A stretch of 64,000 nucleotides of DNA from Thecamonas trahens ATCC 50062 (lineage: Eukaryota; Protista; Apusomonadida): positions 333,919 to 397,918 of the forward strand of contig NW_013657650.1 in the NCBI RefSeq assembly GCF_000142905.1. The letters are read 5' to 3'. The notes under the pieces are model-generated. The model saw only the letters and a program-made list of their open reading frames with translations. It made no database searches and was not told where the DNA came from. A program made the translations under genes and the position numbers. Positions 1 to 64,000 of this stretch are shown here, one piece after another (position 1 is the stretch's first letter; each line of letters starts with the position of its first letter).

Positions 1-394
1 GGCGATCACACACGCAGTAATCGCTCTCCTCATGGCAACCTCATATCATCCCATCCTCACGCCCTCAATGGCGGTCTCACATCTTTGGACCAGCCAGCGG
101 CTCTATCCAGTTTGTTCTTCCAGGCAGAACTAACGGGGTGCATGAGCTAGTACGTAGGGAACTGGTCCGCGCAGTCGAGGTGCACGACGCGTCGGGGAGG
201 AGTAGTCCCGGCCAACTCCCCCCCTTGTCACACCAACCAACCACTCGGCTAGCTCAGCTCCCTCTGCGCCTTCGAATTCGTGTCGCGTCCGCCCCTCCCC
301 CGCTCTCCCCCTCCCCTCCCCCCCTCCCCCTCCCCCTCCCTCTCCCTCCCCCCTCCCTCTCCCACGACCTCAGTATGACTCAACTACATACAAC

Positions 395-1690
395 ATGCTC
401 CGAGCTGTGCGACCTGTTATGGGTGCTGTGAGCCGTGCTGCTGGCGCAGTGTGTGGAGGTGTGACTGGCATGGGAGTGGGCATGACGGCGACCAAGACGG
501 GAGCGGTGACGGGAGTAAGGGCAGCAGGTGGTGCTGCGGCTGCTGCTGGGCTCCATACTACGGCACTTCATGACCTTCATGTTGAACTTGGTGGAAAGAT
601 GGTGGACTATGCTGGATGGTCCATGCCTGTGGTCTATGACTCGGCTTCGGTCAAGGCCTCCCACCTGCATGTGAGGGAGAAGGCTGGCTTGTTTGACGTC
701 TCACACATGGGCGTCCTCAAGGTGTGTGGTCCTGATCGGGCTGAGTTTATGGAGCGTCTGGTGCCGGGCAACCTCAAGATTCTCAAGGATGGCGCATGCA
801 GGCTCTCGGCCTTTCTCAACGCCGACGGAGGCATCATCGACGACGCCATGTTTCAGCGCTTCGACGGCGGTGGCGACGACGGCGACGACGTGCTGATGGT
901 GGTCGTCAACGCGTCGCGGCTTGACGCTGACCTCTCGCACATCGAGGAGCAACTGGCGCTTGCCGAGGATCTCTCGGTGGCAGTCGAGCCGGTCAAGGGT
1001 CACTCGCTGCTGGCGCTGCAAGGCCCCGAGGCTGCTGCCGTCTTCGCCTCGCTGCTCGACACTGCCGACGCAGAGGCCCTGCCCAAGTTCAAGTTTATGA
1101 CCGGCCGCTCGCTCGAACTGGCCAACGGCATGCCAGTCCACGCCACCCGCTGCGGCTACACCGGCGAGGACGGGTTCGAGATCCTTGTCTCCAACGACTA
1201 CGCCGAGGACCTTGCTCGCGCCCTGCTCGCCGACAACCGGGTCGCGCCGGCCGGTCTGGGCGCCCGCGACACGCTCCGCCTCGAGGCCGGACTCTGCCTC
1301 TGGGGCAACGACATCGACGAGACGACGTCGATTGTCGAGGCCGACCTCTCGTGGTTTGTGGGCAAGCGCCGCAAGGATGAGGCCAACTTTATCGGCGCCG
1401 AGCGGACGCTCCGCGAGCTCGCCGACGGCCCGTCGCGCCTCCGCCGCGGCCTTATTGTCGACGGTGCGCCCGTCCGTCAGGGCGCGGTCGTCGTCAATGC
1501 CGAGACCGAGGTCGAGGTTGGCGTCGTCACTTCGGGCGCACCGTCGCCCTCGCTCGGCAAGAACATCGCCCAGGCGTACATCGCCACCGACGCCCAGCTG
1601 GACAAGCTCGCCATCCGTGGCCGCCGCGCCCTCCAGCCCGCCCACCACGTCCCCATGCCGTTTGTCACCTCCAACTACCACAAAGTGTAG
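395..1690 (+). CDS. AMT: Glycine cleavage system T protein (aminomethyltransferase), mitochondrial precursor
   Basis: Motifs TTALHDLH..GGKMVDYAGWSMP, GLFDVSHMG, TRCGYTGEDGFEI, GLGARDTLRLEAGLCLWGND, GVVTSG.PSPSLGKNIA; Arg/Ala-rich, acid-free N-terminus typical of a presequence. Confidence 0.97.
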   Translation: MLRAVRPVMGAVSRAAGAVCGGVTGMGVGMTATKTGAVTGVRAAGGAAAAAGLHTTALHDLHVELGGKMVDYAGWSMPVVYDSASVKASHLHVREKAGLFDVSHMGVLKVCGPDRAEFMERLVPGNLKILKDGACRLSAFLNADGGIIDDAMFQRFDGGGDDGDDVLMVVVNASRLDADLSHIEEQLALAEDLSVAVEPVKGHSLLALQGPEAAAVFASLLDTADAEALPKFKFMTGRSLELANGMPVHATRCGYTGEDGFEILVSNDYAEDLARALLADNRVAPAGLGARDTLRLEAGLCLWGNDIDETTSIVEADLSWFVGKRRKDEANFIGAERTLRELADGPSRLRRGLIVDGAPVRQGAVVVNAETEVEVGVVTSGAPSPSLGKNIAQAYIATDAQLDKLAIRGRRALQPAHHVPMPFVTSNYHKV

Positions 1691-1826
1691 CGTCCTCTGC
1701 CTTGTTGCCCCGTAAGCAAACTTTGTTCCTCTCACCGCGCCTCTACATCGCCCTCTTCACCCATGTCTGTCCCCCACCCGCCGTCGCCGCCACCGCCGCT
1801 CACCAGTGGCCTGCCACGTCAACGTA

Positions 1827-1858
<32 letters not shown>

Positions 1859-1909
1859 ACCACCAGCGTCAGCGTCAGGGCCACCACTTCACCCCATCAC
1901 GACTCCACC

Positions 1910-2821
1910 ATGAGCGAGAGTACGGCAGCTAAGATTGACGGCAAGGCCATTGCCAAGCAAGTTCGGGAGGAGCTGGCTGGCGAGGTCGGCGAGTGGTTGG
2001 CTGGCGGTGAGGGACGCAAGGCGCCGCATCTGGTGGTGGTGGTGGTCGGCGACAGACCGGACTCGCATGCCTATGTCCGCATGAAGATGAAGGCTTGTGC
2101 AGAGGTCGGCATTCGCTCGACAAAGATCGAGATGGTGGGTGATGCCCCGCAGGAGGAGGTCATGGCTCAGGTGGCGGCGCTCGATGCCGATGCTGATGTC
2201 AACTCGATCCTCGTCCAGCTCCCGCTGCCCGATCACGTGGATGAGGCTGCTGTTCTCGAGTGCATTTCGCTGGAGAAGGACGTCGATGGCTTTGCTCCGG
2301 CCAACCTTGGCGCGCTGGCCCTGCGTGGTTACGAGCCAGCCGCTGTGGCCTGCACACCAAAGGGCGTCATGACGCTCCTGGAGCGGTCGGGGGTCGAGAT
2401 TGAGGGCAAGAACGCTGTCGTCCTCGGCCGGTCGAACATTGTCGGCGTGCCGATGGCGCTCTTGCTTATGGCGGCAAACGCCACCGTCACCATCTGCCAC
2501 TCGCGGACCGCCGACATCCGCGACCACGTCTCGCGGGCGGACATTGTTGTCGCCGCCGTCGGCCGCCCGGAAATGGTCAAGGGCGAGTGGCTCAAGCCCG
2601 GTGCTGTCATCATCGATGTCGGCATGAACAAGAAGGACGATCCGTCGCGCAAGTCGGGCTACCGCTGGGTCGGCGACGTCGACTACGCCTCTGCCTCCAC
2701 CGTCGCCTCGGCCATCACCCCAGTGCCCGGCGGCGTCGGGCCCATGACCGTCGCCACCCTCCTTTGCAACGCCTTTGCCGCCGCTAAGCGCCAGCATCAG
2801 GCTGCTACCGAGACAGAGTAA
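1910..2821 (+). CDS. folD: Bifunctional methylenetetrahydrofolate dehydrogenase/cyclohydrolase (FolD family)
   Basis: Motifs IDGKAIA, YVRMKMKAC, ILVQLPLP, EKDVDGF, CTPKG, GRSNIVG, TVTICHS, TPVPGGVGPMTVA. Homology starts at ATG 1910; an in-frame upstream ATG at 1763 adds only Pro/Thr low-complexity sequence. Confidence 0.96.
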   Translation: MSESTAAKIDGKAIAKQVREELAGEVGEWLAGGEGRKAPHLVVVVVGDRPDSHAYVRMKMKACAEVGIRSTKIEMVGDAPQEEVMAQVAALDADADVNSILVQLPLPDHVDEAAVLECISLEKDVDGFAPANLGALALRGYEPAAVACTPKGVMTLLERSGVEIEGKNAVVLGRSNIVGVPMALLLMAANATVTICHSRTADIRDHVSRADIVVAAVGRPEMVKGEWLKPGAVIIDVGMNKKDDPSRKSGYRWVGDVDYASASTVASAITPVPGGVGPMTVATLLCNAFAAAKRQHQAATETE

Positions 2822-3210
2822 CACGCCATCGGGCGCATCGCATCGCGCCTCCCGCCTTCCAGAGGCGTGCACTTGAGACGTTGTGCTGACGTCGAGGTCA
2901 GGACACCCGAGATCAGACCAAAAACAAGTCGTAGGCACGTCGACGACGCCCCCAACGTGCTACGACCTACCCCCCCCCCCCCCCCCCCGCCCTTTTCTCC
3001 CTCCCTCCCCCTCCCTTCCCTAAATAAATCATCGAGCCCTCCAGTTTCTTCTTTCACGTGTCGATGGGCCCTTTTTTCTTTCCCTCTGAGCTTTTTTTTC
3101 GCCATATGCCGCGTGCGACCACATTCGGCAGCGTCAACAGCGGGCAGGAGGGCGGCGGCGTGAGGGGGTGGGAGTTGGGGGCATCCGTCTCGCAAACGAG
3201 AAAATCCAGG

Positions 3211-6200
3211 ATGGCGGAGAACACGCATACGGAGACGGGACGTACCGGAGAGTCCATTGTGGCAGGTGGTGTTGCTGAGGAGGGCCAGGTGATGCCTGGA
3301 GCGGCAGGGCAAGATGGGCTTGGTGGTGACGACGGCTTGCCGGGTGTTTCTTCTTCCACTGGCGAATCAAGCAACCATGCCAATGGAGCTGGTGATGGCG
3401 ACGGCGACGGTGAGGGCGGCGACGGCGGCGGGCCGACGGCTGCTGGTGGCGATGGAGGCGATGATGATGCGGCGAATGATGGCAACGAAGGTGCGGAGAA
3501 CGAGGCGGAAACTGGTGGAGACCAGCTGCCGGACAACTACAAGCGCTGCGCGGCGACAACGACCGATGAGATGCCGCCGCCGTCGTATGTCACCTTTGCG
3601 CGGGTCACGCCGCAGCTTCTGGCCGAACCCGAGTTTCTCATCGGTGAAGGCGTGCGGCTCGTGGAGCACCGCGAGGGTGAGCCGTTCCAACCTCGCTCGC
3701 TGGATGAACTCCCGCCGGAGGCTGCTCGCGTGGTGGCCAACCACTTGGCCGACACCCGTAAGGATGTTCTCGCCGACTCGTCCAACCAGCACTTTGTCAA
3801 GTCGCTCCACTCTGCGCTCAACACACTGCTGGACTTGCCGGCCTCGCACGCCGACCACGTCCTTGCCGCTCGAGCCGAGCTCCTCCGCACCCTCGCTTCG
3901 GCCATCGACATCCGCAAGGCGCCGCGCAAGGCGCAGATGCCACCCGGAGCTGCCAAAGAGCCGCACACTCCGCTGCCACTGGCCGAGCCGTCGGCATCAC
4001 TCCTGTCGCCGCCCAAACTCACCACGGACGACAGCCTCGACACGCTCACGGTGGCACAGCAGTCGGTCCTCAACATGGGCCTCAACGTCGTGCTCACTCT
4101 CCTCAAGACGACGTCGGCAACTGATCCGGGTCTCACCGCCGTCATTCTTGCCTCACTCCGCGACATCCTGACCACGCTCGAGCCGCTTGCGCTCGCATCT
4201 CTCGCGTCGTCACCGATGTGGGCCAACGCGCTCACCTGTATCGACGCCTGGCTCGATTTTGTGCTCTCCTCACCGACTACAACGCCAGAGAACCTGCAGC
4301 ACACGCTGCAGCTCAAGTTTGGCCTTGCTCTCGGACAGGGCTCCCTCGAGCGCTCGCTGCTGGCGGTTCACGCCATCCTGGCGTCGCCGACCCTCAACGC
4401 CTCGCTAGCGACCCTCAACTCGAGCCACGTTCTCGACGAGTTCCTCACGCCGCTCGCCAACGCCACCGCTGCCTCGCGCCTCGACTTTCTCAAGTCGGAC
4501 TACATCCTGGCCATCGGCTCGCGCCCGGCGACCCGCACCTCCCTGACGACCGCGCCGTGGGACGCCGTGCTCGCCTCGAGGGCGTCCGCCATTGCGTGTG
4601 ACGGTACCTACGTCTACATCCACGACATTCATGGCCTGCACAAGCTCGGCTCTGGCGAGCATGGCACGCTCTACTGCAAGGTGTACGCGTCCAACCCCTC
4701 CATCGGCTCCGGTATCGGCACTCGCTCGCAGCTTGTCTACGCCGGCGGCAAGCTTCTGTTCTTCCCGTCGGACGAGACTCGCGCTGCGCTGCCGGAGCCG
4801 CTGGCGGCCACGTCGCGGTTGACGTACTTTGAGGTCGACACCGAGAGCCTCGAGCTTGGAGCAAGCGTCGAGCTTCCGCTCGAAGCCGACTCACCACGCC
4901 CAGGCCTCATGGGCTGCGAGGACAAGTTGTACGCAGTGGCGCCGACCAAGCTCCTCGCCTCCGAGACCGTGCTCGACGTGACCACGAGCCCGGCGCCCAA
5001 GACGGTGGTTGTCCACGAGCTCGACGCTACGGCCGCCGCGCCGACGCTGGTCCGGCGCATTCCGCTCGGGAGGCATACCACTGGCGCGACTTATGTCGGG
5101 CCCTCGGTCATGGAGCGCGACTCGTGCTTTGAGGACTCGTCGGCGTCGTCGCCGTGGAACGTCGGGATCGTCCTCGGCTGCCCGATCGAGCGCGACGGGC
5201 GGCTCTCTGGCTGGCGGTTCCACTGCCACCGCGCAGGCACGCTCTGGCTCCAGATCTACCGGCCAACCAAGGATCCCGATCTCTACGACCTCGTGTACCA
5301 GTCATCGTGCTCTGCAGTTGTGGGCATCAACGGCATCCGCTTCCTCCGCAACCAGTACGTCGACGTCAAGGCCGGCGACTGCATTGGCTTTGCCTCGACC
5401 GAAAAGCATCTCATTCTCTCGTACACGCCCAACCATGGGCCAGAGCACTTTATCCGCACCTCTTCGTGCAACTCGCCGGCATCGCTCACCCACGGCGGGA
5501 CCTACCGGTTCTTTGGCTACGCAACCCACGTTCCGTCGCTCACGGCGCGTATCCTGCCGCCAAAGTCGGCCTCACTCTCGGCCCCGGTCAAGATCGTCAC
5601 CCCGTGGACCGTTCCCGACAATCTCTGTGCCGAGACCCAAATGTACACCGACGGAGTGGTGCTCATTTTCAACATCCCGTACTACATCGGCATGCCGCTC
5701 AACACGTGCGATCCAGGCCTCGCTGTCATGTACGGCATGCTCCTGCAGCCGGGCGACGTGTCGGCGCCCATGGGCGATCCGTACATGTACGCCACGATCT
5801 CGCGGTCGGGCTTTTCACGTGAGCACGCCGTCGCCTACGATCCAATCAACTCACTGCTGTGGCGGTACAATGCGGCTACGCTCTCGGTCTACAAGCACAT
5901 TGCGCTGCGGGCGACGCCGACCGCCACCGGCTCGGGCATCCCGGACATTACCAACCGCAGCAATTTTGTTCCGGCCGCCCGCGAGCGCGGGCTCACCTCG
6001 ACCCAGCTCCTTGCCGCTAACGTGGCGCAGCTCCAGGCCGAGCCGTCGACCTCACTCGCGACCCATCTTGCTGCCGAGGTGCTCGCCCACGTTGCGTACG
6101 CCTCGTTCATGTCGTCGATCAACGAGAACCAGGCGTACATCTCGTCGACGCTTGACCTGATTCCGTCGCCGCCGACGGCGTTTGCGGTCGACAAGCCGCG

Positions 6201-9200
6201 GGCCGTCCGTGCGCTTCTCACCGCGCTTGTCGCACCGGGAGCCGACGGTTCGCCACCGGCCTCATACGCGCTCGTCCACTCGGCGCTCTCGCTCCTCGCC
6301 CAGCACACAGGGACACTTGTTGCGCTTGTCGAGGCGCCCGAGCTCAGCGAGGACGAGTCGGACACGACCACGCCGCCGCCGGACCCCGAGGCTGACAAGG
6401 ACGCCATCGCCGCACTCGTCGCCGCCGTTCTTCCGTGGACCGATCCGGCCGGCCTCCCGGCCCAGGCGCCGAAGCTCGCCGAGCACATGGTGGCGTCGGC
6501 AACTGCTGTTGTCGTTGCCTCGCTCGCCATTTTTTATCCGCAGCTCGACGACAAGCTTGCCGCGCTTGCCGCGCTCCTCACAACGCCGCCTGGCTCGCTG
6601 CCCGCGCCCGGGCCGAGCGATGCACGACTGGTCCCGGCACTTGCGGGCACTGTCATCTTTGAACTCGTTGACGCTATGGCACTCCCGGATCTTGCTGCGT
6701 CCTCCTCTGAGACGACACAGACCGCTGGTCAGGTCATTACTGCTGCAGTCGGTCTGCTCGGGGCAGACGAGCCGGCCATGGCCGAGGCTGCTGAGAAGCT
6801 CCTCTGGACCGCCATCAAGGCTGTGCTGCTCGGCATGTCCAAGACCGAGTCTGCCGAGCCTCTGCGCCAGCTCCTTGTCCTCCTCGTTCAGCTCCTCACA
6901 GAAGCAACTCGCGAGCTTGTGGCTGACGGGGCGGCGTCGCTGGCGTCGCCGCTGCCCGCTACCGTTCACCTCACCCGTGAGCTCGTGGTCGGACTCTCGT
7001 TCCTGGGCAAGCCATTTGCACACATTGCGCCGCTCCTGCCGTCGCTCGAGGCGCTTTACGAGACACTTGTGGCAGCCAAGGCGCCGCCGGCACCTGTTCG
7101 CGACACTGTGGTGGCCGTCTCGTCGATGCGGTATGTTGCGTCGTCGCACCCGATTGTTATTTCGTCCGAGACTCAGGAGGACGTGGTGCCTGTCAAGGTG
7201 CCCGGAGCCAAGGCGTTGCTGATCAAGTTCCACCGCGCGTCGACGCTCGACTCGGAGGGCCGGTTCTTTGTTACCAACTCACGGAGTGAGCCGACTGCCG
7301 GCAAGGACGTGGTCTTCGAGTTTGAGCCGAACCGGTTTCCGCGTGACGGCGTGGTAGTGACCGGCGACGTTGTTAACTTTGTCTACCAGCGGACCATCTT
7401 TGCCACTGCCACCTGGGGCTGGCACGCCACCATCTACTCGATCGCAGAACACGAGCCATCGCCTCTCTCGTGGCTGGAAGAGCTCACCGCCGCCGTGGCG
7501 CACCAGATCGGGACTGGGCTCGGCCGCATGGTTGTCTCGCTGCCCAAGACCGACCAGGAGCAAACCGCCGCGCGTTGGCTCGATTCGAACCTCATGCGTG
7601 CCGGCTCGCTGCGGACGCTCGCCGACATGGACAGCGACTCGATTGCAGCCGCTCTCAAATCTGCGGCACTGCCACCGACACTGCTTGATGAGCTCCCACC
7701 GAGTCCCGCAGCGTCGATGCCTATGATCACCCAGGCCTCGCTCTCGCCGTCGGAGCAAGAGTACGTCGACGAGCTGGCTGCGTACCCGGCGCCGGAGGAG
7801 CACTCGCCGCTTCTTGCTGCCACGCGCAAGCTGGTGCTTGAAGTGTTGTCGAACCTAGCGGCCGAGGCTTCGCAGATTGCTGTGAGCCGGCGCGCCGCGC
7901 CCGAGGTGTATCTCGCCGACCCGCTCTTCTACCCACTCCTTGCACTCTTCCTTGTCCATTCGGTTGCGGTCCCGCGATTCCTGGCTGCCGTGCGAGCGCG
8001 AGTTGAAGTCAGCAGCGTCGGCGCAACGGCGTCCGCTGACGACGACGCGAGCGTTGCCGGCGACAAGACCAAGAGCAAGCGGAAGCGGCCGAATCTCTCA
8101 GTCCAGATCGCGGCGCCCGGCACGCCGCCGCCTGAGGCTGCAAGCAGCACTGGAAGCGTCGCGCTACCGAGCGACGCGGTGGCCATTATTGCCACTGTCA
8201 AGGCGCTGTGCGACACGGCGTTTTTCCGCAAGCGCGAGCTCGGCATTGCGTCTGCTGCGTCACACGAGGCTGGCGGGAGCGGCGACGAGGCCAGCTCATC
8301 GGCAGATGCCGACACACTGACGCCGGACCTCATTGCGCGGATCCAGTTTGTACTCTCCATGGCACCGTTTACAACGACGTCGGCTGTGGAGGCCGACGAG
8401 CCAGAGACGCCTGCTGTGCCGGCGTCACCTTCGGCGGCGGCCGCCGGAGCTGCGGTGGGCAAGGGCTCCAAGTGGAACAAGCTGCGGAGCTCACTGCGGA
8501 CTATCTCGATGTGGAAGCGGCTGCGGACGCCGAGCGCAACTGGGCCCGGGCCGGCGGATGGGTCGGCAACGACGCTGACTGCGCCGACGGCCTCGGCTGT
8601 GCTCCCGTCCACACTCTCGACACTAGAGGTCAACGTGCGCCTATTCCTCTTCTCCGGCTCTGCCGACGATCTCGAGTCGCTGTCGTCGGCGGTGGTGCTG
8701 CGTTCTGTCCGCGGACGGATCCGGCTTGCTGCACTTCAGTACCTTGGGCGCCTTCTGAGCCTGTCGCCAATGCCGCCGCCGGCGTCGCACGAGCTTGTGC
8801 TCAAGGCTGTGGCCGATGCGTTCCACTCGATGCCGACGCCGTCGTCACGGGCGGTGCCGCATGTACTGGACCACATTAACGGGAGCTCGGCGTCGCTGTC
8901 AATGGCGATTGTGCAGGCTCACCAGGCGCTGCTGCAGACGCTGTTCTCGTCACTGCCGCCGGTGAGCGAGCTGTCAGACCTGACGTCGCTCACGCCGCTG
9001 CAGCGGATCACGTTCCGTCTGCTCTCGACCGGGATTCGGACGGCGGACCGTGCGTTCATTCTCACCTCGGGCGTGCTAGACTACCTGTGGCAGCTGGCAC
9101 ACAACACGCCGGCAGCAAACAAGGCGACAACGACCGCGGCATGGATGCTCTTTGCCTTCCTCATGCTGCAGTGCGTCGACGATGCGTCGAGCACGAGGAA

Positions 9201-12200
9201 CGAGGCCGGTACTGGGCCACAGCTGGGGCTCTCAGAGCCCGGCTCTTCCGGCTCGTCGGCTGGCCCGTCGCCTGCGGCCTCGACGCCGGTCTCGGAGACG
9301 CCGCGGCCAGAGCCGGGCATGGCGGACAACTTTTCACGCGATCCGCGGGCCAAGCTCATCCGCCACATGGGGGTGTGGATCCGTAAGGAGCTCGCGGCAC
9401 TCGAAGCTGGGGCAACGGCGAGCGATACCCAGCTGTGTGCTGTTGTCTCGTTGATGTACTCGCTGTCACGGTCACCGGCGATGCAGGCACTGCTCTTCTC
9501 ATCGCAGCTCCTCGCGCTCACGGTGTCGCTCATCCAGAGCGAGGCTGTGGCGAGCGCGACCAAACAGGTTGCGGTCCATGTCCTGCAAGCGCTGCTCCCG
9601 CTGGCGCGGCCAGAGACGTTTGTGGCGGCGCCGGTGGCGACGCTCGACGACGCGCTCGAGGCATCGTCGGCATCGTCGGCGTCGGTCAGCGCTGTTCTGG
9701 ACACACTTTACGCCGAGACTATCAAGTGCGCGCTCGCGGAGCGGTACGGTGCGAGCGCAGTTGCGGCAGCCAAGGGCGCGGCGAAGGGCAAGGAAGTCGA
9801 AGACGAGGCTAGTGACGATGTGCGGTCGACGCCGTCGCTCCTCCATGCGCTCGCAGAGCTTTTCCGCTCACTCCTTGCCGGCTCGCCGTTCTCGCGGCAT
9901 GTGCGCAAGCTGCTGGAGGCGTCGCTGGCAAGCCTGGCTTCGTCTCCTGGCATGGAGCGTGTGCTCGAGCTGGCGAGTGAGGCGCGCGATGTCGAGTCGA
10001 TGTGCGCAGACGCCGAGCTTACGACGGTCCTGACGATCCTTGCTCCGCTGCCTGAGGTAGTGTATCCGGGTGCGCATGTGCGCATTCTGTCACGGGAGGA
10101 TGCGTCGACCAAGTACGGGACCGTCATCGACGTGGAGGGTACCGGGGCCGAGCGCACAGCCAAGGTCATGTTCCCGAGCGGCGAGAAGACGATCGAGCTG
10201 ATGGACGTGCTCACGGTGATCAAGCCTGTTGTGACCGCCAACCACTTTCCGGTGCCAAAGGCGCTGCTCTCGCTGTTTGTCAGTATGACATCTGGTGGGC
10301 GGGTTGTGTCATTGGCGGGACTCTGGCTGCGGGAGCGGATTCTTGCGGTGCTGTGTGCTCTGCTTCCGACGACGGAGAGCCTTTCGCGACTGAGCGCGAG
10401 CGGGGACAGTGCACAGATTGCGGAGGTGGCCAAGGCGGCACGGGAGCTCGCGCAGCGGCCGTCGTACCTGCCTGCCCGCGAGGTGCAGACGGAGTGGGTG
10501 ATGCACGCACACGAGCTTTTGCCGACGCTGCACGCCAACGCGGAGAAGGTGCGCGGAAGTGTGGCGCACGTCAAGGGCCAAAAGTCAGACGTGCTTGACG
10601 AGGCAACCCGCCTGACATCGTCGGTGGGCATGGCGCCGTCTGACATCTCGAACCTGGGCATGCAGTTCCAGATGATGGACATGGACCACGACGGGTTTGT
10701 GACTGCCGACGACATCCGACTGTACTCGTCGTCGCCTCAGGAGGCGGATTCGCTCATTGCAGGCCTGACGTTTGAGAACGGACAGGTCGATGGCCTTCGG
10801 TTTGTGGTTGGCCTTGTCAACGCTGCGATTCGTGAGGGTATGGAGACGAACAACTCGTTGTCGTCGCCTGCAGCCATGCAGGCTGCTCTGCAGTCGGTGT
10901 TTGGCGGAGTGGCGGCAAGCTCACTGAGTCTTGAGCTCGAGGCGCCCAAGGCGCTGGCGGGCACGTCTGTGGCGAGCCTCCACTCGGCAGGACTGGGCAA
11001 GATTGATGTCGGCAAGCGACTGAGCGGGCAGTTTGTGCTTGTGGCTGGCAACAAGTGGGCGCGACCAAGGGAGGCGTGGCGGTGGTGGTATTTGACGGCC
11101 ACGACACTGCGCCCGAGGCGGAGGCTCTGGGCGCGATTGGCGAGTCTGCAGCCAGCGCCGGTGCGCGGGCAGTGGTGGTCGCTGTGGCGGATCCAGCGAG
11201 CTACTCCGAGTCTGGTGCCGTCTTTGATGCGCTTGACCTCAAGGTCCCACTTGCAGTTGTGGACCTTGCTGCGTTCCGCGAGTGCATCAACTTGCTCGAG
11301 TTGGGAGCTGCAGCGGCGGAAGCGTCGGCGACGATCGACGAGTCAGCTGTGCTTGCGCCGCTGGTGACAGAGCTCTCGCGGAGCATGGAGGCCGCTAGCT
11401 GCGGCGAAGCATGGGCCGAGTTTGCCATGTCTTCGGTCCAGGTCTCAACGACGGCGGCGGATGCGGCGTCGAGCGCCGAACTGGGTGCCGAGTCTAGTGT
11501 GATTGCTGACGAGAGCGGAGCCGCGGTCCTGGACGACGCTGAGGCGGAGGCTGGTCGCGAGGTCTCGGCCGAGGCCGAGGCACGAGTCGAGGCTGAGGCC
11601 GAGGCACCTGTCGAGGTCGACCCGAGCACGCTTTCGATCGAAGAGCTGGTGAGATTTGAGGGCACCCACTATGTGATCAAGCGGAACCACCTGCTGAATG
11701 TAGTGGTGGAGCGCTCTATGCGCGATGCCAACTCGGAGGAGGAGCGAGCGGAGATGGCGGAGCAGCTGCAGGGCATGACCGAAAACGAGCGGATCGATGC
11801 GTTTGTCGATGTGCACTCTGACGTGGACGAGGATGGGCGGTCGGCGCTGGAGTTGATGTACAAGCTCTGGTTCATGCCTGGTTCGCAGATCCAGATTGCG
11901 GCTGCGCCTGATGTCGAGTCGCGGATGGCCTGTGTGGAGGCGCTGTATGCCAAGGCCTCGCCGTCTGTGCGCCTGGCTGCGATGCAGCGGCTAGCGCTGT
12001 TGCGGGTCAACTTTGACGGGCCGCCGGAGGAGGTCATGTCGCTGCTGTCGCGGATGATGGACGAGGAGCCCATGTCTGTGTACGCAACGTTTATGAGTTT
12101 GGCGCTGGAGCATGTTGAGGACCCGAACGTCATGTTTGCCACGGTTCTGGTGCCGTTCATTCTGCGGGCCCACACGCCCGAGTCTGAGCTTGACGACGAG

Positions 12201-15200
12201 ACACAGTCGATGATTGTGCGGCTGGCGATGGAGCGGGCTGCGACGTTCCAGCAGCTGGCGACTGACCCGGAGGTCCCGCCTGTTGTGGCGATGGTGCTTG
12301 CGACAGATGCGCGGCTGGCGGCGCTGGACCTTTCGTATGCATCATGGCTGGCGCCGGGCGCGATCGACATGGAGCCGATTGTTGGGTTTGTGCAGGCGCA
12401 CAGCTCTGTGCAGTTCCTCCAGGGTGCAGCCGAGGTGTTGGCATCGCCGCCGACCTGGAATGGGTGCCAGAGCGGCGAAAGCAACGAGCGGGGCGAGGGC
12501 GAGGCAGAAGCCGACAATGGCGGAGCTGCAAGCGAAGGAGCTGAACATGGTGGCGCTGGGAGTGTGCGTCGGACCGAGGCTGGGAGTGGCGGTGAGGCTG
12601 CAAGCTCGAGCAACAGCGGCACTGACAGCGTGGCACTTGTGGGCGACTCGTGCATGGAGCTGAGCGGGATTGGGCTGGATTCTGCGGCCATTCCGCCGTC
12701 TGTGCTCGAGTGGAACGTGCCGATGCGGGTTCGTGTGTCCGGACCGACACCACGACGGCCGGAGGAGGCGTACCTTGAGCTGTACAAGGTGGTGTTTTCT
12801 GCCAACGTGTGGGGTGCACGTGAGCTAGCGATTGTGCTTGCGGCACATGAGCACGCGCAGTTTGTGCTCGGCACGTGCGTGTCGTCGACTGCGGCGACAG
12901 CCCTCTCGGACGCTGGCGTGGCTCCGATGGAGATTGACGAGTGCGTTGTTCTTGGGTTGGCAGCCATTGATTCCGTTCAGCACCGGCAGGTGGCTACGCG
13001 TGTGCTCCAGGAGGGCGGCGATGTGAAGGCTGTGATGGAGCGTGCCGGCTCGTACCTTGGAGCGTATGTGGAGCTTATGCGCAGCGCGCTGCCACCGAGT
13101 GTGGCACAGGACGCAGAGCTGGTCAAACGGCACGGTGAGAGGGTGGCTGTCAGCTCTAGCGGCATCCGGTCGGCCTCGACCGGGGCGGGCATGGCGCAGT
13201 TTGGCTCGCCGCTCTCTGTGGCGAGCCCTGTGTTCCGAGTCACGCTTGTCGACCGCGGTACCGAAGGCGCTGTGGGAGTGGGCGTGGCATCAGCCGACTA
13301 CAACGTCAAGGCGTACCCGGGATGGGAGCGCAACTCTGTGGCGTACCACATGGACGACGGCAAGCTGTTTGCCTACACGGGACCGGAGCGGAAGCTGACC
13401 AAGTTTACGCCGACGCGACGGGTTGGATCGGTTGTGTACTGCGGACTCGAGCTTGATGAGCAGGGTGAGTTCAGCGGAACGCTTCGGTGGGTCCTTCCGG
13501 ACGGGACGGAGATTAAGCACGCTGTCGGCAGTGGGTGGGAGCATCTGTACCCGACGGTCGCGGTGACGTCTGGCGAGGCTGTTGTGGCTGAGGCGCTGGA
13601 GCAATGGCCAAGTGCGGAGGAGCTTGCTGCGGAGCGGTCAGCGAGGATGCCGCGGTACGCGGCCGAGTCGATGTCGTTTGTCGGGCCCAACTCACGGGGG
13701 ATCCATGCTGTGGAGCTTGATGGCGCGAACGGCGGATTCACGCTCGTCTCCTTTGCGCCCGAGGTTAACGTTGAGGGCGGCGCGCTGGAGCTGTTCCAAA
13801 TGCAGGGGAAGGATCGGTCGACCGCGAGCGCGTCGCAGCGGCTCCTGCTGGAGGTCGAGGGTGCCGGCGGAGCGCCGTCGACGGCGTCGACTGACGTCAC
13901 GTGTGGTGACTTTATTGACGTTGTGCTGCCGTGTGCCGGATTTGAGTACAAGCTGCCTGTGGCGAAGACGCGCGGTGCGCCGCAGGGCTTTGCCTTTGAG
14001 GCACTGCTCTGCGAGTCGTCGGCGATGGACAGCGCGCATGTGACGCTCCCGACTGGCAAGGGCGCGCTGTGGCTGGCGGCGAGTGCGGTGGCGTGTGCCG
14101 AGGCGACCGGGACGACGTTTGCGGACGTGGCAAGCGTGGGTAAGGCAGTGGCCTTTGCGCGAGTTCTCTCGCAGGCGGCACGGCTTGCACCGGGCTCGCT
14201 TCAGCGTGAGCTGTACTTTGTGCTCGGCAGCGTGGTGACGCATGTCGGTGGCCTGCCTGTGGCCGGCCGGCACGGGAGCTGGCTGACCGAGCTGGCGGCG
14301 GAGCTTGAAGCGGATGGTCTCTCGAGCGGCCTGGGCTCGATGACCCCGAGCGCGATGTTGCAACGAAACCTGCAGGCCAAGGCCGAGCTCGCGCTTGCGC
14401 TCAAGACGCTTGCAGCCGAGGCGCCGACGGTTGCTGAGTACGAGACAGTCGGCGCGAGCAACGTGGCACGTGTCGTTGTGATCGATAACCAGGTGGCGTG
14501 TGAGCCCGCCGGCAGTGTTGTGCGTGGCGATGGGCTCGACGTGGTGTTTGAAGTTAGCTGCAGCGAGGCGTGGACAGTGTTCGGGGCCGAAGTCGAGGAG
14601 GGATCACGCGTTGTGGTTGTGGTCGCGTCTGGCAGTGGCCGGGTGACCGTGCACGAGGCGACTGGACTGGGCGAGGTGGCCAGTGGCGAGTGGCCAATCG
14701 AGTGCGAGAGTGCGTCTGGCTGTGTTGCGGTGCACGAGACTAGCGTCGAGAGTCTGCCGCGCAGCGTGAGCAGCGGATGGGTGGCGGCACGTGTGTGCGG
14801 CGGGCGGCGGGCGCTTGCGCTACAGGCGTTTGTAGGCGTGGAGCGCGTGGAGGCCGCGCTCGCGCGGCTGGACACGCTGCTCGAGCAGGCTCCGCTGCGG
14901 CTGCTTGAGCTTGTGAACCAGGTTGTGACGCTAATGCGTGCGCGGGTCTCGCGCGAGGTGACACGGACGGACATGGGCAACAGCGAGCTTGTGGCCAAGG
15001 CGCTGACCGGGCTGCCTGGCGATGCCGCGCTGGAGCTCGAGGATCTTCTGGGCAGCGCGGGCCACGCGGGACTGGAGGCGCTGTTTGAGATTGTGAGCGC
15101 GGCGAACGACGTGCTTGGGTCTGTGGTGCCTGTGGCAGACCTGTCGCGCAAGCGGCAGCTCTCGGGCAGTGCGGCGCGGGTTGTGGAGACGACCCGGCAG

Positions 15201-16495
15201 CTACGCGGGGTGCTGTTTGAGTCGACCAAGTCGCAGCTTCTCTCGGCGGCGCTGGCTGCGTCGCGTGAGACGGAGGAGGCGGGCAAGGTGACGATCAACC
15301 GTGGGCACTCGCTGAAGGCGCGCGAGGCGATCAAGCTCGGCAAGCCGGTTGACCCGATGAAGAGCGTGCTGGGGCAGCTTGTGCCGACGCTGCTCTCGAG
15401 CGCAGCGGCGCTTCGCACCAACGGGCGGGCGTGGGTGGTGTCGTTTGTGGGCGAGGGCTCACAGGACGGCGGCGGGCTGTACCGCGAGTCTATCGCGATG
15501 ATGTGTGAGGAGCTTGCAGCAGGCATGTTTGGGCTGCTTGTGCCGTCGCCCAATCAGGTGCACGGCGTGGGCTCTGGTCGCGAGAACTTTGTGGTTGCGC
15601 CCAAGTCGAAGCTGAGCGTGAGCGACATGGTGGTGTGCACCGCGCTGGGGCGGCTCATTGGGCTGGCGATCCGGTCGGATGAGAAGCTCGACCTCATGCT
15701 CCCGTCGCTGTTCTGGAAGCAACTGGCAGGCATCGAGCCGGACGCATCGGACGTGGATGCGATCGACACGGTTGTGGGGACGATGATTTCGTCAACGCAA
15801 CAGCTTGCGGAGACAGTGGACTCGACCGAGGCGTTTGTGAGCGTGTTTGACGAGCGGTTCGAGACAACGCTCTCCGACGGCCGCACTGTGGAGCTTGTGG
15901 AGGGTGGGAGCGAGGTGCAGCTGACACCGGAGCGTGTGCCGGAGTGGACCGAGCTTGTGCTTCAGGCACGGCTGGGCGAGTCTGTGCTGCCGACGGAGAT
16001 GATCCGTGCAGGCGTGGCGGCCGTTGTTCCGCTCAGCATGCTGGAGCTCTTCACGTGGCAGCAGGTGCGGGGTCTGGTGTGCGGAGCGTCTGTCATCGAC
16101 CTGGAAGTGCTCAAGGCGTCGACAGTGTACATCCAGCTGTCCGAGGCTGCGCCGCGAGTGGTGCACTTTTGGCGGGCGCTGGAGGACTTTACGCAGGAGG
16201 AGCTGCGGATGTTCCTCCGGTTTGTGTGCGGGCGGTCGCGAATTCCCGCAATGCCAAGAAGTTGCCGCAGTCGCTCAAGATCGAGGCGGCCAAGGGCGGG
16301 GCCGGTGCTAGCGATGAGAAGGACCGGGCGCGGCAACAGGATGCTGCGCTGCCGACGGCGCGGACATGCTTCTCGCTTTTGTTCCTGCCCGACTTTTCGT
16401 CTTGGGAGGTTGCGGCGTCGCGACTCCGTTATGCTATCCGCAACTGCGTGGCGCTCGACGGCGACTTTGTGACGCGCGACGATCTCGAGCTGTAG
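3211..16495 (+). CDS. Giant (~4,400 aa) HECT E3 ubiquitin ligase, HECTD4-like, with SPRY and EF-hand; two -1 frame breaks (~11055, ~16250)
   Basis: Joins ORFs 3058-11367, 11055-16472 and the tail of 15944-16495. Contains IACDGTYVY...GLHKLGSGEHGTL (HECTD4/MYCBP2-like), CUB-like KVPGAKALLIKF, EF-hand DMDHDGFVTADD, SPRY GWERNSVAYHMDDGKLF, and HECT FVGEGSQDGGGLYRESI...FLRFVCGRSR...LPTARTCF...RLRYAI. Start is uncertain (ATG 3106 or 3211). Confidence 0.9.
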
Positions 16496-16514
16496 TCGCC
16501 GTAGTCTGGGTTGT

Positions 16515-18369
16515 TTACGGCTTGGGCTTGTACGTCCACCAGAAGTTGATGGCGATGGACTGCGAGTCGCGGCCGGCAAGCGATGAGACGTGATGGAACC
16601 AGGAAGAAGGGAGGTAGAGGACATGGCCTGGTGCGAGGTAAAGTCGACCGGCTGGAGGTTTGCGGCGCGCGGGAAGCGGTTGGTGTCAACGTCGTACGGG
16701 TTGCGGACGGCAGCAAAGTGCGGGAAGAGCGGCTCCGCGCGGGTGTTGGGGCGGGAGTAGCGGATCTTGCCGGAGGTCCGGTCAAAGGCAGCCATGTTGC
16801 CGAGGGGGTAGAGATCGAGGGCGGCTGTGGGGGGAAGACGCGGAACGCCTTTTGGCCGCGAAGGAGAATGTACATGTTGTCGCGCTCGTCGTTGTGGAGC
16901 GACGAGTTGAAGACAACCGACGGCGAGGTGGCGTAAGCGGCCCAGACGTTGACCGAGGCGACGTCTGCACCGAGGGCATCGGCAAGGAGCGGCGGGACGG
17001 GAAAGTCGGCCTCAAAGGGCGCAAGAAGCGGCGAGTACTTGCCGTGACCGGTCTGTTGGACATTGAGGTAGAAGAAGAGCTCGTCGAGGCGGCCGGACGA
17101 GTCGGTGAGCATGTCGAGGTAGGCAGACATGGGCATGGCAGCCATGATGGAAGCGAGACCAGAGATGGGCTCGTTGAGCGCCGAGGTCTGGACAGTGACG
17201 GTGGTGTTGCCGAGGGCGGCGGCCATGGCGTGGGTGTCTAGCTCGGTTGCAGTGGCCGAGTTCCAGCCGAGCGGCGCAAAGTCAGGCGAGCCGTCGGACA
17301 CGGTGGGAAGGGCCAAGATGGCCGGCTTGCGGGTGGCGACATGGTTGGCCACAAAGGCGTCCATGTCGGCGCGGGTGGTGGGGAACGGCAGTGTTGGCGG
17401 CGTCCAGCCGGGTGGCGGGACAAAGCCAGTGTAGGCGGCGAGGTCGGCAGCGTCGACGGCGTGCGGCCGCTGCGAGAAGCGCGGGAGGCCGAGTGAGCCG
17501 ACGGCGTCCGGGTGGCGCTCGGCAATGATGCCAAGGAGCGCGTGGGCGTAGGCGTGGTGGGCATCGACGGCAAGGAGCTCGTGGAGGGCGTCGACAGCGT
17601 CGTCGGGCTGGTGGAGGGCAAGCGAGACGATGGCCTCGGACCACTTGGCCATGAGGATGTCAGGTGAGGCCTCAAAGACAGCGCGAAAGCCTTCGAGCGC
17701 CTGCTCAAAGTCACCCAGGGCCATGAGGGTGGCAGCGAGATCGTAGCGGGCGACCGGGTCGTCTGCGTCGTGACCAGCGTCAGGCTCGGCCTCTGCGCGA
17801 CCGCCGAGCAGGTCGAGGTAGCGAGAGAGGGCAAAGACCTTGTCGGGTGATGGCGTCGAGGCGTAGGCGTACATGCGATAGGCATCGATGTGGAAGGGAT
17901 CGTTAACAAGAATGGCTTGAGCCAGATCGCGAGCCTCGAGTGCATGGCCAGAGCGAAGGGCAATGTCACCCAGAGCATAGAGCGAGGGCACGTGAGCATT
18001 AGCCTTTGCCACGATGGCCTCAAAGCCCTTCTTTGCCTTTCCCAGCAGCCATCGTTCGCCGCGATGGGCCCGAATGAGCAAGGCCTCTGCGGCAGCAAAC
18101 TCAGCCTCGATAGCGGCCATGTCTTCCTCCGACAGCTCATCACGGTTATCGACACCAGCATCATCAGTCATGTACCTGCCACTGTCCATAACATCCAGCT
18201 CGTCAAGTGTGTCACCGCTGTCGGAGGCCTGGTCAGTAGCCTGGTCAGTAGCAGCTGCTGGCAGAGTGCCCGTGGCGGAGACGGCGAGGGCGAGGGCAAG
18301 GGCGAGGACGAGGGTGAATGCAAGGGCGAGGGCGGGGGCGAAAGGACGGGTGCTGTGTCCTCGGTTCAT
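16515..18369 (-). CDS. Signal peptide + TPR repeats + JmjC/cupin-8 2-oxoglutarate oxygenase; two -1 frame breaks (~16830, ~16637)
   Basis: Hydrophobic leader ALALAFTLVLALALALAVSA, TPR-like helices, SSLHNDERDNMYILLRGQKAFRVFPP. Repairing two missing bases gives ...TAALDLYPLG...HFAAV...FTLAPGHVLYLPSSWFHHVSS...SIAINFWW, the canonical JmjC end, with stop at 16515-16517. Confidence 0.88.
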
Positions 18370-18624
18370 GGCGGGTGTATGTATGTATGTGTATGTATGT
18401 GGGTGGATGGGTGTGGATGGGTGTGGATGGGTGTGCGGGTTGGTCGAGGTGCTGTCGCTGACCTCGTCGCTGGTTGCGTGTCGCAGTGGCTCTCGGCTCG
18501 GTCGCTGCGCGCATGTGACGTCTGAGGCCGGTTCCATCGGTTTTTGTGGGAGGTGGGGAGATGGGGGGTTTTTTGGGGGTATATTATCGGGGAGCGGGTC
18601 GGGGCGGGGGCGTTCAGGTGTTTA

Positions 18625-21609
18625 TCACAGAGTTGGGAGATGGGTGGGCATCTCGATGGCATCGCCGAGCTCATGGAGCTCGGTACCCTCGTTGTGCAGC
18701 TGGTCCCAGACTTGGCGGTTGGAAGAGACGCCGTCGACAAGGGGGGCGAGCTCTGGAACAAGATCGGCGAGGGCGGTGTAGGTGGGCGCAGCGACGTAGT
18801 CGATAAAGCCGAGCTCGAGCTCGGGGATGTTGGCGACTTCGCGGTCCATCATGGGGATGGGAGTGATGCCGGTGGCCTTCTCCTCGTCACCCTGGGCAAA
18901 AAACTCTTCAAAGATGGACATGGTGACCGGGTGCTGGATGTCCCACGGCTTGGTCGACGCCGACAAATCACAGGCCGAGATGATGAGCGCCGAGAGCATC
19001 TTACGGTGATGATCGTTGTGCACATTGTAGCAGCCCGAGTCGGAGCCGAGAAGCTCGAGCTTAAAGGCGGCGAGGTTGGGAAAGTGGCGCTCGAGATCGG
19101 TGGCCAAGATGACGTGCTTCATGTGCGAGAGGACCTGGGAGTACGTCGCCGAGTCGAGCGAGGAGAAGATGTTGGTCGACTCGTGGCGGAGGAGGAGCAT
19201 GGTGTGGGAAAAGTGATGGCGCTCCATGACGGACGAGCCGTAGAGCTTGGCGAGCGGCGACGACTGCGCCTTGTTGAACGCGTTGTTCTTGCCGCGATGG
19301 TCGATGTCGTGGCAGAGGGTGGCCACCAGCATGGAAAGCACCTCATGCGGGAGGAGGAAGCGCGCAATGGGCATCGTCCGCGCCATGACGTAAAAGGTGT
19401 GCGCGACTGAGAGGGCGTGCCACCAGTTGTGGTACGGCACTTCGTCGCGGTAGTTGCGGCAGACGGTGATGACAAAACGGCAGAGGACCTCGTACGGTAT
19501 GTCAAACTGAGCAGGCAGGTCGAGGTCGAGGAACATGCGGACGACAAGCCGGAACGAGGCCTGCACCGCTTCGGACGCCCGAGCGCCGACGTGGGCCATG
19601 GCCGACGCCTGTCGCGCGCCGGACGCCGCGGGGTCCAGCCCATCAAGAGCGAGTAGCCGCCGCGGCGACCACTCAAAGCTATCCATGCCTGCAAAGAGCT
19701 GCGAGTTGGCATCCTCGATGGTCGCCGCCACAAGACGCGCCACCTCGTCCTCATTGGCGGTCAGATGGTACGAGATGAGCTCGAGCGCAACCTTGTGACG
19801 CTGCTCCGACTGCTCGACACGCTCCATCATGGTCGCGTTGTGGAGCGCAATGCCACAGAACATGGCAAAGCCGGCGAGCAGATGCTCGTCAGACGCCGAG
19901 AACGGGACCGGGCCGCCGGCGCTGGAGCGCGGGCACTTGTTGACCAGCTGCGCCACACCCAAGAGCTTACCTTCCTGGTCGAGGATGGGCGCGCAGAGAA
20001 TGGATCGGGTCCGGTACCCGGTCCGCTTGTCAACCTCGGGGTTAAACCGCGGGTCGGCGTACGCGTCCGGGATGTTGACGAGCTTGCCGGTCGACGCCAC
20101 TGCACCGGCGATGCCGGCCGTGATCGGGAACCGGATCTCGGCGCCGTCGCGGACAAGCCCCGCCGACGTGGTCGACGCTCCGCCGCCGAGCGCCGGCGAG
20201 GCAGAGCTGTCGGCGCCATTGGGCGAGCCAAGCGTCTCAAAGACCTTGGCGTAGAGCTCCTCGTCGTCTTTGAGAAAGACGGAGCAGCCGTCGGCGCGGA
20301 GGAGTCGGCGAGCGTTGGTGATGATCTTGGCGATGAGCTCGTCGGGCCGGAGCTCGGAGAAAATGTGCTGGATGACATCAAGGAGCGCGGTTGCGTTCTC
20401 TTCTGACTCTTGCACCTTTTCCATGAGCAAAGCCGTCTGCGTCGCTGACCGCCAAGAGACCGAGACCCGCCGCTTCTTCTCGGACATTTCCTTGGCAATG
20501 ATGCGCTCAAAGATGGGACCGATGTGGCTGGCGAGGAGCGAGATGTCGGCGATCTCGAGCTGTGAGAACGGGGTCCGCTCGTGAACATGGACCATGTAGA
20601 TGACGCCGACTAGCCGCGAGACCGGCGGCGCGCCCGAGGTTGACGGCACGTGCTCAAAGACTGGCACAAACATCATGGCCCGCGGCGACGCCTCGGTCGG
20701 CAGCGGATCATGGAGACCGTAAAAATCCGAGTTAGCGTCAAAGGCAGGGTGAGCCATCGGTTGATCAACCACCACCGGCTGACGGGTCCGCATGACCTCG
20801 CCGACGATGCCGGCGTCAAGCTGCCACTTGGTTGGGCGAAAGGCGGTCTTGACCGGAACAAGCCCGCGCCGCGGGCGCGAGTAGTAGAACGCCGCCACAG
20901 CGCTGGCGCGGCAAAGTGAACGGACTGCGCCGGCGAGCTTGGCGTGGAGCTCGAGGCAGGTCACCGACGTGTCGATGGTCGACACTGCCGAGAGGTGGGT
21001 GACCTCGGCCACAAGCTGCGGCTGTGACGCCAGCCACTGCTTGACCTCAACAACAGACAGGCCAGCCTCCGAGTCTCGAGGAACCGGCAGTGCCCTCATG
21101 GAGCCATCGTCTGAGTGGATCACATCCGAGTACAGATCATCGTCTCCGCCCGAGTGCGAGGAGGCAAACGATCGTTCATCATCACTGTCATCGTCCTCGC
21201 CATCCGAGGGCGGAATGATATCGACGAGAGGCTCGGACTTTTGCATGGGCTTGGACTCGGGCACGGACTCGGGCTCGGGCTTGGGCTTGGACTCGGGCTT
21301 GGGCTTGGGCTTGGGCTTGGGCTCGGGCTTGTAGTTAGAAGTGATGGCAGAAGTCGGTGATGATGGCGATCGAGATGGGTTAACGATTTGGTCATGGGCA
21401 TGGCCCTGGTCTTGGGCATGGGCATGGTTATGGTCGTGGTCGTGGTCATGGTCCTCGGGAGATGAGGCCATGAGGAGGACAAGGAAGGCAGCGGCAAGGA
21501 GGGCGGCCGAGTGGGCGAGACTGGCGGTGGACGAAGAGAGCAGAGGCGCCAGGGCAAGGCCCGTGAGAACGGCCGAGAACGAGGTGAGGAACTGGGACAG
21601 AACAGCCAT
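18625..21609 (-). CDS. Class I cyclic nucleotide phosphodiesterase with two GAF domains and N-terminal hydrophobic segments
   Basis: PYHNWWHA, LCHDIDHRGKNNAF, SVMERHH, ILATDL, SACDLS, EEFFAQGDEEK; GAF motif NIPDAYADPRFNPEVDKRTGYRTRSILCAPI...QLVNK. Start taken as MAVLSQF (21609), just downstream of the N gap. Confidence 0.95.
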   Translation of the reverse strand: MAVLSQFLTSFSAVLTGLALAPLLSSSTASLAHSAALLAAAFLVLLMASSPEDHDHDHDHNHAHAQDQGHAHDQIVNPSRSPSSPTSAITSNYKPEPKPKPKPKPESKPKPEPESVPESKPMQKSEPLVDIIPPSDGEDDDSDDERSFASSHSGGDDDLYSDVIHSDDGSMRALPVPRDSEAGLSVVEVKQWLASQPQLVAEVTHLSAVSTIDTSVTCLELHAKLAGAVRSLCRASAVAAFYYSRPRRGLVPVKTAFRPTKWQLDAGIVGEVMRTRQPVVVDQPMAHPAFDANSDFYGLHDPLPTEASPRAMMFVPVFEHVPSTSGAPPVSRLVGVIYMVHVHERTPFSQLEIADISLLASHIGPIFERIIAKEMSEKKRRVSVSWRSATQTALLMEKVQESEENATALLDVIQHIFSELRPDELIAKIITNARRLLRADGCSVFLKDDEELYAKVFETLGSPNGADSSASPALGGGASTTSAGLVRDGAEIRFPITAGIAGAVASTGKLVNIPDAYADPRFNPEVDKRTGYRTRSILCAPILDQEGKLLGVAQLVNKCPRSSAGGPVPFSASDEHLLAGFAMFCGIALHNATMMERVEQSEQRHKVALELISYHLTANEDEVARLVAATIEDANSQLFAGMDSFEWSPRRLLALDGLDPAASGARQASAMAHVGARASEAVQASFRLVVRMFLDLDLPAQFDIPYEVLCRFVITVCRNYRDEVPYHNWWHALSVAHTFYVMARTMPIARFLLPHEVLSMLVATLCHDIDHRGKNNAFNKAQSSPLAKLYGSSVMERHHFSHTMLLLRHESTNIFSSLDSATYSQVLSHMKHVILATDLERHFPNLAAFKLELLGSDSGCYNVHNDHHRKMLSALIISACDLSASTKPWDIQHPVTMSIFEEFFAQGDEEKATGITPIPMMDREVANIPELELGFIDYVAAPTYTALADLVPELAPLVDGVSSNRQVWDQLHNEGTELHELGDAIEMPTHLPTL

Positions 21610-21722
21610 GACGGGGGGCTGGTGGCGAAGGAGTTGGTGGTGTGGGTGGGCGGGGGGGGGGGGGGGGTGGTGGTGGCGGGGTGAGGTGGCCGGTGGTGGT
21701 GGCGCTGTTGCGGAGCACGAGC

Positions 21723-22040
21723 NNNNNNNNNNNNNNNNNNNNNNNNNNNNNNNNNNNNNNNNNNNNNNNNNNNNNNNNNNNNNNNNNNNNNNNNNNNNNN
21801 NNNNNNNNNNNNNNNNNNNNNNNNNNNNNNNNNNNNNNNNNNNNNNNNNNNNNNNNNNNNNNNNNNNNNNNNNNNNNNNNNNNNNNNNNNNNNNNNNNNN
21901 NNNNNNNNNNNNNNNNNNNNNNNNNNNNNNNNNNNNNNNNNNNNNNNNNNNNNNNNNNNNNNNNNNNNNNNNNNNNNNNNNNNNNNNNNNNNNNNNNNNN
22001 NNNNNNNNNNNNNNNNNNNNNNNNNNNNNNNNNNNNNNNN
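21723..22040. other. Assembly gap (N run)
   Basis: Run of N. Confidence 1.
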
Positions 22041-22206
22041 TGAGGGGGGGGGCATCGGGGGCTGATTGCGCTGGTTTGAATGTGTGGAAGTAAAAGTCAG
22101 CACGTGAGGGGAGGTGGGAAGATGTGTAGGCGTCGAGGCGAGTCATGGGTGAGGATACAGAGCAAGATGATGGGTGGAGTGTGAAAGTGTGAGAGCAAGA
22201 GGCGCA

Positions 22207-23099
22207 CTAGGCGGCGATCTGGTACCAGACGCGGACAACCTGGAAGGTCTTGATGAGGTAGCCGGCAGACTGCGATGGGTAGATGAGGATGGAGCCAGCT
22301 GTGGCAATGTCGCGGAGGACGTTGATCGAGTCGGCGGCAGGCGGCAAATAGTTTTCCGGGAGGAGAATAGTCTGGATGGAGACAAACTGCAAGAGACCGA
22401 CGTTAGAGGCAAGCCACGCGTTGGCACGGGCAAGCGTAGCATCAAGACCCTCGAATTCACCAGCGCGATCGCCGGCCTGAGGATAAAAGTCCTTGTAAGC
22501 CAGCCGCGAGAAAAGCCGGGCATGGCAACACCAGGAGAGGCCCCAGCAGCGTCTGCGGTAGCAGCCGCAGCCACATCGGTGTCGGCAACGGCGCGAGCAT
22601 CGGGATCGGGATCAGCGTCGGCATTGGCATCGACATCATCATCGTCTTCGGACAACTCGTGCTCCGAACTTGCGGCGGCCTCGGCGGCGGGCTTGTGGTC
22701 GAAGACTGGCTGGCGGTCTTCCAGTGGACGCAGCAGATCATTCACAGCTTCACTCTCGAGCAGCTCGGGCGCGACAGACTCGTCGGCCTGGGCAAGCGCA
22801 ACCAGCTGCAGAGCGCGGCGAAGGCGAGAGGCATCAAAGTCGCGGCCCATGGGCCGGCCTTCACATGATGCGCGCCAGATGGCAGCAAGCACAGCCCTGG
22901 GAAGACCCGATGTGGCAAAGAGCGCAGCAGCCATGGCTCCAGCATCCGCCGCTTCCAGTACGGCCACATGTGGTCCGAGGTCGTCCATAGACTGCATCGT
23001 CTGCATCGACGGCGCCTCGCCGCCGGCATCGTTGTCACCTGTCGGTGTCGCCGGCGCGGTGACTGTGCCCTCAGACTCGGTGTCAGTCGTGGTCACCAT
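22207..23099 (-). CDS. EH-like domain + acidic linker + uncharacterised C-terminal domain; one -1 frame break (~22510)
   Basis: AAALFATSGLPRAVLAAIWRAS...ALQLVALAQ resembles an Eps15-homology domain. After a one-base repair the frame reads AYKDFYPQ...FEGLDATLARANAWL...IQTILLP...FQVVRVWY to the stop at 22207. Confidence 0.65.
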
Positions 23100-23276
23100 G
23101 GTCACGGGTTGTACGCAGAGGCAGAGGGATGTGGCGTGTGGTGGTCGGTAGCACGTGAGCTCGGAACCGGTCGCCGTGCTCACCAGCATGTGACAGACGA
23201 CATTGAGTGAGGGGCTGGGAGAGGTGGGGGGTGGGGGGTGGGAGAGCGTAAAAATATTTTCGGAGCTGGGCCTTGC

Positions 23277-24224
23277 CTACATTGCATCCAGCTCTGCCAG
23301 CTCGCGAGTCATGTTCTCCACAGCCCGCTGCTGCGCATCGGCAAAGGTCGGCGAGAGGTAGATCGACCTGGGCGTGCCGGAGCCACCGGAGCCGAGACCG
23401 AGCGTGCTGCGAAGAAAGGCGGCACGGCCTGATGCAAAGGCGTCGTCGGGAAGTGGGCATACTCGCGGCGAATGTCTCGAGTGTAGCCCGAGTACAGCTC
23501 ATACGGACGGGCGAGCACAGCCATGTCAAAGTCAAGAAACAGAGCGGCATCCGAGTCGTGGCTATAGCCTCCATGACCCTCGACTTGGATCGGAGCATTG
23601 CCTGGGCCGACACCGACGTTGTCGGGCCCGAGGTAGGACCCGTGAGTCAGAGCATGACTGGCGGTCATGACGATGTAGTCGTAGACTTTGCGAACCAAGG
23701 GTGTGTCGAGCTTGGCATTGCGGGCAAAGTCGAGCCAGACATCTGCCGAGTCGTGCTCGTTCGCGCCGCCTCCGCCGTTGATCGGGTTGTAGATGATGCT
23801 GCGCGCGCGAGTGAGTAGCTACGCCTCGGCGCTCTACCGCTCCACCCAACACATGCACTCAAACAGTTTCCCACACGTACTCATGGAAAAAGATGGCAGC
23901 CTCGACTGCGACTACGTCATCCAGCAGCTCTCGATGCTCATCGACGTAGCCCAATAGCTCCCGGATGTGATCGAGCGTGTGATAGTACCGCGATGTCTCA
24001 GTGTACCGCGCATAGATCATGCCCCACCAAGCATGACACACGGTGTCGTCGTCAAGAGCAAGATCGATGCCTGCACTGGTGCTCGCATTGGTCCCCGCAC
24101 TGATGTCTGTTGTTGCCTCGGCGACAGTTGACGCAGTGGTAGCAGACGATTCACCACTGGCTGCAGCGCGCGGCAGGGCGGTGCACAGAGCGAGCCACCG
24201 CGGACGCAGGAGATGGCAGAGCAT
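23277..24224 (-). CDS. HD-superfamily predicted metal-dependent phosphohydrolase; intron 23799-23880; one -1 frame break (~23450)
   Basis: RYYHTLDHI, AAIFFH|DIIYNP (HD motif rebuilt by splicing), NEHDSA, FLDFDMAVL, IRREYAHF, then after repair PDDAFASGRAAFL...RAVENMTREL*. Possible mitochondrial leader. Confidence 0.88.
23799..23880 (-). other. Spliceosomal intron (82 nt) splitting the Asp codon of the HD motif
   Basis: GTACGT donor, TACTCAC branch-like motif, GCAG acceptor; splicing joins GA+C. Confidence 0.9.
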
Positions 24225-24462
24225 GCCCAAATACGGAGAGCTGGCAAGTAGCGTCCTTGCTGTGGTGGATGCAAAGGGAGGTGCGAGTAAAGTGACCCAG
24301 TCGATGGTGGTGGGTGACCGAGTGGGTGAGGGCCGGCGCCTGGCGGCAGGTGCTTCGGCGAGTGGGACGGGCTGGATGGCGGCACTTGATGATGTGGTGC
24401 GCGAGTTCGGTCACTGTGTATGTGGGCAAACGCAGAGAGCTTTTCATTTCTAGCTCTTCGTG

Positions 24463-25731
24463 CTACAATGCAAACTCGGCGGTTGCATTGCCGGAGAGTA
24501 CGATGGTGGATGGGCGGCTAGAGGCATTGTCGCGGAGGATGACGCGGCGGTTTGGGCTTCCGCGGCTGCGGGTCGAGTGCGAGCCTGCGCGTCGGCGCTT
24601 GACCGGCGCCGCGGTCTTGCGCGAGAACGATGAGTTGCGGCGGCGAGACTGGCCGGGGCGTTGTCTTTGTCGGCTGAACGATGAAACACGCTTGACAGCA
24701 GCGGGCTTGGGCGAGGGCGACACCGGATCGTTCACATTGATGAGCGGCATGGACATGGCGTGGTGACACTGCGAGAGGTCCCCATTGAACTTGGCAGGAC
24801 CAACAGCCGAGCTGCCAGAGGCGTGGGCGGTAGGGACAGCGGCGGGCGAGATGTTGATGGAAGACCCACCGTTTGGATCGATAGTGACGCGCTCGACGGA
24901 TGACTGCGAGTTGAAGATATCGGTAGACGGCGAGGCGGCGCGGAAACGGCGGGCAGCCGGTGAGTTTGTCCGCGACACGCGCTCGGCCGAGCCACGGGCG
25001 CGGCGGGAGGACGGCGAGGCACGGCGGGCGACGGGGGAGACGCCACGTGAACCGCCACCGGGCACCGATGCCACGGTCGAGGCCTGGCGCTCGAGCGAGT
25101 GGCATCCGGACATGGATGCCGATCGCTCAAGCGGCTCGGAGCTCGCGTAGCCTTCCTCGAGGAGGAGGAAAGAGACAAGAACTAAAAGCCATTGGGCCAT
25201 CGAGTAGTTCTCGGTCGGCGCACGCTTGCACTGGGTGAGGACGCGGTGGGTGTCCTGCTCGCCAAAGGCGGACCACTTGCGGGCGGTGAAGAAGAGCTTG
25301 AGCGAGATGTGCATGGCGTCAGTGTCGATGCAACGATCGCCGTCGGCGTCAAAGGCGGCAAATGCTCTGTCGAGCACATCAAGAGGTGCGCCGGGAGCGA
25401 GCAGAGCATCCCGGTCGGCTGGCTCGATGGTAGCGAGGATTCGGGCGAGATTGGTGTGCGAGAGTGCACCAAACGGAGGATATAGACTGATGAGCACATC
25501 GTTGGCACGGATGGTATCGGCATGCCGCATGTCCTGTCCACTCTGGCCTCCTGGAAGCTCCATGTCGCGCATGGCGGCTGCATACGCAGCTTGACATATG
25601 ACCGGCGGAGCGAGACCAATCAGCGATTGGACGGCGAGGAGCATGTCAGCGCCCGAGGCAGTGACATTGCCCCGACTGGCCGGACGCCGCTTAGACTTGG
25701 CCTCGGGAACTCTTGACGAGCCACAGCCCAT
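24463..25731 (-). CDS. Putative N-acylated EF-hand protein with Ser/Arg-rich tail
   Basis: N-terminus MGCGSS (myristoylation/palmitoylation consensus); AFAAFDADGDRCIDTD EF-hand-like loop. Confidence 0.65.
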   Translation of the reverse strand: MGCGSSRVPEAKSKRRPASRGNVTASGADMLLAVQSLIGLAPPVICQAAYAAAMRDMELPGGQSGQDMRHADTIRANDVLISLYPPFGALSHTNLARILATIEPADRDALLAPGAPLDVLDRAFAAFDADGDRCIDTDAMHISLKLFFTARKWSAFGEQDTHRVLTQCKRAPTENYSMAQWLLVLVSFLLLEEGYASSEPLERSASMSGCHSLERQASTVASVPGGGSRGVSPVARRASPSSRRARGSAERVSRTNSPAARRFRAASPSTDIFNSQSSVERVTIDPNGGSSINISPAAVPTAHASGSSAVGPAKFNGDLSQCHHAMSMPLINVNDPVSPSPKPAAVKRVSSFSRQRQRPGQSRRRNSSFSRKTAAPVKRRRAGSHSTRSRGSPNRRVILRDNASSRPSTIVLSGNATAEFAL

Positions 25732-26004
25732 GGCTAGAGCTATAGAGGCGGATAGGGGGTGGTGCGGGGGGCACGAGTCGTGTGGTGACAACGCGGTGGT
25801 GGAGTGGGGTGGTGGAGTGAGTGGGTGGTGCCACTGCCCAATATTGCCGGAAGCGGCAATTCGGCAAAAGCAGAAAAATTTCGAATGTGGACGATGGTGC
25901 ACGTGATTAGAGCCAACTTGGCCCGTGTGAGAATGACGCCACGCACATGGCAAACCGCGAGCAGTGCTGTGTTTACTTCCACAAGCAGTAGAAAGCCAGA
26001 CGAG

Positions 26005-27741
26005 TTACGGGCACTTTTTGTGGACGAGCGCGGCGCCGTGCTCCTCGTACTCTTGCTTGGAGATCCAGAGCGAGTGGAAGGAGCCGAGCGAGGCCATGAT
26101 GGAGCCGCCGATCCAGGGCGCAAAGCGCTGCTCGGTGGGGGTGTTGATGGAAGAGACCTTGACCTTGAAGGTCTGCGGAAGAAGCGGGGCGAGGTGCTTG
26201 CGGAGGCGCGGGGTAAAGTCTGGGAACAGGGTGTTGCCGCCGGTGACAATGACAGAGCCGAAGAGGTCGCGGCGGAGGTCGACGTCTGCGAGCGAGACCG
26301 ACTTGTAAACCATCTCGTGGACGCCGAGCGAATCGTCGCGGTGGCCGAGGTCACCGGAGATAGGGTCAGCATCGTTGTAGCGGGTGCCGGGCTTGGAAAG
26401 CCACTCGGGCTTGCGGATCGAGTCGTCGGGGGTGAGCGGCGGGGCGGCCGGGAGGCGCGAGGCAGCGGCGACCGAGTCTTCGCCGGTGTCCATGGCGACC
26501 GGCTCCGAGGCGGTGGCGTGGGGGCGGAAGCGGTCTTCGTAGAACCAGCGCGGGCGAAAGAGGACCTCGGGGACGAGGAAGCGCTCGGGCCCGAGATCGA
26601 GGACGGTGCGGTCGGGGAGCTCGTACGGGACGACCGGGACCGAGCCGGTGGAGGCACCAAAGGCGTCTGCGGGCGCAAAGGCGCAGACGGAGCGCTTGAT
26701 GTCGTCGAGGAGGGCGGAGCGGGTGAACGAGTCGTACGAGTGGGTGACGCGGATGTCGTCGGTGTACTCGACGGTGGTGTTGCCCTCGTCGTCGGTGACG
26801 AGCTTGAAGCCGTGGCGCGGGGTGACCCGGCCTCCGGCGGCCTCGACGAGGTGATGGAGAACCTTGTTGAGCGAGTTGCCGCCGATAGCGTGGTTGCGAA
26901 CCACGGTCTTCTGCAGGACGTAGCCGTCCGAGACGACTGAGGCGGTGGTGACCGAGCCGCCGGATGAGAGGACGACACCAGACGGCTTGCCGACGGCGTA
27001 GGTGGAGAGTACGGCGTCCTTGGCCACAAAGTACGCTGGTGCGCCGTACGTCTCAAAGGCGAGCTCGGTGAGCTTTTCGCGGGCGGAGCGGGTGTTGAAG
27101 ACCGACTCGGTGAAGAGCAGCGGGTGTTGCGAGGGGTCGACCTGGAGCACCGAAGTGAATGCGTGGTTCAGTATCGCCTGTGTGCCCTCCCAGTCGGTGA
27201 TGAGGCCGTGGTGCATGATGGGCGTGAGCTCGACGTGCGGCCGCGAGACGCAGAGCGCGCCAGAGCCCACAATGTACCGTGACTTGCCTGCGCCCGAGTG
27301 ATGGACCGGATCCTCAAGATCCATGGCAGCCTCGTTTGCCGATGCCGACGAGCCGACGGCACCACTGGCCTTGGCCGGCTCGACCCGTGCGCCAACACAC
27401 GACGGCATGACCGACTTTGGCGTATCCTCACCAGCAAATCCGATTCGGGTCGTCGACGAGCCGATGTCGAGCACCAAGGCCGCAACCTCATCTGCGTTGG
27501 TTACAGCATCCAGCCCATAAGCCCACCCACCACCGGGTGTATACGTATGACGTATGCATGAGTATTGTGAACAGTGAGTCGCTCTTTCCCTATCTTTGTT
27601 CCCTATCTGTCCTCGTCCGCCCTGTCCGCCTTGCCCCCCCCCCCCCCCCCCCTCCCGGTCCGCTCGGCCACCCCCCACCATTCCCCCCACAACCACCCTC
27701 AGCACTACAGCCCACAGCAAGAACGTACCGCCACCAAACAT
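26005..27741 (-). CDS. ARP4: Actin-related protein 4 (BAF53/ACTL6-like); intron 27492-27728
   Basis: Spliced N-terminus MFGG|DEVAALVLDIGSSTTRIGFAGEDTPKS; HPLLFTE, REKLTELAFE, YELPD, ERFLVPEVLF, VIVTGGNTL, WIGGSIMASLGSFHSLWISKQEYEEHG...KKCP. Confidence 0.95.
   Translation of the reverse strand: MFGGGTFLLWAVVLRVVVGGMVGGGRADREGGGGGGQGGQGGRGQIGNKDRERATHCSQYSCIRHTYTPGGGWAYGLDAVTNADEVAALVLDIGSSTTRIGFAGEDTPKSVMPSCVGARVEPAKASGAVGSSASANEAAMDLEDPVHHSGAGKSRYIVGSGALCVSRPHVELTPIMHHGLITDWEGTQAILNHAFTSVLQVDPSQHPLLFTESVFNTRSAREKLTELAFETYGAPAYFVAKDAVLSTYAVGKPSGVVLSSGGSVTTASVVSDGYVLQKTVVRNHAIGGNSLNKVLHHLVEAAGGRVTPRHGFKLVTDDEGNTTVEYTDDIRVTHSYDSFTRSALLDDIKRSVCAFAPADAFGASTGSVPVVPYELPDRTVLDLGPERFLVPEVLFRPRWFYEDRFRPHATASEPVAMDTGEDSVAAASRLPAAPPLTPDDSIRKPEWLSKPGTRYNDADPISGDLGHRDDSLGVHEMVYKSVSLADVDLRRDLFGSVIVTGGNTLFPDFTPRLRKHLAPLLPQTFKVKVSSINTPTEQRFAPWIGGSIMASLGSFHSLWISKQEYEEHGAALVHKKCP
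27492..27728 (-). other. Spliceosomal intron (237 nt) in ARP4
   Basis: GTACGT...GCAG; removal restores the conserved GGDEV start. Confidence 0.9.
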
Positions 27742-28081
27742 TATGAAGTTATGTGGTGTATGCGAGTTGCCAACAGAAAGGGGAGTTGCTCCTTGTCTCG
27801 CACGCGCGCTCGAGTCAAGTGGCTGGAGTATGAGTATGAGCGTGTGCAAGTGCAAGTGCTGGAGGTCGGTGGGTAGCAGCTTGGTCGTCGTCGTCGTCCT
27901 TGTCATGGACTGATTGACTCACCGAGGGGGGGGGGGGGGGAGTGGGCGCTACCTGGTAGTGGTCCTACAATTGGTGTGTGCGCCGTCAAGCGGCTGTGGT
28001 CACTGACGGTCGTCGGCAGAGGGTAGGCGACCTCGTCAGAGCGCCCCACTCCTCACCCAATCCTCATATCTCGGGACAAGG

Positions 28082-28459
28082 ATGGCAGACGCCCCAATGA
28101 CGTCTTTGCCGAGTGATGGAGTGCTCAATGCCTCGGCGTCGTCGCTGGCGTCGTCGGTGGACTTGACGTGTCCGGCACCGTTTGAGCGCTCGCGCTCGCT
28201 CGTTCTTCCGCCGGTCACAGGAAGGGACAGCGATGGCAATGGTGATGATGGCATCCTTCGCGCCTCGCAATCGGTGGCAAGGATTCGGCCGCGGCGACGA
28301 AAACCCGTGCGATCTGCGACAACGACGACTGTCACTGACTTTACCACCGAGCTCAAGAACCTACGCGCGCTCTCGCAAAGCCTCGATCCTGTCCGTGCCG
28401 CTACCAGCACCTTGCGATCTGAGCTTGCAGCCCTTGCTGAGCGTGCGGCCGACTTGTAG
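28082..28459 (+). CDS. Possible small hypothetical protein with C-terminal coiled coil
   Basis: ATG-initiated 125 aa ORF divergent from ARP4 with a heptad-like C-terminus; no recognised family. Confidence 0.35.
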   Translation: MADAPMTSLPSDGVLNASASSLASSVDLTCPAPFERSRSLVLPPVTGRDSDGNGDDGILRASQSVARIRPRRRKPVRSATTTTVTDFTTELKNLRALSQSLDPVRAATSTLRSELAALAERAADL

Positions 28460-28626
28460 TCGACTGGACCTGTAGCCACAGCGATGCGATTGAAACATCC
28501 CCTGATCGTCATCCCCCTCTCCCCCGATCTGCACCACGCCACCCCCACCCACCCCACACCTCCCCCCCACCACCACCCCACCCACCACCCACTACCCATC
28601 CACGCACCCTATTTCCACCTCTACCG

Positions 28627-28729
28627 NNNNNNNNNNNNNNNNNNNNNNNNNNNNNNNNNNNNNNNNNNNNNNNNNNNNNNNNNNNNNNNNNNNNNNNNNN
28701 NNNNNNNNNNNNNNNNNNNNNNNNNNNNN
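28627..28729. other. Assembly gap with duplicated flanks
   Basis: N run; ~28543-28625 recurs at ~28808-28888. Confidence 0.95.
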
Positions 28730-28892
28730 CCCCCCCAAACCCTGTTCGCCAACAACCGTTCGCCCGCACCACGACCACCACCCACCCCACCCACCTCACC
28801 TCCACCCACCCCACCCACCCCACACTCCCCCCCCACCACCACCCCACCCACCACCCACTACCCATCCAGCACCCTATTTCCACCTCTCCCCC

Positions 28893-31319
28893 ATGCGCGC
28901 GAGTGAAGAAGAGGCCATCCGAGCACTGGCCCTCAAACGACTGGGTATCCTTCCGTCTGAACTGGTCAAGCCCGAGCTCGAGTCCTTCACCTCTTCATCA
29001 GGTGATGGCTACAACTTGGCTGCCTCCAAGAAGCTACAGTTTTATGAAGCAAGACGAGAGCGGTTACTCCGTGCCGTAGCTGCTGAAGAAGCTGATATCA
29101 TCAAGGCAAGATCGCTGTCGAAATCGTCTTCATCTCGTGCTGCTGTTCAATCCGCGCTCGCCACCGCCATCGTTTCCTCGCCAGCCGCGGTGACTGCTGC
29201 GTCGTCGATGGCGGCGACACGCTCCCGTCCCACTGCGCGTCGGGCGAAAGAGGCCCCGGGTCTAAAGCCGCGTCCGCCGGCAAAGCCGCATGCTACCCGA
29301 GCGGTAGACGCGGCGCCGAGGCGCGGTCGGATGCGGGCGTCGCCGCCGCCGGTCTCGTCGACTTCGGCGCCGCCGCCGCTGGTCCGCATCGCCAAGATGC
29401 CGCCGCATGCTGCCCGTCATCACCAGCGCCAGCGCGCCAAGGACAAGCGAGCCGCGCTGGCGGCCGCCCCCGCCGGACTCAACCGCTCGCTCTCGTTGCT
29501 TCAGCTCTCGGCGTCATCGATCAACCTTTCTGGCTCTCGCTCCGGCGACGACCTCGCCCAGTCGTCGTCTCCGCAGCCGCAGCCGCAGAGCGGGCCCACC
29601 GCACCGCCACAGCCTGCCCAGCCGACTGCTCCGCCATCAGCTGCTGAGCTCGAGGCCGCCCAGCGCGTCCTTGCCTCGGTCCAGCGGCAGGCGCGGTCTG
29701 ACGCTGTCGAGACTGCACGCAAGGCCAACGAGCGTGCGGTCCAACTCAAGGCCACTGCTCGCTTTGTCCGCTCGCATGGCCGCGCAGGCGTCTTTGCGCT
29801 CGATCCTCAGCACGAGGCCGAGCTACTCGGCTCGCTCCGCGCCGAAGCCGCCGAGGAGGCCGGCCAGCCCGACTCGGGTGAGCGGCTCCGGCGGAGCCGG
29901 GCCCCATGGCGCGCTCCGCTGCTAGCCCTCCTCGAGGCGCTGGCCAAGTGCAAGGGCAAAGCGCCGGCACGGAGCAAGGTTCTCGACGCCTTTATCGCCG
30001 AAGGCCATGCCAAGCACTCGGCTGCCGCCGCCGGCAACGCCACCCTCGACTTTGGCCCAAACGTCGACCTCGAGACTGCCCGTGAGCTCATCCTCACCCG
30101 CGACGCGTCCGGTCGCTCGCTCCTCTTCACTCGGGCCGAGCAGAACCAGGCCAAGCGCGCCAAGCGCGAGTATCACGTCCGTCTCGCCGAGGAGCACCGC
30201 AAGCAGCGCGCTCAGGAGCTCAAGGCCCGCATCGCCGCCGCAGCGCGCCGCGCCGAGGAGCGCCAGGCCGCCATTGCTCGAGCTCGTGCCCAAGACGCAG
30301 CAGACGCTGCACGTGCCATTGAGGCCAAGCAGCGTCGCGCCGCAAAGTACCGCGCCAAGGCCGAGCGCATCCTTGCGCGCCGCCGCGAGCGCGTGGTTTC
30401 CAAAGAGGAGCGCGAGGCAACTAGGCTGCGCGAGCTCGAGAGCAAGCGCGCCGCTGAGCGCCAAGCCGCTCAGGCGCGCGCCAAGCGCCGCGAGGCTGAG
30501 CGCCAGGACCGCCTCGCCGCTGACGCCGCGGCCAAGGAGGCCCAGCGCCGCCAGCGCGAGGCCGCCAAGGCCCAAGCTGCACAGGAAGCCGCCAAGGCTG
30601 CCAAAGACGCTGCTGCCCGTGCCCGTCTCGATCAGCTCGAGCGTGAGCTCGTTGCTGCCGAGCGACAGGCCTGCGTCGAGCGCGCCCGTCGTGCCCAAGA
30701 GTGGCGCGCCGAAGAGATGCGCGCACGCCTTGCTGCGGACGAGGCCAAGCGCGCTGCCCTACTTGCGTCTGCCCGTGCCGCGCGTGTGACCGATGACCCG
30801 GCGGTTGTCCTCGCCGCCGACACCGTCGCTGCTGCTGCCGCTGCGCCGCCGACGCGCCCCCGCCCGCCGTCGGGCCCGCCTCCGCTTCTCGCCCGCCGCC
30901 CAGCCCGGCGCATTCCGCCGCACCCGTCGATCTTCCGGCTCACCCAGCCGTCGGAGCATGGTTCGGGCCCGCCGTCGCCAACTGGTACCCCGCCGCCGGC
31001 CCTTGTCTCGATGTTTAAGCCGACGAACACACGGGTTGTCTTTGTCGTCACAGACTCGGAAACCGGCGTCGAGAGCCCAGCCGACCTCACCACCGCCGCT
31101 GATGACCCGGACCGTGCCATCCTCGTCCTCGACCTTCCGCGATATCCGCCCGACCGCGTACCCGGGATTTCTCAGCCGGCCGCCCCGTCGCCACCGCCGG
31201 CCGCCAACCACCACTCACTCCACTCGCTCGGCAAAGTCGACGAGGCCGACCTCATCGACGAGCTGCAGTTTCCAATCTCCGACGCCGCTCTGTCCACCGT
31301 CGCCGCGAGCAGTCATTGA
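28893..31319 (+). CDS. Hypothetical protein with long Ala/Arg/Glu/Lys coiled-coil region
   Basis: 808 aa ORF with GC3-biased codons and a charged helical region at about aa 415-625. Confidence 0.75.
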   Translation: MRASEEEAIRALALKRLGILPSELVKPELESFTSSSGDGYNLAASKKLQFYEARRERLLRAVAAEEADIIKARSLSKSSSSRAAVQSALATAIVSSPAAVTAASSMAATRSRPTARRAKEAPGLKPRPPAKPHATRAVDAAPRRGRMRASPPPVSSTSAPPPLVRIAKMPPHAARHHQRQRAKDKRAALAAAPAGLNRSLSLLQLSASSINLSGSRSGDDLAQSSSPQPQPQSGPTAPPQPAQPTAPPSAAELEAAQRVLASVQRQARSDAVETARKANERAVQLKATARFVRSHGRAGVFALDPQHEAELLGSLRAEAAEEAGQPDSGERLRRSRAPWRAPLLALLEALAKCKGKAPARSKVLDAFIAEGHAKHSAAAAGNATLDFGPNVDLETARELILTRDASGRSLLFTRAEQNQAKRAKREYHVRLAEEHRKQRAQELKARIAAAARRAEERQAAIARARAQDAADAARAIEAKQRRAAKYRAKAERILARRRERVVSKEEREATRLRELESKRAAERQAAQARAKRREAERQDRLAADAAAKEAQRRQREAAKAQAAQEAAKAAKDAAARARLDQLERELVAAERQACVERARRAQEWRAEEMRARLAADEAKRAALLASARAARVTDDPAVVLAADTVAAAAAAPPTRPRPPSGPPPLLARRPARRIPPHPSIFRLTQPSEHGSGPPSPTGTPPPALVSMFKPTNTRVVFVVTDSETGVESPADLTTAADDPDRAILVLDLPRYPPDRVPGISQPAAPSPPPAANHHSLHSLGKVDEADLIDELQFPISDAALSTVAASSH

Positions 31320-31340
31320 ACACTCACTCCCGCACCCTCA

Positions 31341-32879
31341 CTACAGCCACCCCGGTGAGCCCGACCCGGACGAGAGCGATCGGCCGCGCGTCTGCTGCTT
31401 TGAATCGGCCTTGAGGTACCGTCGCCGCCGCCGCCGCCGCCGCTGTCGCGGCTCCGATGTCGGCACCAAGCCGGAGCTGCCAGTCCGCGGCGTGCTGGGC
31501 ACGCTTGCCGACCGAGCCCGCCGCCGCTCGGCAGCCTCGGTCCTGGACACGTGCTTGTGTTTGCGACGGTGGTGCCGATGCCGGCGGCGGTACGGGTGTG
31601 AGCTGGGTGGCAGAGGATCTGGAGATGCCGACCGTGTTGCCGACCGCGTCGCTGACCGCGTCGCAGCTCGCTCCGGGTGCCGGAGCGTCGAGAGCGGCGG
31701 CGGCGACGGGAGCGGCAGGGCCCGCGCCACCACCAGGTTGCCGCCGCGGGCAACTCGCACTGGCCGCGCTGCCATGAGTTGTGCCTGATATGCCCGCCGT
31801 GCCGCCGCTGCCTCTTGCCGACGCAGCGAGGCCTCCAGCAGGCTCTCGGCGGTCTTGGTCTCCTCCGGCGATTGGGTGTGTGGCGCCAGCTCCGGCCGCG
31901 GCGCCGGTCTGCCCGCACTCTCGCCCCGGCTCCCGGCCAGCTGCGCCATTCGCGACGCCACCGCCTTGAGCTTGGCCTCGCGCCGTGCCGCCGCCGCCGA
32001 CATCCGCGCCTGATTCTTGGCCGCCACTTGGGCCGCCCGCTCTCGCTCGCGCAACTCTGCGGCTTGCCGATCGATCCGCGACACCACAGGCCGTGCCACC
32101 TGCGACTTGTATACTGGAAATGGCGTCGTGCCGCGCGCCGGCTGCGTCTCGGCCACCGGCGCAGCGCCGATGCGGTTGTTCCGTCGCCGCCGCCGTGGCG
32201 AGGGGGGGCCTGGAGTCGTGTCGGGGGCGCTGACCGCTGGTAACTCCTCAACCTCGCTTTCATCATCAGCATTTGCCTTGGCCTTGACCTTGGCCTTCCG
32301 CTTTCGCTTCCGCTTCCGCTTGCTCTTCTTCATCTTCGGCCCTCCGCCAGCCTCGGCTGCTGTTGTCTCCGTCGCACCATCCAGACTCTGTCCGCGGCAG
32401 ACGTCAGCATGGCCCTCGAGCCGATGCGCATCTCTGCATGCTGCCGAGCAGTAGACCGCTGGGCAGGTGGTGCACACAACCCACTGACGGACAGGCGAGC
32501 GTTTCGCCCCTGTCCCTCCCACAGCATGGGCGCGGACTCGTGATCTCTGGGCCGGGGCACCACGGGTGCGACCAATATGATCACGATGGTCACGATGGTC
32601 ATCGCCATTCCATGATTCGGACTGAGCGCCAGCAGGCTCATCCACGCCATCCATAGCCAATGAAGCACCACTCGCAGCAGGCCATGCATCTCCCGTCAAA
32701 CTCATTCCCCTGGAAGCCACGTTTGCCTGCACCGTCCGTCCGCATCGCCAGCATGCCTCCTCACGTCGGCCATCCCCAGCAGCAGGTGGAGGAATGGCCG
32801 GAATGACTCTGCCCGCCCTACCACCATTGACACTACCACTGTCATCTGGACTGGCTTCGTGTGACCCATTCCCGCCCAT
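31341..32879 (-). CDS. Hypothetical protein with interrupted MYND-like zinc finger, basic NLS-like stretch and coiled coil
   Basis: CWRC ... CTTCPAVYCSAACRDAHRLEGHADVC; KMKKSKRKRKRKRK; ATG at 32879. Confidence 0.65.
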   Translation of the reverse strand: MGGNGSHEASPDDSGSVNGGRAGRVIPAIPPPAAGDGRREEACWRCGRTVQANVASRGMSLTGDAWPAASGASLAMDGVDEPAGAQSESWNGDDHRDHRDHIGRTRGAPAQRSRVRAHAVGGTGAKRSPVRQWVVCTTCPAVYCSAACRDAHRLEGHADVCRGQSLDGATETTAAEAGGGPKMKKSKRKRKRKRKAKVKAKANADDESEVEELPAVSAPDTTPGPPSPRRRRRNNRIGAAPVAETQPARGTTPFPVYKSQVARPVVSRIDRQAAELRERERAAQVAAKNQARMSAAAARREAKLKAVASRMAQLAGSRGESAGRPAPRPELAPHTQSPEETKTAESLLEASLRRQEAAAARRAYQAQLMAARPVRVARGGNLVVARALPLPSPPPLSTLRHPERAATRSATRSATRSASPDPLPPSSHPYRRRHRHHRRKHKHVSRTEAAERRRARSASVPSTPRTGSSGLVPTSEPRQRRRRRRRRYLKADSKQQTRGRSLSSGSGSPGWL

Positions 32880-33080
32880 GGCCCTCCTCGCTCTTCTACA
32901 CGAGCGGTGTGGCCTTGCCAATACCTCGGCCCTCTCCTGCTGTGGTTGACCCGCACTCGCCGCGACCGCTCGTCCGCTGCTCACACACTCGCTCGCCTTG
33001 TCGACGCCATCATCGGGCCACTATAGAGTGTTGCCGCTCCTTGTCACACATGCGATTGCCGTCAACACTGTCATATCGCG

Positions 33081-33084
<4 letters not shown>

Positions 33085-33161
<77 letters not shown>
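33085..33161. repeat. (CT)n microsatellite
   Basis: Near-perfect CT run in the divergent intergenic region. Confidence 0.95.
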
Positions 33162-33745
33162 TTCAGCTCCGTGTAAGCTACGGTCCGACCTGTCCACTCC
33201 ATCGTCGGCCCTTGGCGATGCGAGCCTTCGCTGTCGACTCCAGCCGCCGATGTCGTCGGTCAAGAGACTCGCAATCGTCTGGTTGCAGCTACGAGGGCCA
33301 TGTTCATTGCAAGCTTGTAAAACTGCTCGCCAATGTCCCCTAGCCACGACATAGAAGTACCAATGGCTACGATGGTGGTCTTTGATTGCTATTGTTGACG
33401 AGGCATGCCAGCTTGAGTGAAAGATGGCTCAACCGGGCTGGTGCACATGAGGCGCTCATCTGGTATGGAACCTTCTCGTGGACCCGCTGTCGTCCCCTTT
33501 TGTTTAGCATGTAGGTGTGCTGCATGATGGGCAAGGTAGTCCAGTCCGTAGTGTCGGTCTCGTCATCGGCAATGGCCCGGCAAAAAAATGACACACACCT
33601 CGCACCTCAGTTAAGTCACGCTGTCGATCAAAGCGTGCGAGCGCAGCCACTGCCACGCCCGCTGCCACCGCACAGCCACCACCACCTCACTCTCTCTGTC
33701 ACTACTACTGATATCCCCCTCTCCCCACCACTACCACCGAGTACC

Positions 33746-36700
33746 ATGCCGCTACCGGTTGTTGCACTTCTTACGGTTGTCTTCTGCGTAGCTGGCTGCC
33801 TCGCTTCTCGCCCGCTGGCGCAGTGTGGTACCGGCCCGGTCAGCCTCGCCCCGCTTGACACGCTCCGTCTCAATGGCACTCTCTCGTCGGTGGTCATGCC
33901 GAGCTGTGACAGAGCTGGATCAGGGCCGAGCATTTGCTCGTTTGGCACTTGGCTGATTGCGCATTATCCTGGAGCAACAACGGACCGCTTTGCTACTGGC
34001 CGCGACTCGCTGGACGATGCGCAAGAGACTACCGCTGTGGTGGTGGCAAGACCGCCCCAGGGCTACTCCTTTGGCCCACTCGTTGTGTTGGATGTGCCAG
34101 GCACATCTAGCTACGTCGATGTTGTTGTCGGAATGACACGCGGGTCAAACGGCACACTCTGGGCGGGCCAAACGGCACACTCTGGGTTTATCCAGGCACT
34201 GCTGATCCTACTGTTTTTGGCCAGTCGATCGTCGACTGCACGCTGTCCCTGTACTCGATCCAGACGCTTGATGCGTGGGTGGCAGAGGGGTCGCCGCTGG
34301 TGCTCGCTGCCCTCCACACAGAGCACACAGAGCTTGCCACTGGATCAGCAAAAGTCTCGCTGATTGTATTTGAAGCACCGCTGCCGACGCCGCCGGTGCT
34401 TGTCCAAGCACTCGTGCCGCAGCCTGTCCGCATCGCAGCCGGTCTTGTGCTCCTCTCGCCCTCGCTGGCAGTGGTGGCAGCCGATGGCCGGGTCTTGTTG
34501 TATGAACCGTCACTGGCTGCTCCTTGGCGGCGACTGGCCTGGCCCTCGAGTTCCACACCGACTGCGTTCAGTGCGCTACTTGCGTCCGACGTGAACGGCG
34601 ACGGTGTGACTGATGTGATTCTCGGGGGCATCTCGCACATCGATTCGACCACGGGCGTCTTTGCGGTCGCCATTGCGCCCTCATTTGCCATTACCAGTCA
34701 GACGCACACCCGCGGAGGCTTTGAGGCCTTTGGCACCATGGCCGCGCCAGTTGTCTTCCGTGGCTCGCGCCCGGATGCTCCGTCGGTCACCCTCGGCTTT
34801 ACGATGATCCTCTCGTTCGCCACGAGTGTGGCAAGCGTCAACACGGTCCGATTCGAGGCCGACGGCATCGGTGCCGAGACCGGTGCCTTTACCGGCCTCT
34901 CGACACTGGTGGCGACAAGTGTTGTCTCAACGACCTCGGTCCGGCTGGTCGCTGCGCGTGGCAAGACTGGTCCGTCCGGCTTTAGTCCGCTGCTGCTTGT
35001 GCAGGCGGCGCTAAGTGGCGACCAGGTTGTGATCCAGAGTGACGTTGCCGTTGAGCTCCCGTCCCTCGCCATTCCGCCGCCGTATTTGACCAGCCACTAC
35101 CTCGCTGGTGACGGCTTTCCGTCTCGAATCCATCTCTACGTCGTTGGCCTTGTCAACAACGACGTTGAGCCCGACGTTGTGGTTGTCTCTTCGATTACCG
35201 GGACTATCACAACCTTTCTCAACAACGTGGTGAACAGCGAAGTGCAGGGCTTGTTCCAGCAAGTGTCGGGACCGTCGTTTGATGAGGCCTCGTATGGCAG
35301 CGCTTCCTCGAGCCTCTCGGACTCGCTCGTGCTCATCGACGTCAATAGCGATGCGGCACTCGATCTGATATACGTTTCGTCACGCGCCATCTTTGTTGCC
35401 ACTAACATCGGTGGTGGGAGTTGGCAGAAGCCGGTGGCGGCTCTTGACGCCCCTCCTGGTGTGCTACTCGATCGCGCAGTGGCCGGGCGAGCATTCGAAT
35501 CGAACAACCCCAACTTCTTGTTGTTGGTAGTGCTTTTGACACGTCTCCGACTCTCTACGTTGTCGATTTCAGTACTCGGGACTTTGAACGAACAGGACTG
35601 GATCTTGTACATGCAGCGGCGCAGATGCCGCTGGTTGCTGTTGTGCGTACGTCGACAAGCAGCAATGCGTCGCTCGCAATCGCAACAGCTTCATCAGCGA
35701 ACAAGCTCGTTCTCGCGTCAGCTCCCGAGGAGATTGATGATGATTGGAAGGTCGTGGTGATGGCGGACTTGCCTGGCCCGGCTTCAGTGGTCACTTCTGG
35801 ACCGATTGGGTCGCCGGCTGGCGAGCTGTATGCTCGCGATGACGTGGCAGTCCTTGTCACCTCGCCCAACGTCTCGGTGGTTGTGGCGTACACCTCGGGC
35901 TCGCTGGTGCAAGCGCTCGCTCCTCCGAGCAGCAGCACATCGTGCACGCTGCTGGGGCTGGCACGATTGGTGCCTCCGAGCGCAGTCGGCGTCGGGCTTG
36001 ATCTTTACCTCGTCTGTGCAAAGGAGGTGGCTGTTTGGCCTGCGCTTGCTTCGGGCCGACTGGGCGAGCCGATCAGCGTGGTGACGCCAATTCCGCAAGC
36101 GATGACTATGGCGACACTGGCAGACTTTGATGGCAACGGTTGGGTTGACTTTTTCGCCGTCTACGAGTTGCCGGCGGTATTGTTCGTGCAGCCGTCGCCG
36201 TGGGCAGCGAGTCCGTTTCCGGCGAGCACCGTGGCTGTTCCAGGGGCTACCGTGGCGTGCAACAATCCGAGCTCATTGACTTGCCTTGTCAGCTCGATGG
36301 CGTCTGCATCGCGGTGTGGAACGAACACACTGGTGTTTGACGGCGTGCTGCAGTTCTGCCGCGGAGACTCGCATGTTGTTGTGACGCGCCCAGCTGTGAT
36401 ACGCGGCATCTCTCGAGAGTCGTCGGCTGTGGCGTGCGGATTTCTTGGCGGCATTCTGTTCAAAGTCTCGGGAGGCTCTTCGCTTGTGTTGGAGCGCATG
36501 AGTCTCCGCGACGCCAGGTCTGTCGATAGCTTGTACGGTGCTCCGCCGCTGCGAGTCGATGGTGTCGGCTCGTCGCTTGTTCTGCGCGATGTCCACATCT
36601 CGCATTTCAGCAACTATGGCAGTGGAAGTGGCACAACGATGACGGTCCTTGGCTCCGGATACGGCGGCGTTATGGTGGTGAGTAACGGAGGGCTTGCTCA

Positions 36701-39508
36701 GGTCCTGAGTTCGCTCATCGAGTCGTGCGGGGCGAGTGCCGGCGGCGGTGTTGCGTATATCAGCTCGGGAGCAGGCACGTCGCGCCTGACTATTCGCGAC
36801 TCTGATGTGGTGAGGAACCGGGCTCTTCGGGGCGGTGCTTTGTTTTGCGAGAACGGCGGCGTGGTCGAGATTGTCAATGCGACGATGGCAGCCAACTCGG
36901 CGGAACTTGATGGCGGTATGATGGTGATGGACGGCGATGACTCTACTGCTCGGGTGACCAGCTCGATGCTGGAAACGAATGGAGCTGGAACTTGGGGTGG
37001 GGTGTATAGTCTTTCGGTTCGTCATCGCTTGCCTCGCAAGGCAACCATTATGATGTCAACCTTGCCCGGATGGGTGCGGTCTTTGCGATCGCGTCGCTGG
37101 AGGTTGAGATGAGCCTTCGCGCGATCAACGCGCAAAACTTTGGGATGGTGGACCTACCGAGCGTGAGCATGATCGAGCCGCTTGATGTGGTTTTTGCGAG
37201 CGATGTGTTGAGCAAGAGCAAGAGCGCGTATGGCGGGGTGTTCTTCACGTGCGGCGGTTCGGTGATCATGAGCGAGATAGTGGGTTGGGGCAACTCTGCT
37301 ACCCACGGTGGCGCCGCTGCCTTTGCTTGCGCGCTCGACAGGGTTGACGAGCAGATCACACTCAGAAAGCTGGTCAACACAAGCCGAGCCTCGTTGGTTG
37401 CGCTCGAGGCGATGTGCAGCGCGGCATCGTGGGGAACACCGGTTGCAACGCCACCGACGCAAGTGTTGTGGACAAGACCTGTGAGCGAGTTGAGCGGAAC
37501 AAAGATGGTCTCTGGCTTTCCGTTCCCGCCATCGTTTGCGGTTGCTCTTGTCGATGGCGCTGGAGGCTACGTGGTGGACTCGGCGCTGCTGGTTGCGGTG
37601 TTGCCCGTGCCAGGTATGACTACCTTTGGCGGCTCGCCGTCGATTGTATCTACTTCCAACACGACGTCGTTGTCTGCAGTTTCACTCGCGGCAACGAGCG
37701 AGGCGAGCTTGGACACGTCTCTCAAGCTTAGAGTTGCTGCTGTGTCTGCAGCATCAGGTACACCGCGGTTTTTCGCGCCGCGCGTGAAGGTCGAGGTGAG
37801 CGGATGTGTGGGTGACCTGAGACCGACGCGCGAAGCGAACGGAGCGCTGGTGTGTCCATGCCCAGCGAACGCGGTGCACATGGCGGTGGGGAGGGGCGGA
37901 ACGACGGGATGCGGATGCGAGTCTGGCTTCTGGTCGGCGCAAGTACCGGTGGTGGCATGCCGCAGCTGCCCGCGCGGTGGCGAGTGTGCAGGCGGGCTGT
38001 CCGCGCCCGAGGCTGCCGAGGGCAACTACCCGACGTCTGATCCTGGGTACTTTCTCAAGTGCCCGAGCACCGAAGCGTGTTCTGGCGACGGCAAGTGTGC
38101 GGATGGGCAGCAGGGGCGGCTTTGTTCCGAGTGCGCCGACGGATGGTTCAGCCCCGGCGCGGCGATCGGCGAGTGCAGGCGATGCAAGCTAGGCAGTAGT
38201 GTGGCAGCGGCAGTCTTTGGTAGCGTCATGGCTGGCTTTCTTGTTCTCTTGAGCGGGTACGTGCTGCTCCCGCGCACCGACCCGAACGTTGTGGTGGAGC
38301 TCGTGGGTTCGACGCAGCTAGCACCGGCGTCGCTGTGGGCGCGGCTGCGGGCGCAGAGCGGAAAAATCAAGGCGGTGGTGGCTTCTCTGGCGTTAGAAGC
38401 AGCGGTGGTGGTGGCGATGGCGATGATGGGGCTGGCCGAGGTGTGGGAAGTGGCTGCGCTCGGGATTGGTCTTGTGGCGCTGACGTTGTATGCGGTGGCG
38501 GGTCGGCCTGCGCACGCTCAAGTCGCCGAGGCCGCGCTCAAGACTACGGTCGTCTTCCTGCAGACGATCGGCGTGGTGCTGGTATCGTCCGAGTCTGCGC
38601 TGGAGGAGTCGAGCATGCTCAAGAGTCTGCACGGGGCACTGGAGCGTGCGAGCCTCACGGTGGCCGGGCTCGCTTGCCTGGGGGTCGGGCGGCTTGGCGA
38701 GTACTGGACGTTTATGGCGCTCACGGCTGGGCCAACAGCGTTTTGTTTTGGACTAGGAATGCTGCCAGGTGTGGGCGGCGAGGCTGCGCATCGCGGTGTG
38801 CTTGCTGCCGGTACACTGGGATATCTCTTTGTCTTTCCGATTGTGCAGCGGTCGTTGGCGATGTTTGGCTGCAATCGCGAGCCGACGCCCGGCGTCGACG
38901 CGTCGTATCTCAACGACGCGCCATGGATCCGGTGTGGATCGAGCGAGCATGTGGAGCTGATGGTGAGCGGAGGCGGAGTGCTGGTGTGTGTGGCGTGTGT
39001 GATTGGGTGCGTGGCGCGCGCAGCTCAGGTCGCCCGCGCTGCTCATGTGCACGATGCCGAAAGGGAGAGCGAGAACGACGAGGCGTGCCAGCCGCTTCTG
39101 GGTCATGTGCACGGGGTGGACGAAGAGCGCGAGTCGCCGCTGGCGTTTGTGTGGGAGCCGTACCGGGAGGCGGCGTGGTGGTTTGAAGGAGTGGTGCTCG
39201 GGCGACGTGTGGCGATTGCAGCCGCCGCCGCCATCATTCCGCGCACGTCTGTGTTTGTCGACGGCGTCCTAGCCGGCGTTGTTGCGCTCGGCCTCTTTGC
39301 GCACCTCCAGTGGCACCCACTCGCCGAGACCCGTGCACATCGGCTGGAAGCGATTGCACTCACGGCCGTCCTCGCGGTCATCCGCCTCATGACTATGCTC
39401 GACGAAGCCGAGGCCGACACCACCACCCACTTTCTCTCTGCGCTCATTCTGCTCGTCACCATGGGCGTTGTGTCATACTCTACCTGGGTTGTCATTGTGG
39501 CACTGTAA
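33746..39508 (+). CDS. Large (~1,900 aa) surface receptor-like protein: signal peptide, FG-GAP-like repeats, GGA beta-helix repeats, Cys-rich region, multi-pass TM domain; three -1 frame breaks (~34165, ~35510, ~37015)
   Basis: Joins ORFs 33515-34363, 34279-35760, 35625-37112 and 37070-39508. MPLPVVALLTVVFCVAGCLA leader; DVNGDGVTDVI and DFDGNGWVDFF; NRALRGGAL, NSAELDGG, NSATHGGAA; CADGQQGRLCSECADGWF; YLNDAPWIRC; WEPYREAAWWFEGVVLGRR. Could be a pseudogene if the breaks are real. Confidence 0.8.
34141..34186 (+). repeat. 23-nt tandem duplication inside a coding region
   Basis: cgggtcaaacggcacactctggg followed by cgggccaaacggcacactctggg. Confidence 0.9.
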
Positions 39509-39670
39509 AGAGGCCATGATCAGGCTCTCAGAGAAAACGACTAGCTTGTCTCCACCAAGATATCGCCAAGCGTGCCAGCGCGTCGCCGACCGCCGGGTCG
39601 CCGAGATTCTGCGGCCGACTCGGCCGACCACAACCGCAGCGGCAGCCACTCCTCACCCATACTCAACCCT

Positions 39671-39701
<31 letters not shown>

Positions 39702-39705
39702 TTCA

Positions 39706-41034
39706 ATGCTTCGGACAACGAGCGCTGTCGTCCGCAGCGGACTGTGGCGGCGGTGGGGCCATGCGACGCGCAAGGGCGGGTTTGTCGACTCTGCGCGGGT
39801 GGTGGCCAAGGCAGGAGCCGGTGGCACCGGCTGTGTCTCGTTCCTCCGTGAGCGGGCGAGGCCGTTTGGTGGGCCGAACGGAGGCGACGGTGGCGAAGGA
39901 GGGTCAGTGGTGGTGGTGGGCGATGGAAGTGTTGGTGATCTGCAGACAGTCCGTGCTCAAGTCCGCGGACGGGATGGGGCGCCTGGGCAGGGATCGGCCA
40001 AGCACGGCGGCAAAGGCAAGGACGCGGTGATCAAGCTCCCGCTGGGTACGGTGGTCCGGGCAACAGTGACCGGGTGGAGCAAGAAGGTTGTGCCCGAGTC
40101 GGTGGTCGAGGCCGGAGCAGGGATGCTGGTGGTGGACGATGGTGCCGCGCACGGAGTCGGCGACGAGCCGACGGTCCGTGACATCGAGTTTGAAATCGAG
40201 GAGGAGGGCCAGGAGGTGGTAGTCGCCCGCGGGGCACCCGGTGGGCTGGGCAACATTCACTTTGCATCGTCGACCAACCGCATTCCGCGGCGTCGGACCA
40301 TGGGCCTCAACGGCGAGGTGGCCGAGATGGAGCTCGAGCTCAAGGTCATGGCCGACGTCGGACTCGTCGGCTTTCCCAACGCCGGTAAGTCGTCGCTGCT
40401 CGAGGCCATGTCGCGGGCCTCGCCGCGAGTCGGCTCGTACCCGTTCACCACGCTCCATCCGTCGATCGGAACGGTGGCGTTCTGCGACGCCGGCGCGACC
40501 GGAGCCGAGACGTTCCGGGTGGCGGATCTGCCGGGCCTTGTTGCTGGCGCGGCAGCCAACATCGGGCTCGGCCACCAGTTCCTCAAACATGTGGAGCGGA
40601 ATGCGGTCATTGCGTATGTTGTCGACCTCGCGCCGCCGCTCTCGGCCCATGCGCTCTCGATGTACGGCTCGGATGATGCTGTGGCGGCGGCCATCGCTGA
40701 CAACGTGGTCGCCGGCGCCGATGATCCGGCCACCGATGCGACAAGTGGCGAGCTCCTCCTCGCAGCGTCGCCGTGGCAGCAGCTAGCCACGCTCACCGCC
40801 GAGCTTGCGGCGTACGACCGCGAGCTGGTGAGCAAGCCTGCTCTCGTCCTCGCCAACAAGATCGACCACAAGCCGCTAGCGGAAGTCCTCGTCGAAGTTG
40901 TCCGGAGCCGGACAGCCATGCCTGTCCTTCCGGTCTCTGCCAAGGAGGGAACTCATCTCAAGGGCATTATGGCTGTCCTCTCGCGCATTGTCCGTGACAG
41001 TGGTGGCGGCAACAGCGGCGGTGGACGCGATTAA
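39706..41034 (+). CDS. MTG2: Obg-family GTPase, mitochondrial ribosome assembly factor (MTG2/GTPBP5-like)
   Basis: FVD..AGAGGTGCVSFLRE..GGPNGGDGGEGG, ELKVMADVGLVGFPNAGKSSLL, YPFTTLHP, DLPGLV, GLGHQFLKHVER, ANKID, VSAK; Arg-rich presequence. Confidence 0.93.
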   Translation: MLRTTSAVVRSGLWRRWGHATRKGGFVDSARVVAKAGAGGTGCVSFLRERARPFGGPNGGDGGEGGSVVVVGDGSVGDLQTVRAQVRGRDGAPGQGSAKHGGKGKDAVIKLPLGTVVRATVTGWSKKVVPESVVEAGAGMLVVDDGAAHGVGDEPTVRDIEFEIEEEGQEVVVARGAPGGLGNIHFASSTNRIPRRRTMGLNGEVAEMELELKVMADVGLVGFPNAGKSSLLEAMSRASPRVGSYPFTTLHPSIGTVAFCDAGATGAETFRVADLPGLVAGAAANIGLGHQFLKHVERNAVIAYVVDLAPPLSAHALSMYGSDDAVAAAIADNVVAGADDPATDATSGELLLAASPWQQLATLTAELAAYDRELVSKPALVLANKIDHKPLAEVLVEVVRSRTAMPVLPVSAKEGTHLKGIMAVLSRIVRDSGGGNSGGGRD

Positions 41035-41996
41035 CCCTTAGCGGCACGGTCGCTCGGACGCGTTGTCGCGCGTTTCAAAGTGAGCAACTCGATGATGCCT
41101 GACTTCCCGGTGGGAGGCGCGCCCGCACGTGATGACGGCCGACACGTAGACGCCCGCCTGAAGGATGCCCGAGTTGCCGTCGCGGTGACGGACGCCTGGG
41201 AGCATGGGCGATGCGTGCGAGGTGCTGCACGGCGCCGATCCGGAGGAGCGGCGGGCCGCGATGGACAAATCTGTCAATAAAAAGTAAAAATGCCCCCCCC
41301 CCCCTCCCTCCTCCGGCACATGGGGCCATTCCAGGTACAACAATTTTGGCGCGCTTTCGACCGAAGCGGTCTGCGGAGGAAATATATTTTTCTCTTTCCG
41401 GCGACGGCGACCTGGTATGCGCGCCAAGACGACCGCGGCAACGACTGAGGAGCGGCGCCGGGACATAGCGGCGTTGTTTGTTAGGGAGGAAAGAGGGAGG
41501 AGCTTGAGTGAGCCGCAGTAGCAATGACGATAATGCGAAAGTCATGGATGATTCCAGGAAAGGCAACTGCGGGACAGCGCAATGCGCACGTGAGGCGACG
41601 CATGCCGGCGACAGATTTGCAACGTTTGTATAATTTTTTTCGGAGAATAGGCGCGTGCCGAGATGAATGGCAAAATCGAGAGCGTTCCATAAGTTCCTCA
41701 CGCGAGAGTAGAGCGGGGGGAGAGCAAAGAGGAAGTGGTGTACAAGAGACACAGCTCTCTCCAAGCAAAGGCGCCTGCATATCAGGTAGTAGCGAGGTAG
41801 TCATGTCTGAGTCCTTCCTTATTGCCTCAACAGACCGTGCCACAGCTCGCCTTGAGAGTGTCACGGCCAGTACTTCGGTGCGGTCGCCAACTGACGCTGG
41901 CGACTCGGACGCCGCCGGCGGCGGAGGTGGAGGCCGAGTGAGTGCCCCACGCCCAACCGCTGCTAGCCCTTGTCGACCGGGCGTGCCCGCCGCAGC

Positions 41997-44822
41997 ATGA
42001 GTGTCCGCCGCTCTGCTCGTCGCTCCGGCTCGTCCCACCTTGTCGCCTCGTCCACTGGCAGCATGTTGTCAATGTGGCCCATGCAACCAGCGGGTTTTGC
42101 CGAACCGTTCGAAACTTCGGTGTCTCCGGTGGGAAGCCCCGAGGGTCCCGGCGCAACATCGGTGGGCGGCGAGTGGCTCGACGGCTCGGTGAGCGCCCGC
42201 CGTAGGAGCTCGTCCCGCGGCTCTCGCGGACTGGTCCATCCCATCTCCTCGCCGTCGCCGGGCAAGTCGTCGACTCCATCGTCGCCGTCAAAGTCTTCCC
42301 CTTCGCCACGCCCCGGGCGGAAGCGCCGCAATGAGGATGGCGACAACAACGACATTGTCGCCGCTCTCGCCGCTGCTGCCGCAAGCGCCGGCCCGACGGC
42401 CGGCTTTGTCGACAACCTCACGATCGACTGCTATGGCTCGGATACCGGAACATCGATCGGTGAGCTCACGCCGCGGCGGATCAGTGCCCGGCTCCGGCAA
42501 CAGCGGCGGAACAAGGAGAAGCAGGCAAGTCGCGTCGCGCCCGAGGCTGGGTCTGGTAGCGGGCGGGCGAGACGCGTCGCGCCCGATGCCGGGTCCGGTA
42601 GCGGGCGGGCGAGGCGCGTCGCGCCCGATGCCGGGTCCGGTAGTGGGCGGGCGAGGCGGCGGTCACGTCGTGGCTCGGGAGGCTCGAGCGGGCGGTCCCG
42701 TCGTGGCTCGGGAGGCTCGAGCGGGCGGTCCCGTCGTGGCTCGGGAGGCTTGAGTGGGCGGCAGTCGCGACAATCGAACCGCAAGCGGTCGCGTGCAGAC
42801 AAGCGCCAGCAGAAGAAGGCCAAGCAGAAGAAGGTCTCGATTGGCAAGGGGAAGGGTTCGGAGTCGGACTGGTGGTCGGACGACGAGGGTGCGAGTGGAG
42901 TGGCTGGCCATGCCGAGAAGAGTGAGCCCAAGACTGTGGGAGCGGTGGAAGCAAAGGGATCGGCATCAAAGTCGAACTCGAGCTCGTGCTCTGATACTGG
43001 CACGGTCCAGTTTGCGCGGCCTGTGGTGGACATGACAGGGCTGAATGAGTACCACCCGTCGCCAGCCGGCTACAGCGACGGGTACAACGGCGATGCATAC
43101 GAGCCCGAGTGGATGGGCACGCTGGAGGAGACTGCGGCGCGGTGCTCGTCGCCGGGGCGGACGCGGTACGCCAAGCGAATTTACTCTGTGGCCATGCCGA
43201 ACGTACACCTTCCCGCGGCGGCGCAATCGCATTCGAAGCGGTGGATTTCGTCACACCCGCAGGAGCTTGTCGAGGCCGTGGCCAAGTCGCTTCCTGTGAG
43301 TGCGTACCAGTCCGCGCCGCAGTCGCTCAACATCACGCTGGCAGCGTCGTCGATAGGCGATCCACTGGTGGGCATCACGCCTACGGGCGAGCGCGTGACG
43401 CGGTCCGCTATGGCCGAGTCGCGGACAATCGACTGGCGCGAGCTGTACCAGTCGTCGGAGAAGCACAGAAGCGCGGCGAAGCGGTATCAGGAGGAAAACC
43501 CCCTGGCGGCGCGGTCTCTGTCGTCGCCGGTGCGGCCGGTCAACCCCGAGTACGGGTACGGTGCGCATGGGCTCTCGCGCGGGGCGGTGGACCGGCAGCA
43601 GCTTCTTGCGGAGGGCATCGACCTTGTGTTCAAGGGAGGCGGGGCAAAGGGCAACGTGTTCATCGGAGCCAACCAGGCGCTTATCAAGCGCGGGCTCAAG
43701 CACCGGCGGATTGTGGGCACGTCTGCCGGAGCGTTCAACGCCATGATGCTGGCCATCGGCGTGCCGCCTGCGGAGCTGCACAGGACCATCCTGTCGGACA
43801 TGCGGAACAACGTGGGCGAGGTGAAGCCGGCGATGGAGGCTGTCATGCTCGACCTGCCGCTGCCGAAGGACTGCCCCCAAGAAGACCGCGAGGACTCGCT
43901 GGTGATGAAGGCGCTCCGAGCGATCTCGCCGCCGCTGGTGCCCCAGGTTGTGGACTCGATTCTGCAGTGGGGCGTGGTCAACATGCTCTTCAACCACTCG
44001 CAGCTGTTCCGGCTCGGGCACTCTGTGGTGGAGCTCGGCGGAGCGCTTGTGGGCGAGATGGTTGTGCACTACCTCAACGACCTCATGCACGAGTACTACC
44101 CCGAGGCGCTGGGCCACATTCCGGAGCCGACGCTGGAGGACCTGTACCAGGCAACGGCGGCAGACCTGACGGTGGTTGCTGCCGACGTGACCAACGAGCA
44201 GCGGCTGATTCTCAACCACCGGACGGCGCCCAACTGCCCGGCGGCGTGGGCGGTGCGGATGTCGATGGCGCTGCCTGCGGCGTACCGGTACGTGGTCTGG
44301 CGGGAGGAGTGGGGTCTTTACATGGGCGGGAGCGAGGTCATCGGGGCGCGGGTCGTCGACGGCGGCATTGTGGACGTCTTTCCGCTCGACCTCCTCCTTG
44401 ACTCGGACCCTATTGTCATCCACGCCATGGGCCGTGAGCACGAGTTCAAGTACGAGGCAGACATGCGGCCGATGATCGGCTTCCTCATCGACGACGACCT
44501 CGAGGTGCCGGACGCGCCGCCGCCGCCGCACACCGAGTCGAGCGGCATCGTCGCCGCCGTCACCTCGTTTGGCCCGGTCAAGTACCTCTCCGGCATGCTT
44601 GACACTGCGCTCTCTGCCGGCTATCACACCATCCAGGAAGCATTCCCCGACCTCGTTTGCCCGCTCCCTGCACAGGGCTACGATACAATGGAGCTCGCCA
44701 TGACTGCCGAGCGCCTCGAGGCGCTCATTGCTGCTGGCGAGGCTGCAACCGACAAGTTCCTTGACACTGTCTGGCCGCTCACCCGCAAAACCCGCTCGCC
44801 GCTGCGGCGAATCGGTATCTAA
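41997..44822 (+). CDS. Patatin-like phospholipase with long disordered Ser/Arg/Gly-rich N-terminus
   Basis: DLVFKGGGAKG (oxyanion hole), GTSAG (nucleophile), AVRMSMALP, VDGGI (catalytic Asp). Exact start is uncertain. Confidence 0.9.
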   Translation: MSVRRSARRSGSSHLVASSTGSMLSMWPMQPAGFAEPFETSVSPVGSPEGPGATSVGGEWLDGSVSARRRSSSRGSRGLVHPISSPSPGKSSTPSSPSKSSPSPRPGRKRRNEDGDNNDIVAALAAAAASAGPTAGFVDNLTIDCYGSDTGTSIGELTPRRISARLRQQRRNKEKQASRVAPEAGSGSGRARRVAPDAGSGSGRARRVAPDAGSGSGRARRRSRRGSGGSSGRSRRGSGGSSGRSRRGSGGLSGRQSRQSNRKRSRADKRQQKKAKQKKVSIGKGKGSESDWWSDDEGASGVAGHAEKSEPKTVGAVEAKGSASKSNSSSCSDTGTVQFARPVVDMTGLNEYHPSPAGYSDGYNGDAYEPEWMGTLEETAARCSSPGRTRYAKRIYSVAMPNVHLPAAAQSHSKRWISSHPQELVEAVAKSLPVSAYQSAPQSLNITLAASSIGDPLVGITPTGERVTRSAMAESRTIDWRELYQSSEKHRSAAKRYQEENPLAARSLSSPVRPVNPEYGYGAHGLSRGAVDRQQLLAEGIDLVFKGGGAKGNVFIGANQALIKRGLKHRRIVGTSAGAFNAMMLAIGVPPAELHRTILSDMRNNVGEVKPAMEAVMLDLPLPKDCPQEDREDSLVMKALRAISPPLVPQVVDSILQWGVVNMLFNHSQLFRLGHSVVELGGALVGEMVVHYLNDLMHEYYPEALGHIPEPTLEDLYQATAADLTVVAADVTNEQRLILNHRTAPNCPAAWAVRMSMALPAAYRYVVWREEWGLYMGGSEVIGARVVDGGIVDVFPLDLLLDSDPIVIHAMGREHEFKYEADMRPMIGFLIDDDLEVPDAPPPPHTESSGIVAAVTSFGPVKYLSGMLDTALSAGYHTIQEAFPDLVCPLPAQGYDTMELAMTAERLEALIAAGEAATDKFLDTVWPLTRKTRSPLRRIGI
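42531..42760 (+). repeat. Coding tandem repeats: 42 nt x3 (RVAPDAGSGSGRAR) then 33 nt x3 (RSRRGSGGSSG)
   Basis: Directly visible at 42531-42656 and ~42660-42760. Confidence 0.9.
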
Positions 44823-44937
44823 GTTGGTGCCGTAGTGCACATACGCCGCAGCTGCGCAAGCAGGAGTAGCAACGGCAAAACAATGAAGCGGACCAGGCAT
44901 ATAAGGGTGTGATTCTGAGTGTATGTGGGCGGCTCAG

Positions 44938-46941
44938 CTACGAAGACGACGAGTCCGAGTCCGAGTCCGAGTCGGAAGACGAGGAGTACGAGCCGGACGA
45001 GTCGAGCGAAGACGAGGATGACGAGGAGGAGGCGGCAGCCGAGGTGTCTGGAGCGGTGGTGGACGAGGCCGAGGCGGAGGGCGCGGCGGCCGAGTTGGAC
45101 TGTGCGTCGGCGGCGTCGGCAGCGTTGACGTCGGCGTTGGCGGGCAGACCCGAGTCTGCGACGAGGTCGCCGATGCCGCCTGCGGCGGCGACGGGGACCT
45201 TTGACTGGCGGCGACCCTTCTTGGCTTTGAGGCGGGCAGCTTTGGGCATGTCAACGCAGTCGACGGGGATGGTACCTGCAGTGCCGTCCTTCTTGCGGAT
45301 GAGGAGGTCGCCCGACTTGACGGTCTTGACGATGGTGACCTCTTCGCCGACGTCGACGGCGACGTCCTTTTCCGAGACCGGGACAAATGCCTTCTTGACG
45401 GTGACAAAGAGCTTGCGGGACTCGATGACGAGCTGAATCATGGCCTCGAAGCGGGCCTTGACATGGTGCAGGATGGCCTCGTTCTCGGGCACGATCTTGT
45501 ACACCTTGCACTTGCGGGTGCCTGGCACGCGCGGGTGAAGAGTGATGACCGGCACGCCGTCGGTCATCTGGAAGTCGTACGAGTAGATCTGGGTAAAGGG
45601 GAAGTTCTTGACGTTGGAGCGCGAGACAAAGGAGACTTGCTCGGTAGAGATGGTGAGATGGAATGACTGGTGGCCGTTGATGACCTTGACCACGTACGAG
45701 ACCGGGGCCGATGGTGGAATGTCGATGACCTTGGCGGGCGTCTCGGCGGCGGCGACAACGGCGTAGCCGCCGGTTTCGTTCGGGCCGGTCACACGGTAGC
45801 CGTTGCGGTCGACAAAGGCCTGCAGCCGCTCGGTCTTCTCCAGCCGGGCAACCTTGAGGAAGGCGTCGATCCAATCGAGGAGGTCGGTCTCGGTCGTTGC
45901 CGCCATGTAATATGTTCTCCGGCCGGGCCCAGTGACACAAAACTCGAACGGCTTGCCGTGCTCGCCCTCGTCGACAAGGTCGAGCGTCTCGTAGTCCTTG
46001 AGCGTAAACGAGCCGTTGCGGCGGCCGACCTGTGCGTCGTCAACGCTCTCGTGGTACGAGACGGCAGCACCGTCGAGCACAAAGTACCGCCGGCGCCACG
46101 TCCGATGAAACTCGCCCATCTTGTACAGCCAGCCAGCATGGTAGACGCCGCTTGGCGGCTCCTCGCCCGCCGGCACCAACTTCATGCCCATGCCCTGAAA
46201 CACGTTCATCCACGCATCCTTCTCCTCCTCCGAGTCTGCCGCCATGAAGAACGTCCTCAGCCCAGCGCCCGAGATCTGGAACTCGTGATCCTTCTGATGA
46301 ACCGACTCATCGACAGGAGCAACATACTGGGTTGGGCGGGTGTACACGTGACTGTGAGTAAATATGTTTTTCGTTGAAATTGGCATGGGCGAGCCGAGTC
46401 GAGTAGCTTTCCCTTTCAAACACACACACACACACACACACCACCACATCACACACACCACCACATCACACAGCATCAAAGCTAGTGAAGGAGAGAGGAG
46501 GCGGGGGAGAGGAAGGGGGGGGGGGAGGGGGAGGGGGTGGTTATGATGGACATGATGGACATGATGGACATGATGGACATGATGACGGTGGGAGCGATGG
46601 GAGCGGGAGCGGTGTTGTGAAAAAGGGGGAGGGAGGGGGGGGGGGGGGGGGGGGGGAACAGGGGTCATGTGGTAGTGGTGGTTGGCAGCAGGGAGCAGGG
46701 AGCAGGGAACAGGGGAGGGGGAGGTGAGGGAGGTGAGAATGCGTACGGTGTAGACATGGAGCGGGATGATGGCAATGGGGAGCTTTGTCTTCTTCTTTGC
46801 CGAGGGATCCTTCTTAAAGTACGACATGCGCTGCTTCTCGGCGTCGAGGACAAAGTAACGACGCTTCCATGACTTCTTGAGCGCTCCGCGCTTGGTTAGC
46901 CAGCCCGAGTGGCTCACCGTAGGCTCAGACGTAGAAGCCAT
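44938..46941 (-). CDS. Tandem PH-domain protein with a further PH-like segment and an SH3-like domain; intron 46327-46746
   Basis: HSGWLTKRGALKKSWKRRYFVL...RTFFMAADSEEEKDAWM; HAGWLYKMGEFHRTWRRRYFVL...YYMAATTETDLLDWI; SH3-like FVPVSEKDVAVDVGEEVTIV...GTIPVDCV. Confidence 0.9.
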   Translation of the reverse strand: MASTSEPTVSHSGWLTKRGALKKSWKRRYFVLDAEKQRMSYFKKDPSAKKKTKLPIAIIPLHVYTVRILTSLTSPSPVPCSLLPAANHHYHMTPVPPPPPPPLPPPFSQHRSRSHRSHRHHVHHVHHVHHVHHNHPLPLPPPLPLPRLLSPSLALMLCDVVVCVMWWCVCVCVCLKGKATRLGSPMPISTKNIFTHSHVYTRPTQYVAPVDESVHQKDHEFQISGAGLRTFFMAADSEEEKDAWMNVFQGMGMKLVPAGEEPPSGVYHAGWLYKMGEFHRTWRRRYFVLDGAAVSYHESVDDAQVGRRNGSFTLKDYETLDLVDEGEHGKPFEFCVTGPGRRTYYMAATTETDLLDWIDAFLKVARLEKTERLQAFVDRNGYRVTGPNETGGYAVVAAAETPAKVIDIPPSAPVSYVVKVINGHQSFHLTISTEQVSFVSRSNVKNFPFTQIYSYDFQMTDGVPVITLHPRVPGTRKCKVYKIVPENEAILHHVKARFEAMIQLVIESRKLFVTVKKAFVPVSEKDVAVDVGEEVTIVKTVKSGDLLIRKKDGTAGTIPVDCVDMPKAARLKAKKGRRQSKVPVAAAGGIGDLVADSGLPANADVNAADAADAQSNSAAAPSASASSTTAPDTSAAASSSSSSSSLDSSGSYSSSSDSDSDSDSSSS
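46327..46746 (-). other. Spliceosomal intron (420 nt, in frame, no stop codon)
   Basis: GTACGC donor, TACTCAC, CCAG acceptor; low-complexity content interrupts the first PH domain. Confidence 0.85.
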
Positions 46942-47035
46942 GTTGAGGTGTAGGGGGTGGGTGATGGGGTGGGCGTGGGCGTGGGGTGGAGTGGGGTGGA
47001 GTGGGGTGGGGTGGGGTGGGAGTGTGGTGGGTGGG

Positions 47036-47135
47036 NNNNNNNNNNNNNNNNNNNNNNNNNNNNNNNNNNNNNNNNNNNNNNNNNNNNNNNNNNNNNNNNN
47101 NNNNNNNNNNNNNNNNNNNNNNNNNNNNNNNNNNN
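47036..47135. other. Assembly gap (100 N)
   Basis: Run of N. Confidence 1.
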
Positions 47136-47464
47136 ATCAGAATCTCCTTGGGAGCGCATTGCCCTTCTCATTTTTCTCTACCTCTAAAGTTGCTTGAACG
47201 CCTTGCGCACCTATTCCAGCGGGCATTCAGGGTATAATGAATATCCGTTAGTGGGCCAGGTTTGAGTAAGCCCATCTGGCGATGCCCCCATTAATCACAC
47301 AGCGCCTTCTTAGTACTTCAAACACCGTTCAGATAGCACCCATCAATGTTTCTTTTTTCATCAAACACGGCAATGCGTTGGTCACCTTTGTTGATAGCCG
47401 CTCCCGAGTGAGTTACGACCGGGGGCGGGGGACGGGGGGGGAGGAGTTGAGCAGATGTGTGTGT

Positions 47465-48824
47465 TCACTTGAACAGACGCGCATCCTCGAGCTCGTGCGA
47501 GTCGATGGGCGCGTTCCAGACGGCGGCGGGACGGAAGCGACGGAGGGTGCGGATGGCCAGCTGCTCGATGGAGGTGGCCTTGAGGTTGAGGTCGGCCAGA
47601 GTGGCGTCGCCGTCAGGGACGACCTCGTCGATGAGGGCGCGGGCGACGGTATCGTCTGAGAACTTTGTGTTGGGCAGGCGGGCGAGGTACTTGCCGGCAA
47701 AGGCGAGCGGAGCGACCGGGAGGTCGAGGAGGCGCGGCTCGATGCGGACCATGTCAAAGACAAAGTGGGCGAGCTGCGACATGGTAAGGGCGTCGGGCCC
47801 GACAATCGAGTACGACTTGCCGGCCGAGTCAGTACGGTCGAGGGCGGCGACGATGGCGCCTGCAGTGTCGCCGACGGTGACCGGCTGGACAACCTGTGCG
47901 CCGCCGTTGACGACCGGGATGGTCTTGATCGACTTGGCCAGGCCGCCGAGCACGTTGAGGAACTTGTCCTCCTCGCCGACAATGGTCGCCGGCTTGATGA
48001 ACGTGGCCGAGGGGAAGGCCTTGCGGACGGCAACCTCGCCGGCAGCCTTGGAGGCAAAGTACCGCGACGACGAGCCGGAATCGGCGCAGAGGTGCGAGAC
48101 GTGGACGAGCTTCTCGACACCGACATCGGCGGCCTGCTCGGCAACGGCGCCGGCAAGGTGCGCGTGGACGTGCTCGTACGGCCAGTTGACCGTCTCAAAG
48201 TCCGAGCCCATGAGGTTCACCACCATGTCGGCGTCGACAAGGGCCTCGCGGATCGACTCGGGCGAGCGCGGGTCAAACGGAATGGGCACAATCTGGCCGA
48301 GATCGCCCATGAGGCGGAGATGGCGCCAGTCGTGCTCATCGCCACGGTACGGAACAAGAACCTGCGTGCCCATGCGACCAAGCCGGTTGACCAGGTACCG
48401 TCCCACAAAGCCCGTAGCGCCAAAGACTGCCACCGTCACACCGCTCACCGACGACCGCCCGCCAGCGCCACCACGCGCCACAGAGGCTGTAAGGTCGCCG
48501 GTGGCCTCCAGCGCAAACCCGTTAGCAGCAGCGCAGCCCGACAGCAGTGCCTACAACCACCCAGCCAAACACACGTATACATACCGGTTACCCATACCAT
48601 AAGTCATACACTCCCTCGGTGCGCCCGCCCCCCCCCACACACACACCATGTTGGGGAGGATGACCCGCCCCGACCAAAAAATGGGCTGCCCGTCACCGCA
48701 CCCATAGCCAAGGGAGGGAGAGGGGAGAGGGGAGAGAGGGGAAAGAGGAAAGGACAGAAGTAAAGGGACGTACCGTCTGCGTCCGCATAGCAGCAGCCAT
48801 GTGCGTCCCCACACCGCGGAGCAT
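47465..48824 (-). CDS. NDUFA9: NADH:ubiquinone oxidoreductase 39 kDa subunit; intron 48551-48773
   Basis: GAGGRSSVSGVTVAVFGATGFVGRYLVNRLGRMGTQVLVPYRG, HLRLMGDLGQI, QPVTVGD; exon 1 MLRGVGTHMAAAMRTQT joins in frame via GTACGT...TAG. Confidence 0.96.
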
Positions 48825-49619
48825 TGTGTTGTGAGAGCCAGCGAGGTGTGCGGTCGTGAGGTCGTGGCGGGGCGAGTCGATCGGCGGGTGGTGTGGCATT
48901 GGCGGCTGAGGGGATTTGTGAGAAGGGGGGGGGGGTACCCGGTAGGTGACGGGATCGGGAGTGATCAGGGCGAGATCATTGACAGTGGCATGATGTGGGT
49001 GATGAGGGCGATGACACGGAGCGGAGGGGCGGAAGGGCGGAGGGGCGGCGGGGCGGAGGAGCGGAGGGGGGGGGAGTTGAGCGCTCTCGCGGCCCGCGAG
49101 AGGGTGCGATGATCGTTGCAGAGAAAGCGTCAGTAGAGTTAGTTGTGACCATCAGCGGGTTGGACTAGGAGAGGAGGGGGAAGGAGGGTGTGGCGATGGG
49201 GAGAGCTGGGTTTTCCTCTGGATGTGGAGGGCAGCAGAGTGCAGCAGAATCAAAGATCAAGAGAAAATGTCGGCTAGTGGTGAATGTAGCAGCAGCCACT
49301 CCCTCTCTGTATGCTCATGATTTGTGCTCATTGCGATGACAGGAGACCCCTCTCGCGAGACCTGTCTCTTGCTCTCAGGCTCACGCTCGATGATGCACTG
49401 GAGCTGTGCGTGGCAAACCTAGCAGGTATTCCCCAGCGAGCACCTCCTCCCCCTCCCCATCTCAAACTATTTTTCATCCCAGACCCACCCCCCACCCCCC
49501 ACATGTTCGAATGCTCGCGGGTCATGGTTGGCTTGACACCGGCACCTCGGCACCTCCGCTGCGTCTCTGCTCCCCACCTCACACCTCACGCTCGTGGTGC
49601 ACCTCGACGTACTCCAAGC

Positions 49620-51486
49620 ATGTCCTCTGCACTGCACGGCTTCACCATCTGTGCCACAGGCAAGTTCCCAGTCACTCGCTCAGCGCTCTCCAAGACGCTC
49701 GAAGCGCACGGGGCGACGGTGGCCAGCTCGGTGACCAAGAAGGTATGGAAAACAGGGCGGGGGCGGGTGGGGGGTGTGTGTGGAAAAAAAAATGAATTTC
49801 ATGCACTCCGTCCGTCATGTACTCACCAGGGGAGCAAAACAGGTGACGCATCTGCTGGCCGAGGGCGACAACTCGTCGGCAAAGTACAAGAAGGCTGTGG
49901 CTAATGGCGTGACGATTGTGGATCTGGCGTGGCTGGAGGCGGCGATCGGCCCGCTGGCGGGAGGCGGCAGCGGCAGCGGCGGGGCGCAGCCGTCGCGTCC
50001 GGGAGTGGTCACCCGGCGGTCGACCCGGAAGCGCAAGGCGGCGGCGGGTGCGGCGGCAGCGGATGACGATGACGATGACGAGGACGCGGCTGTTGGTAAG
50101 CCGCTGGCTGGCAAGGTGGTGTGCGTCTCGGGAACGATCTCGCTCGGCAAGCGGGCCGAGGTGGCCAAGATGCTCGAGGATCTCGGGGCGACGGTCTCGG
50201 GGTCGGTGACCAAGGCGACAACGGACTTGCTCTCGGACGGCAACACCGGGAGCTCCAAGTACACCAAGGCGGTTGCGAAGAGCATTCCAATCCACGACGA
50301 GGCGTGGCTGGCGGCGCTTGTGAACGGTAGCGGGAGCGGGAGCGGAGGCAGCGCAACAAGCTCGGTGGCAAGTACGGCCGGGGCGACGGCGGCAGCCAGC
50401 GGTGGGAGCAACAAGAAGCAGAAGACGCTGTCGGGCGCGGCGGCGACGCTGCCTGTGGACGACGCGTGCCAGCTGCAGGGCGCACAGGTTGTGGAAAACT
50501 ACTCGTGCATGCTCAACCAGACCGACATCCGGCGCAACGCCAACAAGTTCTACCGCATCCAGGTGCTCTCGACGCCTGGCCCGGTCTACCATCTGTACAC
50601 GCACTGGGGCCGCGTCGGCGCGCGTGGACAGGACAAGACCCAGCGGTGCTCGTCGCTTGCGGACGCCATCACGGGCTTCAAGAAGAAGTTCTCCGCCAAG
50701 ACGCTCAACTCGTGGGACAACCGGGCGTCGTTTGTCCAGCGGCCGGGCAAGTACCAGCTGATCGGCCTTTCGCACGGCGAGTCTGACGACGACGAGTCTG
50801 ACGACGACGAGTCTGACGAGGGGACCGGCGGTGGTGAAGAGACCGGCGGAGCCGGAGCGAGTGGAGGCGCCGCAGGCAACGACGGCGGCTCTGACGACTA
50901 CCTCTTCTCTGGGCGGCTCAAGTCGGGCGAGCTGCTGTACATCATTGAGAACGACATCTGCGAGGTGGAGGCCGACTGCGTGGTGCATCCGACGGCGTCG
51001 CACATCTCGACGGGCGGGCAGGTCGGGCGGGTGCTTGCGCTCGCCGGCGGAGCCGGGTTCCGCAAGGCCATCAGCGACTTCTCGGGCAGCATCCCGGTCA
51101 ACGGGGCTGTCATCACGAGCGCCGGCGACCTGCCTGCCTCGCACGTGGTGCACGTCAACTCGCCGTCGTTCAACGGGCGTGCGGCCAAGGCGTCGTACGC
51201 CGCGCTGGCCAAGACCATCCACGCTGCGCTGGAGACGGCGTCGGACGCCGGGCTCGTCTCGATTGCCTTTCCGTCGATCGGCTCGGGCGTCAACGGGTTT
51301 CCCAAGGACGGTGCCGCGCGGGTCATCCTCTCGGCCATCGGCGAGTGGTTTTCGGCTGTCGAGGCCGACGGCGAGGAGACCTCGCTCGACGAGGTCATCT
51401 TTGTGCTGTACGACCCAGCGTCGATGGCGTGCTACCGCAACCAATTCCAGGAGATCTCGTCGGGACTCATGGGCCACCTAGAGTGA
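49620..51486 (+). CDS. BRCT-BRCT-WGR-macrodomain protein (macroH2A-type macro domain); intron 49743-49842
   Basis: BRCT1 LHGFTICATGKF...HGATVASSVTKK|VTHLL...KYKKA...IVDLAWL; BRCT2 LAGKVVCVSGTI...SVTKATTDLL...KYTKA...DEAWL; WGR YSCMLNQTDI..NANKFYRIQ..HWGRVG..FKKKFSAKT.NSW..PGKY; macro DCVVHPT..GGQVG..VHVNSP..SIAFPSIGSGVNGFPK. Confidence 0.93.
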
Positions 51487-51581
51487 GTTCCCAACGCAAT
51501 GATGGCCTTAAGTAAAGCGGCGGCGCCGCTGTTGGAGCTATTGCCTCTTTACATGTTGTGTAGTGCTGGGGTGTGTGGCTA

Positions 51582-52940
51582 TTATTGGCCCTGCGGCGGC
51601 TGCTGGCCCTGGCCCTGGGCCTCGTCGTTGACCATGTCGGCGCCATACGAAAAGAGGAAGTTGGCGGCGAGGTCCGGATCCTTGTTGCAGGACATGTAGG
51701 CCTGGACGCAGATGTGGCGAGGGAAGCCAAGAGCCTCGAGCTGCTCGATGTGGCCCTTCTCCTCCTCGGTGACCTGGATGTAATTGACGCCCGGCGGCGG
51801 GGCGCCCATGCCGCCGGCGACGCCACCCAGCTCCTGGTTCATCTGGTCGGTGGCGGCCGAGGCCGCGGCCATCTCGGCCTCGGTGACCGGCTCGTTCATG
51901 AGGGCCAGGAACTCGTCTTGATGGGCCGAGATGAGCTGCAGCAGCTGCGGCTGGGTCTGGCCCAGCTGCTGGAGCATCGGCTGCATCAGCGCCGGGTTCT
52001 GCTGGACTGCATACCGCAGCCGGGTGAACGGCGGCATGGCGCGGAGCGCCGCGGTGAACGCCGCGCCTTCGGTCATCTCGCCGTCGTCGCCGCCGTCGTC
52101 ACCGCCGGCCTCATTCGGCACGCCGCCAACCTCAGCGCTGCCTGTCTGCGGCTGCGCCGGCGTGCCGCCTGCCGCCATCTGCGCCATCAGCTCGGGCGGA
52201 ATGCCGTTAAGCAGGTAGTCGACCGCACGGTCCGGGTTGTTGAACGCGGCACGGAGCGCGACCTCGCACTGATCGCGCGGAAAGCCGAGCGCCATCAGCG
52301 TCTGCACCGCACCCTCTTCCGATGCGCCGGTGACCATCGCCTCTGGGCCCGGCGCGGCGGCGGCGGGAGGAGTCGGGGTGGGAGAAGGAGCAACGGTGGT
52401 GGCGGTGGCGGTGGTGGCGGTGGTGGTGGTGGTCGACGGCGGCGGCGCGGTGTTGGCCGGAGTGGTGTCCATGGGTGCGGGGGTGGGGGCCGAGCTAGAG
52501 CTGGAGGAGGAGACAGACGCCGGCTTGGGCTTTGCCTGCGCAACCTTCTTGGTGGCCATGACAACAAAGAACTCTCCGTCCGCCACGCCGTACGACTCCA
52601 ATGTCTCTGCGTCTGCGAGGATCTTGCCCTTGTACACAAGCTTCTGATGGGCGGCATCAAAGCCCTTTTCACCTTCGATCATCTTCTTGACCTCGAGAAC
52701 CTGGGGCAGGTCATGCGTGCATGAGTGAGGAGGGGGGGGGAGGGGGGGAGATCAGGCTGTGATCAAACCGTTTCACGGAAAAGGTCGCAGTTTGCTGGGC
52801 GACCTGTTCTTCCATTGCCGGCTCGCAACGAGTCGCCAGGTGGGGAGGAGGGGAATGGGAGAGGGAGGACGTACCGTCTGAGAGGGAGTCACCTCGAGGG
52901 TGAACTGGTCCCGGGAGAGGGTCTTGCACAGGACCTTCAT
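51582..52940 (-). CDS. RAD23: UV excision repair protein / proteasome shuttle RAD23; intron 52701-52874
   Basis: UBL MKVLCKTL..FTLEV..T|VLEVKKMIE..QKLVYKGKIL; UBA ALRAAFNNPDRAVDYLLNGIP; STI1 VQQNPALMQPMLQQLGQTQPQL; UBA2 IQVTEEEK..IEQLEALGF..AYMSCNKD.DLAANFL. Confidence 0.97.
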
Positions 52941-53149
52941 TGTGTGTTATGGTGTGGGAGGAAGAGAGAGCGGTGGTTGTCGTGGACGTCGTTGTCGTCG
53001 CCGTGGTGGCCGCCGTGTGGCGGTGAGGAGCTGGGCGACCTGTGGTTGTTTGAGTTGGGCTGGCATTCAATGATTGTGGCTGATTGATTGGTTGCGCGCG
53101 CGAGAGGGCGGGGAGGGTATCCCATGCATGGTGGACAGAGAGTGCAATG

Positions 53150-53667
53150 TTATCTCCGGGGTGTGGATAGGTGCGATGTGAAGCAGCGGCGAAAGTCGGC
53201 AAACTGGGTCTTGCAAGCGTCCTTCTCGATGGTGGCCATCGAGTTGCCCACGCAGACGCCGTAGGCAGCGGCCTGAAGGCAGGGATGGGGTCCAGGCAAG
53301 GCAACCGGTGGGGTTAGATGATGTGCAGCCACCAGGGCAAGGGTCCGAGTACACGCAAGAGTATGTGCAGGAGTATCGCATGTGCAGGAGCACGCGCACA
53401 TCCGATCAAGCGCAAGTGCAAGGACGCGCAATCGGGCAGCAGGCGAGAGATCAAAGCAAGGCATCCAGGCAGCAAGGCAGCAAGACAGCAGGACAATGGG
53501 TAAGTGTTGGTGATGCCTCCCCTCCCCCCCCCTGGTTTTGCTGGCCGAGGCTACACACAGCCGCGACTCGAGTATGGCATGGAGCGTACCTCTTTGGAGC
53601 ATTGGCTCAGAGCTCCTCTGAACTTGGTGACGAGGGCACGCGTTCCACGGGCCTTGGATGCGTTCAT
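53150..53667 (-). CDS. NDUFAF8: Complex I assembly factor NDUFAF8-like twin CX9C protein; intron 53273-53589
   Basis: Spliced product MNASKARGTRALVTKFRGALSQCSKE|AAAYGVCVGNSMATIEKDACKTQFADFRRCFTSHLSTPRR; GTACGC...TCAG intron; C-x9-C...C-x10-C spacing. Confidence 0.85.
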
Positions 53668-54114
53668 AGTAGCAGTATGTGGGCGGTGTGTGGTGTGGGG
53701 TGGCGGTGTGGTGCGGTGCGGTGTGGGTGAGGGGTGAGGTGCGGTGAGTTGGCCGTGGCGGACGGGTGTTGCGTGGTCATCGCCGGGGCCATTGTGCGGG
53801 ATCGACTGTGGTGGATGAGAGTAGGCGCAGGCATGACCCCCCTATCATCACCATCATCATCATCATTACCATCATCCTGCCCTTCCATACCCCCATATCC
53901 CCACCCCCTCTTCCCGATCCCGCCTTCCCAATCCCCCCCCCTTCCCAATCCCGATCCCCATTCACGACGACCACCCCGATCTCATCATCCCCCCCCCCCC
54001 CCCCCCCCCGCATTTTTACGTGGGTGGCTTTCTACACCATACCCACGTGAGGCTTGGCCCGGCCCACTAGGGCACAACGTGCTGGTGGTGAAGGAGGAGG
54101 GGGGGCGGGTGGCG

Positions 54115-54459
54115 NNNNNNNNNNNNNNNNNNNNNNNNNNNNNNNNNNNNNNNNNNNNNNNNNNNNNNNNNNNNNNNNNNNNNNNNNNNNNNNNNNNNNN
54201 NNNNNNNNNNNNNNNNNNNNNNNNNNNNNNNNNNNNNNNNNNNNNNNNNNNNNNNNNNNNNNNNNNNNNNNNNNNNNNNNNNNNNNNNNNNNNNNNNNNN
54301 NNNNNNNNNNNNNNNNNNNNNNNNNNNNNNNNNNNNNNNNNNNNNNNNNNNNNNNNNNNNNNNNNNNNNNNNNNNNNNNNNNNNNNNNNNNNNNNNNNNN
54401 NNNNNNNNNNNNNNNNNNNNNNNNNNNNNNNNNNNNNNNNNNNNNNNNNNNNNNNNNNN
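54115..54459. other. Assembly gap; left flank is a degraded copy of sequence to the right
   Basis: ~54025-54114 resembles ~54645-54737. Confidence 0.9.
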
Positions 54460-54676
54460 ATTCCACCTACCCCCCCCCCCTTTCCCCTCCCATCTACCTT
54501 CATCGCAATCCGATGCCCCCCCCCCCCCCCCCCCCTCCCCTTCCTCCTGCCCCACAATGGCTGCGAGGGCTGCCCCCATTTCCGTCGAACGTCGACACGC
54601 CTGACAAGTGTAACCAAAACCATGGAAGCACAGCAGGCCGACGGTGGGGCCTTTCTACACCACACCCAGCTGAATC

Positions 54677-56614
54677 ATGGGCAGGCGCAAGAAGGCACAA
54701 CGTGCTCGTAGAGAAGGAGGACGGGGTGTGGGTGGCGGTGGTGGAGGTGGAGGGGGACCACCGCTGCCTCCGCTCCATGCGGCGGCGGCAAGCAATGACG
54801 CCAATGCGCTGGCAACGCTGCTCATGACAGCAGGCGAGATCGACGAGAGGACACCACTAAGAAATGCGACACCACTGATGCATGCTTGCTTCCATGGCAA
54901 GTACCTGGCTGCCAGACTGCTGCTTGAAGCTGGCGCATCTGTCAATGCTGCCGATTCCAAGCTCCGGACTCCGCTCCATCACGCGTGCTACTCGCGATCC
55001 AAGCCGGTCATTGCCCTCGTTCTGGCATATGGCGGCGATCCTCGTGCCGAGGACGCCCGCAATCTCAAGCCGCAGGCTGTGTTCAAGGATGGAAAAGAGA
55101 ACGACCTACTTGCCTGGTATCGCTGCAGGCTGAATCCGTCGCTGACGCCTGTCTCCAAGTCCGAGGCCAAGCTGCTGCGCGCGGTCGAGGCCGGCAACCA
55201 GGCCAAGGTGCTGGACAAGCTGGACAAGGGCCGATCGCCGGACGTGGCAGCGCCTGATGGGACGTTTGCACTGGCAATTGCGGTCCGTGCCGGCTCGACC
55301 GACCTCGTCGACCTGCTGCTGCTGCACGGGGCCGACGCGTCGCGGCCGGACGTGCGTGGCAACACGCCGCTGCACTGGGCGGCGATCGAAGGCCGCGTCG
55401 ACATCATGGCGTCGCTGCTGGACATGGGCGCGCTTCTCAATGTGCCGAACAGGGCGTCTGCTTTTGCGCCGCTGCACCTGGCGGCGTCCAAGGGCCACAT
55501 GGCGGCCGTCGACATGCTCATCGCCGCTGGCGCGCGGGCGCTGGTGGTGGACAAAGACGGACAGACGCCGCTGTTCTGGGCGGCGCGCCACGGGCACGCC
55601 GACATTGTGCGGATGCTCATTGATGCTGGGCGCGGAGCTGGCGGTGCCGGCGAGTCGATGCCCGACGTGTACGGCGTGTACCCGTTGCACGCCGCGACGC
55701 TCTCGGGCGAGGCTGAGAGCGTCAAGGTTCTGCTTGGGCACGGGCGGGCGGACGTCAACGTCGCAACCTCGTCGGGTCGGACGGCGCTCCACACTGCCGC
55801 CTACAACGGCGACGCCAATCTTGTCCAGCTGCTGCTTCTCAACGGAGCTCGGCCATCGCACAACCGGCGCGAGGGCGACACGGCGCTGCACATTGTGGTG
55901 AAGCGGATGTGCGATCCGGTCAACTCGGACAAGGCCTCACAGGCTGCGTTCGAGGCCACACTTTCGACCCTCATCGGCGGCACAACTAACCTCAACCCAC
56001 GCAACTCCAAGACTAAGACGCCGCTTGAGGTCATCGACCCGGTACGTGCGTTCAACGTCAAGTCGCCCGAGCGCAAGGCCGCGCTCATGCTCGCCGGCGC
56101 CGGCGCCGACGTCGGTGTCCTCCTCGCCGCGCCCTCGTCGGATGACAAGCGTGAGCTTCACGAGGTCCTCGCCACGCATGTGACGGCAACCAAGCTCGAG
56201 ATGCCCAAGGGCTGGCGGGCCAAGGTCACGTCGACCATCCGCAAGCGCAAGTACTTTGTCAACAAGGCCAAAGGCGAGACGACGTGGCACGATCCGCGAC
56301 TCGAGGCCGCCAAGGAGGCCCGCTCCACCGGGCGCGGCGGACTCGCCGGCCCGTCGGGCGGCGCCATGCTCCTTGACTCCATCACCTGCGCCCTCTGCCT
56401 CGAGCTCATGTACCGTCCGGTCACCACCACCTGCGGTCACTCGTTCTGTCACATCTGTCTCTCCGAAGTCTTCAAGTTCAAGCCCGAGTGTCCGCTCTGC
56501 CGCGCCGTCCTCGACGCCGAGCCGGCGGTCAACACTGTCCTCGCCGAGGTCATCTCCTCGTCGTTCCCGGAGCAGTACGAGGCGCGGCGGCTTGACGCCG
56601 AGGCAATGGCCTGA
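54677..56614 (+). CDS. Ankyrin repeat + WW + C3HC4 RING protein (putative E3 ligase)
   Basis: About 10 ANK repeats (TPLHHAC, GNTPLHWAA, GQTPLFWAA, GRTALHTAA); WW MPKGW....RKYFVNKAKGETTWHDP; RING CALCLELMYRPVTTTCGHSFCHICL....CPLCR. Confidence 0.93.
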   Translation: MGRRKKAQRARREGGRGVGGGGGGGGGPPLPPLHAAAASNDANALATLLMTAGEIDERTPLRNATPLMHACFHGKYLAARLLLEAGASVNAADSKLRTPLHHACYSRSKPVIALVLAYGGDPRAEDARNLKPQAVFKDGKENDLLAWYRCRLNPSLTPVSKSEAKLLRAVEAGNQAKVLDKLDKGRSPDVAAPDGTFALAIAVRAGSTDLVDLLLLHGADASRPDVRGNTPLHWAAIEGRVDIMASLLDMGALLNVPNRASAFAPLHLAASKGHMAAVDMLIAAGARALVVDKDGQTPLFWAARHGHADIVRMLIDAGRGAGGAGESMPDVYGVYPLHAATLSGEAESVKVLLGHGRADVNVATSSGRTALHTAAYNGDANLVQLLLLNGARPSHNRREGDTALHIVVKRMCDPVNSDKASQAAFEATLSTLIGGTTNLNPRNSKTKTPLEVIDPVRAFNVKSPERKAALMLAGAGADVGVLLAAPSSDDKRELHEVLATHVTATKLEMPKGWRAKVTSTIRKRKYFVNKAKGETTWHDPRLEAAKEARSTGRGGLAGPSGGAMLLDSITCALCLELMYRPVTTTCGHSFCHICLSEVFKFKPECPLCRAVLDAEPAVNTVLAEVISSSFPEQYEARRLDAEAMA

Positions 56615-56634
56615 GCGCGCCACCCGCCAGCACG

Positions 56635-57846
56635 TTAGTGCCGATCGCAGGTCATGTCGGCGAGCTTGAGCCCGCGCTCGTGAACGTACGCCGGCCAGCG
56701 CGCATTAAAGTCGCGCCAGGCGAGGCCAGCCGGCGGCGCCACCATCATGCGGGTGTCGACAGCGGCAAAGGCAGCGCGACGCGCCCGCGCCCTCGAGCCG
56801 GCTTTCTCGCGAGCCATGACGTCGAGCGCGTGCGCGTGGTTGGCGGCGTCGATGAAGTTGCCGGCAAGCGCCGTGGTCGGCGCGAGGTTGCGGACGGCGT
56901 GCGGCGAGCCAGCCGGCACAAACAGCCACTCACCTGGCACCAGCGTCGCGGTGAGAAGCTCAACATGACCTGCGAGCGGAAAGGCGGCGAGGTCGAGGTC
57001 AAACAGATCAAGGCCCGGCGCAAACGACTGCTTCAGCGCGTCGTAGTAGAGGTGCTCACGGGCGGCGGGCGGGGCGATGAGCCACTCCTTGGCACCGTCA
57101 AGGACGGTCATCCAGAACGCGGTGCCGTAGGCGTCGATGTGGACCGCGGTGGTTGCCCCGGCCGGGCCCATGAACAATGACGGCCAGCCGGGCTTGGGCG
57201 CGTCGGGCGGGAGCCGCCGGTAGTAGTCGTTGGCAAAGTACGGGAGAGCAGCAAAGTCGTCGACAAAGGCCTTGCACGCCTTGAGCGAGGCGTCAAAGAC
57301 AAACCACTCGTTGCCCGCACGCGATCGCGCAGCAGCAAAGCTTGCCAGAGATCGGCGGAGCGAGGTATCGGCCAGGCCGCCCCACAGCCCGCTGGCCTTG
57401 TCGTACTTGCGCAGCGGGACGTCGAGCTCCGGACACGCCGCCACAATCTCGTCGGTTGTCCACAAGCCCGAGCCGTCGGCACGCATGTTGTGCGCCACAT
57501 CGGTGACAATGACCGGCGTCTGGCTGCACGCATACTCGTGGAAGAACTCGGCAAACGTGAGGTTGGTCACCCGTGGTATGGCCCGCGGCCGAGGCGCCGC
57601 CCTCTCGCGATGCGGATGCAGGTCTTCCGGCTCAAGCTGTGCACGTTCCAGCATCGATCGCAGCTGCTGAACTTGCTCAGCATATCGCGCCGCCACATCG
57701 CCAGCTACATCGGCAGACCACTCGGCACAGCCAGCGAGCTCCGCCTCTAGCACCAGGAGCTCTGTCTCGTACGCGTTAGCCCTCCTCGCCGCCGAGTACG
57801 CCACCGCCAGCACCGCTACCAGCACCGCCACCCCGCCCCAGCCCAT
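56635..57846 (-). CDS. JmjC oxygenase (JMJD4/6/8-like) with N-terminal signal anchor and coiled coil
   Basis: MGWGGVAVLVAVLAVAY; FFHEYA..TPVIV; YFANDY; WPSLFMGPAGATTAVHIDAYGT; GAKEW; PGEWLFVPAGSPHAVRNL; GNFID. Confidence 0.92.
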   Translation of the reverse strand: MGWGGVAVLVAVLAVAYSAARRANAYETELLVLEAELAGCAEWSADVAGDVAARYAEQVQQLRSMLERAQLEPEDLHPHRERAAPRPRAIPRVTNLTFAEFFHEYACSQTPVIVTDVAHNMRADGSGLWTTDEIVAACPELDVPLRKYDKASGLWGGLADTSLRRSLASFAAARSRAGNEWFVFDASLKACKAFVDDFAALPYFANDYYRRLPPDAPKPGWPSLFMGPAGATTAVHIDAYGTAFWMTVLDGAKEWLIAPPAAREHLYYDALKQSFAPGLDLFDLDLAAFPLAGHVELLTATLVPGEWLFVPAGSPHAVRNLAPTTALAGNFIDAANHAHALDVMAREKAGSRARARRAAFAAVDTRMMVAPPAGLAWRDFNARWPAYVHERGLKLADMTCDRH

Positions 57847-58030
57847 ATCCGCACATATCGCGAGGTGTCCTCTCTGCTCCTTGCAGTGTACCGCGCTGGG
57901 CGACCACCCTGGGTTGTCATGTCGGCGAGTCGAATGTAGCCAGGTCGGAGCCTGAGCCCTCCCGCCTGCATCGGCCCTGGGCCACTCGCTCCATCCGTGC
58001 CTGCTGACGCTATCAGAGCCTCTAGCGCAC

Positions 58031-58142
58031 CCACATGCTGGATCGCAAGCTCCAGCGGACCCACGTGCTGGATCACAAGCTCCAGCGGACCTACATGCTG
58101 GACCGCAAGCTCCAGCGGGCCTACATGCTGGATCGCAAGCTA
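58031..58142. repeat. 30-nt minisatellite, ~3.7 copies, between divergent genes
   Basis: Unit c(c/t)ac(a/g)tgctgga(t/c)c(g/a)caagctccagcgg(a/g)c, contiguous with no spacers. Confidence 0.92.
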
Positions 58143-58374
58143 TACCTGTGCTCACACACAAGATCAATGGGCTACCATGTTCTGCAGCCCCAACCGAGTC
58201 CATCACAACAGCCATGCGGTGTGCATCCCTCCCTCCCTCCTCCCTCCCCTCCCCTCCTCCTCCTCCTAGGACGCGTGTGCCTTCCGAGTGAGCGGCAAGT
58301 CCCCGACAACAGACACTTGGCTTTCGCCTGCCCCCCCCCCCCCCCCTCCCACCCCGCCCCCACCACCAACCTCT

Positions 58375-61300
58375 ATGGACGACGAGTTGGTTGCGGCTGT
58401 GCTTGCACTCGCCCCCCCTACCACGTCATCTCTTCGTGCGTGGAAGGAGGGCTACCTTGTCCGTGGTGCCGACACTGTGGAGAATGCAACTGCGCTCGTG
58501 ACGGCCACCGTCACCGCTGCGCTCACCGACGCCGCTGGCAACAGTGAGCGGGTGGCGCAGGTCTTGGCCGTCTTGGCCCATACACTGGCGCACATTACCA
58601 CGTGCGAAACATTGATGACTCTCGGTGGCGGTCAACAGAGCTCTTCTGCTCTGCCCTGTCGCGCATGCAGGCTTCCACAGAGCATTGCGCTGCTGGTGGC
58701 ACCGCTGGTGGTGACGCTGTCGGAGACACATGCCAACTCGGCCGTGGCCGCGCTCGCCAATCGCATCGCCGACTCGTTCACAGCCTGCTCGTGCCCGCCG
58801 CCGTCGGGATCGGAGGCGGCGACGGCCGGCTCGGTGGTTGCGCGGAGCCGGGCTGCAGCAAGCGCGGCGGCCAACGAGCTCCGCCCGCGGCGCGGCGCGA
58901 TTGTCTCGCCGCTCTCGTCGCCGACATCAGCACGAGCGCGGGCACGGTCAAGCTCGGGCGCGTCGTCGAGCTCAACCGGCGGCTCGACGCGGCGGACCTC
59001 GCTCTCGCCGCTCGACCACATCGATCCGCACGCGCTGCACCACTCGGACCTGTTTGGCCCGCTGTTCCGGACCCGGATCCGCGAGTCGGGTGTAACGGTA
59101 CTCGAGCTGCGGCGCGCGGTCGGCTCGCTCCGGCGCGAGCAGCTGCTCGCGTCGGTGGCCGGTGTGGCGCGGGCGCGCGGCATGCTCGACGCTCTCGACG
59201 CCGCGGCCGACGGCCGCGACCCAGGTGCCGCGTCGCGGGCGGCGCGCAACGCCGCGGCCGAGGCCGACGCCCCGGGCATGATGTTCCACTACAAGTACTA
59301 CGCGGCGCAGGTCCCGCTCGCGGTTTCCGAGCCCGAGATCGAGGACGTAGTCAACGCCGTGGTGGCACCCAAGGACCTCGCCACGCGCAAGCTCGCGTCC
59401 AAGGTCCTCCTCAAAATCTTTATCGACATGTTTTGCGCTGCGTCGGAGCCCGCAGCGGCGGCTCTTGCGGTCCAAGGTGTGGTCTTTGAGCTGGTCACCA
59501 CCGCCGGGCCGCGCGGAAGTCTTGACGCCGACGCTGCGCTCCACGGCTTCAACCTGCTCCTCAACCTGGCGACCCATCTGGAGCTCTACGCCCAGTCGGC
59601 GGTCCTGCAGTTCTCAGCCGAGTCGACGGCGCTGGCGGCGCTCGACCTCGGTGACCTGCTCGGGGCCGCCGGCGCGTCGGCGCGGATTGCGGTCATGCAC
59701 GACGCCGTGTTTGAGGTCCTCGCCTCGGCGGCGCTCCTCGCGCTGCTCTCGGGCCACACGTCGGTCAAACTTTGGTCGGCAGTCCTCAACGCGCTCTTCC
59801 TCCTCGCCACCGACGCCGGCGCTGTGCTTCCGGCGCGCGTGGCAGCGCTCGACCCACGCGTGGTTGTCCACCTCCTCGTCCACATGCCGCACCTCTCGCC
59901 GGCAACGACGGGTGTTCTCGCGCGAATGCTCCTCTTTGCACTCTACCCGTCGGCGCCGACCGACGTGGAGACGACGGCCGAGCCATCGTGGCTCTATCTC
60001 GACACGCAGCGGCTTGGGCTCATTGCCGCACTCTTCACCCCGCACCTGGCCACGCCGCTCGGCCCGATTCTCGCTCTGTACGAGTCGTGTGACTCGCACG
60101 TGGCACTACGCATATACTTTCGGCTCATTTTTGACGTCTCGGCGCATGCGGTCGCTGCCGCCGGCACGCTCAAAGTCACCGGGCAGGCGCTCAGCGCCAT
60201 CTGGCACCTGCTTGCGGCATTTGAGGCGCCCCTGCTGTTCAAGTCGATGTTTGCGCACGTGGCGGCGCGGTTCCCGGAGCGGTTCCTCCGGCATGTCTTC
60301 TTTGAGCAGCTCTCCGGGACAGGCTCATCCAAGCATCTTTCGTCGTACGCCAAGACGCTGGATAAGACGCTCATTGTGGCGCTACTGTACAACATCGAGA
60401 AGCTGGCGTCGACGCATCTGATCGTCTCGTCGCGGCTGACGCCGCTGTCGTCGGCAACCGCGTCGCCCATGCTCGTCTCGCTCTTTGCCTCGCCGCTGGT
60501 TGCCGACTCGGCCAACGCCGTGGCCCTCCTGGTCTCGATGCTCTCGTCGGGCGCCGAGCGTGAGTCGCTGCTCGGCCTCCCGCTGCTGCTGCGGTTGATG
60601 CGGTCGGGCTCGTCGACGCTCCTCCGCCACGCGCTCACGGTTGTCTCGCGGGTCCTCGCCACCAAGCGCGCCGCAGTGAGCCGCGGTGAGGCGAGCGGGA
60701 GCGGGGGCAGCAGCGACGGCAGCGCGTCGGGCGAGCACTCGGCCTCGCTGCTGGCGTACTTTGACTGGCTCAATACGGCGTACGTCCACTTTGCGGACAC
60801 GGTCGCCATCTCGCCGGTCCCGTTCCACCCGTCGCTTGCGTTTGACGCGCCAGGCGGGGGCGACGCGCCGGGCGGGGGTGGCGGTGGTGGCGTCGGCGGC
60901 GACAGCAAGGCGCGTGTCCTCGTCCTCTCACACTCGGTCCAGCAGCACGTTGTCCGTTCGCTCGTCGGTATCCTCCTCGACCAGCTCGCGGTGCCGTGCT
61001 CGGCCGAATGGGGCGCGTCGGCGTCGGCGGTGGACGCGTTTGTCTCGGGCGCTTCGCTTGTCCCGCGCGACCTGGTCAAGCTCCTCGATCCAGACTTTCT
61101 TGTGGCGCTCTTCAGGGTTGCCGACCCACGGGCTGCCGCCGCGCACCGGGCCGTCCTCCTCATGTTCCTCATCGCCAAGTCGTCGCAGAGCCAGACGCTC
61201 AAGGCCATCGGTGGACTCGGGTTCTTTACCCACCTTCTCGACGACCCGGACGAGCACATCGCGTACCTCGCGGCGTCACACCTCGCAGACCAGCTCAAGG

Positions 61301-61452
61301 CCGAGAAGCCGGCACAGTACGAGGCGCTCACCCAGCGTGTTGCTGCCCGCTTCCCGCAGCTTGCCAGCCTCGCCCATCATCCGTGGGTCCAGATGGTCGG
61401 CATCCTCCGCATGCGTGCCGAAAAGTCGCGACAGCAGGGGCCCCGGTCATGA
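58375..61452 (+). CDS. Helical-repeat protein resembling the plant CLoG1 (Conditional Loss of Growth 1) family
   Basis: Blocks MMFHYKYYAAQVPL, ASKVLLKIFIDMF, FNLLLNLATH, LWSAVLNALF..D.G, LDPRVV, LLDDPDEHIAYLAA..L...KAEKPAQY, HPWVQMVGIL match my recollection of that family; needs a search to confirm. Confidence 0.75.
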   Translation: MDDELVAAVLALAPPTTSSLRAWKEGYLVRGADTVENATALVTATVTAALTDAAGNSERVAQVLAVLAHTLAHITTCETLMTLGGGQQSSSALPCRACRLPQSIALLVAPLVVTLSETHANSAVAALANRIADSFTACSCPPPSGSEAATAGSVVARSRAAASAAANELRPRRGAIVSPLSSPTSARARARSSSGASSSSTGGSTRRTSLSPLDHIDPHALHHSDLFGPLFRTRIRESGVTVLELRRAVGSLRREQLLASVAGVARARGMLDALDAAADGRDPGAASRAARNAAAEADAPGMMFHYKYYAAQVPLAVSEPEIEDVVNAVVAPKDLATRKLASKVLLKIFIDMFCAASEPAAAALAVQGVVFELVTTAGPRGSLDADAALHGFNLLLNLATHLELYAQSAVLQFSAESTALAALDLGDLLGAAGASARIAVMHDAVFEVLASAALLALLSGHTSVKLWSAVLNALFLLATDAGAVLPARVAALDPRVVVHLLVHMPHLSPATTGVLARMLLFALYPSAPTDVETTAEPSWLYLDTQRLGLIAALFTPHLATPLGPILALYESCDSHVALRIYFRLIFDVSAHAVAAAGTLKVTGQALSAIWHLLAAFEAPLLFKSMFAHVAARFPERFLRHVFFEQLSGTGSSKHLSSYAKTLDKTLIVALLYNIEKLASTHLIVSSRLTPLSSATASPMLVSLFASPLVADSANAVALLVSMLSSGAERESLLGLPLLLRLMRSGSSTLLRHALTVVSRVLATKRAAVSRGEASGSGGSSDGSASGEHSASLLAYFDWLNTAYVHFADTVAISPVPFHPSLAFDAPGGGDAPGGGGGGGVGGDSKARVLVLSHSVQQHVVRSLVGILLDQLAVPCSAEWGASASAVDAFVSGASLVPRDLVKLLDPDFLVALFRVADPRAAAAHRAVLLMFLIAKSSQSQTLKAIGGLGFFTHLLDDPDEHIAYLAASHLADQLKAEKPAQYEALTQRVAARFPQLASLAHHPWVQMVGILRMRAEKSRQQGPRS

Positions 61453-61667
61453 TCGTAACCCAACTACGAGCCATGAACAAGGACATCACAAACAACCAAC
61501 GGGTGAGATGCGATGAGATGAGGTGAGCCGGTGCCTGCGTGGCAGTCCCCCCGTCCGCTGCTCCCGGCTGCTGCCTCCTGCCTCTCCCCCCCCCCCCCCC
61601 CCCCAGCCTCGGCCTTGTCACCACCCCACTCCCCCCCCCCCACTCCGCCCCCCTCTAACCCCCTACT

Positions 61668-63179
61668 ATGGCCCTCCGCCACCGCCCACCGTTTCTTCCC
61701 GATGACAGCCACGTCCTCCGCGACGAGGAGGCCGGTCGGTGGCCGCAAGTGCCAGAGGAGGCTCAGGCCGGCGACTCGTCGGTCGAGGCCGAGGCCAAGT
61801 TGCACCACTCGCCGTGGTCGCTCTCGGCTCCACGGTCGGCATGGTGGTGGGCGGCAGCCAGCGGAGTGGTCCTGCTGGTGGTGATGGTGGCGGCTGCCGT
61901 CGTTCACCGGCAATCGTCGCCGCGCTTGTCATCGGGAGATCAACATGGCGATGAGGAGGACGCCCTTGGTAAGCTCGACGACGTGCGCGTCGATCGCATC
62001 CATCGCCTCGTCGCGCTCCATCGAGAGGATGTAGCACAAGATGGGCTCACTGGTGGCAGTAGCGCCGGCACTCGTAGTGGCAGTGGCGGTGGGAATGGGA
62101 TGGGCGCGGTATCGTTTGAAATCGGCATCGGACTGAATAACTACGTGCTAGCCCTGGTGCAGACCATTGGCGTCGCAAGGGCGATGGGCGTGGAGAGTGT
62201 TCTGCTGCCGCCTGTCCCGCAACGAGTCTCCATGTGTCCGTGGTGGGAGGACGATCCAGAGTGCAAAGCCGTGGCAGAGGTCATGTCGGTGAGCGAGTTT
62301 GTTCGGCTCGACAAGCTCCAGCAGGCAGTCGACGTCGCGACAGGCAGCGGTCTCCTCCATCTCGCAGCAGGAAGTCGTGAAGATGGTGTGCCTGGCGAAC
62401 GGCTAGAGTGGGCAGCGACAGAGACATGGTGGGGAGACGATGAGGTCGGCCGCGGCATTGCCCCCCACCTGGCCCTCGGCAGCTCGGCGGTAGCCAACCT
62501 CGGTCCATCCAACGGAACGAGCGGGACCCGCGGCTGCTGGGGCTGCTACCAGCCAAGCAGCGTTGCTGCCGAGACTCTGGCCTTGGGTGTTCTGAACGCA
62601 ATCGCGTTTCCGATGTGGCGTGGTCACACCCGCGACAACGTCTACGCACAGCTTGCCGGCCAATGGGTCATCGGGGTCCACCTCCGGATGGAGTCGGACT
62701 GGCCGACTACCATTGACGGGAGTGTGTGGCTGGAGAAGCGGATTGTGCCGCTCATTTACCAAGCTATGGCCACCACTGTCGACCTTGACCGGCCGGCTGG
62801 ATGTACGGTGTTTGTCGCGACCGGCCTTGAGCGTGACTCGGGGCCCATGCGCCAGCTTGCCGGTGCTGTCCGCGGCGCAGGCTGCTGGCTCCGCACCAAG
62901 GCCGGGCTCGTTGATGATTTGGAGTCGCTCTCACTCACAGAGAGAGCCGCAGTCGACATGAGCATTCTCACCAGCTCGGCCCACATGTTCATCGGCCACT
63001 GCGATTCGTCGCTCACCTTTCACGTCCTCCTCCGCCGCGCCCTCACCGGCATCGGCCAAACCGACGCGTGCTGGTCGTACGGTGGCTACAGCAGCTCATT
63101 CTCGGCTTCCTTTTTCGAGCGCTTCTACTTTACCGAGGCCCACCGCGAGGCGATTAACGGTGTCACAGACGACCGCTAG
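61668..63179 (+). CDS. Type II membrane GDP-fucose O-fucosyltransferase-like glycosyltransferase
   Basis: TM WWWAAASGVVLLVVMVAAAVV; GLNN, GVHLRMESDW, VFVATG, AAVDMSIL..AHMFIGHCDSSLT. Confidence 0.85.
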   Translation: MALRHRPPFLPDDSHVLRDEEAGRWPQVPEEAQAGDSSVEAEAKLHHSPWSLSAPRSAWWWAAASGVVLLVVMVAAAVVHRQSSPRLSSGDQHGDEEDALGKLDDVRVDRIHRLVALHREDVAQDGLTGGSSAGTRSGSGGGNGMGAVSFEIGIGLNNYVLALVQTIGVARAMGVESVLLPPVPQRVSMCPWWEDDPECKAVAEVMSVSEFVRLDKLQQAVDVATGSGLLHLAAGSREDGVPGERLEWAATETWWGDDEVGRGIAPHLALGSSAVANLGPSNGTSGTRGCWGCYQPSSVAAETLALGVLNAIAFPMWRGHTRDNVYAQLAGQWVIGVHLRMESDWPTTIDGSVWLEKRIVPLIYQAMATTVDLDRPAGCTVFVATGLERDSGPMRQLAGAVRGAGCWLRTKAGLVDDLESLSLTERAAVDMSILTSSAHMFIGHCDSSLTFHVLLRRALTGIGQTDACWSYGGYSSSFSASFFERFYFTEAHREAINGVTDDR

Positions 63180-64000
63180 TTTGTGGTTCGTGGGACAGGC
63201 GGCAGCGCCTGTCGTGGGACCGCCGGCAACGACGGCGGCACAGGCATCGATGTCAGTCCATCCTTGGCAAGCGAGGTAGAGTGAGAGCTCGAGGCTGGAG
63301 TCTCGCCCGCGCTCGAGTTTGAGCTCGAGCTCGAGGTCGAGCTCGGGGAGCCACTTGGGGCTTGAGCTGCGGGCGAGCCAGAGTCGGAGCTCGACTCGAG
63401 GAACCGCTCGTGGATGTGGTGGATGGGCGTGACAATCTCCGGGTGCTCCAGATCCAGGACATGGCGAGAGACGAGGGCAAGGAAGGCCTCGTCGCGAATA
63501 CAGAGCTCGACAGCGTCGGCTGCCTCGGCGTCCTCGACAAGGCGGCCAGAGCGGTGGAACTTGACGGCGGCGCCAAGCTCCTCGAGAGCGGCAGCAAGGA
63601 GCGCAAGGAGCGACAGGCCTATGGCGGTAGCCGCGACGACGGCGACGGCAGCGTACGAGGTCGAGGTGGGAAAGTTGTCGGCCCAGAAGAGGATGCCGCA
63701 AGTGAGGAGGATGATGATGGCGAGGCTGAGCCGCTCCTCGAGGGTGTTGTGGACGGGAAAGTAGAACGGCTGGTGCTTGATCTGAAAGACACCAAAGGCG
63801 AGAAAGATTGCGAGAAGGGCGCCGAAGAGCCAGACTTCGACTCGCGAGAAGAAGAGAGCGGCCGAGACAATCATCAGTCGCTTCATCAGCTGGGCCACCT
63901 CGTACCAGTGATACTTTGTGCGGTACGACATGTAGATAGGTCCGTATCGGAGCTGAACCTCAACCTCACCGAGGGCGTAGCGATTGCGCCAGAGGACAAT
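63176..64000 (-). CDS. 3' end of a multi-pass membrane protein (same broad TM family as 33746-39508); extends beyond the window
   Basis: RYGPIYMSYRTKYHWYEVAQLMKRL..., QIKHQPFYFPVHNTLE, four hydrophobic helices; frame stays open to the window edge. Confidence 0.85.
   Translation of the reverse strand: MVLWRNRYALGEVEVQLRYGPIYMSYRTKYHWYEVAQLMKRLMIVSAALFFSRVEVWLFGALLAIFLAFGVFQIKHQPFYFPVHNTLEERLSLAIIILLTCGILFWADNFPTSTSYAAVAVVAATAIGLSLLALLAAALEELGAAVKFHRSGRLVEDAEAADAVELCIRDEAFLALVSRHVLDLEHPEIVTPIHHIHERFLESSSDSGSPAAQAPSGSPSSTSSSSSNSSAGETPASSSHSTSLAKDGLTSMPVPPSLPAVPRQALPPVPRTTN

What the first reader, a model, noticed from the sequence alone, without database searches (positions are those of the whole stretch)
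49620..51486. PARP-type DNA-damage sensor modules fused to a macroH2A-type macrodomain, with no PARP catalytic domain and no histone fold
Seen: two BRCT domains, a complete WGR domain, an acidic Gly-rich linker, then a macrodomain running to the stop. Established: BRCT+WGR is the sensor half of PARP1/2/3-type enzymes and is normally followed by regulatory and catalytic domains. The macrodomain carries macroH2A-like signatures (DI..xxDxVVHPT, GGQVG, HVNSP, SIAFPSIGSGxNGFPK..AA..IL.AI, FVLYD) rather than the NAAN/GGGVD motifs of MacroD hydrolases. The Asp, GG, GSG and aromatic positions used for ADP-ribose binding appear intact, and macroH2A1.1 is known to bind ADP-ribosylated PARP1. Inference: a non-catalytic ADP-ribose reader or PARP regulator targeted to DNA breaks. 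It may be a Rosetta-stone link to the origin of the macroH2A macrodomain before or apart from its fusion to H2A.
Basis: partly seen in the sequence, partly recalled or inferred. Interest (0 to 1): 0.85.

Follow-up and report, generated by a model that had tools for sequence, protein, structure and literature searches.

The report
PARP-type sensor fused to macroH2A macrodomain
A two-exon gene of the flagellate Thecamonas trahens joins the DNA-break-sensing front half of PARP enzymes (two BRCT domains and a WGR domain) to an ADP-ribose-binding macrodomain of the kind found on the histone variant macroH2A, with no enzyme part and no histone part; this rare, uncharacterised fusion links that reader module directly to DNA-damage signalling.

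Summary
Window 49620-51486 (+) is a two-exon gene, equal to a public 588-aa Thecamonas trahens protein that is misnamed 'histone H2A' and 'NAD(+) ADP-ribosyltransferase'. It encodes BRCT-BRCT-WGR-acidic linker-Macro and then stops. It has no PARP regulatory or catalytic domain and no histone fold, and a convergent RAD23 gene starts 95 bp after the stop.

The macrodomain is of the macroH2A type:
- Its best solved relatives are the Capsaspora and human macroH2A1.1 macrodomains (E 1e-31; model TM 0.86-0.92).
- It sits inside a 100/100-supported clade with all H2A-fused macrodomains, apart from PARP14-like and MacroD-type ones.
- The ADP-ribose contact residues D203, G224, G314 and F348 are kept; the MacroD catalytic motif is not.

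The WGR is PARP2/3-like and keeps 10 of 11 PARP2 DNA-contact residues, including the Tyr that reads the 5'-phosphate.

The genome has no true macroH2A but many PARPs and PARGs. Among billions of proteins, only one other (a marine-metagenome ortholog) joins WGR and Macro without a catalytic domain.

Most likely it is a non-catalytic ADP-ribose reader tethered to DNA breaks. This function is inferred, not shown. Its position relative to the H2A fusion is unresolved, and histone-less macroH2A-type macrodomains were already noted in the literature.

The parts
49620..49742 (+). Exon 1 (41 codons): first half of BRCT1, starting at the ATG
   Evidence: Translation. Pfam half-BRCT on this frame. Identical to the N-terminus of public protein P0001.
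49743..49842 (+). Intron, 100 nt, GT..AG, phase 0
   Evidence: Sequence. RNA contig X2 record 13 ends at 49744, and its loose end equals the start of exon 2. The same acceptor position is seen in the metagenome ortholog L039.
49843..51486 (+). Exon 2 (547 codons plus TGA/stop): rest of BRCT1, BRCT2, WGR, linker, Macro
   Evidence: Uninterrupted frame. 100% identical to P0001.
49620..49935 (+). BRCT domain 1 (spans the intron)
   Evidence: Pfam BRCT / PTCB-BRCT. 45% identical to BRCT2 across the splice junction, z about 19 against shuffles.
49936..50094 (+). Disordered linker 1 with a basic patch (RKRK at 50026) followed by an Asp run (50062)
   Evidence: Composition. pLDDT below 50 in the full model.
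50095..50319 (+). BRCT domain 2
   Evidence: Pfam BRCT, profile positions 3-77 of 78. Aligns together with the WGR to PARP1 residues 426-670. pLDDT above 90. 59% identical in the ortholog.
50320..50448 (+). Ser/Gly/Ala-rich disordered linker 2
   Evidence: Composition. pLDDT below 50. 16% identity to the ortholog.
50449..50763 (+). WGR domain, PARP2/PARP3-like
   Evidence: Pfam WGR 6e-23. PDB: PARP3 1.5e-25, PARP2 2e-18, PARP1 2e-10. 10 of 11 PARP2 DNA-contact residues are identical and invariant in the ortholog.
50764..50904 (+). Acidic Gly-rich linker 3 (16 D/E, no K/R)
   Evidence: The acidic run is kept in the ortholog. pLDDT below 50.
50905..51444 (+). Macrodomain of the macroH2A1.1 type
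   Evidence: Pfam Macro 8e-24. PDB phmmer best hits: 7ny6 and human macroH2A1.1 at 1e-31. AF2 pLDDT 91.9, Foldseek TM 0.86-0.92. Clade support 100/100. Residues D412, G433, G523, F561.
51445..51486 (+). Conserved short C-terminal tail and stop codon
   Evidence: 69% identical in the ortholog. Stop at 51484-51486.

Best explanation
This is a real, expressed, two-exon gene of Thecamonas trahens. It encodes a 588-aa protein of independently folded domains joined by flexible linkers: BRCT-BRCT-WGR-acidic linker-Macro.

Shown:
- the domain order;
- the absence of any ADP-ribosyltransferase or histone part;
- the PARP2/3-type WGR with its DNA-contact residues intact;
- the macroH2A1.1-type macrodomain with its ADP-ribose-contact residues intact and the MacroD hydrolase motif absent.

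Inferred:
- The BRCT2-WGR unit docks on nicks, gaps or ends that carry a 5'-phosphate, as it does in PARP2, PARP3 and fungal BRCT-WGR PARPs.
- The tethered macrodomain binds mono-ADP-ribose, or the terminal unit of poly(ADP-ribose), made there by the cell's own PARPs.
- The protein therefore acts as a non-catalytic reader that needs both a break and ADP-ribose.
- By analogy with macroH2A1.1, its likely outputs are holding ADP-ribosylated PARP or repair factors at the lesion, and/or competing with PARPs for the break so that PARP activity and NAD+ use are damped.
For: Gene model and expression:
- the splice is supported by the BRCT1/BRCT2 duplication running across the junction.
- a spliced metatranscriptome contig, and RNA-library contigs that tile WGR-linker-Macro (X1 record 6 covers 50711-51016).

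No catalytic or histone part:
- Pfam.
- No PARP catalytic hit on contig C30.
- Stop codon followed by a convergent RAD23 gene.
- The marine-metagenome ortholog L039 ends the same way on one ORF.

WGR:
- Best solved relatives are PARP3 (1.5e-25) and PARP2.
- The PARP2 contacts N127, N129, K130, Y132, W151, R153, Q159, K179, K183 and Y201 (PMC6294510) are all identical here and in the ortholog.
- The BRCT of fungal BRCT-WGR PARPs binds damaged DNA (PMC13507078).

Macro:
- phmmer against PDB gives 1e-31 to macroH2A1.1, against 1e-9 to 1e-13 for single PARP14 and MacroD domains.
- AF2 model pLDDT 91.9. Foldseek top hits are macroH2A1.1 at rmsd 1.2-1.6 A.
- Clade support is 100/100.
- D203, G224, G314 and F348 equivalents are kept. 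G224E is the standard PAR-binding-dead mutant (PMC12343833).
- The MacroD motif is present in the genome's other macrodomains but absent here.

Context:
- The genome has many PARP catalytic loci, three PARG loci and no macroH2A.
- macroH2A1.1 binds ADP-ribosylated PARP1 and inhibits it (PMC12551714).
- Domains are conserved (55-71% identity) and linkers are not (16-38%) between the two family members.
- The full model shows three confident domains and disordered linkers, pTM 0.46.
Against: - There is no biochemical or cell-biological data for this protein or its ortholog.
- macroH2A1.2 and macroH2A2 share the fold without binding ADP-ribose, so binding rests on a handful of conserved residues.
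- Position 315 (Arg in the human sequence) is Val here, and the domain has a 4-residue acidic insertion and a C-terminal tail of unknown effect.
- RNA support comes from low-depth metatranscriptome contigs of a near-identical organism, not from a Thecamonas culture, and no single contig spans the whole gene.
- Nuclear location is only suggested by a basic patch.
- The family has only two known members, so the constraint is measured on one pair.
- The proposed outputs (retention of partners, PARP damping) are pure analogy.
Confidence: 0.6

Rival explanations
1. It is a break-targeted eraser. The macrodomain hydrolyses mono-ADP-ribose (or O-acetyl-ADP-ribose) from proteins at the lesion, and BRCT-WGR only delivers it.
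For: Macrodomains of several classes are hydrolases. Multi-macro, PARP14-like proteins are the next nearest group in the tree, and, from my own knowledge, PARP14 and PARP9 macro1 were recently shown to hydrolyse ADP-ribose. The pocket-forming Gly-rich loops are intact.
Against: The MacroD-type catalytic positions (first Asn of NAAN, Asp of GGG[VI]D, the following His) read His, Gly and Ala here, exactly as in macroH2A1.1-type domains. Four other macrodomains of the same genome cluster outside the macroH2A-type clade, and three of them show the full MacroD motif and could do that job. The nearest solved relatives are the non-catalytic macroH2A1.1 domains.
Confidence: 0.12
2. It is mainly a decoy. 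It occupies 5'-phosphorylated breaks with a PARP-like sensor that cannot signal, so it competes with PARPs. The macrodomain would be structural or bind something other than ADP-ribose.
For: The complete WGR DNA-contact set is kept without the HD/ART domains it normally activates. The macroH2A1.2 and macroH2A2 macrodomains show that this fold can lose ADP-ribose binding (PMC12551714).
Against: The macrodomain is the best-conserved part of the protein (71% against 55-59% for WGR and BRCT2). The sequence follows the binding isoform 1.1 (GG-x-VG, GSG, aromatic) rather than 1.2.
Confidence: 0.12
3. It reads ADP-ribosylated DNA ends. The WGR finds the break and the macrodomain binds ADP-ribose attached to the terminal phosphate by PARP2/3-type enzymes.
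For: The WGR is of the PARP2/3 type. PARP2 is reported to ADP-ribosylate DNA (abstract of PMC8190142). The 47-residue flexible linker would let the macrodomain reach the same end.
Against: There is no direct evidence. An ADP-ribosylated 5'-phosphate would probably block the Tyr-phosphate contact the WGR uses (PMC6294510). DNA ADP-ribosylation is not known in apusomonads.
Confidence: 0.06
4. It is a gene-model artefact: two neighbouring genes (a BRCT-WGR fragment and a macrodomain gene) are read as one, or it is a decaying PARP pseudogene.
For: The public names are inconsistent ('histone H2A', 'NAD(+) ADP-ribosyltransferase'). No single RNA contig covers the whole gene.
Against: There is one uninterrupted 547-codon frame from BRCT1 to the Macro stop in Thecamonas, and again in an ortholog only 51-56% identical. 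The intron position is conserved. RNA contigs bridge the WGR end, linker and Macro start. Domains are conserved far more than linkers. There is no room for more exons before the convergent RAD23 gene.
Confidence: 0.02

Closest known systems
macroH2A1.1 (histone variant; human and Capsaspora macrodomain structures 1zr3, 3iid, 7ny6)
   Same: The macrodomain is 38-41% identical and shares the same clade, fold (TM about 0.9) and ADP-ribose-contact residues. The module is likewise held on DNA or chromatin by a separate N-terminal part through a flexible linker.
   Different: The tether is BRCT-BRCT-WGR instead of an H2A histone fold, so it would sit at breaks rather than in nucleosomes. There is no H2A docking or linker region, and the protein has an extra acidic loop and a C-terminal tail.
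PARP2 / PARP3 and BRCT-WGR PARPs of fungi and protists (Af-PARP1; Euglena longa P0031, Cochliopodium P0037)
   Same: The order BRCT-(BRCT)-WGR is the same. The WGR is 44-53% identical to animal PARP3, and the residues that contact the 5'-phosphate side and 3' side of a nick are kept.
   Different: The helical regulatory domain and the ADP-ribosyltransferase domain are replaced by an acidic linker and a macrodomain. It cannot write ADP-ribose.
Macro-PARPs (PARP9, PARP14, PARP15) and the Cantina marsupialis PARP1-like protein with a C-terminal Macro (P0015)
   Same: They combine PARP-family parts with macrodomains in one chain. The Cantina macrodomain also falls in the macroH2A-type clade.
   Different: Those keep a catalytic domain. 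PARP14-like macrodomains lie outside the macroH2A-type clade, and those proteins lack WGR-based break sensing (except Cantina).
ALC1/CHD1L and other macrodomain readers recruited to DNA damage (from my own knowledge)
   Same: A macrodomain reads PARP-made ADP-ribose at DNA lesions.
   Different: ALC1 reaches lesions only through PAR and carries a remodeller ATPase. This protein has its own DNA-break sensor and no effector enzyme.
Histone-less macroH2A-type macrodomain proteins from metagenomes: SAP-HeH/LEM-Macro (P0038, P0048, P0069, P0086) and BRCT-Macro (P0022)
   Same: They share the macrodomain clade and the logic of a DNA- or chromatin-binding N-terminus plus a C-terminal macroH2A-type Macro.
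   Different: The tethering modules differ, and none has a WGR.

Membership tests
macroH2A histone variants | N-terminal H2A histone fold | tested here: not met
   No Histone or Histone_H2A_C Pfam hit. The sponge macroH2A query matches this gene only over its macro part, residues 195-389.
macroH2A histone variants | C-terminal macrodomain of the macroH2A type | tested here: met
macroH2A-like macrodomain class | Groups with macroH2A macrodomains to the exclusion of MacroD-type and PARP14-like domains | tested here: met
   Clade of 34 rows with 100/100 support and branch length 0.87. PDB ranking by sequence and by fold.
macroH2A-like macrodomain class | ADP-ribose contact residues of the binding isoform (D203, G224, G314, F348 in 369-aa numbering) | tested here: met
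   D412, G433, G523 and F561 in P0001. The same residues are in the ortholog.
macroH2A-like macrodomain class | Measured binding of ADP-ribose or PAR | not testable with these tools
   Needs ITC or pull-down.
PARP1/2/3-type ADP-ribosyltransferases | ART catalytic domain (PF00644) with helical regulatory domain (PF02877) | tested here: not met
   No hit in the protein. None of the 20 PARP catalytic loci found in the genome (17 over the Pfam cut-off) lies on contig C30. The ORF ends 95 bp before a convergent gene.
PARP1/2/3-type ADP-ribosyltransferases | WGR domain with DNA-break contact residues | tested here: met
   Pfam 6e-23. 10 of 11 PARP2 contact residues are identical.
MacroD-type ADP-ribosylhydrolases | NAAN ... 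GGG[VI]D ... H catalytic motif | tested here: not met
   It reads HPTAS ... GGQVG ... A. The MacroD-type paralogs of the same genome clearly keep the motif in three cases: L001, L003, and L002 in the part recovered.
BRCT-domain proteins | BRCT fold, here as a tandem duplicate | tested here: met
   Pfam BRCT 4e-20 with two stretches. Internal duplication. pLDDT above 90 for BRCT2.

The most novel reading that the evidence does not exclude
The macroH2A-type macrodomain is not intrinsically a histone appendage. It is a portable reader of PARP-made ADP-ribose that evolution has tethered to DNA or chromatin at least four separate ways: the H2A fold, SAP-HeH, BRCT alone, and BRCT-WGR/PARP1. The apusomonad protein would then be a free-standing coincidence detector of 'break plus ADP-ribose'. 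It would also show that the macroH2A1.1-PARP functional axis existed outside, and possibly before, the histone fusion.
Probability: 0.35. Interest if true: 0.75.

Novelty: new variant of a known kind. Interest (0 to 1): 0.55.

Why it matters
macroH2A1.1 is the best-known chromatin-bound ADP-ribose reader, and its link to PARP1 is studied mostly in vertebrates. Where its macrodomain came from is an open question.

This gene is a natural fusion in a sister lineage of opisthokonts (own knowledge of eukaryote phylogeny). The organism lacks macroH2A itself. The fusion places the same reader module on the DNA-break sensor of PARP enzymes. That gives independent, 'guilt-by-fusion' support for a direct reader-PARP-DNA-damage connection.

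It also offers a small soluble protein in which break binding and ADP-ribose reading can be separated by point mutations. Finally, it corrects two misleading database names.

Tried and rejected
- WGR-domain tree (89 rows, 112 columns): unresolved. Even the two family members did not pair, so no donor PARP lineage can be named.
- Scan of JGI metagenome contigs: only two distant macrodomain loci (31-32% identity) and no new family member.
- Word-based full-length search: swamped by low-complexity words. Searches by macro region and by profile and the exhaustive representative search were used instead.
- First AU test holding only H2A-labelled rows together: rejected, but meaningless, because several rows without a detected H2A fold sit within or next to the H2A-fused groups and some are fragments or shorter isoforms of macroH2A (for example P0130, whose cluster also holds a 372-aa form).
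- I first read tblastn as showing the ortholog to be intronless from residue 5. One search showed the upstream stretch is a polypyrimidine tract plus CAG acceptor, so exon 1 is off that contig. Corrected in the notebook.
- Guberovic et al. 2021 (NSMB) is not held. The relevant figure of Grau-Bove et al. is not readable as text, so I cannot say whether this exact architecture is drawn there.
- HPF1 search: blank, but without a positive control, so uninformative.
- Earlier findings of the scan: nothing near this place or by words.
Full report
**What is there**

The window is GC-rich eukaryotic DNA (about 64% GC). On the + strand an ATG at 49620 opens a 41-codon exon. That exon ends at a GT donor at 49743. 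A CAG acceptor ends at 49842, and a 547-codon frame runs from 49843 to the stop at 51484-51486.

All searches used exon 2 (and the exon-1 frame) by reference, so the joined-model search step was left out. However, the exon-2 search returned a public 588-aa protein of Thecamonas trahens ATCC 50062 (P0001). It is 100% identical over exon 2, and its N-terminus is exon 1. The model therefore equals the existing annotation.

Three observations support the splice:
- BRCT1, read across the junction, aligns with BRCT2 over 73 columns with 33 identities (score 149 against 31.5 +/- 6.2 for shuffles). The two BRCTs are a tandem duplicate and the junction restores the fold.
- A metatranscriptome contig (X2 record 13) lies on 49608-49744 and continues with 14 letters that equal the start of exon 2.
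- The marine-metagenome ortholog has a polypyrimidine tract and CAG acceptor at exactly the same codon.

**Domains**

Pfam finds BRCT (two stretches, 4e-20), WGR (6e-23) and Macro (8e-24), and nothing else. There is no PARP_reg, no PARP catalytic domain and no histone family.

An AlphaFold model of exon 2 gives three confident domains with pLDDT above 90: BRCT2, WGR and Macro. They are separated by linkers with pLDDT below 50, and pTM is 0.46, so the domains appear flexibly linked rather than packed together.

The linkers differ in character:
- Linker 1 is basic and then acidic (RKRK followed by an Asp run).
- Linker 2 is Ser/Gly/Ala-rich.
- Linker 3 is strongly acidic and Gly-rich (16 D/E and no K/R in 47 residues).

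The gene cannot continue downstream. A convergent RAD23 homolog (UBL-UBA-XPC-binding-UBA) ends 95 bp after the stop. None of the PARP catalytic loci found in the genome is on this contig.

**The macrodomain**

By sequence against all PDB chains, the best matches are:

| Match | E-value |
|---|---|
| Capsaspora macroH2A macrodomain (7ny6) | 1.5e-31 |
| Human macroH2A1.1 | 3e-31 |
| macroH2A1.2 | 1e-24 |
| macroH2A2 | 6e-19 |
| Single PARP14 macrodomains | 1e-9 to 1e-12 |
| MacroD1/2 | 1e-13 |
| Af1521 | 1e-6 |

A model built on 35 relatives has pLDDT 91.9. Its Foldseek neighbours come in the same order, with macroH2A1.1 at TM 0.86-0.92 and rmsd 1.2-1.6 A.

In a careful maximum-likelihood tree of 64 macrodomains, the Thecamonas protein and its ortholog lie inside a clade with 100/100 support. 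That clade holds every H2A-fused macrodomain sampled (vertebrates, sponges, a ctenophore, molluscs, crustaceans). PARP14-like multi-macro proteins and four other macrodomains of the Thecamonas genome lie outside it.

Those paralogs are of the MacroD type. The NAAN...GGG[IV]D...IH motif is plain in three of them, whereas this gene reads HPTAS...GGQVG...LA.

In the numbering of a 369-aa macroH2A1.1, positions D203, G224, G314 and F348 correspond to D412, G433, G523 and F561 here. All four are conserved, and they are also conserved in the ortholog. That these four are the ADP-ribose contacts is my own recollection of the macroH2A1.1 literature. Only G224E is documented in a paper I could read, as the PAR-binding-deficient mutant (PMC12343833). 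The loop follows the ADP-ribose-binding isoform 1.1 (GG-x-VG).

**The WGR and BRCT part**

The WGR is closest to human PARP3 (1.5e-25), then PARP2 (2e-18), then PARP1 (2e-10). It is 44-53% identical to animal PARP3 WGRs.

The PARP2-DNA crystal structures name the contact residues (PMC6294510):
- Y201 reads the 5'-phosphate.
- K130, K183, K179 and Y132 lie on the 5' side.
- W151 stacks on the terminal ribose.
- R153, N127 and N128 lie on the 3' side.
- Q159 and N129 complete the set.

I mapped these through the alignment, and every identity checks against the numbering offset. Ten of the eleven are identical here: N273, N275, K276, Y278, W296, R298, Q304, K323, K327 and Y345. The eleventh, N128, is Ala, and the N128A mutant behaved like wild type in that paper. 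All ten are also invariant in the ortholog.

BRCT2 plus WGR align collinearly with PARP1 residues 426-670. The order BRCT-BRCT-WGR recurs in full PARP enzymes of Euglena longa and Cochliopodium minus. In fungal BRCT-WGR PARPs the BRCT domain contributes to binding of gapped and other damaged DNA (PMC13507078).

The nearest paralog within Thecamonas is a BRCT-WGR-PARP gene on contig C16, at only 33% identity. This is therefore not a recent truncation of a resident PARP.

**Distribution**

An exhaustive HMMER pass over 1.84 billion representative proteins found one other full-length relative: P0002, 513 aa, 56% identical. A profile search over 5.8 billion clusters again found only these two proteins joining WGR and Macro.

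P0002 lies on a 7.8-kb Tara Oceans marine-metagenome contig. That contig carries the exon-2 equivalent as one uninterrupted ORF with the same end. It has a different neighbour, a BET bromodomain gene.

Between the two family members, identity by region is as follows:

| Region | Identity |
|---|---|
| Macro | 71% |
| C-terminal tail | 69% |
| BRCT2 | 59% |
| WGR | 55% |
| Linkers | 16-38% |

This pattern is what a functional multi-domain protein would show.

RNA-library contigs from environmental metatranscriptomes, over 99% alike, tile 50129-51220. They bridge the WGR end, the linker and the Macro start. Depth is low and no single contig spans the gene.

**Genome context**

Thecamonas has 17 loci that pass the PARP catalytic cut-off, and four of them sit next to a WGR. 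It has three PARG loci and six macrodomain loci.

A sponge macroH2A used as query hits ordinary H2A genes with its histone part. Its macro part hits this gene best (1.6e-30, 41% identity), with the next macrodomain at 2.5e-14. No macro locus lies beside an H2A fold. The genome therefore has writers, erasers and this macroH2A-type reader, but no macroH2A.

**Mechanism (inference)**

By homology, BRCT2-WGR should bind 5'-phosphorylated nicks, gaps or ends. The macrodomain should bind ADP-ribose.

macroH2A1.1 recruits ADP-ribosylated PARP1 and SirT7, and at high levels it inhibits PARP1 and spares NAD+ (PMC12551714). Its PAR binding also supports XRCC1 recruitment and single-strand-break repair (PMC12343833).

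The most economical reading is a soluble, break-targeted counterpart of that activity. The protein would occupy the lesion and hold or cap the ADP-ribose signal made by resident PARPs, either stabilising repair assemblies or limiting PARP output. The acidic linker could also fold back on the basic DNA-binding surfaces as an autoinhibitor, but that is speculation. Rivals (eraser, pure decoy, reader of ADP-ribosylated DNA ends, artefact) are scored in their own sections.

**Evolution and novelty**

Inside the macroH2A-type clade the base is a polytomy of six lineages:
- the apusomonad pair;
- a BRCT-Macro protein (P0022, a complete ORF on its contig);
- a SAP-HeH/LEM-Macro group;
- the Cantina marsupialis PARP1-like protein with a C-terminal Macro, joined to one H2A-fused sequence;
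- a protist H2A-fused pair;
- the animal macroH2A group.

A tree that keeps all H2A-fused sequences (and the rows that grouped with them) together, apart from the histone-less architectures, is not rejected (p-AU 0.21). I named that group after seeing the tree. The data therefore allow, but do not show, that this gene branched apart from the histone fusion.

Three papers bear on the novelty:
[quoted passage not shown] Thecamonas was in their data set, and they infer macroH2A in LECA.
- The Buschbeck group places the fusion at the origin of animals.
- A 2026 review states that the macroH2A-like reader class has no fungal orthologues.

I found no paper that describes BRCT-WGR-Macro or proposes a function for it. 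I rate it a new variant of a known kind. The parts and the idea of histone-less relatives are known. The combination with a PARP-type break sensor, its extreme rarity and its functional implication are not.

Noticed in passing
window 51582-52682 (-): A RAD23 homolog (ubiquitin-like, two UBA domains, XPC-binding domain) lies convergent to the gene, with only 95 bp between the two stop codons. One contig of run X10 (kind unknown) spans both 3' ends (50743-51661). Two DNA-repair-related genes therefore sit tail to tail, but the ortholog's contig has a BET bromodomain gene there instead.
   Followed up: partly
window 49620-51486 / protein P0001: The public names are misleading. NCBI calls the protein 'histone H2A' and UniRef calls it 'NAD(+) ADP-ribosyltransferase', yet it has neither a histone fold nor a transferase domain.
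   Followed up: yes
P0038, P0048, P0069, P0086 (L043 for P0069): A group of metagenome/metatranscriptome proteins has SAP and HeH/LEM-type DNA-binding motifs followed by a macroH2A-type macrodomain (clade support 100/98). The source organisms are unknown.
   Followed up: partly
P0022 (L042:111-1076): A complete 321-aa ORF encodes a single BRCT directly followed by a macroH2A-type macrodomain, with no WGR.
   Followed up: partly
P0015 (EukProt, Cantina marsupialis transcript): A PARP1-like protein (zf-PARP, PADR1, BRCT, WGR, regulatory and catalytic domains) carries an extra C-terminal macrodomain that falls, on a long branch, in the macroH2A-type clade. It could be a genuine writer-reader fusion or a chimeric Trinity transcript.
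   Followed up: no
G000 genome-wide: Thecamonas has a large ADP-ribosylation toolkit: 17 PARP catalytic loci over the cut-off, 8 WGR loci (4 beside a catalytic domain, 4 not), 6 macrodomain loci (at least 3 clearly MacroD-type) and 3 PARG loci. HPF1 was not detected, but that search had no positive control.
   Followed up: partly
G000:C2:214153-214662 and G000:C1:307368-307733: Two H2A-like loci have unusually long open frames or matches. The C2 match covers sponge macroH2A residues 23-193 (histone fold plus part of the linker) with one in-frame TGA. The C1 locus has a 307-aa open frame. Neither has a macrodomain nearby.
   Followed up: no
P0058, P0009: Some metagenome proteins carry three or four tandem WGR domains. 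P0058 has four WGRs before the regulatory and catalytic domains.
   Followed up: no
L039:1-120: The ortholog's contig starts in a (GAGGATGAA)n simple repeat inside what should be the first intron. This probably explains why the assembly stops there and exon 1 is missing.
   Followed up: partly
window 54677-56614 (+): A gene encodes ankyrin repeats, a WW domain and a C-terminal RING finger, making it a putative E3 ligase.
   Followed up: no
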